Of a DNA stretch of 64,000 bases, positions 1 through 64,000 are shown in pieces. The first letter of the stretch is position 1, and the number at the start of each line of letters is the position of its first letter. A program made the translations under genes and the position numbers. This DNA is from Podarcis gaigeae (Eukaryota). The stretch lies in the NCBI GenBank assembly GCA_964106915.2, contig OZ066920.1; one strand, given 5' to 3'. The notes under the pieces were generated by a model. That model searched no databases and was not told where the DNA came from. It saw only the letters and a list, made by a program, of their open reading frames with translations.

Positions 1-83
1 GGCTTCACCATCGCAAAAAACTATCTATGCTAGATGGCTTAGTTATTGGTTATGCCAATTTCATATGTATAAACCTTCCACAG

Positions 84-232
84 ATGCAAAAATTCCATTA
101 CTTATGGACCAGAGGCCAAGGGAGGCCTTTGCAATATCCAGACTCACAGTGATTGAAGATCAGTTCGTAGAACAGAATCAGAAGCCATACTGTGAAATGG
201 GTTTGCAGACTCTGTATTATGGAACTGCCTGA
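84..232 (+). CDS. Possible last coding exon of an unidentified convergent gene ((D)AKIPLLMDQRPREAFAISRLTVIEDQFVEQNQKPYCEMGLQTLYYGTA*)
   Basis: Acceptor-like ccttccacag| at 83, an open phase-1 frame to TGA at 230-232, protein-like composition, and a downstream AATAAA at 1965-1970. No homolog recognised; it could be chance. Confidence 0.35.
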
Positions 233-1724
233 CCCTGAAGATATTCATGGAGGCCTGTGCTTCATGTACTTCCGCTACCACCAGAAGTTCTACAGGTTGG
301 CATGGTGACTGACAGGGCCTCTTCTGTGATGGCAAGGAGGCACCAAGCCCAGAGAAGCTTTTCTCGTCCTGTTGCTGCTTGTCTTTCAGTGGATCATTAA
401 TACCTCCCCCCATGGCCATGTTTAGGTGCTGCTGTTTTAGACTTTTTTTAAAAAAACCAATGTTTCTTTTTTAAAAAACAACAGATGCTGTTAGCCAACT
501 GGTATATATATATGTAGCTTAAAATATTGCAAATATAAATAATCATGGTTGGCCTAGCATGGTGTCTAAATTGACAAACTGCTTCTACACCTGGGGGCCT
601 CAGCATTTAGTGGCCAAGTAAACAAAGCAAAAACGGAAATATCTGAAGTTTAGACCTAAATTTGGTCTGTGGGCTGGATGCTCTCCACCCCATGATTAGC
701 TGATTGTACATTGAGAATCTCAGAGTTGTGGTTTTGTGTGATGTCTGACCTGAGTCTTTACCGTACTTAACCCCACAGCCCCCTCCCACTTCTTTTTAGG
801 TGCAAGCCCCCCTTCCTGTAGCACTCCTGACACCTGCAGATTGCCCAGGATGGCTCCAGCCAGTGACAAGGCGAGGAAAAATTCAGTACTGTGCATTTTG
901 GAAGCTTTTCATGTCAAGGAACTGCGGGAATAGACATGGGGCTTATGCTCACCAGAGTGTAGGGTGTGTTCCCATTTCATTTGCAAAGTCCACATCACCT
1001 TGCCCTCACACAACAGTGGGAATGCTTCCTCAAAGCCGGCAATGCCTGGTACACATCACCTAAAAGCAATTAATGCAGTTTTTGTTGTGGAAATACTGGT
1101 TTCACTCTCATGCAAATTTAATCATTTGCTTAATTGACTGACAGCACAACCCTACGTTTTGTTCAGTATTAAGTCCTATTGAATTCAGTTGAACTTACTC
1201 CAAGTTAAATGTGCATAACACTGTAAATATGCATAGGATGCAAGTAGTCATGACTATTAAGTTTCCAGTGAAATAATTTTAGACCCATTAGGCCATACTA
1301 TCTATATTTAAGCTCTGGCTGTTCTGTACCAAACTCCCCCTTCCTACCCTCTTAGGCTTCCTTGCCTCAGTATTTTGGGCTATCCTCCCTTGTGAACAAT
1401 GCACCCTGCTCCTGCAGTTTTCTTTACAGAAGCTGGCATAGGGAAGTTTAGTAGGTGACATTTTTCTCAGGACCTTATTTCCATGTCAGGAAAGACCTTG
1501 GCTGCTTAGTGTCTATGTGTGAGGCACAGGAACAGGGTAAGTCAAAGAAATGTAAGTTGACAGTCTTATTTCTTAGAAAGAAGCCCAGGCTTTGCCTAGA
1601 TGGAGCACCTTCCTTCTCCTCCCACGCAGTCCATCAAGTTTGGCAGGCTAGTTCCAAGCAACCCAGCACTCTGACCAAAAATGAAAGCTGTCCAAGAAAG
1701 GAAGTCCTGCTATAATGTTGCAGG

Positions 1725-1860
1725 ACTGGAGAGACCGGGTTCATGTCCCCACTGGGTGGACCTTGGGCCAGTCACTCTTCCCACTTAATGTACATCACAG
1801 AGTTGTTATGGGGATGTATGCCTCCTTCAACTCAGTGGCAGAAAGGCAGGATATAAGTGT
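1725..1860 (+). mobile_element. Old MIR/CORE-like SINE fragment
   Basis: ggagagaccgggttca..cccc..accttgggccagtcact..tcacagagttgtt..gaaaggcaggatataa pattern. Confidence 0.5.
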
Positions 1861-1964
1861 TCAAAACAAGCAAACATTTCTGCTGAGGTAAATTTATGCC
1901 TGCACTGTACCACCTCAGAATGTAGCTAAGGGCATTCAGGAATGCTTCTACAATGTCCGTAACA

Positions 1965-1970
1965 AATAAA
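1965..1970 (+). terminator. Candidate polyA signal of the convergent plus-strand gene
   Basis: AATAAA followed by a T/AT-rich tract; depends on the 84-232 exon call. Confidence 0.25.
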
Positions 1971-3054
1971 ACTGGCCGGTTTTATGACGAAGCTACACTA
2001 GAATCTGCATTATATATATATTTTTTAATGGAAAGTTCCCCCTTCCTTGCAATATAGAGAAGCAGTCAATCATGTGAATCTTCACCCGCCCTCTTAATTG
2101 GTACACACCAAGCACCTCCTGCCTAATTGAGGGCTAGGCCTAAGGCTCAGTGTGGTATTTCTAGAGGGGCCTTCATTTCCTTTTCTGTCATCTTTCTTGC
2201 ACTCAGAAGTGCATCCCTTCCATCCCTGTTTGTTGGAGTGAGATTGGTTTAGTCACATGGTCTATCCCTATTCTCTCCTTGGGCAAGGTGTTTGTGTTCT
2301 GTGTAGCCCCATGAATACCACAAGGAGGTTCTAAAGAGAATCAATATGGTGGCACTAATTGGAAAAGCACCCAAGACAGGAAATAAAGAAAGCCGGGTTG
2401 TAGAGCCTGCAACAAATCCCTTCACAGGGACTAGGGAAGTTCCCTATTTCCCAAGGGGCTGGGTTCTTGTGCCATTCTCTTTTCCCCTTGCCCTTACCAC
2501 TGGGGTGGCATCATGCCAGTCATCCCTAGTGGGCATATGACACATCTCTCTGCATTATTTACACCTGCTTTACATTGTCTATGAATTGTTTACCACAGGC
2601 TTAAGCCTGGCTTTCTTGTTTTCTGTGGAAACAGATCAAGATCACTGATAGCTGGGGGAGACAGTGCTGCAGGTGTGCCCTATTATTTATCTATTATTCA
2701 GAGCACAAATGCAAAAGAGCCAGATGGTCCAGTCAGAATGGGTTCCACTCCCAATGGCTAATGTATAGGTTAAACCAGGTGCCCATTGCTCTCTCCCTCC
2801 CAGAGGCAAGTTCTCATCTGTTAGCAGCAGCAGCAGCAGTTTCTTGATAAAGAAAATAGGTTTCCATGTTTGAAAGATTCGGAACACTGCAAAAGCCAGC
2901 AAAACCTGTCTCCCAGAGGCACTGCTGGAGAGAAGCCTGGCATTGTTGCCTCTGCCACATTGCCTTCAATACTTTGGGGTGGGGTTTCCAGTCTAGCACT
3001 CCCATAATCTTGCTCTCCCCTCCTTTTTGTCCTTCAGAAGCAATCACAACAAAC

Positions 3055-5712
3055 ACATCAGCAGAAAAGATTTTATTATTTTCCCCAAAGAAAAAAGAGC
3101 AATATAAATATTAGAGTATAAAACTTGCGTGTAACACATTGACGTCAGTCTATATGGATATAAGAAGGATATAAGCATATATATAATATATAAGTATAGT
3201 TCAATATTAGACACATTGAAAGGACAGTAAGTGTGTTTCAATTCACATACATTTAAAAGCACAAAGAGCACACGTAAAGAAGATACAAAGGAATAAAAAA
3301 AAATACTGATGTCCACAACTCAATTACTAAGATTAAAAAAGAAGAAAGAAACCTACACATCACTAGGTTTTCAGCACTACTACACTACTTTCAGCTTATT
3401 GATTAAAAGGAAAAAGAGAATGACTAAGATTAATCTACAGTACTTTGAGAAGAGTCACATAATAACTACTTCAGTACATAATAAGCCCCAGGCCCAATCC
3501 TGTGGGGAAGCTCACCTGCATCAGCCCCGTTAAGATGGAGAGAAGCTGCAGGACAGAATGCCATGCGCTTGTGCGGCTTCTGGTGATTCCAGCCGAGCTT
3601 GTGCAGGAGAACTTCCCTATGGATTGTGCTCTGTTTTAACTAACTATGTAAACTTTCTAGTGCAGTCACCAAACACAAGGGGTGGGTGGGTGACTGGGAT
3701 CAGTACAAAAATCATACGTCGACCGAAGTTTCTTCCCACAGACAAATCCCGCTTTCTAGACACACAGGAGGCAGCAGATACGCTCTAGCAGTGCAATACT
3801 ACACAGCCAATGAGATTGGTCCGCAATGTTTTGAAAAGTCGTCAGATGTTTAACCTGAGGTGATCATAGAAGGCCAGACCATCTCAGACAAGCTCCTTAT
3901 CAAAGATTTAAGAAAGAGTAATATGTTTCTGGCCTAGTGATTAGCCCTCCATGTTGGAAATATGCTGCTTCTCTGCCCTCGGCTGGTCAGTGCCTCTATA
4001 GAAAGGCAACCTGAGTTTGCCAGCAGCAGGCCGAAGCTCCCTGCTAGTCTGTGCTGCGCTTGAGCGAGGAAAGAGATGAGAACACAAGCCGATAAAATGC
4101 ACAGGGAGCAGGAATCACTTCCTCTCCATACTAGGCTATGAAACAATGTGGCTAAAAACCCTAAAACAAGTCATTTCGAAACACAGCAAAGGGATTTTTG
4201 ATTATTCACTTTAAATCCAGTGGATTTATATCCAAGTGGGGGTGATAGCAGAGGTCCCAAGGACCTTCAGTGCACCAATGGTTACTCACTTCTCTAACGT
4301 TCAGAACTTGGCCTTGGGGGCTTGGTATCAGAAATCCCTGCCCAGCTCCAGCTCCGGCATCCCTGATCTGTCCCTGGCCCCTTGCGTCCTCAGACCAACT
4401 GTTGTTCGCACGTGAAGAAGGCCAGCAAACCAAGGGCCTTCCTTGGCTGTGCTGCCTAGGCGTGTGGAAACTTTCCTACTGCTCTGATCCAGGGCAATGC
4501 ATCTTGTTACTGAACTCTACTCACAGACAGACAATGCTCAGGTTCCACCAGGATGTGGGCACTTCACAGCATATTTACATCATGCTGTATATGGCATGCA
4601 ATGACTTCTCTATTCTAGGTTGGGAGGCGGCAGCTGGCCTACCGTAGATGTGAAGTGAATGTTTTGCATGCAGCTCGATGTGCAGAAAATATGAAGCATT
4701 CCATTTTTGTTTTAATTCTCTACCTACAAGGCCACCAGAGCCCATTCACTGACAGAAGGCGTCTGCCTGTGGAACTAACAGAGCTATTTCAGTGCTTAAA
4801 GGAGGAGCGGCAGCTCACTATACTCACAAGCGATTGACTTTGACTTCCTTAAACTTATTCCAGAAAACAATTACTGTACACATAAATATTTATGGATCAA
4901 AGTGTGGATGAGATGTGTTGTCTCTTCAGAGGCCACTGTAAATCAATCAACACAGGCAAAATTCTCCATCTTCCTACTATGTGAGGCATTCTCTGCCTCT
5001 GGGAGGTTTGCCATAGCAATGTGTTTGTGCGCCTTGCCTCTTAGGTATAACCATTTCAGTTTTATTTTTTCAACCATCATTGGTTAACTTTTAAAAATGC
5101 TGTTGAAACTCATTCCCTTCTAATAATGCAGGATGGACACTGTTTTAAAATAAAAAAGCAGAAACTGAAGCATCCCCTCATCAATTTCATAACAAGGATT
5201 CCAACTGAGATATTTTTGTGGGGACAGAAAGCATTCATCAAAATTTGGGGGACGTGAGAATGTTCTTTAAATGGAAAAATGTATAAATCAAAACCCCTGT
5301 TTAGAAGAATTATTTACAATGGACAGGGCCCACCCTAAGCCTTGTATGTTGTGCAGATCCCTCTGGAGCAAAGCAATGGGAGAGAAAAATATTCCAAAGA
5401 TCTGACACCCTTGCATATTACATCATCTGCATGAGAGTATAAGCTATAATTCATCACTATCCACAGGGCTTTTTTTTTTGTTTTGTTTTGTTTCCAGATA
5501 CTTTTACATCAGGAGGACTAACAAACAGTAGGAGACTTTCTCCTAGCTCTGATGACAGCAATGTACATTCGCCATGTTCCACACTTTTTTATTTTTAAAA
5601 AATGGTTAACCACAAATTCACATTCATCCTCCATCCTAGGCTATGAATTGGGGGAATGCTGGAAGAGTCTGCCCTCTAGATCTAAGGTGGCAGCGATGTC
5701 ATCCTGCGAATC
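3055..5712 (-). other. Probable shared 3' UTR of Pcdh-gamma transcripts (~2.65 kb)
   Basis: Follows the stop codon, lacks recognisable transposons, is AU-rich distally, and ends at AATAAA (3077-3072) followed by a GU-rich tract. The 3' end is approximate. Confidence 0.6.
3072..3077 (-). terminator. Polyadenylation signal AATAAA (distal) for Pcdh-gamma
   Basis: Minus strand aataataaaatcttttctgctgatgtgtttgttgtgattg: canonical hexamer plus a downstream GU/U-rich element. Confidence 0.65.
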
Positions 5713-5972
5713 TTACTTCTTCTCCTTCTTCCCTGACTTCTTCTTGTTTCCACCTCCGGAGGCTGCAGGTTTCCCATCCCGCTTGGCTGCAGAGTTGGAG
5801 AGAGTGGCTGTGCTGCCAGGGATGTACACGTTCTGTCTGTAGTCAGGGACGTGCTGCAGGGTGAACTGGGGGCCATACCTGGTGCTGAGGCCCATTGTGC
5901 CTGCTGCTGCTGTTGCTCCTCCTCCCAGAGTAGAATTTCCATCAGGATTTGCAGCGGCGGCGGCAGCGGCTT
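5713..5972 (-). CDS. PCDHG: Protocadherin gamma constant exon 3, coding part ([19 protein letters not shown]...[28 protein letters not shown]...[10 protein letters not shown])
   Basis: Acceptor gtggtgtag|AAGCC at 5972. Hallmark [19 protein letters not shown] and Lys-rich C-terminus. 59+89+260 nt = 136 codons including TAA. Confidence 0.97.
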
Positions 5973-8900
5973 CTACACCACCACAGGGAGGGGGATTGAG
6001 AGAAGGAGATTGGAAGGGGGAGAAAAGTCAGAAGGGCGAATTCTTAGCATAGTCGTTGCTAGATGTCAATGTATAATTTTAGGGTCTTGACTACACATCA
6101 TCTAGGGAAGATGCACTCAGCCCACCTCCCCACCCCCAGAATTCTTATGAACAGCAAGCTCTTTGGCATGTGCACAGGGCTTGGGAGTGATAAGGCAGAG
6201 AGCTCTGGTTTGAAGAAGTGGCATCCTGCAGCCCGGCAAAAATAAATCCCTGCTTTTCCCTGAAGCCCAAAGGATCCGAGTGGAGAGGAAGGGAAAACTC
6301 TAGGCAAGAACAAATAGAGGCTTGCTAGCACACTCAGAGCTCTTAGGAGCAATCTTACTATGCCCTTGTTGCATGCCTGGGATGCTTGGCAAAAAGGTGG
6401 GTGTTGAACCCTCATCCCAAAAAGGCTGTGTGCTTTTTGCAGGGAGCCTCGTGGCCAGGGAGCCACATGGGTGCTGTGTTGTGTGTCTTCTGTGACCTCT
6501 CATTTGTATGCCTTGCATTGTAATCGGCTGTGTTACTGCAGCAGTGGTGTGTGTGTGCAGGCGTGTGGGTTAGGGGTGTGTCCCTGTAATTTTTGCACTA
6601 TAGACTTAAGTTTTCCATTTTTTAACAGTTGGCTTTAATGAGAGATAAACACTCCTTTTACAGTAAACAATGACATATTTGTATTTTATAAAATACAAAT
6701 GCTTCTACTTATTTTAGATTCACTGAAGATGAGCCATCTGTGGCCTGAAACTCAGCTTTTGTTGATGATGAATACATTTGCCTGTATACCCTTCTATGGA
6801 CTTCTTTGTGCCATGCTTATTTCTGGAGTTTCCTTTTCATTTGACTTCCCAAAATACGAAGAATCTATGAAAATACTGAATGTGTAGCAACAATAGAGCA
6901 AGGAGGAACAGGAAGAGGTATAAAATTGTGCCAATGGACTTAACTATTTTGATTTTGGCTAGAGGAGAGACATTCTGTCCAGGAGTTAGCAGTTATGCAT
7001 GGGTTTTTAATAAAAGGGTTTAAAATAGTTCTTTGTGTTTTTAACATGTTGTTAAACATGTTGTGTTTTTAAAACGGGAAAGGACAATCTGTCTTCTCCG
7101 CTGCCTTATCTCTTCTTAGTGACCTACCAACCCACTTCTGTGCTGTAATTTGACTGAGGAACTCGAATGAGAAAAGACCGTCCAATTGAGCTGCCCTGGT
7201 AAAGCTTTTCTGCCCTCTGGCATGAGATGGGCTTTGATTATAATGCACAGCAGGCTCCTCAAATAAAAAATAGCAGCCGGGTGCCAGAATAACATCCAAG
7301 TCCATGGAATGGCAGACTCTAGTTTTGTATGATCTTTGGTTAATTTATTTATTAAGTCAAACGTCAGTTGCCCCACACAGAAGATTAAATTTATAAAGAA
7401 AGAGAGCACATATACCTTAACTGTTAAAAAATACTGAGTGATCAGTCTGTGTCAATCGCATGATTGAACCCCTCTATGCCCTCTTGCTAAAGAATGTGAG
7501 AAGTGCTTTCCTGTATCAAGACCCCAGAGCCTAGCCTTGCTCTAGCTCTAGCTCTGAGGTGGGCAGAAGGTATGTCAAGATCTACTGGCAGACCTCTGGG
7601 TTATTTGCAGTAGATTGTCTGGGGAGGGTTCCTGACTCCCAATTGTTTAACAAGCAGCTGTTGTTTTCGCTCTCAATTTGGCTGCGAAGGGGAAGAATGT
7701 TTAGGCAGAGTGCAGGACCCAGAGTAGATTTTTCTGTGACAGAACTGTGAGCTCAGTTCTGGTACAGAAAAAAATAATAATAGTCCTGAGATGACCATGC
7801 TAAGAGAGGCTCTATTTCTTAATTATATGTAGCTCCTTTCCGTAAACCCCTTTTGCGCCTGGCTTCAGTTGGTGGATCTTGGGTACGGATGGAGTCTTGA
7901 TTTTCAATATGCACAGGTCCCCCCCACAAAAAAACTTGTTTCCCTCCTTAATCTCAATGGGAAACCAGCTTCCCCCACAGTTCTGCTTAAAAATATTAGC
8001 AATTATTGTATCTTATATGCATATTATGCACATATACACTCCAGCTTTCTAATAAGCTGCATTTGGCCTCAACATTATGCTTCACAAGTGTTCCAACAAA
8101 AATAAATGCCCCTAAAAATATGCAAACTTTTTCAGAAAGGTGCTGAGAATCAATCACCACAATAAACTTTTATGGGGCACCTTGAAAACTTAACTTTCTT
8201 TTGTTTTCTTGTTTGCAGAGCCTTAGCTTCTCGTTCTGGTTTTTATGCTGACTGCTTTCTATACTCCTACAGTTGCAGATCTTTTTTCATACAACAGTTT
8301 GATTTGAAGGGAAAGCACCTGTGAGAGGCTAAAATCTTGAGAGGACCACAGGCAGGGTCCCAAGGGGAAAGGGGCTGCCTAATCCTTTACTCAAGCTGCC
8401 TCTCCTCCTCCTGTGGCTCCCTGTGGGGAGAAACAGCCTGAGAAGATGTGGAACAGATGACTAGGGAAGCGATTCAGAGCAGATGAAAGGGTTAAAGTCT
8501 TCCTCCTCCTCCTCCTCCTCCTCCCCCCAGGTAGACTCTGATTTATTTCATGCTCACATTCACCTGAATTTTTGTGTCTCACCTCTTATGGCCAACAGGA
8601 GGCTAGGAAAGCAAATCTTAGAACAGGCAAAAATAAATGAGCTCGTGTCTCTGCTTGTTTCTGAAACAGAACCTGCCCAGAGAGCTCAAGGGCTTATCAC
8701 TGGCGCTATGGACACTTATGTCTGTTGTCTGAGCTTTGACCACCACAAATGCTCGGACCTTTATTTAACAGCAGACAGTTCAGTTCAGGGAGACCTGCTG
8801 GGGCCTGCAGACAGGTGGTGTCTAAAAATCCATGCAGCAACATTCCACCAGGCAGTTTCCTTTTATCACAGAATGCAATTCTCCTATGTGCACAGAAGCC

Positions 8901-9217
8901 AGGTTCCCTCCCATCTGCCCCCATGCAATCTTAGCTCATCTGCTTACATCCTCTTAAAGTTCTTTTTTTCTCTTTAACCAGACAAATAAATAATCTATCT
9001 CTAAAATATCTACTCAGGATGTAAAAATTAGGCCCTTTGGAATTTCTAACTTTCTACGGTGCTTTAATTCTAATCTGTGCTGTACTTCCCTATCTGCCTG
9101 CCTTAGGATATTGGCCCAGAGGGTTTCTCTTTGATGCTTCAAAAGAACTCGTTTTTAAAACTAATTGAAGAGATTCCTAAGCTCTTCAGAACCTTTGCAA
9201 ATAATAGTTTCTCGCAG

Positions 9218-9218
<1 letters not shown>

Positions 9219-9264
<46 letters not shown>
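9219..9264. repeat. (CT)n microsatellite
   Basis: Directly visible. Confidence 0.95.
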
Positions 9265-9267
<3 letters not shown>

Positions 9268-10499
9268 AACCATGCTAATGGATGAGGATGGGACTTACTA
9301 AAAAGAGAAACATGGATTGACCATTCCATTGTGCTTCATTAAACATGCAATCTATGAATGACCTCTGAATATGGCTAATGATGGATGTCACCCCAGTCTC
9401 TGTAGTTAAGCACAGTTTTTCCAAGTGACTATAGAAAGTGTTTAGAACAAGGCTTCTCACACTTTTTGTGCCCAGGACCCCCTTGAGATGGCTGAAAATT
9501 ACTGAGGCCCACCAGTCACAAAATGACAGTACAGGCAGAGCCAGTCACAATGTGGTGGCAGATGAAGGCAAAGATTGATATTTTCTACTGATATCTTATC
9601 CATCTTTGGAAACTGCTAGATTCTTTACCAAAGCCCTTTCCTTGTGGCAAGATGCTTCAAAACTCAGCTCTACTCAGGCTAAGGACTGACACTGGAGGTA
9701 TTATGACTCAACCTCCCCATTTTAGGTAGAATTTGCTGATCCAGAGGATCTAGGTGGAGAAGGCTTTGCTTTTATATATTTTCCTTCCCACCCATCTCCT
9801 CTAATTTCATCTCCCATTCTCCTTTCACAGACAACTTGCAACTTAACTCTCCCCTCTTCCCTTGCCAGTTTCTTTCCTTTTTCCTCCTTTCTATTCCCAG
9901 TTACCGTATCTTGCTTTCTCATTTCATTCAACGCCTCCCCTGGCCTTTTCCCTTCAGAGGAAGGAAACCTTCCTCCTCTCCTCCCTGCTCCCCCTCTCCA
10001 ATTTCTTGTCTCCTGGTCACCTTTACTCAGCACGAATGGAGCTGCTGGTCCAGCCCAGAGGCTGTGGCATGGCTAGGGGCCAGGGCAGACTGTGGCAATG
10101 AGGCCCCCCAAAAGTGGCCCAAGGGCCACTGTGTGACAAACACTGGCTTAGAAGATGATGGGATCCTGCACAACGCTTGTAAGGAAAGGGTGATAGCCAA
10201 CATTAGTCATTCTCAGATCAGACTCAGTGAAATCAGTGGATTAACTAGGTCTATTGATTTTAATGGATCTACCCTGTCTTAGCTGGATATCATCCATAGT
10301 ACATTAGTTTTCTTAGGATAAACTAAAATGCTACTTTTGAGTGTAGGGAATGTTTAGATTAGTCTCCGTTGGGTGCAAAACAGATTTCAGGTTGCACCAA
10401 CAGCTACTGGGACAATAAAACAACCACAGCTGCCCCCCCCCCCATATTTTGTAAATATAAAATGTAGCAGCCACTTCATATTTTTGTATTTTTAAAATA

Positions 10500-10733
10500 C
10501 AGTGGTACCTCGGGTTACGTACGCTTCAGGTTATATACACTTCAGGTTACAGACTCTGCTAACCCAGAAATTGTACCTCGGGTTAAGAACTTTGCTTCAG
10601 GATGAGAACAGAAATTGCGCAGCGGCAGCAGCAGGAGGCCCCATTAGGTAAAGTGGTGCTTCAGGTTAAGAACAGTTTCAGGTTAAGAACAGACCTCCGG
10701 AACAAATTAAGTACTTAACCCGAGGTACCACTG
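10500..10733. mobile_element. Tc1/mariner (Tigger/pogo-type) MITE
   Basis: TIRs CAGTGGTACCTCGGGTTA ... TAACCCGAGGTACCACTG flanked by TA. Confidence 0.88.
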
Positions 10734-12719
10734 TATGGGGGAAACAACCATTATTGTATATTTGTTTTTTGAATGCTCCCCTGCCAAAACCTCCCTGCAC
10801 ATAGATAGGTAGCTCACAGCACCGTCACATTTTTTTGAAGGATAAGGTGAAAATAAAAAAATGATCTGCGTTTGTAGCTGAGTCAAATATAAACAGCTGC
10901 ATTTTAATCAGCATTGTCAATATTTCAATGCAGTTTTATTTGAAACTAATAGATTAACCCCATAGCCTTAAAAGATAAAAATACAGACACTATTCTCACA
11001 CGATGGACTGAATGGCTGTTCACATTCACTATTCAGTACGTTGGGCTAAAACTGCGCAACAAAAATAGCTTTCCTTTGAAAGAAACAAATTCCAACATTA
11101 CAGACTGTTTTATTAGACAAATGCATCTGCTTGTAGTTACTGCAGAATAGCTGCAACTCAAATACATTTGGAAGCATTTGTATAGTCATCAGTCGCTTGG
11201 CAGAGATGTGATCTCCAGAGCCTTTGGTGGGGGGAGCTAAAGCGAGCAGCAAATCCAGTGAATGTATAGACACAGTAACCTATTTTTTAAAAGCCACGCT
11301 CCCTGGACTACAAACTCAGGACAGTGATTTAGGGCTCATCCAGGCTTTCTTTTGTCTTGCACTTTCCAGGCATATGTCCGCACTCTAATGCTCCATAGCC
11401 AAGCAGTGTTTTGTTTTGTTTTTTGTCCTGGCGCTTTCCCTGGGGAAAACCCACATTTTACCACTGAATCAGAGCAAATGTCAATCCATAGAAACTTTGA
11501 TTGCCTTTTGCTCTGATTCAGCGGTGAAGAGCAGGTTTCCTTGGGGTAAGCACCAGGACCCAAAACAAAACAAAACTGCTTGGGCACAGAGCTTTGAAGC
11601 CCAGACCTGTGCCTAGAAGCACAGCACCAAATAAAGTCTGGATGAACCCTGACTGTGCAGAGGGACTTGGCAAACAGGGCCTGTTGGAGCAGACGTTAAC
11701 CACTATCCGTGTTGATTTGCAGAGGCTACAGCTAAGACAAGAGGTGAATGCTTAATAAACCCCTCCCACCTCCATTTGGCAAAAATAATGGGGGAAATCT
11801 GCTTAAATGGACATTAGAAAGCACTGACGTGAACAGCATGATTGCTTGAATGCATCTCGCTTGCTTGTGTGCTTTGCTGAACTAAGCCCATTATGTGGCT
11901 TGGGAGAGAGGTTCCGCAAATAGCAGGCAACGAAATCTCTTAAATGTGTGTGCTGCACAGGCAGCTAGATCCTGCCTTTCCCCCCAGGAACTGCTACAGC
12001 TTCTCTGTTTCCCTTTCTACCAGATCCCCTTTGTAGATCCAGAGTGGGCTCCCTCTGGTACAAAACAGGTGGCCCTTCTGGGAGCTCTGTCCAGCCTTGC
12101 TAGGGGGTTCCCCATTTGGTCCCAGCAAAGCACTGGTCCTGCTCTTTGCCTCCTGACATGCAGCTCCTTTACCTCCATCCTCTCTAAGGTGGCAAAGGAA
12201 GAGAGGCTTTGGCAGTGTTCTTTCCTTACACAACTTACTCCTCTTTGTCTGTGTCTGGACTTGCCCACAGAGCAAGCAGCTGCTAGATCACTTCCTCCTG
12301 GCTGGTCTCACTGGGTGGGACGGAGCTAAAGAGACCTTTGGGTGCCTTGGCTTCCGTGGAAGTTGGCTCTATGGGCAGAGGCAATGCTGCTGGCCCTATG
12401 ATCATGGGGAAAGTGGATTAACAGCTAAATAATGCTCCGTGTGGACAAGCCACTTGGAGATGTCAGCTCAGCAAGGATAAATGTGATGATTAGCTAGCCG
12501 TATTTACCCCCAGGCAAGATATCACATCTAAAACTTGCAAGCATGCTGCAATTCTGCACATTTCCTTGACAGTAAGTCCCACTGAGGTCAGCCTCTGAAT
12601 AACCTGATCCAGAAAACACATTGTCTTCAGAAGTATTAGTTTTATATGCATTTTGCAATTTTAACTACGTAATTAAATAAGCAATTGTCAGGGATTTCAA
12701 CATTCAGATAACAGCCAGT

Positions 12720-14040
12720 TTGTGAAGTGATTACCTAATTTTGTGGTGTTTTGGATCCAGTGTGGATGGGAATGTGCTGCATTGACAGAATGGAATGCTT
12801 GTGGATTGTTGCTTGTCCCCATGGAGCCTCCAAAGTGGGGTTCTACAGGGGTCAATTGTATCCCCTGTGCAATTTAGCATCTACATGAAACCTCTGAGTA
12901 AGGTCCCTTTGCATTTTGGAGTGCATTGCTAGCACTGTGCTGATGATATGCAGCTCTGTTTCCCTCTTTGCAGCTGCAGGAGTTGCGATGGATATGCTAG
13001 AGGAGTGCCTAGCACTGATAAATGGATGGGAGCCAACAACCTTGATTTAGATAAGACTGTGGCACTGTTAAAAGGGACTCGGGTGGCACTGTGGGTTAAA
13101 CCACAGAGCCTAGGACTTGCTGATCAGAAGGTCAGCGGTTCGAATCCCCACGATGGGGTGAGCTCCCATTGCTCTGTCCCAGCTCCTGCCAACCTAACAG
13201 TTCGAAAGCACGTCAAAGTGCAAGTAGATAAATAGGGACCGCTCCAGCAGGAAGGTAAACGGCGTTTCCATGTGCTGCTCTGGTTCGCCAGAAGCAGCTT
13301 AGTCATGCTGGCCACATGACCCAGAAGCTGTCTGTGGACAAACGCCGGCTCCCTCGGCCTATAGAGCGAGATGAGCACGCAACCCCAGAGTCGGTCACGA
13401 CTGGACCTAATGGTCAGGGTGGTGCTGTTACTGGGTGCTTCACTAAACTGGATGGCTGGAGTTCAGCCTGTTCTGCATGGGGTTAACACTCCTCCTGAAG
13501 GAGCAGGTACACAGTTTGGGGCTACTTCTGGATCTTTTAGTGTCACTTGAGGCACAAGTGATAACCTCTGGACAGTGATAACTTCTGTTATCCACACTCT
13601 GGTAACCTCTAAATTAGATTAATGTGTTACGCACAGGGCTGCCTTTGAAGATGGTTTGGAAACTGCAGCTAGTTCAGAGGCTGGCAGCCAGATTGCCGAT
13701 TGGGATAAGGCAATCTGAGTATATAGCACCAATTCTGGCCTGGCTGCAGGGGCTGCCAATTGGTTTCTGGGCTCAATTCAAAGTGCTGGTTTTTACTAAC
13801 ACAGCCATATGTGGCTCAGGACCCCAATACCTAAGAACCACCACTCCTCATGTGACCCCACATAAATATCAACAGAGGTCCTTCTTGATGTGCCTTCTCT
13901 GAGGGAGGTGTGGAGGGTGGCGGCTCCCCGTTTGTGAAATGCACCTGGGAAGTTCACCAGGTACCACTGTTGTTTGCTTTTAGGCACCAGACTAAAACCT
14001 ATTTGTTTACCCAGGGATGTGACTATTAATTGGGAGGGTA
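12720..14040 (+). mobile_element. Degenerate L2/CR1-clade LINE 3' part (RT domain relic), split by the SINE
   Basis: Decayed RT motifs: tgtgctgatgatatgcagctc (YADDTQL-like), KLQLVQRLAARL, PILAWLQGLPI..AQFKVLV. Confidence 0.7.
13074..13418 (+). mobile_element. Sauria SINE inserted in an L2-type LINE relic
   Basis: Same family as 56928-57290 (gggactcgggtggcactgtgggttaaa...ggttcgaatcccc...gtgcaagtagataaataggg). Tail missing; degenerate 12-bp TSD. Confidence 0.88.
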
Positions 14041-14087
14041 GTAAGTGATGCTTTCATATTCATAGGTCAGCATGCTAAGGTATTGTA

Positions 14088-14318
14088 CAGTGGTACCTCT
14101 GGATGCGAACAGGTTCCGTTCCGGAGCCCCATTCGCATCCTGAAGCGAACACAACCCGCGTGCGCGCGTCTTGCAATTCGCCACTTCTGCACAGGCGCAT
14201 GACGTCATTTTGGGCGTCTGCACATGCGCAAGCAGCAAAACCCGGAAATAACACACTCCATTACTTCCAGGTCACCGCAGAGCGCAACCTGAAGCGACTT
14301 CAACCTGAGGTATGACTG
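14088..14318. mobile_element. Tc1/mariner (Tigger/pogo-type) MITE
   Basis: TA|CAGTGGTACCTC ... GAGGTATGACTG|TA, imperfect TIRs, CpG-rich interior. Confidence 0.8.
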
Positions 14319-15099
14319 TATTTTATACAGAGTTTTAATGTCTTATCCAGTTAGGTTGCTTTGGGACACTCTTCTGTGTTAGAAAAGTGACAAATAAACA
14401 ACAACAACAAAATTGTGAGGCTTTTGTCTGAGATTCTCTTTATAAAGTTAAACGCTGGCTTGTCTGCCACTGCTCATCAGGCAATCTGCAATTTGTGGGG
14501 CAGCTTCCGACTTCCTGGTCCCTGGAACTGTGCAGAAGACAGCTCAAAAGCAATCCTTTAATTCGCAAAGCAAGGAAATTGGATCTGGATTTGCTGAGAG
14601 ACAGTGGTGAACATATGGACCCCCTAAAGCTATTTTTACCAAGACACATTTCAGAGCTGAACTGAACTTCCGCATTCTAACCCTCTCTGTTTTAAAATGT
14701 AAATGCTTTAATTCCAAAGATGCGTGTCAGGGTCCTAAACCAGCCTGAGCAACTGTTAACCAGGACTGTTTAAGATGTGTAGGCAGCTATGCGAACAATA
14801 TTTGGGAACCCGCCTCCAGCTATTTTTATGTTGAGCTTTTTTTTTAAAGAAAAAAATCCTGTATACAAACATTAATTGACTAAGAGATTAGAGTTCTTCT
14901 AAGAACAAAGAAGCCCTTTAATCTACAAAGAGTTGCAAACCAGCCAGCTGCCCATTTGCCATGGAATTCTGTATGGTGATAAATAGCGGCACAGCTATTC
15001 AGGAAGCACGCAAACCTTGGCTCTCTTGCCATAACCCCGAAGCTGTTTTAGTACAAGCTTTCTGTATAAACTTTTACAGGCATGTACATTAAATATCCT

Positions 15100-15139
<40 letters not shown>
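15100..15139. repeat. (CA)n microsatellite ~70 nt downstream of the constant exon 2 donor, (UG)n in the pre-mRNA
   Basis: Directly visible. Confidence 0.95.
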
Positions 15140-15141
<2 letters not shown>

Positions 15142-15208
15142 CCCCCTCCACTCACTCCCAGCACAGCTGAAAGTAATAACATTGGTGAACATGTTAGCTG
15201 CAACTGAC

Positions 15209-15297
15209 CATTTGCTGATGCAAGAATCATGGCTTGAAGCATTTCTGTATCAAACTGGTTGTTTGGCCAAGTCCCATTCTCATCCCCATTCTGAGAC
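15209..15297 (-). CDS. PCDHG: Protocadherin gamma constant exon 2 (89 nt, [29 protein letters not shown])
   Basis: ctttctccttag|GTCTCAGAAT...GCAAATG|gtcagt. Contains the hallmark [19 protein letters not shown]; phase is compatible with exons 1 and 3. Confidence 0.97.
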
Positions 15298-15989
15298 CTA
15301 AGGAGAAAGCAAAGCAAATGGAACATTAAAAAGAGGCAGAGTAGACACAGTGCTAACAATCTAAGAGATCGCTTACTCCACAAAGCACACACAGCGCACT
15401 CTATTCTTAGTATTGTTTTTTTGGGGGGGGGGTGGGGGAGAAAGCACAAGGTACAAGGGAGGTATCCTTTTTTGAGGGACTAATTTCTTCATGGGTGTAC
15501 TCTTAACTGGGAAACTACTGCAAAGCAAAGCTACTGTCCCTTTAAAAGTTGTGCAAGAGTGCTTGTTATGCAAGGAAAAGAAAAAACTTTTCCTACAGAC
15601 ATTCTCTCTGGTACACAACGGTGTCTTATGGCACATTAAAACAGATTTATTGTGACATTAGCTTTTGTGGACTAGAGCCTACTTTGGCAGATGCGTGAAG
15701 TTTTCTCCTCAGTATTTCATGCAACTCATGATTCACAAAGCACATGCTGCAATAATGACAAAAAAATCTGTTATTTTTGCTGCTCACAGGTCTACCCCTC
15801 TGGAATTTACTGTTATTGGAGCCCAAATCTCCAATAACTGGGCATGCTGTTTAGCAGGGCATGTTGCCCCCTTAGTGTACTTAGGATACTGACAATAACT
15901 TGCTGAACACAGTTAAGAAGCTCAACACATAAATTACACATTATGTTGTCATACCCTCCAAAATTTATCCAGTGAGAACAGACGTTCCA

Positions 15990-16400
15990 TTCATAGAATC
16001 ATAGAATCATAGAATCATGATTTGAAAGAGACCACAAGGGCCATCGAGTCCAACCCCCTGCCAAGCAGGAAACACCATCAGAGCACTCCTGACATATGGT
16101 TGTCAAGCCTCTGCTTAAAGACCTCCAAAGAAGGAGACTCCACCACACTCCCTGGCAGCAAATTCCATTGTCGAACAGCTCTTACTGTCAGGAATGTTTA
16201 GGTGGAATCTACTTTCTTGTAGTTTGGATCCATTGCTCCGTGTCTGCTTCTCTGGAGCAGCAGAAAACAACCTTTCTCCCTCCTCTATGTGACATCCTTT
16301 TATATATTTGAACATGGCTATCATATCACCCCTTAACCTCCTCTTCTCCAGGCTAAACATGCCCAGCTCCCTTAGCCGTTCCTCATAAGGCATCGTTTCC
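15990..16400 (-). mobile_element. CR1 LINE 3' fragment
   Basis: ORF2 C-terminus YEERLRELGMFSLEKRRLRGDMIAMFKYIKG and an (ATTCTATG)n tail. Confidence 0.93.
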
Positions 16401-16696
16401 ATAATGATAATTTTACTATTTATACCCCACACATCTTACAGGGTTGCCTCAGGCAGTCTGGGCAGCTTCCAACATACATAAAAACATAATAAACATGAAA
16501 CATTAAAAAAACTTCCCTATACAGGATTGCCTTCAGATGGCTCAGGGGTCAGATAACTCTACAACCTCCAACATTTCTCCAATGAAAATAGGGACATTCT
16601 AAGGAAAAGTGGGACATTCCGGGATCAAATGAGAAACCTGGATGGTGTCTCTAAATCAGGGACATCCCTGGAAAATAGGGACACTTGGAGAGTCTG
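16401..16696 (-). mobile_element. Composite repeat: L2-type 3' tail element plus GGGACA-rich MITE-like segment
   Basis: The tail segment recurs at 48340-48425, 59620-59710 and 63085-63190 (ctgaaggca..cctgtatagggaag..gttggaagc.gcccagagtggct). Repeated aaatagggaca units. Confidence 0.55.
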
Positions 16697-17592
16697 TAAT
16701 GCATTTGTGCCTGAGTATGTGCCTCTGTATCCTGACAATAAGTAATGGTAGATTCTTACTCCTCTCTTCTGAAACTGTGAGCCAGGAGTTTCATGTCAGG
16801 GTGCAAGGATCCAGGTGGATTAGGATACCCACTGCTTCTCTCTCATTCTTGAAAAGCCGTGTTTCATATATATTTCATTTTTTAACAATAAGTAGCACAA
16901 TGCCATGGGAAAAATAAAACTCCCCCCTTCTATCAAGCCACATCCATGAAGAGGTGCAATCAGAGGCTTTTGGACCCACAAAGCTCTATTTGGTGCTTAC
17001 ATTAAAACAAAAGGCGGTATGGGAGACGCGGAAATTGGCAGCACTTTCTACCAAATCAAGATGTCAAAGCAGATCCCTTCAGCTGCAGAACCACTTTACA
17101 CTGCCTGTAAAACTGTTTCTTGAGCTGTTGACTCAGCTAATTCTAATATCCTGGTGTCTACTTCTTGCATTGATTTATAGTCTGACCTTATTTGTATACT
17201 TACAAGCAGGTCCCACTGATTCAAAGTAATCCGAACTTACTTCCAAATAAGTGCAGCTGTAGGGACAACCATGCAACTCCATCACTGCTTGGCCTTCAAT
17301 GCTTTCCCAATGTCCGCAATATACTCTAAAATACCTTTAAAAAAGTAATCACTGGGCAGTTACTAAGAGTACAATCCACCATGGTGACTGAGGCCAGTTC
17401 ATTTCCCAAACCCAGATTGGAACGGGTCCAGATAATCTGCTTCTTCCAAGAGTACCTGGAGTTGAGCTGTCATTAGCTTCTCTAGAACCTTCACCTAAAA
17501 CAGGGTGTTTGTGACAAAGCAGTATTGTCATAAAACTCTGGGTCCAGGGTAGGATCCTTCAAGAATGGGCACACTACTGCCCTTTAGATATT

Positions 17593-17897
17593 TCATAGAA
17601 TCATAGAATTGGAAGGGTCCCAAGGGGCATCTAGTCCAACTCCCTACAATGCAGCAGGAATCTCATCTAAAGCATCCCTGACAGATGGCCGTCCAAACTC
17701 TACTTAAAAACCTCCAAGGAAGGAGAGTCCACAACCTCCCGAGGGAGATTTGACAATGGCTAACCTATCTTCTCTCAGTCTCCTCTTCTCTAGGCTAACA
17801 TACCCAACTCTCTCAACCATTTCCCATAAGGTTTGGTTTCCAGACCCTTAACCATCTTGGCTGCCCTCCTCTATACACGCTCCAGCTTGTCAATATC
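17593..17897 (-). mobile_element. CR1 LINE 3' fragment (degenerate)
   Basis: catagaatcatagaa tail, ctagtccaac hairpin, and similarity to 15990-16400. Confidence 0.8.
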
Positions 17898-20800
17898 ATC
17901 GTAATGAGCTCACACAGGAGATAACTATTGCTATGAGGCCAAAGCCTCACCAAAAGGTAGTCTGGCCATGACAACTGTACACCAGCAGTATCCCCCATCT
18001 ATTTCTTTGGCTCAACACCAGGAATGGTGTTGATTTTTTTTGCTGAGAATAATGCAGTGTCTATGTTTAGAACTCCAAATATGCTGTTGGCTGAAATGAT
18101 ATTTTCAGTTATTCCCAAAGGAACATTTATTAAGAAAATAATCCTTATTGTTCTAAAAAAGAGAAAACTTAACTGAGATAGTTTCTAATTAAAAACAAGG
18201 AAATAAAACTTGCCATCCTGTTTAGAAGATAGTAGAAAAGTCTGAACATAAAACAGACTGCCAGCTACCAGAGTAATTGCTTGTCTTTATTAGGGTGTAA
18301 TCCTATGCCCAGTTACCCGGGAGAAAGCCCTGTTGAACTCAATGGGACTTACTGCCATACATTTTTACTCTGCCTTTCAGCCAACTGCCTAGGGAGGCTT
18401 AAATGAAACTAATAGAAATAGTGCAATCAATAAAAGTAGAGGATCTAATAAACAAGTGGGAAAGCAGAATAAAAATATAAGGCTGCTTTGTATGAGTGTG
18501 TATACTGCCTTGTACTCTTCAGAATCATCCCATGTTCAAAAAGGGTGGAACAGCAAATCAGTTACTTTGCCAAAAATTGCAGGATATGACAAAGAAGCTT
18601 GGCACATAGGAAGCACTCTTGACTATGTTTCCCGCATAGGCAAATGTCCCCCCGTTGGGGTGCTCAAACCAAAAAAGCCGTGTCTCCTCACACAGTGGGG
18701 GCAACCCAGAAAAGGAAGAAGCTGTCAGGCTAGTTAGCAGACAGAATTAGAACAAACTAGAAAATATTATATGTTAGGTTATGCAGTTATGCTATATATA
18801 ATGTAAAGTACAACCCTGCCTTCCTCTGTCACTGTGTTATTTTCACATCCTTGGTGTGAAAGACAGAGGGGGGCAAGAACAGGAATGCAAAGTACTGGTA
18901 TGAATTAATCCGCTCTTCGGCTTAAATAAAAACAAGAAATGTTTCCTGATTTGGCAGAGCTCTAGCCATTACAGCTCAGCATCTTCCGAAGGCTAGGAGG
19001 CCCTCCTGTATCTAGCACACTGGCAGTTTCTATGGCAACCTGCTGTGTATGCGTGCTACATCAATTGCATCACAAACACTTCTTCCATTAAACCACTGTA
19101 TGTCTGTGCTGCATTTAACTGGCATTTTCTATGGAATGTGTTAGTTCCGCTGGATTTTCTTTTGCGAGAGAAGAGGAGAGGCCATGGCGGAGGATGTGCT
19201 GTCGTGCTGAAGGTTCCTGGTTCAATGTTTTCATTAAAAGGATGTTGGCCAGAAGGGCAGAAAACCTTTGCCTGAGAACCTTGGGGACCCACTGCCAGTT
19301 AGGGTGAGCTCAGTGGACCAATGGCCTCCTCACCCAGGGCAAGGCAGGGATCGGAAAAGGAAGCGAGGCTTTCTAGCCAAGGTCCTTCATTGTCTATGTT
19401 TGCCTGTATAAGGAGGGGAGGGGGGAACACCTTTCAGAACAGAAAGGCAATGGAGTGGCAGTGGATGGTAGGGAGGGAGGGAAGAGAGCAATTTCAAACA
19501 GATCTTGCACTGCAAGTACCTCTGGAGATGCCACCTACAAACTCCTGGGTTACTGACTGTGAAGAAAAGACTCTGACCCCAAGGAGCTTGCATACAGACA
19601 CACACACAGCACAGCTACATCGGCCAGTTGAAAAATGGGCAATTCTAGTGCAAGGTTGGCTGTTAAAGGCAAGTAAGACAAGGTGGCCGCCCTACTCCTG
19701 CAGTACTTCATTGGTAACTCCAGGGAATTCTGGTATGGCACAAATGATTCCAAGCACCTGCCTGCTAATTGTGTCTCTCAGTATCCACTGAGTCTCTCTT
19801 GCCCCAGGAAAAAAAATCTCTGAACTGCACTGTGAGCCACAGACACCATTTGCAATCAGATTTCAAGAAATATCATGTTAGACTGATTTATTAAAATGCA
19901 GTTGTGTGAAGGGGGGAAATGTGTGTATGTGTGGGGGCGGGGAGGAATGGACTGCTACTTTAAAAACAGCAATACTGTTTCTGTACCTTCAAAAATAGTA
20001 TTGGGTGGAGCTTTCCCCATAATTTTCTCTTCCTGCCAAGAGAAGCTCCACCTGCTATTAAAGGTGAAGAAGCAGTGCCAGTGAGAAAGGTGGCAACCCT
20101 ACAGGTTGTAAGGATACAATTGGTCACCTTTGCCCAGGGAAACTAATGGACAGCTGCTGTTAAGCTTCTAGTAAAATCCCTCATTAGCACTGTCCCAATG
20201 ATAAGAAGCTGCTTTAAATATAGACAGTAGATTGCAGGCGATTATAGACAATTAGGATCGCCACATTTCCTCCCCCAGCAGTGCTCCTCTGCCTCATCAC
20301 AGTTATTGGAGGCGTTCATTATCACTCCATGCAAGGGGGGTGGGAACTTCACTTGCAGAATTTCTGCTTTCATACATTTAAAAGGCACAGGTGATTCGCT
20401 AGAAAAAATACAGACAATCGCACAGATTACTACACAGTTATCAAATCTGCAGGAGATCACTTATTTGGGAGAAGAGGACTGCAGACAATTGTGTAAGAGT
20501 GCTAAAAACTGCAGATTTATTTCTATATAAAGGGAGCATAAGACTGGAGAAAGAGGTCTTAGGTCCTAGTTAAGGAAATGCTTAGAAAATGCAGTGGAAG
20601 TAGTCAACTCGAGGACAAGGTGCCATGGATCAGCATTACTAGGCACCCACAGAGACCGAAGCCCCAACAGAAGAGGGTCCACCGCTAAATCCTATTGATT
20701 GGCTTAAAACATTTCTATACTGCTCTTCAGTTAAGAGTTTCCAAGGAAGTATTACAACAGCATCAATAAAATGGTTGAGAGAGCACAACAAACAATCCAA

Positions 20801-21029
20801 GTGGATATATAAAAATGCACCAGAAATTAAAAACCTGGGGAAATAAAAAGGCATTTGTCTGGTGCCTAGCAGATATTAACACAGGCACTAGGCAAGCCTC
20901 CCTAGGAGAGAGCCCCACAAGGGGTGCTACAAGTGAGAAGGCCCTGTCTGGCTGTTGCTATCCGGTCCTCGGCCACTCTAGGAAACACACAAGCACACAC
21001 AACCCCAGGAAGCGTCCAGTGATGTGAAG

Positions 21030-21106
21030 GAATCATAGAATCGTAGACTTGTAGAGTTGGAAGAGACCCTGAGGGTCATCTAGTCCAACCCGCTGCAATG
21101 CAGGAT
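21030..21106 (-). mobile_element. CR1 3' end fragment
   Basis: aatcatagaatc...gagttggaagagaccctgagggtcatctagtccaacc. Confidence 0.7.
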
Positions 21107-23350
21107 TATGCAGCTGCCCCTATGAAGACTGAAATGGCAACCCTGGCATTATCAGCACCATGATCTAACCACCACCACAAATCAACAGGAGCTGAACCAC
21201 ACCTGCCACTCCAGGCGTGTGAGCAGGGCAAGAGCAAGGAGGAGGAGAAGTCACAGAAACAGCAGCCACCCCCACCTCTCTCTTTCAGCAGCAGTGTGGG
21301 GCTGGACCCAAAGGAGGAGAGATGCCACCAAAGAGGATGTGGGCCCATCTTGTCCAATCTCCACTGCCTCTCCCAACCAAAAAGTCAACAGACAAACCCC
21401 TGAGTATCTTGAGCCTCCCCCTCCCCATTTTTATCTACAATCTTTGCTGAACTGGGGGCAGAAACAGTAGACCAAGACGAAATGAAATTAAACCACTGAG
21501 AATATACATTGATCGTGCCAAATACTGATCTAAAATTTGGAAATGGCCATATGTGCAACTGCTCAGGGGGGGAAATGCTCCTGTGCCATTAACAAGGGTC
21601 TGACTGGAAGAAATCAGAAGTGAAGCTTTTCATGCCATGGAGCAAATCACCTGTTCACTGCTGAAGCTCAAATGGTTAAGGAAGAGCTAAAAGGACTGGC
21701 TGAAAAGTTGGCAGCTCTGCTGCAGCAGCAGCAGCAGCAAGTCTGGACAACCAGGAAGCTCAAACTGAGCTTTTCCTTGAGGGCTGAAGAATGCTGCCTT
21801 CTATGATGATGTTGCTTCTAATCTAGGAACAAAAAGCCCTTCATCAAACACTCAGTGACCTATTTTACTACAGTACAGTATATTTACTGCATTCTGGATT
21901 GGAGTTGCCAACATTTTCTGGCCGATTTTCTGAGCCTTTAACAGGTGTGTAAGAAGATTTCTGCAAGTGAAGCCTTTCCCTCTCATTAGGCATCTGTGCA
22001 ATTGGGAAAAGTTTCAACTACTGGCACTTTCCCCAATTATGCAGATGTGGTGATGAGAGCAAAAGGTTTCACATAATGTATTCCTGCTTGTACAGCTGCA
22101 GTTCAGTTTGCAGAAGCCTGCTGGGACAAGCATCTCAGATCTATTCAGATGCAGGCATTATGTGCCTCCTTTTTTTACCCTAAGCTACCTCTTTAATATA
22201 TTCCATCTTTTGTAGGATATTATTATTATTATTAAAAACAGCCAGGTGATTTATCCAATTTGCAGTATTTTTATGAATTGGGTAGGCGGGGGGTGCAACA
22301 CAACTCTGGTGGACACCAGCTTTCTTGTGTCAATTCCCTAAGCAAAATAAGAATATATCAGAATGTATATCCAGTAAATCCACTTTGTCTGTTCTCCTGC
22401 TCTGGAAGTTCTAAAAAAACTCTGCTCAGGGACAGGTGTGTCTCCATTGTTGATTTCGCAATCAAAGGACTGTCAAGTTCAATTGGCCAATAGATGCTTA
22501 AACATCTGTTACTAAAGAGTTTTCTGAATGACAAAAGTAGGCATATTGCCATAATTAGTATTTTTAATGGCCCAAGTTACTTCTTTCAATGTAATTGGGT
22601 ACAAGGTACTAGGGTGACCACATCTGGTAAAGCTCACCCCACCATGAATATTTATGCCAGATATTTCTCCATGTCAGGCTGATGTTAAAGGTACAAAGAG
22701 TAGGGGCAGAGATAAGAGACATCTGTACCAGTGCTCCACCTGCATTGTTTTGATGTAAACACTTTTGATGTAAGTGTTAGCCTCCAGATTGCGGTGGCAG
22801 TGGGTGGGAAGGCAGAGGATGAGAGCGAGGCTGGCTTGCCTGTGTCTACCTTATTATGACTTCATGGCAGAGGTGACATTTGAACCTGAGTCAGCACTCT
22901 GTCTCTTTGCCATGGCTCTACATCAGCTTTCTTTTAAAAGCTTCTGATTACCCGAGTAAAAGACACTGGAGCAGAAACCCCTTTTAAAAGTACACAACCC
23001 TGCTATTGGCAACTTGAAAAACAAGTGCCTGGTTCTAGAGTTAAGACATTTGTGGCTCATGGTCCATCTGCACTTCCCTTTGTCTCACGATTTCAAGTGT
23101 CAGAGAGGGGTTTTGGGGCCTGCAGTTTCCCCCAGGAAAACCCGTTGCTTACTGCTTAATCAGAACAAACATCAATCTGCAGAAAACCCAAACATTTATT
23201 TGGGGGGGGGGGCAAAGTGCCTCAGCCCTCAGGAGCTGGCGCCTATGGATGGAGGTGTCCAGGGGAACTCCAAAGAGAATGGGCTGAGAGCAGTGCAACT
23301 TTGCACCCACTTCTCAGTATTTCTGCAGCTTTCAATACCATTGACTATGG

Positions 23351-23681
23351 CAGAGGTTTTCAACCTTTTGGAGTCCACGGCTCCCTTGACCAACCACATT
23401 TCTGCAGGACCCCTGTGGGGCTCAGATGCCCAGTTGTGTCACCCCTTGCCTGCAGAGTTGGCAGCCTCCCCTCAACCTGTTCCCCTCTCCCCTCCCCTCT
23501 CCTTGAGAGTCCTCTGGGCAGCCACTGCTGCCACCCCTAGTCCCCCTGCCCCCAAAAAAGAGGTGTCTCCCAGAGGCACCATTCACCTGCAGGGCTTATA
23601 GCCCGGGCTGCTGCAACAAACAGCTGTGCAAATCTTTGGGAGGCTGAGACTTGAGAAGGCATCAAAGGAGGGAGGGAGGGA

Positions 23682-23737
<56 letters not shown>

Positions 23738-23827
23738 GGGACAGAGGCCAGTGTTGCCCACAGCACCCCTGACCATCATTCAAGGCACCCTGGGATGCCA
23801 CGGCACACTGGACTATGAATACCTCTG
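23351..23827. mobile_element. hAT-type MITE nested in an L2 RT relic; contains (GAAA)n at ~23680-23735
   Basis: Termini CAGAGGTTTT...AATACCTCTG with perfect 8-bp TSD GACTATGG (23343-23350 / 23828-23835). Removing it rejoins the RT motif SAAFNTIDY-GILLDWL. Confidence 0.8.
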
Positions 23828-25106
23828 GACTATGGAATCCTCCTGGACTGGCTCTGTGAAGTGGGGATCTGGGGGCACTGTACTACAGTTGTCCTGGTCC
23901 CACCTATGGGACCAAGTGCAGAAAGGAGCACTGGAAAAGTGCTTTTTGGCTCCCTGGCAGTTATGCCACAGGCCACTGTTTTATCCCCAATGCTATGAAA
24001 CCACTGGGAGTAGTCATTAGGAGTTTAGGGGCAGGAGGCCATTCGTATGCTGACAATGCTCAGGTCTATTTTTTGAAAACATCTGAATCAGGGGAGGTCA
24101 TGCAGGCCTGAATACAATGGTGGACTACATGAGGGAAAATAAACTGAGCTCGAATCCTGGCAAGACAGAGGCACTGTGGGTATAGAAATTAAATAAATAA
24201 TAATATATTTTGTAAACCGCTTAGAAGTTTTATTTATAAACAAGCAGTATATAAATTTTGCTAAATCAATCAATTACAGTCACCTGAGACACAGACTCAC
24301 CATGCAACTTTCAATAAGGGGATAACAGCTTCTATTTACAAAGCTGCTGTATTGTCACCACTCTTTCCTTTGGGATTTTTGTTCATTTGTTACAACACCC
24401 CAAGGCTATTCATATTCTATATATTCAATTTATTCTGGACAATATTGAACTTGACATCCTTGATTAATAAGAGGACAGTTTTCAGAGCTAGAAGTGTGTC
24501 GGGCCCATAGAGGGAAGCAAAACCTACAAAAGGAGTCAGTCCTGTGGCACCTTTAAAAGCTATTGTGTTTGTTAAAGGCAGAATCTTTTGCAGGCTAGAG
24601 CCCAACTTTATCACATGACGACAATGTCAAGGAGTTTTCAAGGTGTTGCTTCATTCTAGCATGGTTGTCTGTGGTTTGGGGTGCTGCTGGCTTTCTCCAG
24701 CTGTCTCAGATATTCATTATCTGAGGGATGCAGAAAGTCCTACCAGACCATGTTTTCATCATCCAGCATCCTCCTCCAATCTACATGACTGTGTATTCCA
24801 AGTTTTGGCCAGCCCCTTTAACTGCAATTCGTTCTGCAGCAAATTAATGGTGAAACACCTTGCTCCATACTACCACTTGACGACTTTTGCAGAGGCACAG
24901 AGTGAGAGCTTTCTTTTTTGGCCAACTGGCAACCCTATAATAATAAGCAATTCAGCTCAGTTGGATTTACTTAATAGCTTGACAAGAGATTGTTGGTAAG
25001 TCATTTAGTTCTCTCATTTATTTACAACCCAGCTTCTTCTTTTTTGGTAACATTAGATAGAACCAGACAACCAGTATAACAAGAAGCTCAGGAATATGCC
25101 TTAACC

Positions 25107-25244
25107 CAAGGATAGGGTATCTGTGACCCTCCAGATGTTGTTGGACTCCAACTCCCATCAGTCTCAGCCAGGGTGGTCAACAGTCAGGGATGATAGGAGC
25201 TGTAGTCTGGACACATCTGGAGGACCATGGGTTCCCCATTCCTG
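25107..25244. mobile_element. Palindromic hAT-type MITE
   Basis: ctccagatgt...aactcccatca / tgataggagc...acatctggag inverted arms; 8-bp TSD CCTTAACC/CCTTAATC. Confidence 0.75.
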
Positions 25245-25511
25245 CCTTAATCCATAGGTTGGTTCATTCACTGCATATGGAAAACTGAAGTGTGAGATAA
25301 CATAGACTCAAACTCACACAACCCTTTCGAATTTCTTTTAGCACGATGTATTATAGAAATGGTGGCAGAACAGCTGTAGAGAAAGATCAGGCTGCTGCCG
25401 CCTCAGCTGTGCATCCATATATTGAGTGCATTTCCACAACAGCACAGAACGAAAATCCATAGCTGGAACTCTGGAACAGCTCTGCAGAAGATGAGAAAAT
25501 AAATAACTCAC

Positions 25512-25570
25512 CCACTGGTTCCTGGTCTCTGGGCCTGAGAGAAACGCCAGTCTGTGTTAGGTTGTGCTTG
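25512..25570 (-). CDS. PCDHG: Protocadherin gamma constant exon 1 (59 nt, [20 protein letters not shown])
   Basis: Minus strand tttctcttgcag|CAAGCACAACCTAACACAGACTGGCGTTTC...ACCAGTGG|gtgagt. Peptide and length match the known gamma constant exon 1. Missed by the ORF track. Confidence 0.97.
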
Positions 25571-26502
25571 CTGCAAGAGAAACACAAAGAGAGGTTTAAG
25601 GCTTCTATTCCTAAAATGAAGCTCAGCTATAAAATATACACACACATGCACACACAAGCAGAGAACATCATTATATGTTCCGAAATACTTCTAAAGAAGC
25701 GTGATTGGTTAACATGATAAGAAAATAATCTAAATAATTTTGCAGAAGATAAGACAGTCAGAAACTATCCATGAATAAATGAAGCATGAAATAAGCTTGA
25801 AGGGGCATCATTTAATCCAGAGAACACCAGAACATCAGGAATATTTTTTTGGGGGGTGGGGGGGAGAGAAGAGCAGAATTAATTGGTACTGAGAGAATAC
25901 CAGCATCTAAAATGCTAATATAATTTCCTAATTTATAATCTTTTCTGAAACAGGTCAGTGTTCGGGCTTTGATTTAATGTCTTCTGTTTCCTTTGATCTT
26001 TGGAGCTTTGCAATCTTTTTCGCCCACTGAGATTATAAATTCCATTTCCCACAACAATAATGATTTCTTTGAAGGCGCAACCGAAGACACTATATCAGAA
26101 TAGATTGAGCCATGTATTACTTTCCACCCACATTGTTGTATTATTAGAACAATGGACATTTTGTAAATAAAGGAGTACATAAAATGCCACTATGAGCAGC
26201 ATGTCTGAATGGCTCTTTGTGATCACAGCTGAAAGACACACTGTGGTTGATGCATGCTGCAAAACTCCATATATCCTGTCAGTTTCCTCCATTAATCCTT
26301 CAGTAATAATATTCCACACCATTAAAGAGATTTGCACCCGAACCGTTGTTTATGTCTTTTTTCCTTAAACAAAATGGATAAACATGTTTTAAGATCAGGA
26401 TACAAGGGTGTAATCGACATCTTATTCAAGCAACGTCAAAATTAGAATTGATTCAGGTAAATCTGGACTCCAAGGATCCTGCAAATAAAAAACTATATGC
26501 TT

Positions 26503-26585
26503 GCAATCCAAACCCCACTTGCCTGAGAGTAAGCCCAATTAAATTCAATAGGACTCATTTCTGAGTAGACATAGCTAGGGGTTGA
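26503..26585. repeat. Short palindromic interspersed repeat (MITE-like); related copies near 1143-1242, 18293-18355 and 60425-60470
   Basis: Shared core gtaag(t/c)cc.attgaa(t/c)tcaatgggacttact with caatcct...aggattg-type ends. Confidence 0.5.
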
Positions 26586-29095
26586 GACAATGTGTCCTAC
26601 TACAATAGGAGGATTCCAGCTTTACTGATTATTGATCTGTGAAAGCTAAAGGATTAAAATATACTACTGGTGTCAGTTAAACAAGTTCATAAATCTATTT
26701 ATGTATGTCTATGTGTAAAATTATCATATATAACAGTATATAGCATGTATTATATTTCTCTGCAGACTAAATATGCAGAAACAAGCCTCTTCCTGTGAGT
26801 TATTCATTGTGAACACTTACTTCCTCAGTTGCTTCTATAATTTGCAGAGCCAGAGGCTACAATAATCAAACCTTGAATCCTAAATTTAAACACCTAAATA
26901 CAGGCAGTTCTTTAAATATATTTTGAGCATCTTCAGCACACATTGAATTAAAAAAACCCCACACACAACCTGTGGTTTTCTGAAGTTTAGAAAATGGCAC
27001 CTGTTTATTTAAGTTTCTAAATGTGGATTTAGACATTCCTAAAATGGTTAAGTTCCTGTCCCCAAGTCTCAAAAAGCTCAAATTTCAGCTATATTTCTTT
27101 ACGAGGTGGCAAAAGCTGGAATGTGAAAGCTGTGTACGATAAGGATTGCAAAACAGAGTGTCATGTGTTGCAGAATACTGCATTCATTCTGCACATAGTA
27201 TCTTCATAGCACCAGCAAAATTTAGAAGCAGGAAAGAAGCAAAAATGAAGTAAGAGCAGTTTGTTAAAATTACTGATATGTAAATTTTGTATTGTTGCTT
27301 TTTCTTAAATAAGCTGAGCCTGCCCCTTTCACCAAGGGCTCACTGCTTCCTGTCCCTTGTGTTAACCCAATGGGAAATTTTCATTTTTAAAAATATGTTT
27401 TTTAATTTTTTAATTTATATTTTAAAATGTATCAATTACTCACATTATAACACATCCAAATAATTCAGTTAAAAATATACTGTCTCATTTGCAGTCACTC
27501 TTAGCTCCTGCCACTCTTATGGAAAGGGCTTGATGATGCCCTCCTGTGCACTTCTGAAATGCCCATTCACTTCAATGGGACTTCCACATGAGAACGTCCC
27601 AGTGAATGGTCATAAGAAGTTTTCCCTAAGGTGCTGCTTAAGTGTAACTGTGATGTCACAGAATCATGTATTTATAGGATGTACTTGTTTTAAACGCTTG
27701 CAGGCTGCTTTTGGGGCGAAGACCCCCGATGCAACATGTCAAAATTAAAACATGCTCAAAATGGCAAAGTAACAAACACTAGCAGCTTCACAGTTTTTCC
27801 ACAATATTACCTTAAGATGGTGATAGATCTGGATTTGCCTGACAGTTTTACAGAACTCTGATAATGGTGGCAGTGAGGTGAGTAGGGAGTACTTTTTTAA
27901 ATGAATCCAGCAACCCTCACCTTTTGACCCATATCCTCACCATCACCACCATCACAGTCTCTTTTGCTAAAGGATCCATTAAGCACATCTGTGCAAAACG
28001 ATGCAGCTAAAGATGCCCCAACATATACACCCATGTGGTCCCATTTCAGTCTCTTCCTTTGAACCTCTGCTCAGAACTAACTTCTTCCATAAAGCCTTTG
28101 GTTTAAACCTCTGGCTTCCCTCTCCAGCTGAGATGAGAGTGGAGTCAAAGTCTGTTCAGATCTGGCTTCTTCCCCAAATGTTTGCTGCACATGTAGAGAA
28201 GGTCTGGAACAGAGCTCGTTTGTAGCTGCATCTGCTCTCATTCATCCTTCGCTAAACTTGCCTCCCCCTTTTCTCTGACTACATTTAGGTCGAGAGCTTC
28301 TTGTGGCAGGGCCATGGGTTGTGCTTTTCTTTACTCTGTAAAGTGCTGTGCACACGGGTGGCATAATAATAATTCTACTGAGTTTTTAAAAGCCTAACTG
28401 ACAAGCATCTGTAGCAACCCAAACAGGACTGTGGATCCACCCGACCTTATGTCCAGCATAGGGCTACCTAAACGTCCCATCAGCAGATGGGTTTCCTCTT
28501 GCAAAACAGGACTCCCCTTGCCTCTTGCCTCCCCCCTGCCCCACTCGCTGTGCACCACCTAACTCTGTCTGGAGGTTCCTCAACCCTCTGGAGCAGATTT
28601 GGGGAGAGTTTGTGGAGCATGTGGAGAGGAAGAATGGGGGAGGGAAGGGGGCAGACCCCATTTCACAAGCAGAAATCCTTGCACGGATGGGATGCATGTG
28701 TTGGATTATCACCCTATATATTTGTTTTATTATAATATTTTTATACCACCCTTTAATCATATTCCCAGGAGTCCTAATCAAGAGCAACCACTGCACATGC
28801 ATTCTCCTCTCACCCCAATTTACCATAGAACATCCTGGGGGGGAGGCAGTTGGCGAGAGTGTAGCATGGAAAGAAATGAAAGCCCTACATGCACCTTGTA
28901 AAAAGCATAATAGCTGCAAAATGAAGGAACCCCGGGATGTCACCCTCCACAACACACACACACACATGCATACACACCTCATTTACCTCTTTACACCTAG
29001 CAGATGGAAGTCTATGGTAGATAAATATGGCAGATAAATATGGATTTATGGATTGCAAGCAGAAATGTTTTAAGAATCACTTTAGTGTATCTTAC

Positions 29096-31531
29096 CCCAT
29101 CAGTGGGACTCTGCAAAACACTGCCTGCCTGCTCAAAGGCAAGCATGCTTTCTGCTGTAGTGGAATGACTGAAAGGTTTAACAAAAAAGAATTCGCCCTG
29201 TTCAGACATTGGAGAGAGACAAGACTTGTAGTGCTGAGCTCCAGCTCCGCCCACTTCAAGGTATCTGATAAAGCCTTCGGGATGTGGGCGCCCAGTGAAA
29301 TTTATGGTGGATTTCCTGTCTGTCCTCTTACTACAGCAGTGTGACATGAACCAGCTGGGGACACAGAGGCCAGATCTGAAGCACCTGGCCCCCACAATAA
29401 CCAACATTACGCAAGAGACCAGAGAGATGGCCACAAGAGAGATGATAAGGTAGAGAGTTAGGCTGGGGGCTCTGGAAGGTGATTTGGGGAGAAGGTCCAA
29501 GGACTTGGAAAAGTCCTGCACAGCATTATCCTCTGAGGAAATCACAAGAACCAGTGAGGCTGAGAGAGACGGCACTCCATTGTCTCTTACTTCTATCACC
29601 AACCTGTGGGACACCCCAGGCTCCCTCAATGCCCGAACAGCCCGGATCTCTCCTGAGTGGCGTTCCACTTTGAACGGGGTGGCTTCATTGGCATCCTGAA
29701 GCAAACCATAGGACAGCCAAGCATTGTGGCCACTGTCAGCATCCACAGCCACCACTTTGGTCACCAGGAATCCAGGTTCCACCGGGAGCAGAACTGGCTG
29801 GTGAAAGGCAGAGCCCTTGGAGACTTGCGGGTGCACAATCACCGGGGCGTTGTCGTTCTGGTCCACAACAAACAAGTGAAGAGTGGCTGTGCTGCTCAGG
29901 GGTGGGAAACCCGAATCCTTCACCTCCACTGCAACTTGAAAGACTTTCTCTTGCTCATAGTCAAGCATCCTGGATGTGTAAATGCTGCCATTCTCTTGGT
30001 TGATGTGGAAATAGGTCGAAATGGGTAAGCCATGATTTCCATTGTCCAGAATGGAATAAGACAGCTTGGAGTTGACACCTGCATCTGGATCTGAGGCTGA
30101 CAGAGAAAAAACTAGAGTCCCAGGGGAAGTATTTTCCTCCACATGGGCAGTGTATGAAGGGATGGAGAAAGTGGGCGCATTGTCATTGACATCTGAGACT
30201 TGAATAAATATGTTTTTGTGGGTGGATTTTTGAGGCATCCCAGAATCTGTTGCTTTAATTGTGATATTATATCCAGCAGCCTTCTCTCGGTCCAGGGGCC
30301 CATTGGTCACCAGTGAATAATGTCCCTTAAATGAAGACACCAGTTTGAACGGGATGTGCCTGGTAATCTCCAAGTGGACTTGCCCATTTTCCTCAGAGTC
30401 GTTGTCCTTTGCTTGGATCAGGGCAATGACTGTTCCTGTGGGTGCATCTTCTTGCACTGGGCTAGAGAGGGAGGTCAGCATAATCTCTGGGCGGTTGTCA
30501 TTGACATCAACAAGTTCCACTCTGATGTTGCAGTGACCCTCCATGGCAGGGGACCCCTTGTCTTTTATGTAGATAGCTATCTCGTAAGCATTGGCTTCTT
30601 CGTAGTCCAGCAGAGCTTTGGTCCTGATCTCCCCTGTCTGGGGATCCAAGCTAAATAAGTCAAGGAGCTTCAGAGGTGCGCTATTGCTGGCTTTGAGGAA
30701 ATACTCCATCTCTCCATTGGGACCTTCATCTAAGTCCGTAACATTGAGCTTAGTTACGACAGTCCCCACCTGGACATTTTCCTCCAAATAAACTTTGGAC
30801 ACTGGCGGGTCACACACAGGGGGGTTGTCATTTGCATCCAGGACGTGGACGGTCACCTGGGCAGTCCCAGACTGAACAGGATTCCCACTATCCAGAGCTG
30901 TCAGGACTAAGTGATGGACAGCGGCTTTTTCCCTGTCTAGAAGCTTCTCCAGCACAATTTCGGGCATTTTGACCCCGTCCCCCCTGACGTTAATGCTCAA
31001 GGCAAAATGTTCGCTTGGGCTAAGCTCATAGGTGGCAATGGAGTTGGAGCCCGTGTCCGGGTCTTCGGCGGCTTCCAGGCGCAAGCGGGTGCCCGGGTTG
31101 GCCACCTCGGTGATTTCCAAGGAAACCCTGTCCTTCGGGAACTTGGGGGCGTTGTCGTTCACGTCCAGGATCTCCACCTCCACCCGGTGGAGCTGCAGGG
31201 GGTTCTCCAGCACCAGCTGGAGAGGGAAGGAGCACGTGGGGCTGGAGCTGCACAGAGCTTCGCGGTCCAGCCTCTCGTGGACCAGCAACATGCCGTCGGC
31301 GAGGTTGACATGGAAGTAGTGGCGCATCCCGTCGCTGACCAGCTGCAGGCGGCGAGCGGACAAGCTCCGCACGTCCACGCCTAGGTCCTTCGCCACGTTC
31401 CCCACGGAAGAGCCTGGGTCCCGGTCCTCCGGGATGGAGTAGCGAATCTGCGCGGGGATGAGCCCTGGCAGGGACAAGACGGCAGCCACCAGCGCCAGCA
31501 GCTGCCACGACCAGCTCTGCCCGCCGCCCAT
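29096..31531 (-). CDS. Additional C-type protocadherin gamma variable exon #2 (C5-related, 812 codons), last variable exon of the cluster
   Basis: Intact signal peptide, QIRYSIPED, six EC repeats, TM (LTLYLIISLVAIS) and cytoplasmic YKSCLSPMSEQGEFFFVKP. ATG at 31531. Phase-0 donor GGG|gtaaga at 29096. Confidence 0.92.
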
Positions 31532-31910
31532 GCCTGGCTCCTTTGCGCGCAAGGATGGCCGTCTCCAGCGGCTGCCTCTGCTCCAGGTATCCAGCCCGGG
31601 GGTGGCCGCCGCTGCCTCCGGACCCCGCCGCAGTCCGGTGCCCCCCGCCCCGCCCCCCAGGTCTGCTCCTGGCGGCTCCGGGGTGACCTGAGAGGTGCTG
31701 TGCAGCGGAAAGGCGCGGGCTGCAGCTGGAGAGGCGGGAGGGGGGAGCGGGGGGATTTTAAAGCGCTCGGATCAGCAGCAGCTCATTGGCAAAAGGAGCA
31801 GCAGAGAAAAGGGGCTGTGAAATGGATACAGACAAGCGGCAATTCCCTCCTCGGCGGCGGCGGCGGCGGCAGCAGCAGCAGCAGCAGCAGAGAAGCCCCT
31901 TCTCCGAAAC
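31040..31910. promoter_or_regulatory. CpG island over the promoter/EC1 of the last extra C-type exon
   Basis: GC/CpG-dense block with a GC box (ccccgccccgcccc ~31643), a CCAAT box (31785-31789, minus) and a TTTAAA ~25 bp further downstream. Confidence 0.75.
31852..31890. repeat. Compound (CGG)6(CAG)7 trinucleotide repeat
   Basis: Directly visible. Confidence 0.95.
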
Positions 31911-32407
31911 GCACACACACCCTGCTGCTCCCCCCTCCCCAATCTCTCTTGCCACCAGTTTTCCCTCCCTGCGCTTCCCATTCCTTTCCCAGCGCAGCAG
32001 AGAGATTTGGAGGGCTGACCCAAGGGAGCCATTGGCCAGAAGAGCTCCCTTGATGCCCCTTTGGTGGAAAAGCAGGAATCGAAGGTGCAGAACGCAGACA
32101 GGGCGAGCTGCTGACGGCAGCTGTAACTCCAGGAGGGGGGAGGGGGCTACTCTACCCTCCTGCAACCTCTTCACTTCAATCCCCTCCCCCTCCCCCTCCC
32201 CCCCCCCTCATAAAGAAAGAGAGAAAAATTAGGCACACAAAGCTTTGGAGCAGATAGGTGCAATGTATCACAGCCTATGCTTGAGACCACGCATTGATTC
32301 CTCACCCCCACCCCAGGCACTTCTCCTAGGTGCAGGGAAACTCAAAAGAAAAGAAAGGTGGTGCCATGGCTGGAACAAAATAGGGACACTACATGGAAAA
32401 TTCTCAC

Positions 32408-34846
32408 CTTGCCAAAGAAGCTGGGTTCAGTGAGATTGCTGCAAGAGGCTGTCCTAAGTGTCAGATTAGGTTTCATGAATACAAATTCACTAATGTCTGA
32501 GACAGGAGAAAAGCAGGATCTGTATCCGCGGGCAGGGGGTCCAGAAGTGGCCACTTGCACTCCTATCATGGCATCTCCAGGGCTCAGCTGATAATGGCAA
32601 TGTCCCATCACATGATCTGAAGCATCTTGAAGCCCACCAGCTTTGCTTCCACAGCATCCAAAGATGGTAGATGTTGCACGTGAATCACGGCGGAGGCATC
32701 GGACTCCCAAGGCCACCAAAGCCATCAGCGAGATGGTGGAAATTGCTGCCAAGGAGATGATAAGGTACACAGTCAATGTGGGAGGTCCCTCAGTTTCCAC
32801 TGAGTGAGCTGTTAACCCCAGAAAGGTTTCAGGGCTGCTCTCCTCCAAGAGCACCATCACAGTGACTGAGGTGGACAAGGAAGGATCACCTGAGTCTTTG
32901 ACAACCAGGACAAGGTCCTGGGTAGGATTGTCTATGTCCTGGAATGCTCGTGTAGTCCTCACCTCCCCGCTACGGAGGGCCATGCTGAAAATACCAGGGT
33001 CTGTGGCTTGCTCTACATGGTAAGAGAGCCAAGCATTTCGCCCAGAGTCCAAGTCCACTGCCATAATTTTTGTGATTAAGGCATTGGCTGCAGTAGATCG
33101 TGGAATTCTGAACTGTACAACAGAATCTTTCCCAGTAAAGGGGAATCGAATCCAGGGTGCATTGTCATTCTGATCTAGGAGGTAGATGTGCACCATGATT
33201 CTGCTGCAGAGAGGAGGGGAGCCACCATCACATGCCTCCACCAGGAACTGAAAATGATTCGTATGCTCGTAATCAAAGGGGCTCTCTGCAAAGACATCTC
33301 CATTTGTTGGGCTGATGGAGACATAAGAGGTGAGGTCCTCAATCAATCCTTGCCCTGGGCTCGCCAAAACAGAATAAGACAAACGGGAGTTCTGGTCCTT
33401 ATCAGAATCTGTTGCAGAAACTCTAAGCAGTACCACTCCCACTGGATTGTTCTCTTCTATGACGGCTTCATAAAATGGCCTGTCAAAATGAGGTGGGTTG
33501 TCATTGACATCTGCCAGAGTTATGGAGAAAGAGGTGTGCTCAGAAAGAGGTGGATTCCCCAAGTCAAAGGCATAGATGGTGACGTTGTATTGCGGAGTGC
33601 TCTCACGATCTAGCTGCTCACTGGTGAGCAAGGAATACTGGTGCTCAAAGTCTTTCCGAAGTTTGAAAGGAAGGTTTCTGGGCAGATCACACCGGACTTT
33701 CCCTTGATCCCCAGAGTCTCTATCCTTGACATGTATCACAGCAACCACAGTGCCAGGAGGCGCATCTTCACCCATAGAGCTGGAGAAAGAGGTGAGAATA
33801 ACTTCAGGTGCATTGTCGTTGACATCCGTGACTTCTACCATAACACTGCAGTGTTCCTCCATGGTAGGGGAGCCCATGTCCTTAGCCTCCACTTCGATCT
33901 CATAGACATTAGCCTCTTCAAAATCCAGGTTCCCTTGGACACGGATCTCTCCCGTAGTCTCATTGATAGCAAATATCCTGCGCAAGGCTTCTGAGTTATG
34001 GCTGCTGAGGGAATACTGCACCTCTCCGTTAGGCCCTTCGTCCAAGTCTGTTGCGTTCAGCTTAATCACCAGAGTTCCTGGAGGAGAGTTTTCTACTAAG
34101 CGGGTATAATAAGTAGGTTTGTCAAAAACCGGATGATTATCATTGGCATCCAGAATGTGGACAGCAATTCGAATAGCGCTAGATTTGGGTGATATGCCCC
34201 CATCTTCAGCTGTCAGGACCAAGTGGTGGACAGCGATGTGCTCCCTGTCCAGGGGTTTCTCCAGTACTAGCTCTGGGAATTTGGTGCCATCTGTACGTGC
34301 CTTCACGTTGAGGTTGAAGTTCTCATTGGCGCTGAGGTGGTAGGTCTGTAAAGTGTTAGTTCCTACATCTGAATCCTGTGCGTGTGGGATGGGGAAACGG
34401 GCACCCAGTGCAGCCAGTTCATAGATCTGCAGAGATATTGTGCTACTTGAGAACACAGGCGCATTGTCGTTGATATCCAGAATCTCCACTTCGATGCGAT
34501 AGAACTCCACTGGGTTTTCAATAGCAAGTTTGAGATGCAAGAAACAGCGCAGGTTCTGCCCACAGAGCTGCTCCCTGTCTATTCTGTCATTGACTATTAT
34601 GATTCCAGTGTTCACATTCACAGAGAAATACTGGGAGTCAGAATCAGAAAGCACCTGCAGATTGGCAGCTGCAAGCTTTGTCACATCCATTCCTAAGTCC
34701 TTAGCAACATTTCCTACAAAGGCTCCTCGAGTGAGTTCCTCTGGGACAGAGTAACGGATCTGTGCAAAACAGTCACTCAGAAACAGACAGAAGGCAAAGG
34801 CATGCACGAGTCCCAAACGCCAGGCAGAGTTTTCTGTTCTGAGCAT
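32408..34846 (-). CDS. Additional C-type protocadherin gamma variable exon #1 (C5-related, 813 codons)
   Basis: Intact signal peptide, QIRYSVPEE, six EC repeats, TM (TLTVYLIISLAAIS) and cytoplasmic YRSCFSPVSDISEFVFMKP. ATG at 34846. Phase-0 donor AAG|gtgaga at 32408. Confidence 0.92.
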
Positions 34847-35980
34847 CTTTCTGAAATCCACAGCAGGAAGCTCTAAAACTGCAAAACAGGAGCTAAATAT
34901 AGCAGGCAGTATCTCTTTAAACCTCTGGAGGATTCACCACCTATCTCGAAGAAATATGAAATATATGAGAGGAAAAGGGTCTGTGGTCAGTGTTTACCTC
35001 TCTCATTCATTGTTTTGGTTTGAGAGAGATTGACACAGGAGGGGAGTGGTACACACCGCAGATCTTCAATGCTAACCTCCTGCTCATTGGCTGAGACTGC
35101 CTTTCTATTTATCCAATCAGCAGCCTCCTTCCCAGGACAGCAACACACGCACCAATCCAAGTCTGGAAGTTGCTACTGTGTGAAAAAGGACCGCGTAACC
35201 TGCTGTTTTTAACCTAGAGACACCAGGCTAAACGGCAGACAATGGAAAACAAAGCCCAAAATCTTGTCTGGTTTTGGCTTCTGTGCTAGCTATAGGACTC
35301 TTAGAAGCATACGCTGCAAAGAAATGTTTGCTCTAAAAGCACACTGACTCCTCACGTATTACATCCACAACAGAACAGCTGATTTGTCATTTTTATGAGC
35401 AAAGATAATTCAATGAATTCTAGGAAACAATAGTTCCTCTTACCCCATCCTAAGCTTCCAGATCAATCTCTTTTAGGTATTTCTAGGCTACCAAATTAAT
35501 ATCTAGCTTTATTTACCGGTATTTCAGAAGCCTTAGACTCCACCCTTCCAATGTAAAAACTCAAGGGAGTGATTGGTTTTTCTTAGAGAAAGAAATCTAA
35601 TTGTACGGGGGGGGGGGGGAGAGAGACTTAGCAGTTGCAAAAATACAAAAAGCTAACTTTGTGACAGGCAGCATTTGAGGGATGATTTTAAATTATCATT
35701 TTCTTATTGTTCACATCCCAGTTCCAGTCCCTGCTCCCCTACCCACTTTCTCTCATTAAAAGGCAGCAATTTGTGGGAAGAAATCAATGTAATTTTCCCC
35801 ACTCTCCTGCTCTCTCTTTCCCAAAGCGTTATGACTATGTGCTGCAGGGTTAGGTTACGAAGAAGGAGGCCCCACCCTATTCTGATAACTGATGAATCAG
35901 CCCTCAGTCAAGTTTCAAAGTGTTACTGGAGACACCAGATTCATGTGGGAAAGGAGAAAAAGGACAAAATGCCACCTCAC

Positions 35981-38431
35981 CTGCCTGGGATGGTTCAGTG
36001 TATCAGTACGAGATAAGAAAGTGTCAAAGTCTCTCGTCAGAGTACTTGGTTGAGGGTAATCCACAGGTCTCATAAAGGTGAAATCACTTCTGTCCGAGCC
36101 GGGAGAATAGCTGGCTCTATAGCACTGGCTCTGGGAGTCTGTGGGCCTGAGTGTGACCTCCATGTATTTCAATGTGCCATCTGAGTTCAGTTGAAGCTTA
36201 GGGCTGGATTGTTTGAAAACATCCCTGGCAGGAACACTACTCAGGCTGCAGCAAGAAGAACCCCTGGCTTTTTTATTCCGAAAGCATTTTGCAGACAGGA
36301 TTATGAACGTAACGAGGGACACAATGCTAACTGCCACCAGCGCAATAATCAGATAGAGGGTTAGGTCAGATTTTTCTTTGGGGTGAGTCAGGAAATCACG
36401 AGACTGGGGCCTTTCCTCAGTTACTTTATCCTCCAGTGAGACCACGATGGTGACGGTGGTAGACAAAGGTGGTTCTCCATTGTCCTTCACTAGTACAAGG
36501 ATTTTCTGTGCCGGGAGATCTGTTTCCTGGAACTCCCGAACAGTCCAAATTTCCCCAGTGTAGGGAGCCACTCGGAACAAGGAGGGGTCAGTAGACTGGG
36601 AAAGCAAGGAGTAAGAAAGCCAGGCATTGTGGCCCGAGTCTGCATCCACGGCAGTGACTTTGGTGACCACGTAGCCTGCCGATGCAGACTGAGGGATCCT
36701 CTGGATTGCAGACAGTTCCCGACCAGTCACTGGGTGCAAAACAACAGGCGTGTTATCATTCTGATCCATTATGAAGAGGTAGACAGTGACACTGGAGCTC
36801 AGTTGGGGTGACCCAGCATCATGCACCATGATGGGGATTTGCAGCACCTGCAGCATTTCGTAGTCAAAAGAGTGCTGGGCATAGACATTCCCATTGTCTG
36901 GGTTGACGTAAATGAAAGAAGAGACTGGAGCATCTTGAATTGGGCTTCCTGCCACTGAGTACGTGAGCCGGGAATTGTCCCCCTCGTCAGGATCAGAGGC
37001 CGCCACAGTGCATAGCAGAGAGCCAGGTGGATTGTTCTCCTTCAAGAAGGAGTTGTAGAAGGGCTGAGAGAAGTACGGGGCATTGTCATTAACATCTGAA
37101 ATGTTCAGCAAGATGGTGACATCTGTGGTTAGAGGTGGGGACCCTGAATCTTGGGCCGTCAACTTGATAGTGTATCGAGAAACTGTTTCTCTATCCAGCT
37201 TCTCAGAGGTAATCAAAGAATAGTGGTTTTCAAAAGATTTAATTTTAAAGGGCAAGTTTGGTGATATTTGTAAGCTCACCTTTCCATTGGCACCTGAATC
37301 TTGGTCTCGCACATTGAAAAGCCCTACCACTGTCTCTAAAGGGGTGTTTTCTGGCACGGGGTTTACCAGAGAGGTAAGGAGAACCTCTGGGGGGTGGTCA
37401 TTCTCATCTTCAACTTCCATTTGGATTACACAATGGCCTTCCATTTGAGGAATGCCCTTGTCCCTGGCCCTTACATGAAGCTCATAAAAATGAGATTCTT
37501 CGAAATCCACAACTCCTTGGACACGGATCTCACCTGTGTGGGGATCCAAGCCAAACAACTTCTGGATGGAATCAGGTGTGTGGATTCCAAAGGAATACTG
37601 TATTTCCCCATTAGAACCTGCATCAGGGTCAGTTGCATTAAGTCTGAAAAGCAAAGAGCCTACAGGGATGTTCTCCGAAAATCTTATCTTGTACAAAGGA
37701 AGGTCAAATGCAGGCTCATTATCATTATTATCCAGGACCACAATGGTGATCAGAGCTGTTCCTGACAGTACAGGATCCCCCCCATCACAGGCAGTCAGGA
37801 TGAGCTGGTGTTCCGATTGTTGCTCTCGGTCCAAAGGTTGCTCTAGCACCAGCTCAGGTAAAAGCTTGCCATCGTTCACATTCTTTACATTAAGTGAGAA
37901 GTGGGGGTTGGGGCTGAGTCGGTAGACACTGACTGCATTGGTCCCCACGTCCGCATCGTGAGCGCTCTCCAGTGGAAAGCGAGAGCCTGTGGCGGCAGAC
38001 TCTGCTATCCTCAGCACAAGCTTGGGGGTGAGGAAACCGGGGGAATTGTCATTTAAGTCCAGGATCTCTACCTCCAGGTGAAAGAGCTCCAAGGGATTTT
38101 CTATGACAACTTGGACTGGCAAAATGCACCCGGAGCTTGCTCCACACAGGGTCTCTCGGTCTATCTTTTCATTCACTATCAGAGCACCGTTGGCCAAGTT
38201 AACTGCAAAGTACCTCTTGCTCTCCTCAGAGCCCAGCCTCAGCCTGCGACGGGAAAGGTCTGCCACCGTTAAGCCCAAGTCCTGAGCCACCTTTCCCACC
38301 ACGGTGCCCAGCTCCGATTCCTCCACCACGGAATAGTGGATCTGTCCTGTAACCAACGCCCGGCTGAACAGCAAAAACAAACCCAGTACTTGCCATTTGA
38401 AAGAGGGTTGCCGGGACAAATGTGGCTCCAT
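35981..38431 (-). CDS. PCDHGC5: Protocadherin gamma-C5 variable exon (817 codons)
   Basis: C5-diagnostic N-terminus KWQVL...GQIHYSVVEESE..LGSEE..LCGAS..C.LPVQVV and cytoplasmic KQSSP.LQ..SDGTLKYMEVTLRPTDSQS.CYR. Phase-0 donor CAG|gtgagg at 35981. Confidence 0.95.
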
Positions 38432-38703
38432 TTCAGAAAAAAGTCCCTTTCCAGAAGGAGTCTTTGTGATATCCCAGGGATAAGGAGGCTCCAGGACCTG
38501 GATGAATGCTGTTTTTTAAATCCCTCGGTATTTCCTTCCAAATGAGTTAAAGTAGCTTTTGAGCTTGCCTAGCTGCAGCAACAGAATGTTAGTCAGAGAG
38601 TTGAGGGGGTGGATGGGGGGGAGGGAAGCTGAATTACAGCCATAGCGACGGAGGAGGAAAGTCAAGGCAGAAAGAGCTGATCCCCCCTCCCCCCAAAATC
38701 TGG

Positions 38704-38730
38704 ATCAGCACCTGACTAGATGACAGCTCC
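38704..38730 (+). promoter_or_regulatory. Candidate gapped RE1/NRSE (REST site) upstream of gamma-C5
   Basis: ATCAGCACC-(8 nt)-TGACAGCTCC: left and right RE1 half-sites with a non-canonical spacer. Confidence 0.4.
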
Positions 38731-39959
38731 ATCCACTCTCCACCAGTGACAAGTCCACCTACACTCTTAAAGCTACTGCAGCACATGAAGTTGGGAGACC
38801 AGGACTGATCACCCCCATACCTCAACCCTAAATGTAACCAAGAGGCTGGTTTGCCACTGGTTTTGGCAGCTAAGTTTAGCAGCTCAGATTCTTGTTCTCA
38901 AGGAAACAGCACGTCCGGGAAGCATGAACGGTACAAATCCTCATTGTTCACATTAGCTAGATTCATCCCATCTCATCTGAACAAAAGACAAACTCTCAGC
39001 TGTAGGGGATACAGAATCATAGTCTCTCTGGCGAACAACTGGTCTGATTTTTCACTTGCAGTGAAAAAGGTATTTGTTACAGTCGAAAAGAGGAAAGATA
39101 GGGAGAAACTCTCACAGAAAGTGCTTTAGCATTTTGCAACGCAGCTTCAAGAAATGCATTTAAAACTCTTAGTCATTACCAAGGCAAAACAGACCCTTTC
39201 AGAATGTTCATTTTCAAATGCAGACATGGGAACCTCCACCACACAGTGAAGAATGCACAATCTTCAAAATTGCTTAAGGCCTCCCAGCTCTATTCATTGG
39301 CCTTTCCAAAATTAGAACACCACAATCAATGCAGCAGTATTTCTAAGTAGAACCATTGTAACCCAAAGACCATGGTGTGGCTTTGAATGTCAGGGACCCA
39401 CATACCAAGTAGTTTTTAAGCTGTGGTGTTAAAGCACTTTCCAATAATGTGACACCCAAGTACAGTTTCACAGAGCTGTGATGAGTGAGTGAGTGGACCA
39501 TTTTTCTTAAGATGGGGTGCCTCATTCTTGATGCACTCCTGACTTATGATCCTTAGCACTTTTTCTTTCCCCTTTTTCCACCAAGCTTTCAAAAACATCA
39601 GAAAAACAAATATTTGACAACCTCCCCTGGAAAATCATTTAACTGCTGGATTTATTTTTCGGTTAGAAACTTTTTGCTGCTTGTTAACCTAAATCTAAGT
39701 ACCAGTAGTTTAAAAGCATTACTTCTTGCCAAATATCCACAGGGTGAACAACTGCTAATCTTCCCAAGCTTCTTCTAAAATAGCCTATCTCCTTGAAGAA
39801 TCTTAAATCCAACAAAATGCTTTTTAATTTACAAACTGACCACCTTAACACAAAGGCTGCCTGACATTGCCACTGCATCTGTGACCTTATCTCTGGAGAT
39901 TGTTACAGAATCACAGGGTGCTACACGACATAGTTATAGAACAGTATTTCATGCCTCAC

Positions 39960-42410
39960 CTCGTTTGGCTCTTGGGAAAGGCTGCAGGCCAGAAGTGTGC
40001 CTGTGCTGTTGATATCCTGCTGAGTGACTGGTGTAGCTATCCTGAAATTCCTCCCTTCTGAAAAGTGGGTCTGGCCAGGCCTTAGGAGGGTAAAAGGAGA
40101 AACAACATCTCCCCCAATGAAGGCTGTAGGGAATTCCATTTTTTCCTCCTGGCTCAAGCGTACTGAGAACGTGTCAAAGTGTCCTCCCACAGGAATAGAG
40201 TTCCTACCCTTCAGGTCGCTGGTCCAACCCACATCTGAGTGTCTTCCTTTCAATCTTTTAAGACACTTCATAGCTAAAAACACAAAGGCTAGAGCAGAAA
40301 GTCCTGAGATTGTGATTAGAGCAATAATGAGTTGCAAGGTCAGGTGAGATAGCCCTTCTTGTTCCATGCGGGACTCTCTGAGGTCTGCTGTGCCCAGCTC
40401 ATGCTCATGCTCTAGATTAAGAATCAGAGTGGCTGTGGCAGACAGAGGTGGCTTCCCATTGTCCAAGATCTCAACAACCAACTCTTGGGAAGGGGCATCT
40501 TGTTCCAGAAGGGCTCGGACGGTTCGGATCTCTCCTGTGAACGCCGAGACTTGGAAAAGGCTTGGGTCTGTGGCTTGCTGCAACTTATAAGAAACCCATG
40601 CATTCTGCCCAGAGTCTGCATCCACAGCTGTGACTTTGGTTACCAGGTAACCTCCTTGTGCAGAAAAAGGGACTGGCTGCTGGGCTAGGACCCCCTTCTT
40701 GGTTACAGGGTATACAACGAGAGGAGCATTATCGTTCTGGTCTATGATGTAGATGGAGACAGTCACATTGGCACAGAGTGGAGGAGAACCATTATCCTTA
40801 GCTTGAATCTGGAACACCAGTTGCTGGGTTTGCTCATAGTCAAATGAGCAGCCACTGTAGATAGTACCGTTCTCCATAACATAGACATAGGAGGAAATGG
40901 GCATTCCATTTATGATATGCTCCACTAACGAATAAGAGAGGTGTGAGTTCTGCCCCAGATCAGGGTCAAAGGCAGATATAGAAATGATTGGCAGCCCCAG
41001 AGCATTGTTCTCAGTTACGAGGGTCTCATATGCAGGCTGTGAGAAGTGGGGTGGGTTATCGTTCAGGTCAGATATATTTACAAGGAAGTTTCTTTGACTG
41101 GAGAGAGGTGGAGAACCAGAATCTGTAGCTGTGATCATAACTTTGTACTGTGAGATTTCCTCCCGATCTAGGGGGCCACTGGTGATCAAAGAGTAGTGGT
41201 TCTTAAAGGAAGGTACAATCTGGAAGGGGACATCTGCAGGGAGATGAAGCTGTACTTCTCCATTTCCCCCAGAATCTGCATCGCTGACTCTGAGGAGCCC
41301 TGCTGTGGTACCTGGGGGAGCATCTTCTGGTATGGTGGTGGTGAGGGAAGTGAACCCAATGATAGGCTCATTGTCATTCACATCCACTACCTCCACTAAG
41401 ATGTTGCAGTGTGCATCCATGGAAGGTGACCCTTGGTCTTTGGCCCTCACATCAATTTCATACAATGTGTCATCTTCATAATCCACACTTCCCAGGACTC
41501 TTATCTCCCCAGTCTCCTCATTAAGGCTGAACATTTTCCGGATTTTCTGTGGAGTGTGGCTGCTGAAGGAGTAGGAAACTTTCCCATTTGCCCCCTCATC
41601 ATTGTCTGTAGCTTGTAAATGTATCACAAGGGCCCCCACTGGGGCATTTTCTAGTAGGCTAACTTTGTACACCGACTGGTTAAAGACAGGTGGATTATCA
41701 TTGGCATCTATGACTGACACGAGGATCTTTGCTGTCCCTGATTTGACGGGAACTCCTCCATCCAGGGCTGTAATCACCAGGGGGTAGCGCTGCTGCTGTT
41801 CTCTATCCAGCGCCTTCTCTAACACCAGCTCAGGTTTGCTGCCGCCTTTATGTGACTTAACACTGAGGCTGAATTGTCCACGTGGACTCAGCTGGTAGGT
41901 GCTGACTGAATTCATGCCAATGTCCAAATCTTCAGCACTTTCCAGGGGGAAGCGGGCCCCCGGCATTGCAGACTCTGCTATCTCCAAATGGGTGAGACTG
42001 GTAAGAAAAACTGGGTCGTTGTCATTCACATCCAAGAGCTCAACTTCCACACGATGGGAGGCTGTTGGGTTTGCAAGTAGGAGCTCCAGATAGAGCAGGC
42101 AGTGTAAGCTGGGCCCACAAAGCTGCTCTCGGTCCAGCCGTTCTTTCACGACCAAGACACCATTTGGCACCTTGGCTTCGAAGTACTTTTCAGCAGAGCC
42201 AGCCATGATCTGCAGCTGTCGGGAGACCACCCGGGCAGCATCTAGACCCAAGTCTTTAGCCACATCCCCAACAAAGGCCCCAGGAGCTAACTCCTCAGGA
42301 ATTGAATAACGGAGCTGGGTCATCTCTCCAGCACACTGGAGAGAGACAGAAACCAAAAGCAAAGCTCTTACTTGCCATGGCAGGAGTAGTCTTTCTTCCA
42401 GAGACAGCAT
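39960..42410 (-). CDS. PCDHGC4: Protocadherin gamma C-type variable exon, gamma-C4-like and divergent (817 codons)
   Basis: Intact signal peptide-6EC-TM ORF lying between C3 and C5. Shares C4-like strings FDYEQTQ, NAWVSY and DLRES...EG.S.LTL. ATG at 42410 (MLSLEERLLLPWQV). Phase-0 donor GAG|gtgagg at 39960. Protocadherin identity is certain; C4 orthology is only moderately supported. Confidence 0.7.
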
Positions 42411-43079
42411 AATGTCGCCAAAATTTCCTCTTCCTTTGCTGGACCTCTGTCCTCTCTGATTCCAGCACAGCCAAGGAAACAACACAGAATCCCGGGTTAG
42501 ATCGTGCAAGGGATGAGAAAGCGGCGCACCATCTGCATCTTTTCTCTGTTTTTCTTCCACAGAAAACAGCGGCGGTGCCTAGTCCGTATCGGAATCAAGA
42601 GGGGAGGAGCTTTGTTGTCCATCAAAGCAGATACAGGGCTCCTGGAATCAAGGAAGTGCCTGGCTGTTTGCAATGGACCACCCATTCTCCCCCTCCCCAG
42701 CTCCAGCAATGGTGTGGGGGAGGTCTTAAAGCGCCAGTGCAAATGTTGAAGAAGAGCTGGGAGCCCATTCGCCAGCTGTCAGTGACTGGATTTCCCAAGA
42801 TAATTATATGAACAATAAATCCTATGTCATTACAAGCTTTTGAATTCATTAATGAATGTCACAAGCATTTAAATTCAATAATGAACACTCTTTGTTTGGA
42901 ATGGTTGGGGTTATAAGCTAAACCAGCAAACTGCATATTTTGCAGATTTTTTAAAAAACAGAATGCAACAAACACCAGTGGCTGCACAATTAAGTGATAT
43001 ACTGCCATTTGCTGGATATAAGATCACGTTAAAAGACCCATTGATTGTCTGCCTGAATTTCCTTTAAATGAATGGCATT

Positions 43080-44150
43080 CAATAACCGATCCAGGAGAGC
43101 TCTTCAAAGCTCATTCCCACTATGGCCTTTGTTCTCCAAATGGAGTATACTAAGAGTCTCTCTATATTTCCTTTCCTAAATTTCAGGAGTTTTGCAGCCA
43201 GTGCACAAAACAGAATAAACCATGACATCACAAAGGAAATTTTTAAGCCTCTGGAGTCAAAGGTTAGGAGGAGCAAGGTTAAAAAGAGTTTTATGAGCAA
43301 GAACCTGGTCCCTGAGGTTCCCAACATACAGCTTCCATAGTGGAGACAACTAAGATAATAGTTAGGGAAGGGGTCAGGCCAAGGAGATTCATGGACTTCC
43401 TGGAAAAGATGAAAGAAATCTATGAATAGAAGTATTTTCTCTCCCCTAAAGGCAGACAATGCCTTCTGAATGTTGTCATGGTGGACTTCAGTGAAGAGGT
43501 AGATGAGGCACACTGCTGTTGAAAAAGTGGTGTCCTCTGTCTTATGTGCTTGCATTAGAAGCACCTGGATTTGCTCCTTGTGGCATCATGTGTGGATGAG
43601 AAGCTGGGCACCTCCCGTGTGTGAGATTTCACAGTAGGAATGAAACAGACAGAATGTATTTACGGTGATGGTTCTTCTCCAGGAGTACTGTGCAGATAAT
43701 ATAGGGCAATGATCACAGTTGTTGTTCATATTGCATTTGTTATTCTGTTAGCTAGATTGGTCTTCACTGTCCAGAGGAGTATTTGTGACTAAAACCTGGT
43801 TTTGAAACATGGCCCATGGCTTTAAACGCAAGCATCTGGGAATACTGGCAATCACTGCTGCTCCACTGCCTCTGGAGTGAGCTGCTTGCTATGTGCAGAG
43901 ACATGCTCTCTGGCATAGACAAAGTTTGTTTTGACCAAGGTACAATCTTTTGGGTATTTGGGGACATAAAATATGTGCACCACCATATGTTCCATGGCAA
44001 AGACCTTCACCTCATTTTAACATTAAGCTTATAGCTTCTATTTTATAGGCAAGCCTCTTTTTCACCATAGCTGTGACTTCCCAATAGTTACATAATGCCC
44101 CAGCTGGAGTATAGTTGTATCAGGTGGAGTCCCCCTATATATGGAATTGC
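43080..44150 (-). mobile_element. Highly decayed retroelement coding relic, possibly DIRS (RNase H / tyrosine recombinase)
   Basis: Only weak peptide echoes (SLHIASS; RFLLIKLFLTLLLLTFDSR) in broken frames. Confidence 0.25.
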
Positions 44151-46632
44151 CATACTAAGTAAGGTTTCAGGACCAAGCAATGCTCAACTTCCTTAATTCC
44201 CGGTCAGTGTTTTTCAAAGAAGCAAGTTCAGATCTCTTCACATCAACAGACAAGAAAGTCTTAACAAGTAAGTGATGATGGAACTGCTGCTTGTTCTACT
44301 AACCAAGGAATGTTAATTTCTCTGATTCTAAATATCTCTCTGTGTCACAGGCCCTGGAGAGGGTAGGAATCGTCAACACCTGCATTTCCAACTTCTGCCT
44401 GATACATTTCCATGGATCTTACATCCATTTTGACTCCATGAAGGAGCTTGACTCACATGTACACAGGGACTCACACTTTACAGATTCCTTTCAAAGCAGT
44501 AAAAATCTATTTCCACAGTTATCACCTCACTAATCAACTATTATATAGCAGTTGTTTGGGGATGCAATTTCCCGTTCTTTGCTATGATTTCTATGTAACC
44601 TAAACTCACCCTTCTAGTCCACTTGGACTAGTGATGGTCAGGGATTGGCACAGTGCCTGGGCAGAGAGCGCAGAACAATTAGCAGCATCCACAAAACTCC
44701 TGCAGGGTGGAAGCACCTTGAGATTCTGGACTCAGGCTACATCAAGAGCAATTTTCTTCAGCTCAAGAGTTTGTATTTGTATATTACAACACCAAAAATC
44801 ACAATATCAAATACATTCCTTGACTTACTGATTCTGCCTTTTCTAGGCATACTATTCTTAGGATACTATTCTTTATAATGAATGTTCTTATCTTGATAAT
44901 ACCAATGTCTTTATACACTCTTGTTTATCTTAAATTCACCTGCACATAACATTCAACTTTGCAATCCTATTTATTTTCAGAATCCATTTAGTCACAAATA
45001 GCATGCATACTGTACAGATATTTCTAACTAGTTATATACAGTCTTGGTTCACAGAGCTACGAACGCTGCATACCAAGCTAAGTGGCTTTGAAAGATGCAA
45101 AGCCACTTGGTTTGGTTTAACTAACACACGTGAACTTAACACACATAACTACATGACACTGTGCTAAACCTCACAGGAAACAGTATTTGATGAGAAGCAT
45201 TCAAATCAGTTCCTAATGCACACTTGTGCCATTTAACTTAATGGAATGGAAAAGAAATTCTGTATTCTAAACCCTTGTCTTTAATGAAATCACAATAAAT
45301 ATTTGGTGCACAGGAAAACATTTCAACAATGGAAATGGAGACCTTGTAATTAGGATTTGAGAGGAGTGGGGAGACTGATATCTCACTTCAAAATCTGAAA
45401 TGTGATTGAGTTTGATTGCTTTAGACTTTTTGGACAGTCAATGACTATTTTCTAGGTTCAAGATTGTAGACAAGCAAGCAAGAGGGAAATTTTAAATGTT
45501 GGGGGTCAACATACAGTAAGTTTCATTACATTCTCCCATCCCCCTACACTAAACTCATTTGTGAAAGGTACCATAAGATCTTGAGTTGGGTCTCTGGGCA
45601 GGGATTGTGTATGTTTATTGCTGTCAAATCTCATCCAGTGGCAGATGGCTAGACAGCATGATGTTAGCCAGCTCTTTCCGCTCTTTGTCTTCCATTATCT
45701 TTACAGAAAAATAAATATGGTTACTTTCTTGCATTGCTCTAGATTAGATGATAAGGTTTCTGATCTTGGATTCTCCTGTGTTGCTTTGGCCGCATATATG
45801 CTCATCTTAATTTTCAACGTGAGATTTCTTCTTTCCAATCTCAATGTCCTATAATTCAGGGATACTTGTTACAAACTAGAAGACCAGTGTGTTTGGCAGT
45901 AAACCCCACAGCATATGAAGCTGTCGCTTGCATTTATTTCAGTGCACAAAGCGCAGCAGGTTCTGGACCCTTGCAACATATTTTCAAGCACATATGATTT
46001 TAATAAGTACAGCCTCCTCAGCTGAAAATGTAATGAGCACACTAAATGTTGACGTTGTTTCAGTAATACGTGAAGGAGCCCTGATTATATTTAGTGAGAG
46101 TCTGCCCTGGTTTTGCATATTTTAGAGCCAGATGGCCTACTAATGAAAAGCCTCTGTGCATCATTCTAACTTTTGTTAAGAAACACTAAAGAAACTAATG
46201 GTTCTGCCTGTACAGATTAAGTGTGGGATCTGGTGCAGCTTTAAGAGTACACCAGCTTAGGGTCATCATATTGTGCTGGAATTGCTAATGCCTATTGACA
46301 GGACACACACGGACACACAAACACACCTCTCTTCCGCTGTCTCTTTTGCCCGCCCTATTTTTCTGATCATAGTCATTTTCTTAACAATCTCCCAGACTAT
46401 GTAATTTTGGGTAGAAAAACGTAGCTAAAACAATTTCCAAGGATCTCAGGGTTCACATGTCAACCATTTCAAGCAAAGCAACATGTATGACAGTTAGGAA
46501 AGCTAATTATGAATTGATAACAGCAATGCAACCCTTTTGGCATCAGAATAGTAATAATAAACAATAATAATTTAAATCTCAACAACAAATTAAAAGTGCA
46601 GATGAAATCACTAATCAGTTATCGATGAATTA

Positions 46633-46681
46633 ACATCATCATCACCATCATCATCATCATCATCATCACCACCATCATCAT
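46633..46681. repeat. (CAT/CAC)n trinucleotide repeat
   Basis: Directly visible. Confidence 0.9.
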
Positions 46682-49666
46682 TACATTTATAAGGCTGCCC
46701 TATAGCAGTTTTCTGGGTGGCTCACAAACCAAACCAAGCAATAAAATACAGCATATTAAAAACCTATGATGAATTAATTAAAAGTTGGCGCAAAATTTAA
46801 ATCTCAAGGTATAAAATAAAAGCAAGCTACATACAAAATATCAATTACTGTTGAGAATGTGTATATATATTCCCACACAACCGAAAGGTTAGGTACCACA
46901 TTGCTCTAAAACATGTTCGGATATCAGATGCCAAATACTAAATGCCAAATTAACCAGGTACAAAGTCTCAAAACCAGTTCACTGAAATGATGGCTCTGAA
47001 AGCTATTCACAAACTATCAGGGGTGAAATTGGCCTGGAGCCAGACTCTTTCTGGCAACCTCTGCTTCACCCTTGCAATCTCTGGGCTTCCTGGTCCTTCT
47101 TCCAGCACCCTCTCCACATAAAGCTGCAGTTTATCACTGTACCCTAAAACAACTTCCTGCCTTTAGCATCTAATTGTGTAGCAGAATGCACCCTGAGCAT
47201 GTATCTACACTGCAGATTCAAACTGGTGCAGCAATCATTCCCAAGGAATTATAGGAATTGTGCTTCTGGCTCAGTTCTCAATGAGGTTGTACACCTGAGT
47301 CTGGGCTGTACCACTTCAGACTGCAGGTGGGGACTCAAGATGACTGTATGCTCCTCCATGCCAGCCACCCCACGGTTAGGATTCTTCTTCCTGACATCTA
47401 GCTTTGAAAGAGCTCTGAATTCTTTGTACGCAGGAACATTCAAAGATGTGGGTTTCATCTGCAATCTGAAATGGTACAGCCTAGAAACAGGTTAACCATC
47501 TTGGTGAGAACTGGGCCTCTGTGAGGAAATCTTACAAATAAGACACACAACGTGCTCTCTTCAGAGTGAAAATGTTCATGAATATTTCAAAGGAAACTAG
47601 CATGTACATACAATCCCAGCAATTAACATATTCACTGCCAGCCTTCTGCTGTTACACAATAACAAGATAAAATGAGTGTCACACGAGTGCTACCTAATGT
47701 TATCAGTGATCAGAATATGAGAGGAGCCTGGGAAGGAAGGGAATTTGATGCCTCCTGGGCAGTTTGCCTATGCCTGGTATTTTAGGGGGGGAGACTGTTG
47801 GACAGAATGGGGATGGGGTGCAAGACAACAACATTTAAGTCAGGCTGAAAGTAGCCTGCCACTTGTGATTCCCAAAAGAAAGCTGAAGCCTGAAACTTTA
47901 GGTAAAACCTTGAGACTCAGAAACCCTAAAGCACAATAGCTTTGTGCAGCTGGTGGAAGAGTCAGGAAAAAGCTTACCTATGTAGGTGTTGACCAGTGTG
48001 CTTTGTAGGCACTGTGAGAAAGAACCTGGCTATTGTTGTTGTTATTTCTGCTCCTCCTCCTCTCTACACAGTAGCTTTTCTGGATTGCAGGCAAAATCTC
48101 TAGTTAATGTTCACTTTCATACAATAACATATTGCATTATCTTTTCACTTATTGACTATAGATATGAACTCTATTTTGTGGCTGCCTATGTTTTCCTGGA
48201 CATTCAACAGGGAACACATTATCTTAGTATCGTAGCATCTCTGCTATCTCCCACCTGATCAGGGAAAACATGGAGGGGGGAGCTGAGCCCCTCCAATTAA
48301 GCAGGGGGCTGGGCCCCCTCAATATTCTGCGGCCTGCAAGCTATCTGAAGGCAATCCTGTATAGGGAAGGGAGGTTTTTGTGTTTTTATATATGTTGGAA
48401 GCTGCCCAGAGTGGCTGGGGCAACATTTTGCACTTGCTATAGGGTGGGGTATTCTTTACCCAGACTTACTGTGTAATAATATTTACAGAAAATAACTTAT
48501 AGTGAGTACCTGATCTTAGACCAACTCACCACAGGAAAGATGCATCCTGTTTTGTAGAAAGAACAGATTGGCTAAATAACAGAAATTCCAAGGACTAGAA
48601 AATGAAACAAGCAGGGCAGAAAAGTGCACTGGATGGAAGAGGGAAATGGCAGCTCTTTAAGACACCAGTTATTCTATAGCCTGGTGTCCAAACAACTTAC
48701 TCATCAATCACAGCTCTGACGTCACTCATTTGCTAAAAACACTGAAAGGGGGGGATAGCTGGGCTGGCTCACTCACTCACTTAGAAGGGTACTCACACAT
48801 TTTGCTTGATAACTTCATTTCTAGAAGGGCTAGGCTCTTACATTTTTTAAATGAAAACTCAAAGTCTGGGTCCTCTGACAAGCATAGGCCCCAGAGCAAT
48901 ATCCGCAACCCCCTCAATTTCTTAAAATAACAAGCACAGGGCCCTTCATTGGGAACAGAAGCACCAAACCAAGTGGCAACAGCTGCCACCTTCTCCAACA
49001 GTCCCAGGGCCTCTGGGCCTCACTTCAACATAGTGGTGCTATATTGGGGCCCAGAAGCACTGAGGGGAAATGAAAACGTCATTTCTCAGCATCAGGGCAA
49101 GGGAGCACCATCTCTCCTCACCACCCCCATGCTGCTGCCCATCCTTGCCTCCACCTGCTACGGCCTCCAGGTAAACTAATTTGGGGGTGCACACCTGGTG
49201 GCTGGTCCTGTGTGTAGGCCTCCTTCTGAAAGGCATCCATGCTCAGGCTCTTTCTCAGAAGTCTCTTTTGTATAGAAGAGCATCTTCCCTGGAAGGCTGC
49301 TGCCATTGCTCCATAGAAAGTGCCATTTCCCCCTACCAAATTAGTCTGAATGAAAAGCCATCAGAGCCCTGTTCTAATGTCTCTTCTTCTGCTACTCCTA
49401 CTCCTACTCCTACCCCTACTCATGTTTGGCTACATAGAGAATAGGTTCAATTCCACCATATACATAAGGAAAAGGAATAAGTCTTACATTTCCACCCCAT
49501 CATAGATGAATATCAAACAGACATACATCAGAGGCTAGGCCCCCAAGGAAATGTTGAAGGTGATCTCCCTTTAGCGTCTTGAAGAAGCACCCAAGCAAAA
49601 AGGCCTCCCAGTACATATCCAACCCATTATTCACACAGCATTACTGTTTCCTTGCATATGATTTTT

Positions 49667-49867
49667 CAAAACAAAATAAAAAAATTCCTTCCAGTAGCAC
49701 CTTAAAGACCAACTAAGTTAGTTCTTGGTATGAGCTTTCGTGTGCATGCACATGAAAGATCATACCAAGAACTAACTTAGTTGGTCTTTAAGGTGCTACT
49801 GGAAGGAATTTTTTTATTTTGTTTTGACTATGGCAGACCAACACGGCTACCTATCTGTAACTGGAAG
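49667..49867. mobile_element. Penelope-like element remnant forming a 160-bp palindrome
   Basis: 49667-49826 is self-complementary about 49746/49747 with 2 mismatches. ccagtagcaccttaaagaccaac and ggcagaccaacacggctacc resemble reptile Penelope terminal repeats. Flanked by direct repeat TATGATTTTTC (49657-49667 / 49868-49878). Confidence 0.75.
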
Positions 49868-50225
49868 TATGATTTTTCGTAAAACATAAACTTACTGGGA
49901 GCTATCATTCTTCAGAGGCAATGACTATGCAGCCCAACAGCTGACCACATTGATCTGACCCAGAGCAGAAAGAACAAACCCCCCAACTCCATGTAATGCA
50001 GGAAGGAAACAACACATGCACAGAAGTTAAACAGGCGGGGCTCTTAATCATGCGATTAAATGACACAGCACTAGATGGAGACAGAAAACAGGAAAAAGAA
50101 TGTCTTCTACAGGAACTACCCTATTTCCGGGTAGAAAGACATTGAGTGGTCTGCCTTTAAGTCAATTTAAGCTCAGAGCTGGGATTTCCCAACTTTGCTG
50201 GAGAAGGACAACAAGCATACATTAC

Positions 50226-52670
50226 CTCAGAGGACACCAGAAGCCTCTTATTTGTGCTTATTAGCTGGTTATATATTGCAGGGTCACATCTTGTGATAGT
50301 GCTCTGGCGGCTCCCCATAGGGCTGGGAGCAAAGGGCATTTTGTACAGAAGTTCACTCTGGCGAGAGTCCGTGGTGAGGACCTGCTGGTAGAAGTTTGGA
50401 GGAGTAAATCCACTCCGCACAGTGTCTATGTGGTTGAAAGGCCCCGGGGTTCTATAAAGGGAGCTTCTGGAGGCTTTGAATATATCCTTGGATTGCCTCC
50501 ACTTGTAAAATTTATAAATCCCCACCCCAACCACGGTGACAAAGAAGGCCACTGAGATCAAGATGACAGCAATGATTAAATAGAAAGTCAAGTGCTTCTT
50601 TGTTTGGGGTGTAGTGGACACAGCAGTCAAGTCTGTCAGTGTCTCCCTAGATGTCTCTGCTACATCTACAGCAAGGGTCACTGTGGAGGACAAGGCAGGC
50701 TCCCCATTGTCTTTTATTAAGATGAGCAATGTTTGCTTGCGAGAATCTTCCTCTTGCAGAGAACGAGCTGTGCTTATCTCCCCAGAATGCAGCCCCACAG
50801 TGAACAGCCCTGGGTCAGTGACCTGAAGGAAGGAATACGAGAGCCAGGCATTGTAACCAGAATCTGCATCCCAGGCCACAATTTTTGTGACCATGTAACC
50901 AGGGCTGACTGTGGGTGAGATGACTTCTGAGAGCAAAGAACTGTTGTTTGAGTTTGGGTATAAGAGCCTGGGTGCATTGTCATTCTGATCTGTGACAAAA
51001 ACATTGACAGTGATGTTAGTGGCGAGAGGCGGGAGGCCGGCATCACGAACCTGGACCACTAGCCTGAACTCCATGGTGCCCTCATGGTCCAAGGGGACTA
51101 GGACATATATGCTGCCATTTTCCCGGTTAATAGAAAAATACCTGCCCGCCAAGTCTCCTGAGGACATGGGACTATCCAGGATGGAGTAGGAAAGGTGGGA
51201 ATTCCGGTTCAGATCCGGGTCAGAGGCACTGATGTTAAAGATCAGGGTCCCTGGAAGGTTGTTTTCCTCCACGTACACATCATAGGAGGATTGTGGAAAT
51301 TTAGGAGGGTTGTCATTTACATCAGACACTTTAACCAGTATTTGCTTTTCTGCCATGAGTGAGGGTGTGCCTGCATCCTGAGCTGTGATGGTGATGTTGT
51401 ACTCAGAGACAAGTTCCCTGTCCAAGGGTCCTTTGGTCTGTAAGGTATAATAGTTTTTAAGGGAAGAGCTGAGGGCAAAAGGGATCCCAGAAGGTATAAA
51501 GCAATTTACTAGGCCATTATCACCAGAGTCCTGATCCGTGACACTCAGCAACGCAATCACAGTCCCTGGAGCCGCGTCTTCTGGTATTGGGCTGTACACC
51601 GACGTCACTGTTATTTCTGGGGTGTTGTCGTTCACATCCACAATCTCTACCAGCACTTTGCAATGAGCGACACCAGGATTTGAACCCTTATCTTTTGCCT
51701 GGATATAAATCTCATAAAATTTGGCTTCTTCAAAATCCAGCAACCCCTTCAGCCTCAGTTCTCCAGTGGCAGAGTCTAGGGCAAAGAGCTGTCGGATTCT
51801 GGCAGGGGTGTGACTGCTGAAAGAGTACACAATCTCCCCATTGGGGCCTTCGTCCAGGTCGAAAGCTCTGGTTTGGACAACCAGGGTGTTCAAGGGTGTG
51901 TCTTCTTTCACGCTGGCTCTGTAGATGGACTGGTTGAAGACAGGGGCGTTGTCATTTGCATCCAGGACGTCAACCAGCACCTGCAAGCTGGCCGATCGGG
52001 GTGGGGTCCCTCCATCCATCGCCGTGAGAACCAGCTGCACTTCCCGCTGCTGCTCCCGGTCCAGCTCTTTCTCCAGCACCAGCTCCGCATACTTCGTCCC
52101 GTCGCCTCGCGTCTGCACGTCCAGCACGAAGTGCGGGTTGGCGCTGAGCTGGTAGGTCTGCAGAGAGTTGCTTCCCACGTCGGGGTCCTGCGCGCTCTCC
52201 AAGGGGAAACGCGCCCCGGGGGTCACAGACTCGCTGATCTCCAGCTTCATCTGCTTGCTCTGGAAAGCCGGGTCGTTGTCGTTGACGTCCTGGATCTCCA
52301 CCGTCACGCCGTACAGCACCAGCGGGCTCTCGGCCACCACCTCCAGGCTCAGCGCGCACGGCGAGAGGGCCCCGCAAAGTTCCTCGCGGTCGATGCGCTC
52401 GCTCACCAGCAACTTCCCGCTGCCCAGGTCCACCTCGAAGTACTTTCGTCCGCCGCCCGACACCACGCGGAGGTTCCTGGCGGGCAGCTGGGCGAGATCC
52501 AGGCCCAGGTCGCCCACCACGTTGCCCACCGAAGAGCCCCTGGGCATCTCCTCGGGGATGGCGTAGCGCGTGGCGGCGAGCGCCCGCTCCGAGACGCCCA
52601 GCCACAGCCAGAAGCCCACGACGGGCAGCCATCGCGCTCTCGGCCGGCTCCTTCCCGCGGCGCCTCTCAT
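50226..52670 (-). CDS. PCDHGC3: Protocadherin gamma-C3 variable exon (815 codons; splices to constant exons, ~950 aa product)
   Basis: Six cadherin repeats with DRE/DxNDN motifs. C3-diagnostic strings: KYAELVLE, YIQAKDKG, EITVTSVYSP, SSLKNY and the cytoplasmic KWRQSKD..SSLYRTPGP..LTTDSR..SRQ..CDP. First ATG at 52670 (the ORF track begins at an upstream TTG). Phase-0 donor GAG|gtaatg at 50226/50225. Confidence 0.95.
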
Positions 52671-52871
52671 CTCCCGGCCTCGCAAAGTTTCTTTCTTTTT
52701 GCGGGAGCGGCGGCGAGGTCCCTCTAAAAGTTTTCAGCCGTCCCTTCCATGCGGCCGCCACCCTGCCCGCTCCAGGCTCGCCTCGCGCGGACTTTGGGGG
52801 TCGGGCATTGCTCGGCGGCGCGGCGCTCCGGCGGCGGGACTGCGCTCCGTCTGTTGCTGGCGCTCAACTCG

Positions 52872-52892
52872 CGGCGGCGGCGGCGGCGGCGG
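52872..52892. repeat. (CGG)7 repeat between the CSE and the ATG of gamma-C3
   Basis: Directly visible. Confidence 0.95.
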
Positions 52893-52928
52893 CGTCCCAC
52901 TTCGCGCTGCTTCGCCGCCAGCATCGCC

Positions 52929-52970
52929 GGGTCAACAGCGGCGCGCAGAGTCGCGACCATTAACTGCAGG
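52929..52970 (-). promoter_or_regulatory. Pcdh conserved sequence element (CSE, CGCT box / CTCF site) of the gamma-C3 promoter
   Basis: Minus strand cCTGCAGttaatggtcgcgactctgcgcgcCGCTGTTGACC, ~270 bp upstream of the ATG. Has the CGCT core with GTTGACC tail and the upstream TGCAG module typical of clustered Pcdh promoters. Confidence 0.7.
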
Positions 52971-53859
52971 AGAGGCCGCTCCCGCTCCGCCTCCCCGGCT
53001 CGCCGCCGGGACTCCGAGGCACAAGGCGCACGGCTCCATCCAAGCTGGGCCGGCGGGGCCCGGTGGACTTCTTTTTTCGGGGGGGGGGCGGAGGTGTTCC
53101 TCGGTGAAAGGCTTGTGGAGGCTGCCCCCTAGGCTGCACAGCCCTCCCCGCTCTGCAGCCGCGAGAAGGGGCGAAGGGAAGCGCGGACCAAGGAGGCAGC
53201 AAGGGCTCATTGTTCTCGCTGGGGAGCGCGGAGGAAGGGCTGGACCCCGGACGCTTCCCAGGGATCGGGAGAGAGATGCCCGCCTGCCTCCGGTGCCTCC
53301 GCCTCTGGCTCCCTCGCTTACGCTCTCCCGGCGTGGCGGCTCTGTGGGGCAGCCCGGTGCGCCCCATGCACAGCACTGCTCAGGGAGAACCCGCAAGCCC
53401 CCCAAGGCGGTGGAAGCTTCCCCTCTCTCTCTGCTCCCCAATCTGCTGCCCAAAGAGAAAGGGGTGAGCAGGAAGACGGCAGGTTATTTTATTATGATTT
53501 TGTTACAGGACTTTCTATACTAACCTTCACTGGAAACCCCCAGGATAGTTTGTGTGTGCGTGTGCATGGATTAAAATGCAGACAATATACAGCAGAACAG
53601 TAATAAAACCCAGGGATCTTATGCAAGCAAGCAAAGAATCCACAGGGCTAAAATCAGCTCTAAAAGGGCTGGGGAAAAGTAAAAGTCTACCTGGTGCTGG
53701 AAGGATGACAAAATAGGTACCAAGTGGACCCCTCTACAGATAGCATTTCACAGCTGAGGCACCACCACTGAGAAGACCCTTTCTTTGGGGAGCAGCTGCC
53801 TTGTCTCAGTTTGTATGGCTGCCCCCAGAAGTCGTTCTGTTGAATTTCTGAATGTTTAG

Positions 53860-54105
53860 GCCAACACATAAAATATCCTGGGTCCTAAGCTGGAAAAGGC
53901 TTTAAAAGTCAAAGCCAGCACTTGGGCTCAGAAATTGGGAGCCAATGCAGCTGGCATATAGCACCACTGTTACACTATCCTAATAGTGTACACTATCCTA
54001 ACCAGGTTGGTGATCCAGCAGCTGCATTCTGAACTAGCAGCAATTTCCAAGCCATATTTCAGAGGCAAACCCACAGAGAGTGTATCACAGTAGTCTAACC
54101 TGGTA
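53860..54105 (-). mobile_element. Degenerate L2-type LINE fragment
   Basis: Reverse complement resembles 13600-13800 (RLDYC..LP...WKLLLVQNAAA). Confidence 0.5.
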
Positions 54106-54397
54106 CAGCATAATCAATCACAAGACACGACATACACACACCATTTCAATGGCAATGCCTATGAACTTTGGGGGGCCTCCAGTCCCCTCAAATATTTTAG
54201 GGGAGCCTAAGGGACCTCAGTCCCTAGGAGTTGGCTCCTATGAACTTGGAAGTTATCAGAGTACAGATCACTGATGCTAAGCTAAACTTACAATTGCTGC
54301 TTGCTCTCTCTCAACTCCCTGCTACACTGGCCAGAGACAGAAGGTGAGGGGACCTGGGGAGGTAGTGCCTGCTCCTCTCACTTGCCTTTGCTCTCAC

Positions 54398-54542
54398 CAG
54401 TGGGGGTGCAGGGGGGGCTGGCGGCACCGGGCGCAACATCTGGGGGGGGGGTGCGCTCGCACTCAAGTGCTAAAATCCACGGGTTAGGGGGCACAAATTA
54501 CTTGCCTTGCCCCGGGTGCTGACAACCCACGCTACGCCACTG
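54398..54542. mobile_element. hAT-type MITE
   Basis: CAGTGG...CCACTG termini with perfect 8-bp TSD GCTCTCAC (54390-54397 / 54543-54550). Confidence 0.75.
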
Positions 54543-54632
54543 GCTCTCACCATAGGTGGTGGGGTTTGGCTCCACAGGGAGAGCACAGGCAAAGGGCAGA
54601 AGCAACCATTAGTCTGCACCAAAGCTTGCTTA

Positions 54633-54635
<3 letters not shown>

Positions 54636-54669
<34 letters not shown>
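54636..54669. repeat. (CT)n microsatellite
   Basis: Directly visible. Confidence 0.9.
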
Positions 54670-54671
<2 letters not shown>

Positions 54672-55021
54672 AGTATGGCAAGAAGGTTTAGGCCAGTGAT
54701 CATCACAAGAAGAAGCCGCTGCTGCTTCAGTTTGCTCATCTGCAAACATCACCCTAGAAGAGAATGCGTGGGAGCCAGGGCATGAGACAGTCTAAAGAAG
54801 TCACCTCAGGTGGTGGAATCCCTGCAGAGATGCCCCCGCCCCCTGTTGCCACCAGAGTAGTGAAGAGAAGCAGCGGCAGTGTCTTCCAAGTTCCAGCGAG
54901 GTATTGCAAGATCCCACAGAGGCCTCTGGAGGCCTTCTCATGGGGCTCTCACGAGAACAGTGCCAGATTAGAGCAGTGCAAGCAGTTCTCCTGTACAGGG
55001 CTCTGAGCCAAGGGGGCACAA

Positions 55022-55069
<48 letters not shown>
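55022..55069. repeat. (AAT)n microsatellite
   Basis: Directly visible. Confidence 0.95.
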
Positions 55070-55070
<1 letters not shown>

Positions 55071-55278
55071 TATTTATATGTGTTCCTACTAAGAAGATCA
55101 GCAAAAAAATACAAAAAGGAATTATTGTGAAGATAAGAAATATTTTTTTCTTGGGGTGGGGTGGGGAGACACACACCAAATTTTGTACTTGCTCAGGGCA
55201 CCATATTATCAAACTGCGCCCCTGGCTGGAACCCAGAAGCTACAGCTATACGACCCCATAAGTGAGCCTTGGGTGGGG

Positions 55279-55292
55279 CCAGCAGGTGGCAC
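55279..55292 (+). promoter_or_regulatory. CTCF core motif
   Basis: CCAGCAGGTGGCAC matches CCASYAGRKGGCRS at all 14 positions. Confidence 0.5.
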
Positions 55293-56185
55293 ATACGTAG
55301 GGTGAAATGAGATGGGCCACCTCTGGTGGAAGCCTGTGCTTGTTTGATCTGGATGGCACAGTGGGGAGGATTGGCTCCAATCTCCAGCATTGCACCATCC
55401 CGCAGAGTGCAGGGGAGTTAATGAGAGGAAGAGGAACCAGTTGCATATTTCTGCTCTGAGTTTGGACACTGTGAAGACTGGGGCAGCCAAGCTGCACCAG
55501 CTAGAGACTGCAAGTAGGCAGAGATCTGTCCTTCTCAGACAATGGGGATCAGAACAGCCAAGTCTCAGGATGCTTCCCTTTATTTCCCTGTGTTACTGAT
55601 GGAACAGGTAGCTTCAGTCTAGGTTTGTGACTATGGGACAGGAATAGTAGTTATTCCAGATGAATGAACCTGAAGTAAAAAGGACGCAAACTTGGTGTTA
55701 TGTGATGCAAGCCATTAAACAGTGTTGGGAGGTATACTGATGTATAATGTTTACCAACAATTTCTAGGATGGAGCAGTGCTTAAGCTGAGCCCTTCCCTT
55801 CTTCAGCTGCAGCTAAATCATAGATTTACCCTCCAAGGGGTTGAGCAACAGTCTCAAAGCATTGCTCTTGCCCCTGCTTGCTCCTACCTGCTCACTCCTG
55901 CATCTCTACCCACCCTGTTCAACTGGCCAGCGCTCAAGGCAACTGATCACCTACCTATCCTGCTTCCCTGCCAATGGGAGTTCTTAGCAGCTGGTATTGG
56001 AAACATTATGCACATCCCATTTATGATCACAGGTAGCTGTTTCCATTATGCAACAGTAGAGTGCCTATCAGTTAAATAATTGCTGGAATACTGTATGTAA
56101 AACTGGCTGACAGTGTATCAGACCATTAGCCCATCACTGACTACTCCAACAGGCAGCAAGTCAAAGACCTTGGGAGAACATCTTT

Positions 56186-56265
56186 CATAGAATCATAGAA
56201 TCAAAGAATTGTAGAGCTGGAAGGGACCCAAATGGTCATCTAGTCCAACCCCCTGCAAAGCAGGA
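56186..56265 (-). mobile_element. CR1 3' end fragment
   Basis: catagaatcatagaatc...ggaagggaccc...catctagtccaaccccctgc. Confidence 0.7.
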
Positions 56266-56927
56266 GCCACAATAACCTCTTTAACTGGCAGTGGGAGGAA
56301 TAGGAATGGAGGACCTTCCATATAAAAAGTACCAAAGACCCCATATTTCTTCCTATCCACCAGCAGGAAAACCAGGAAAGTTGGACTTTGGTCAGATGAA
56401 ATGTCTGTTCAGGGATGCTTTTTTATAGACTTGAAGAAAGCAAGTTTGTACTTGCTTAATGCGATACTCTTTCAAATCCCACTTTAACAGAATTTCCCAC
56501 CAAAGGCCTAGCTTCTAAAGAACAAAATTAAATGGCCAGAAAATGGCATGGGCGTTAATGCCAATGCTAAATACAGGAATGGAGAAGCTTCTTCATAAAC
56601 ATTAACAGCGCAGAAAATGGAGCTGAAAGACAGATTATTTGAAGTGCAGCAATTTCATAAGGCACATCGAAGGATGGACAGTTCAAAGATCTAAAGTCTG
56701 AAAGTCAACTGAGGCTGCACCATGTTAATGGTGTAAAAGAGCTTGTGTCTGTGGGCATTCCACACCACACTGGACAGTACCAGAATGACTGTTATTTTCA
56801 CATCTTCTCCCTTTTTAAACATTCTCTCACTCTCTTCTTCTGCTTTAAACAACAAACAAAAAACTGTCCACCTTCTGACCCAAATAAGAACCCCCAAGGT
56901 GGCATACACTTAAAAGGATGAAATGTA

Positions 56928-57290
56928 AGGTAAAGGTAAAGGTACCCCTGCCCGTACGGGCCAGTCTTGCCAGACTCTGGGGTTGGTGCGCCCATCTCAC
57001 TCAAGAGGCCAGGGGCCAGCGCTGTCCGGAGACACTTCCGGGTCACGTGGCCAGCGTGACATCGCTGCTCTGGCGAGCCAGAGCTGCACACGGAAACGCT
57101 GTTTACCTTCCTGCTGGTAAGCGGTCCCTATTTATCTACTTGCACCCGAGGGTGCTTTCGAACTGCTAGGTTGGCAGGCGCTGGGACCGAGCAACGGGAG
57201 TGCACCCCACCGCGGGGATTCGAACCGCCGACCTTTCGATCGGCAAGCCCTAGGCGCTGAGGCTTTTACCCACAGCGCCACCCGCGTCCC
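56928..57290 (-). mobile_element. Sauria SINE, full length and young
   Basis: tRNA-derived head (GGGACGCGGGTGGCGCTGTGG...GGTTCGAATCCCC), (ACCTTT)n tail, perfect 12-bp TSD GGATGAAATGTA (56916-56927 / 57292-57303), CpGs retained. Confidence 0.9.
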
Positions 57291-59711
57291 TGGATGAAAT
57301 GTACCCCCAGCATAATACAACAGAGAGAGCACAGAAAGCACGTGAAAAGAACAGAATGGTGCAGCAGGGGGTAAATATTCAGCGCAGAGGAAATGTTAAT
57401 GCTAACAGCTCGGCTATCCAAGTTCTATGACAAGGCAAAAATGTTACCCCCCCCCACAAGGCAATTAGATAAGACTTTTTGCAGCAGATGTTCTTCTTTG
57501 TATCCCAGCCTGTTGATTCTGAATTGAAGGCCAACAACAATTAGCAAGCAATAGTGATAGCATATGACTAGCCAATCTGAGCATTCAATGGGAGATGTGT
57601 GATTGGATCACCCCATACACTTTGCTTTTCCTAGTTTGGATCAGTGCCACAGAATGGGAGCAAGACCTAACAATCTTTATGGTGGCCTCATGGCTCTACT
57701 CAAACTTGCCTTCCTGGAACTGCTGTATTATGACAGCATGCTTTCCCCCTCTTTGGTTACTGGCAGCTTGGCTACTGGCCCTGATCCAAATGCCCCCACC
57801 CCTAGGCCAGTAAATTTATTGGTGAGAACCAGTCACACTCCTATCACACTGTGAGCAAACGCTAAGCATCTGATTCCCATCACCACTGCAGTGAGTTCTA
57901 TGCAGGCCTAGCCTTAAAGCCACAGCAGAACCGTGTGGCTTGTCTCCTAAAAAGGAACGAGACCCTTCAGTTCTGTCTCAGTTGCCCTAGGCACTGTTTG
58001 CTTGCAAGATAAATGCTAGGTCTTTTCTTTAAAGCACCACTTTGGGGCACCTATACTATTGAACCCCTTACCAAGGAAGCCCACATGCCACCTTCATGAG
58101 TGCCCCATATATATTTGTTCCAAAAGGCCTTTGCTGGCAGCTGGCACTGCAGTTTTGGTTAGCAGCCTTAATGCCATGCACACTCTCTGCTTTTATTGGC
58201 CATTGCTCTTACTTTTGCATTGTTTTTATGACTATGCTTATTGCAGGAGCTGCGGCTTATGTTGAGGGGTTTTATTGTCTGCATTATGACAGGTTGCTGC
58301 CGCTGCTGCTGCTGCGACTTGGATTATTTATTCTATTTTTTTGGTGCTGTTTTCATATTGTAAATTACTAATGTAAGAACAACAACAATTCCAACCAGTG
58401 CTGCTCACAAACCTTTGAACTGAGCCAAATTCTTCATCAGGCTACTTTTTATATTTCTGAATGAGGCACATAGTGTTGATCTCTGACTGCAATTTATTTC
58501 AGTCTTAATTGAGAAATAGAGGATTTGTGTGTGTTTGTGTGTGTGTGTGTGTGTTTGTGTGTTTTACAGTCTTGAATGGACCTTTGCCTTGTGCAAATGT
58601 ATCAGGTTGCATAGAAGGCAAAGAAGTAACGGAGGAACACCTACTAAAAATATAACAAGTTGCTAGCCATGGAGGAAATTTATCAGGAAAACACCACAGG
58701 CTAAAATATCTTTCCATATTCTATGGGTCATTAGACTAAAATCAGTCATGTTAAAAGGTCTGTGTGGGTGTGCAGCAAATATCCTCTGGAAACATATGCT
58801 TGAGGAATATCCCAAATCTGATGCAACCATGCAAATCTATTCATGATTAGCTCTTGACTTCTTACCTAGTCTCTCTGGATTGTGTGTGAGAGAGCCTCCT
58901 GGGTGACAAGCAAGCTTCTACCTACGAACAGCTTCTCCCTGATATATGCAGCTGGTAGCAGGGAGGAGTGCACTATTTTCTGCACTGCAAGGGATCTTTG
59001 ACTTTGCTTTTTCCTATGGAGACATGAGTCCCACCTCAGCACTCACAAATGACATTTCTTTCATAATTTAAAGTGGATTTTCATTGTCTTCTTTCTAAAA
59101 ATAGTGTCAATCATATCCATTTTATTAATATTTTTGTGATTTATGAACAGCTTTTTTGTCACACAGAGGCAAATTTTAACAACCTCAAGATTATTTAGAA
59201 GGAAATGATAAAACCAAAATTGTGAACAAATTCTAAAGACACTGTAAAATGCAGTAGAAGCAGTCTTAGAAAAAATTAAGCACTTTGGATGGGAGAGGTA
59301 AGCATATGTTTAATCTCTCCGACTGAGGCCATAATAAAGTTGTCTCTGTAGCCTTATCTGTCAGGTTTTCCTGGATTCTAGACATGCCACCCATTGTCTG
59401 TTTGAACCCTTAACTGGCCATGTTCCCCAGATTTCAATTTAAAATAAAGAAACAAGTCTCTAGTCCTCGTTGAATGGGGCTCTGGCTCTGGCATGGGTGG
59501 CTGGCTCTGCGGTGGCAGAGAGGCTATCAGGTAATTGCCCTAAAAAAGCTCAACAACATTTTGTGTCCAGATTTTTACCTCTTGAAATATGGCAACACCA
59601 CTATACAACCTTTAGAAAATATCTGAAGGCAGCCCTGCATAGGGAAGTGTTTTTTATGTTGTATGTTTTTATATATGTTGGAAGCCACCAGAGTTGCTAG
59701 GGCAACCCAGT

Positions 59712-59756
<45 letters not shown>
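59712..59756. repeat. (CTA)n microsatellite
   Basis: Directly visible, at the tail of an L2-type repeat. Confidence 0.95.
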
Positions 59757-60798
59757 TTAAATAGGACGTCCCTATTTTCATCAGAGATATATTGGAGGGT
59801 ATGACACTAACTTCTCTCCCCCCCCCCACATGAGACAATAGGGGGAGTGCTGTGGGAGGGGGGCGTTTTTGATTACAAAAAGAATTAGAAGGGAGAATGT
59901 TAATCACTGCTTCCTCCTAAGTCTCTTTCCTGCAATCAACTTTTAGTCCTTTGACCGCATTTCCCTAACAAAACAAAATCTTCAGACCAAACCACCACAC
60001 ATAGTTTGAGGCTCAGCACATGGTTAAACGTTGCCTTAAAATGATGCAGTATATATCATTAATCTCACCACCTTCCTGCCCCATCATTTTCTGCTGATGG
60101 TTGGATTGGATTTATAGTCATATACATCCCACACAAAATGCAACTCAAGAGCACAACAAAATTCTGGTTAGCGGTCCCCTCACATCCACTACCAGCCAAA
60201 AACCTGTTTATATGAAGTAGTAGCATCACATCCTTTGCCCTCTTGCCTTTTGTGGGCTAAGACCATAGTTCTTAGGCCCACGATTGACAAAGCCTCTCTC
60301 AACAGCTTGTATGTGAAATGCATTATAGCTAGCTTTAAGGGGTTAACAGCCAAATCCTGCATAGATTGTGCACAGGCTGTATGTAGATAAGTACATTGAA
60401 ATTTATGAAACAGGGCTGTAAGGTTGCAATCCTGTGCACATTTACTGTTGGGAGTAAAATCCGTTGAACTTGTGGGAAAGAAGGACCAAAATAGAGAACG
60501 ACAATGGCATGTTCATGATTGTTTCTTGTTTACTAAATAACAAGTATAGGAAAGCCCAATCCAGACTGGGGCTGGCAGAGAGACAAGATTCAAGCCTTTG
60601 CTCCTGTTGTGGTCCTGATCCAGATCACTGCCCCCAGTAGCTGTTTACAAATTGACCACCATTGTGTCTATTTTCACCCTTAATTCCAAGCAAACATGTA
60701 TAGGATTGGGCTATTACCCAACTAACGACTATAATAGTTTCAGAATTACCCTCACCTGGTGGCTTTTTCAATTTTCTAGTTTACCGCTGACCAAGTTA

Positions 60799-61323
60799 CC
60801 GTACTTTTCTGTCTATAAGACGTCCCCTTGTATAAGACACCCCCCCATTTAAGAAAATGAGGGGAGATGGCCCAAACTTGTTCAGCCTCTCCCCCCACAC
60901 AGCTGCAGGCAGGAAACACTCCCTAGATCGTTTCCCACGAGCAGCGGCATTGGATGAATTTGCGCTCCCTCCAGCCATCCAGTTTGCAGGAGAGCAACCT
61001 CCCCCAATACTGCCATGCATGGGAAATGTTCCAAGGAAATGATCCTGTGTGCAGCGGCATCGGGTGAATTTGCGCTCCCGTCAAAGAGCTGGCTGGCAGC
61101 ACGCTGCTTCTCCCCACCACGCAGCTGTGGGTAGTAAACACCCCCTAGATTGCTCCCCGCTCGCTGCGGCATCGGGGCGAAGCCGTGCTCCAGCCCACCG
61201 AATGGCTGGCGGCACACCGCCCTTCTCCCCGCTGCCATGCCACTATCCATGTATTGGACGACCTCAGTTTTTTGAAGTGATTTTTGAGTCAAAAACCCTT
61301 GTCCAATACACGGAAAAATACGG
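60799..61323. mobile_element. Tc1/mariner-type non-autonomous element
   Basis: TA|CCGTACTTTTC ... GAAAAATACGG|TA termini; internal repeated GCAGCGGCAT..G.TGAATTTGCGCTCCC unit. Confidence 0.78.
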
Positions 61324-63894
61324 TATATTGTTTTACACCTGTGTGCATAATAATAGTTCATAATAAAAATGTTCATTTCCCTGGAACATTCACAAGTCAC
61401 TTGGGGAACCTAAGATCAAGAGTTGCCTTGCTGAATCAAAGCAAAATCCATCTAGATCAGCATTCTGCTGTTAATATCAGAAAGCAAAGACCTCTGCAAG
61501 CTGTCAAGCAAGGCATAGAAATGAAAGGCACCAGCTGTTCCTTTGAGGTATACTGCCTTCATCTATGTAGGTTCAACCATTTTTCATAAAGCAATCTCAT
61601 CACATCTTAGGATGCTGAGTTAATTATTAACTTTGTACAGAAGTATTTTCTTATGTCAGCCTTGAACTGTATGCAGACCACTTCTTTGAAGACCTTGAAT
61701 TATGAGATGAGAGGTAGGGGGGAATTCGCTCTCTGCCCATGCTTTGCATAGTGATAAGAACATAGCCTCAACTGAAGCAATAAAATACATAACCTGTATG
61801 CCACAATAATCCTTTAAGGTAGTCATTGTGGGTTTTGCTGCAACAAACAAAAAACTGCTGACATTCTGGAGTAAGCTAGAGAGCAGAACATTTTCTATGT
61901 GAATTCTCAGCTACATAGAAGAGATAATAACAAATATATCAGGAATCCACTAGTTTGCTTTTCATGCCTTTGGTATCATATTCCATTATTCTTTGCAGAG
62001 TGGTTTTAATTAAACCAACTTGTGATCTTTCAGATGAAGGGTGGTATACAAATTTTAACAACAACAGGCTATTCAGTAAATGCTAATTTACCATTGTAGA
62101 TATAACTTTAGAAACTGGTTGCCCGTAGTTCCTGCCAAAATCTGAGAAGCATTTTAAAACATGTTCAGTCAGAAAGCATCATCCTGTGTTAAGCTGCTAC
62201 CTCTATTTGTCCACTGTTGCAGCAACCGATGACTCACATTTATCTTAAGATCAACTGAGTAACACCCAAACTTGGCTGCCAAATGTCTCCTTTTGCCTGC
62301 CATTTTTAAGTGGCCCGCCTTTATATCAAAAAGTTGGTTCTGATACAAAATTACACATGTGATTTGATGATTCAAGAGAAGCCCATAAAAAGAACAAAAT
62401 GTCTTGTGGTACCTCAAAGACTGAAATTTGTTGCCTGAAAACAACTGAGTTTTTTTAAGCCTAGCAAATTTATTATGCCGAAAGTTTTTGTGGGCTAGAG
62501 TCCACAATGAAAGCTTATTCCACAATACATATGTTAGCTGCCAAAGAATTCTCTTGTTTTCGTACTATGAAGCAAATCAATTGATTCAGCTGAGCCAGAA
62601 CAGAACAGTATGAAACTTGCTGAGAAATTCTAGTACAGCAACTCTAGGCTGGAACTGCCTGTTTAAGTCTTTTTGCCAGAGTATTGTTAATTTTGGGTCA
62701 CCAGCAGGGGATCCTGCTCTTCCACTGAATGCTGCCATTTTTTATATCAGATTTGTGTTCTTTAGTACAAATGGCCTGTTTATGGGCCAGCCTAATACTT
62801 TTTGGCACCTGAGGCAAACCACAAAATGGCACCCCCTCCCTGGCAGGGAAGAAGGGGTGAGTGAATATCTACACCAGGAAAAAGGGAGGAATAAAGATCT
62901 ATTTTGGGATCTGCTGCCCCTGTAGATCCTGCCACCTGAGGCTGTTGCCTCTCCTTGTCTCATGGGTGATCCAGGCCTATTCAGACAAAGGCATTGTTGG
63001 TAATGGTGTTTTATGGGCAGGTGAATGAACTCTGATGGCCTGGCTGATGTTATTAGGTCCTGTCTCCTGCTTGAAACCTTATTTGATAATGATGATAATG
63101 ATAATGATAATTTATAATTTATACCCCGCCCATCTGGCTGGGCTTCCCTAGCCACTCTGGGCGGCTTCCAACAAAATATTAAAAATATTTTATCACTGCC
63201 TCTCCTTCTTTCTCAGTCTTACAGTTTTTCCCTAGCTTACAGATGACTTAGTCCTAACAGATGACAAATATTATCTTTAGCAGAGTCAATCCATTCAAAT
63301 GAGTCTTATGCCTCTTTACAATTCCTATAATCCAATTTTTAAAAAGGCAGAATCACATTTCAAGATTACTATTTTTAAACAGATGCAATGTGCAGAAGGG
63401 AGTAGTAGACATTGATAAGTCTGTAAGATCTTCTTGATCACAAGGTGATAGATGGATGCTGAATGCACACATACTAAAAAAAAATGGAGATAGGTGCTGC
63501 TTCTAAGTATTTGTCTCACCTTTGTGGAAGATAGAAACATGCAATATCATATCCCATTTATAGCATGCTTTGATCCAGCATCTTCCCTCCATCACCCTTG
63601 ATAGCCAGTATCCTTGCAAAACTCTATCACTGATCATAACACTTTAAATTCCGTGTTATACAGTTTCACCTGTGTCACAGAATGTAAGTACCCGGCGTGC
63701 CATATGCACCATGTTGGAAAAACGAGGGCAGACCTTTGTTACAATTTCAAAAAATCACAAATGAGTAGTCGCACACACACAAGCCTTGAAAAACCTGTTG
63801 CCACCTGCTTAAACGAGCACAACCTTTCAGATTTGGAAATATAGCCAAAAGGAAAACAAACAAAACTCATGTACTACTCATATTACATTTGAAG

Positions 63895-63968
63895 AACTGT
63901 GCCCAGTCCTGGACATCACATATTCAGAAGAATATAGATAAACTGGAACAGGTTCAGAGGAGGGCAGC
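63895..63968 (+). mobile_element. CR1 ORF2 internal fragment
   Basis: Encodes a decayed ...QKNIDKLEQVQRRA motif typical of CR1 ORF2. Confidence 0.55.
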
Positions 63969-64000
63969 GTAGATATGGTCCATAGTATAAAAGGCAAACC

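Follow-up and report, generated by a model that had tools for sequence, protein, structure and literature searches.

The names gamma-c6 and gamma-c7 come from Jiang et al. (2009, PMC2764143), who described five gamma C-types in both the anole and the coelacanth and performed RT-PCR on 'selected' variable exons only. In their tree, c4, c6 and c7 all stood without a human ortholog. The coelacanth set (Lm gamma20-24) equals that of the lizard in number, c7 corresponding to Lm gamma24 and c4 to Lm gamma22; however, it lacks a c6 ortholog and contains an unmatched gene, Lm gamma21. In mice, gamma-C4 is described as the sole isoform essential for survival and the only one needed for neuron survival (PMC6957209), a role presented as acting through the variable cytoplasmic domain (PMC12559083). 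The mammalian gamma-C3, gamma-C4 and gamma-C5 genes share with the lizard genes the domain layout, the 3' position before the constant exons and the constant domain.

The window analysed here, a 64-kb stretch of Podarcis DNA, displays the same genes, order and clades as Anolis, the differences being the species and the c7 donor, which in the Anolis TPA model is placed later than the GTAAGA site of the window. The five-member gamma C-type set and both genes were already named in 2009 and are not new, a possibility that the earlier note had itself raised, and the value of the locus as a genomic discovery is accordingly small. Of the six open reading frames of at least 200 aa in the window, five are cadherin exons on the minus strand; the first of these also contains the sixth, a shadow frame. 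The exons are ordered c3-c4-c5-c6-c7-constant, as in Anolis carolinensis, so that c6 and c7 occupy the last variable positions before the constant exons, the location of the C-type group. The three constant exons (Table 1) are in frame and encode 135 aa followed by a stop. No further variable exon or pseudogene relic was detected in the window using tblastn (single 27-aa match, E 0.027), and the remaining long frames outside the cadherin exons look like noise by eye.

Table 1. Coordinates of the protocadherin features and candidate signals in the window
Feature	Position	Strand	Remarks
Pcdh gamma-C3 variable exon	50226..52670	-	815 codons; highest-scoring of the five exons against mouse gamma-C3
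Reptile gamma-c4 variable exon	39960..42410	-	817 codons; mammalian gamma-C4 orthology undetected
Pcdh gamma-C5 variable exon	35981..38431	-	817 codons; highest-scoring of the five exons against PDB 4zpo
CCAAT-box-like GCCAATGAGC upstream of gamma-c6	35082..35091	-	motif match, putative
Pcdh gamma-c6 variable exon	32408..34846	-	813 codons; signal, EC1-6, TM, variable cytoplasmic domain
CCAAT-box-like GCCAATGAGC upstream of gamma-c7	31781..31790	-	motif match, putative
Pcdh gamma-c7 variable exon	29096..31531	-	812 codons
Candidate internal donor GAA/GTAAGA	29585..29590	-	after codon 647 of gamma-c7, EC6, before TM
Candidate internal acceptor AG	29198..29199	-	before codon 779 of gamma-c7
Gamma constant exon 1	25512..25570	-	59 nt
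Gamma constant exon 2	15209..15297	-	89 nt
Gamma constant exon 3, coding part to stop	5713..5972	-	

Both c6 and c7 consist of a single exon of ~2.4 kb ending at an in-frame, phase-0 donor, AAG/GTGAGA after 32408 for c6 and GGG/GTAAGA after 29096 for c7, each of which fits constant exon 1 at 25570. The open reading frames and donor sites bear out the earlier description of two intact, full-length exons of 813 and 812 codons. In predicted annotation, the c6 exon ends at the same junction in the lacertids Podarcis muralis, P. raffonei and Zootoca, and the c7 exon in Zootoca and Pogona. Each exon contains one Cadherin_2 and five Cadherin stretches according to Pfam, that is six cadherin repeats, with intact DRE/DxE and DxNDN motifs, and a single transmembrane segment near 689-719 or 687-725 by hydropathy. 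The signal peptides claimed for both genes stand in part: c7 shows an N-terminal hydrophobic peak, and that of c6 falls below the hydropathy cut-off and is assigned by where it lies, just ahead of the mature QIRY start. Any two of the five variable exons are 43-48% identical, and per-domain identity in EC1-4 between c6 or c7 and any paralog is 44-56%; the two genes are therefore not recent duplicates, in agreement with the earlier reading.

On sequence grounds, c6 and c7 are the lacertid orthologs of anole gamma-c6 (DAA06629.1, 89.7% identity) and gamma-c7 (DAA06630.1, 90.8%). The named anole proteins are the best matches, fall in the same clades and follow the same gene order. A phylogeny was computed with IQ-TREE on EC1-3, using 57 rows from which mammalian C-types are absent. 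Bird 'PCDGM' models, likely chimeras as judged by split identity, were kept out. The models Laticauda P0039, Terrapene P0267 and Serinus P0023 are chimeric past EC4; the first two contributed EC1-3 alone, while the third stayed out of the tree. A row labelled Bos alpha-C1 grouped with alternate alphas, which leaves the tree without any alpha-C. The c6 clade (11 rows, two Pleurodeles included) and the c7 clade (10 rows, Rhinatrema included) are each supported at 100/100 (starred), and starred branches set them apart from the A/B/beta rows. Neither gene is of A/B type or a detectable ortholog of C3, C4 or C5. In the same tree c7 groups with C5 (98/89) and c4 with one Latimeria protein (98/96); the branch joining c4, c5, c6 and c7 reaches only 92/86 and c3 falls outside. 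As both clades span squamates, turtles, crocodilians and birds and have amphibian members, both genes predate the amniotes. The antiquity proposed previously is thereby upheld, and the view of c6 and c7 as special to one lineage is not. The c6 orthologs found here in salamander, turtle, crocodilian and bird contrast with the absence of any in Jiang et al. (PMC2764143). Fused gene models from alligator and canary repeat the order c3-c5-c6, and models from crow and turtle repeat c6-c7.

Upstream of the two genes, the motif GCCAATGAGC has its only two occurrences in 64 kb, one lying -236/-245 from the c6 ATG and the other -250/-259 from that of c7; the shuffle mean is 0.30 and 4/100 shuffles reach two occurrences, a figure flattered by the choice of the pattern by eye. 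This is the putative match to the 'own promoter motifs' of the earlier note. Another motif, GCTTTAARA before c4, c5 and c7, was dropped as near chance (5 matches, shuffle mean 1.95). In a 9-mer comparison, the CSE-like GCCGCTGTT precedes c3 and c4 only and is absent before c5, c6 and c7; this 9-mer is read here as a putative CSE. Mouse C4 and C5 lack a CSE. An unlikely alternative is that c6 and c7, although C-type by descent, are chosen stochastically like the A/B genes and add to the random barcode, as could be imagined from the Xenopus C-like gamma2 genes, whose expansion gave an array of 23 members marked by a promoter motif of its own, and from the failure of the c6 promoter to qualify as a CpG island (o/e 0.29). 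The lack of the CSE-like 9-mer before c6 and c7 speaks against such a choice, as do the CpG island at the c7 start region (GC 0.67, CpG o/e 0.68) and the single-copy, one-to-one occurrence of c6 and c7 across the sampled amniotes, in contrast to the A/B genes with their high turnover.

Expression of c6 and c7 governed by cell type, and not by stochastic choice, is the reading that is favored here, as reasonably probable. Transcription would almost certainly start from their own, apparently CSE-less promoters and be followed by splicing to 25570. The products would very probably be type-I surface proteins whose trans dimers, homophilic and antiparallel, form through EC1-4 with a specificity distinct to each. 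They are predicted to form cis dimers through EC5-6/EC6 without an alpha-like block, and hence to be of the carrier type, which is probable for c7 and slightly favored for c6. In gamma-B7 numbering, the c7 cis interface displays H/Y532, K558, V560, V562 and A570 in 14/14 sequences and L555 in 13 of the 14. That of c6 has F532 in 14/16 and L555 and K558 in all 16, with M, T, I, V or G at position 560, and the alpha-type R560 occurs in none of the c6 or c7 sequences. Isoform-specific signalling through the conserved variable cytoplasmic domains may or may not occur, with even chances. By analogy, both proteins are likely to act as nerve-cell self-recognition tags. The 'deterministic' expression and separate binding specificities put forward in the earlier note are likewise argued from analogy. 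In the mostly non-subscription literature covered, Jiang et al. was the single source on gamma-c6/c7, with no newer C-type survey and no functional study, which agrees with the earlier description of these genes as functionally uncharacterised.

Among the best 120 of 8000 candidates retrieved in each of the c6 and c7 searches, named mammals account for 12/120 rows in one and 2/120 in the other, and reach at most 45% identity. Amphibian orthologs are present in both lists, and six further high-identity matches are nearest to squamates or birds. Both genes were likely lost in mammals, as previously suggested, to judge from these best-120 lists, monotreme genomes lying outside their scope. No mammalian C-type was recognised among the matches listed for a c4 EC6-TM-VCD query against 50%-identity representatives, where giant cadherins dominate. 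Mammalian C3 and C5 have clear orthologs in the window: the C5 exon scores 459 bits against PDB 4zpo, which we take to be mouse gamma-C5 (other four exons, 314-339), and the C3 exon 433 bits against mouse gamma-C3 4zi8 (others, 295-309). It is quite improbable that c6, c7 or reptile c4 is genuinely orthologous to mammalian gamma-C4 but has diverged fast, even though reptile c4 sits at the C4 position between C3 and C5 and mouse gamma-C4 is the top-scoring clustered chain of EC1-4 length for c6 and c7. Similarity to mouse gamma-C4 over EC1-4 is flat across nine queries (lizard c3 465, c4 459, c5 468, c6 442, c7 435; turtle c4 474, c6 448, c7 482, the highest; coelacanth 458 bits) and singles out no C4 orthogroup, whereas true orthologs exceed the others by ~120 bits on a shorter chain. 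This flatness leaves three lizard genes without detected mammalian orthologs and the mammalian C4 unmatched here, in keeping with the Jiang tree. The set cannot be described as C3, C4 and C5 plus two, as the earlier note had it, since the second exon has no detectable mammalian C4 ortholog.

That c6 and c7 are lineage-specific C5 duplicates, or decaying or silent exons, is scarcely credible despite their 'gamma-C5-like' database labels, which hide both genes, as identity to c5 is merely 44%, intact orthologs extend from lizards to amphibians in the tree, and c6 EC1 shares 98-99% identity among non-lacertid squamates and 82% with the salamander. The preferred reading, held with high confidence, is that c6 and c7 are orthologs of the anole genes, were probably lost in mammals and probably work as ordinary C-type gamma-protocadherins. 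This leaves one tractable question, whether the neuron-survival function is specific to C4 or an older C-type property: no C4 ortholog was detected in sauropsids, which retain c6 and c7 instead, and the presence of both in birds makes the question addressable in chick. It is unlikely that two proposals hold jointly, namely that c6 or c7, given the lack of a detected gamma-C4 ortholog in reptiles and birds, exerts the neuron-survival role of this essential mammalian isoform through its own cytoplasmic domain, and that the EC6 donor of c7 and the acceptor beyond its transmembrane segment (Table 1) were kept since the lizard-turtle ancestor to produce a TM-less secreted or lumenal decoy.

Nothing relevant to TM-less or internal-donor protocadherin isoforms was found in the literature, within the same mostly non-subscription scope. 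Precedent for such isoforms exists in human Pcdh alpha and gamma. The candidate internal EC6 donor of gamma-c7 is found again in the annotation of lizards and turtles, and its use would yield a TM-less form; the junction at this donor is used in 13/22 short annotated models, and the internal acceptor position in two turtle models.

The 3' end of the Pcdh-gamma cluster lies on the minus strand of the window, where the ORF listing contains five intact variable exons, each followed directly by a phase-0 donor. The two exons downstream of gamma-C5, reported as additional C-type genes in an earlier note, were placed there at exact coordinates. Both are intact, their products (813 residues for gamma-c6, 812 for gamma-c7) each displaying six cadherin repeats (EC) and one transmembrane (TM) segment. 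They are also, as claimed, markedly unlike each other and C5, with a pairwise identity of 43-48% among all five variable exons. No relic exon was found between these exons in the 64-kb window. The 11 kb upstream of gamma-C3 (52671-64000) hold neither variable exon nor relic, and the A/B array is situated outside the window.

Features of the gamma C-type locus (window positions)
Feature	Position	Strand	Remark
C3 variable exon	50226-52670	-	donor directly after 50226
CSE-like 9-mer	42565-42573		upstream of reptile c4; identical to c3 copy
Reptile c4 variable exon	39960-42410	-	donor directly after 39960
C5 variable exon	35981-38431	-	donor directly after 35981
gamma-c6 variable exon	34846-32408	-	donor directly after 32408
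gamma-c7 variable exon	31531-29096	-	donor directly after 29096
Candidate internal donor GAA/GTAAGA	29591/29590	-	codon 647 of gamma-c7; same hexamer as main donor
Candidate internal acceptor, pyrimidine-rich AG	29198/29197	-	turtle acceptor position in gamma-c7
gamma constant exon 1	25570-25512	-	3' of variable exons
gamma constant exon 2	15297-15209	-	3' of variable exons
gamma constant exon 3	5972-5713	-	3' of variable exons

Gamma-c6 and c7 are real, old and already named genes. The anole record DAA06629.1, entitled 'TPA_inf: protocadherin gamma c6 isoform [Anolis carolinensis]', matches the first at 89.7% identity, and DAA06630.1 ('gamma c7') of the same species matches the second at 90.8%. 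The suspicion that they might already be catalogued was well founded: Jiang et al. 2009 (PMC2764143) named anole c6 and c7, the only mention of these genes found in the literature searched, and the five-member set (c3-c7) is therefore already in print. According to that paper, the coelacanth likewise has five gamma C-types (Lm gamma20-24), of which Lm gamma24 pairs with c7 and Lm gamma22 with c4, no human ortholog of c4, c6 or c7 was found, and the group is described as shaped by differential loss.

A phylogeny of EC1-3 was computed with IQ-TREE, using 57 rows hand-picked from 620 aligned units and excluding redundant entries and likely chimeric bird models; its C-type rows are all non-mammalian. 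The c6 clade (100/100, 11 rows) comprises squamates, turtles, alligator, birds and two Pleurodeles, and the c7 clade (100/100, 10 rows) squamates, turtle, crocodile, birds and Rhinatrema. A protein from Latimeria groups with the six-row c4 clade (98/96), and the sister group of c7 consists of C5 together with two teleost rows (98/89). Starred branches separate the A/B/beta rows; support for a wider C group is low (92/86) in this taxon set. Since amphibian members fall in both clades, c6 and c7 are, on this tree, both older than the amniote split. Amphibian orthologs appear among the matches listed at 1022-1035 bits, and named mammals occupy 12/120 rows for c6 and 2/120 for c7, at 36-45% identity (best 120 of 8000 candidates). 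Of the proposal that these are ancient paralogs lost in mammals, the age thus stands; the loss is supported, not proven, because only those best candidates were considered and monotreme genomes lay outside the search.

In clustered protocadherins (cPcdh), every variable exon is transcribed from a promoter of its own and joined to the constant exons by cis-splicing, and the proteins bind their own kind in trans through EC1-4 and dimerise in cis through EC5-6 (review PMC7811963; Goodman 2022, PMC8901172); c6 and c7 would be driven, spliced, bound and dimerised in the same manner. Donors of the lacertid annotation models, themselves predictions, coincide with those in the window. The EC1-4 domains are 44-56% identical to any paralog versus 71-90% (c6) and 66-88% (c7) to turtle, crocodilian and bird orthologs, a pattern consistent with fixed, distinct specificities. 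EC1 of c6 (34463-34762) is unusually conserved, with 93% lizard-turtle identity versus 77% for c7, 77% for c4 and 83% for c5, about 90% to birds and crocodilians and 82% to salamander, and may point to a conserved partner. The cis-interface positions of c7 form the carrier-type set H/Y532, L555, K558, V560 and A570; c6 shares L555 and K558 but has F532, and its residue 560 varies among M, T, I, V and G; the alpha-type R560 occurs in neither among the positions compared. Surface delivery is poorly predicted by cis dimerisation (May and Gaudet 2025, PMC12337331).

Two patterns picked by eye divide the promoters: a 9-mer resembling the CSE promoter element is confined to c3 and c4, and a CCAAT-like 10-mer to c6 and c7. 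Non-stochastic expression of c6 and c7 is favoured, not demonstrated, because both lack the 9-mer, as mouse C4 and C5 lack a CSE (PMC7811963). The same absence counts against stochastic expression, which is unlikely but stays a live alternative given Xenopus, where CSE-less C-like genes form an expanded array (PMC4978886). Reptile c4, in contrast to CSE-less mammalian C4, carries the 9-mer and may be CTCF-regulated.

The five lizard proteins were scored against solved mouse protocadherin chains. Gamma-C3 singles out the first exon, at 433 bits against 295-309 for the other four, and chain 4zpo, which we take to be gamma-C5, the third (459 vs 314-339). Gamma-C4 singles out none (465, 459, 468, 442 and 435 bits), and scores similarly with turtle c4 (474), c6 (448), c7 (482) and a coelacanth protein (458). 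Owing to these flat scores, the label 'C4-like' given to the second exon had to be abandoned: by bit score, it is reptile c4, not a detectable ortholog of mammalian gamma-C4, in agreement with Jiang et al. 2009 (PMC2764143). Bit scores do not equal a tree, and a hidden orthology to gamma-C4 keeps a small probability. The most interesting point that remains is that gamma-C4, required for mouse survival (PMC6957209) through its variable cytoplasmic domain (PMC12559083), has no ortholog seen in sauropsids. The species in which orthologs of reptile c4 turned up are limited to squamates, turtles and coelacanth. In alligator and canary, fused models have the order c3-c5-c6 without a c4 piece, so the gene may have been lost in archosaurs.

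Among 22 database proteins combining the constant domain with a short variable part, 13 have a c7 part that breaks off in EC6, at the position matching codon 647, and is joined to the constant region in six lizard (6 species) and five turtle models and to an acceptor just past the TM in two turtle models. The remaining nine are three bird models (codon 536), three at 628-631, two 5'-truncated and one of c6; codon 631 has no credible donor in the window (score -6.4). The internal donor hexamer is made of rare codons (GTA 3/78 Val, AGA 5/33 Arg), and donor-like internal sites of equal or greater strength also occur in c5 and c6. The predicted product is in frame and TM-less, a form suggested by automated models only, and may simply be degraded because the truncation takes away the final EC6 strands. 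Human Pcdh alpha and gamma also have forms that lack the TM; the literature searched yielded no report of TM-less protocadherin forms. Annotated c7 forms of 237 aa in Anolis and Pogona (models P0210 and P0219) start just inside the TM end, at residue 709; they would be cytoplasmic-only and may be artefacts or products of an internal start.

With the constant region attached, the c6 exon matches a Podarcis muralis model at 99.4% identity; the figure is 99.2% for P. raffonei and 98.8% for Zootoca, and the source is, on this identity, a Podarcis-like lacertid. Constant exon 3 opens with a poly-Ala run (5930-5972); compared with the models of Podarcis and Zootoca, the spliced window proteins have one extra residue, probably through a repeat-length difference at this run.
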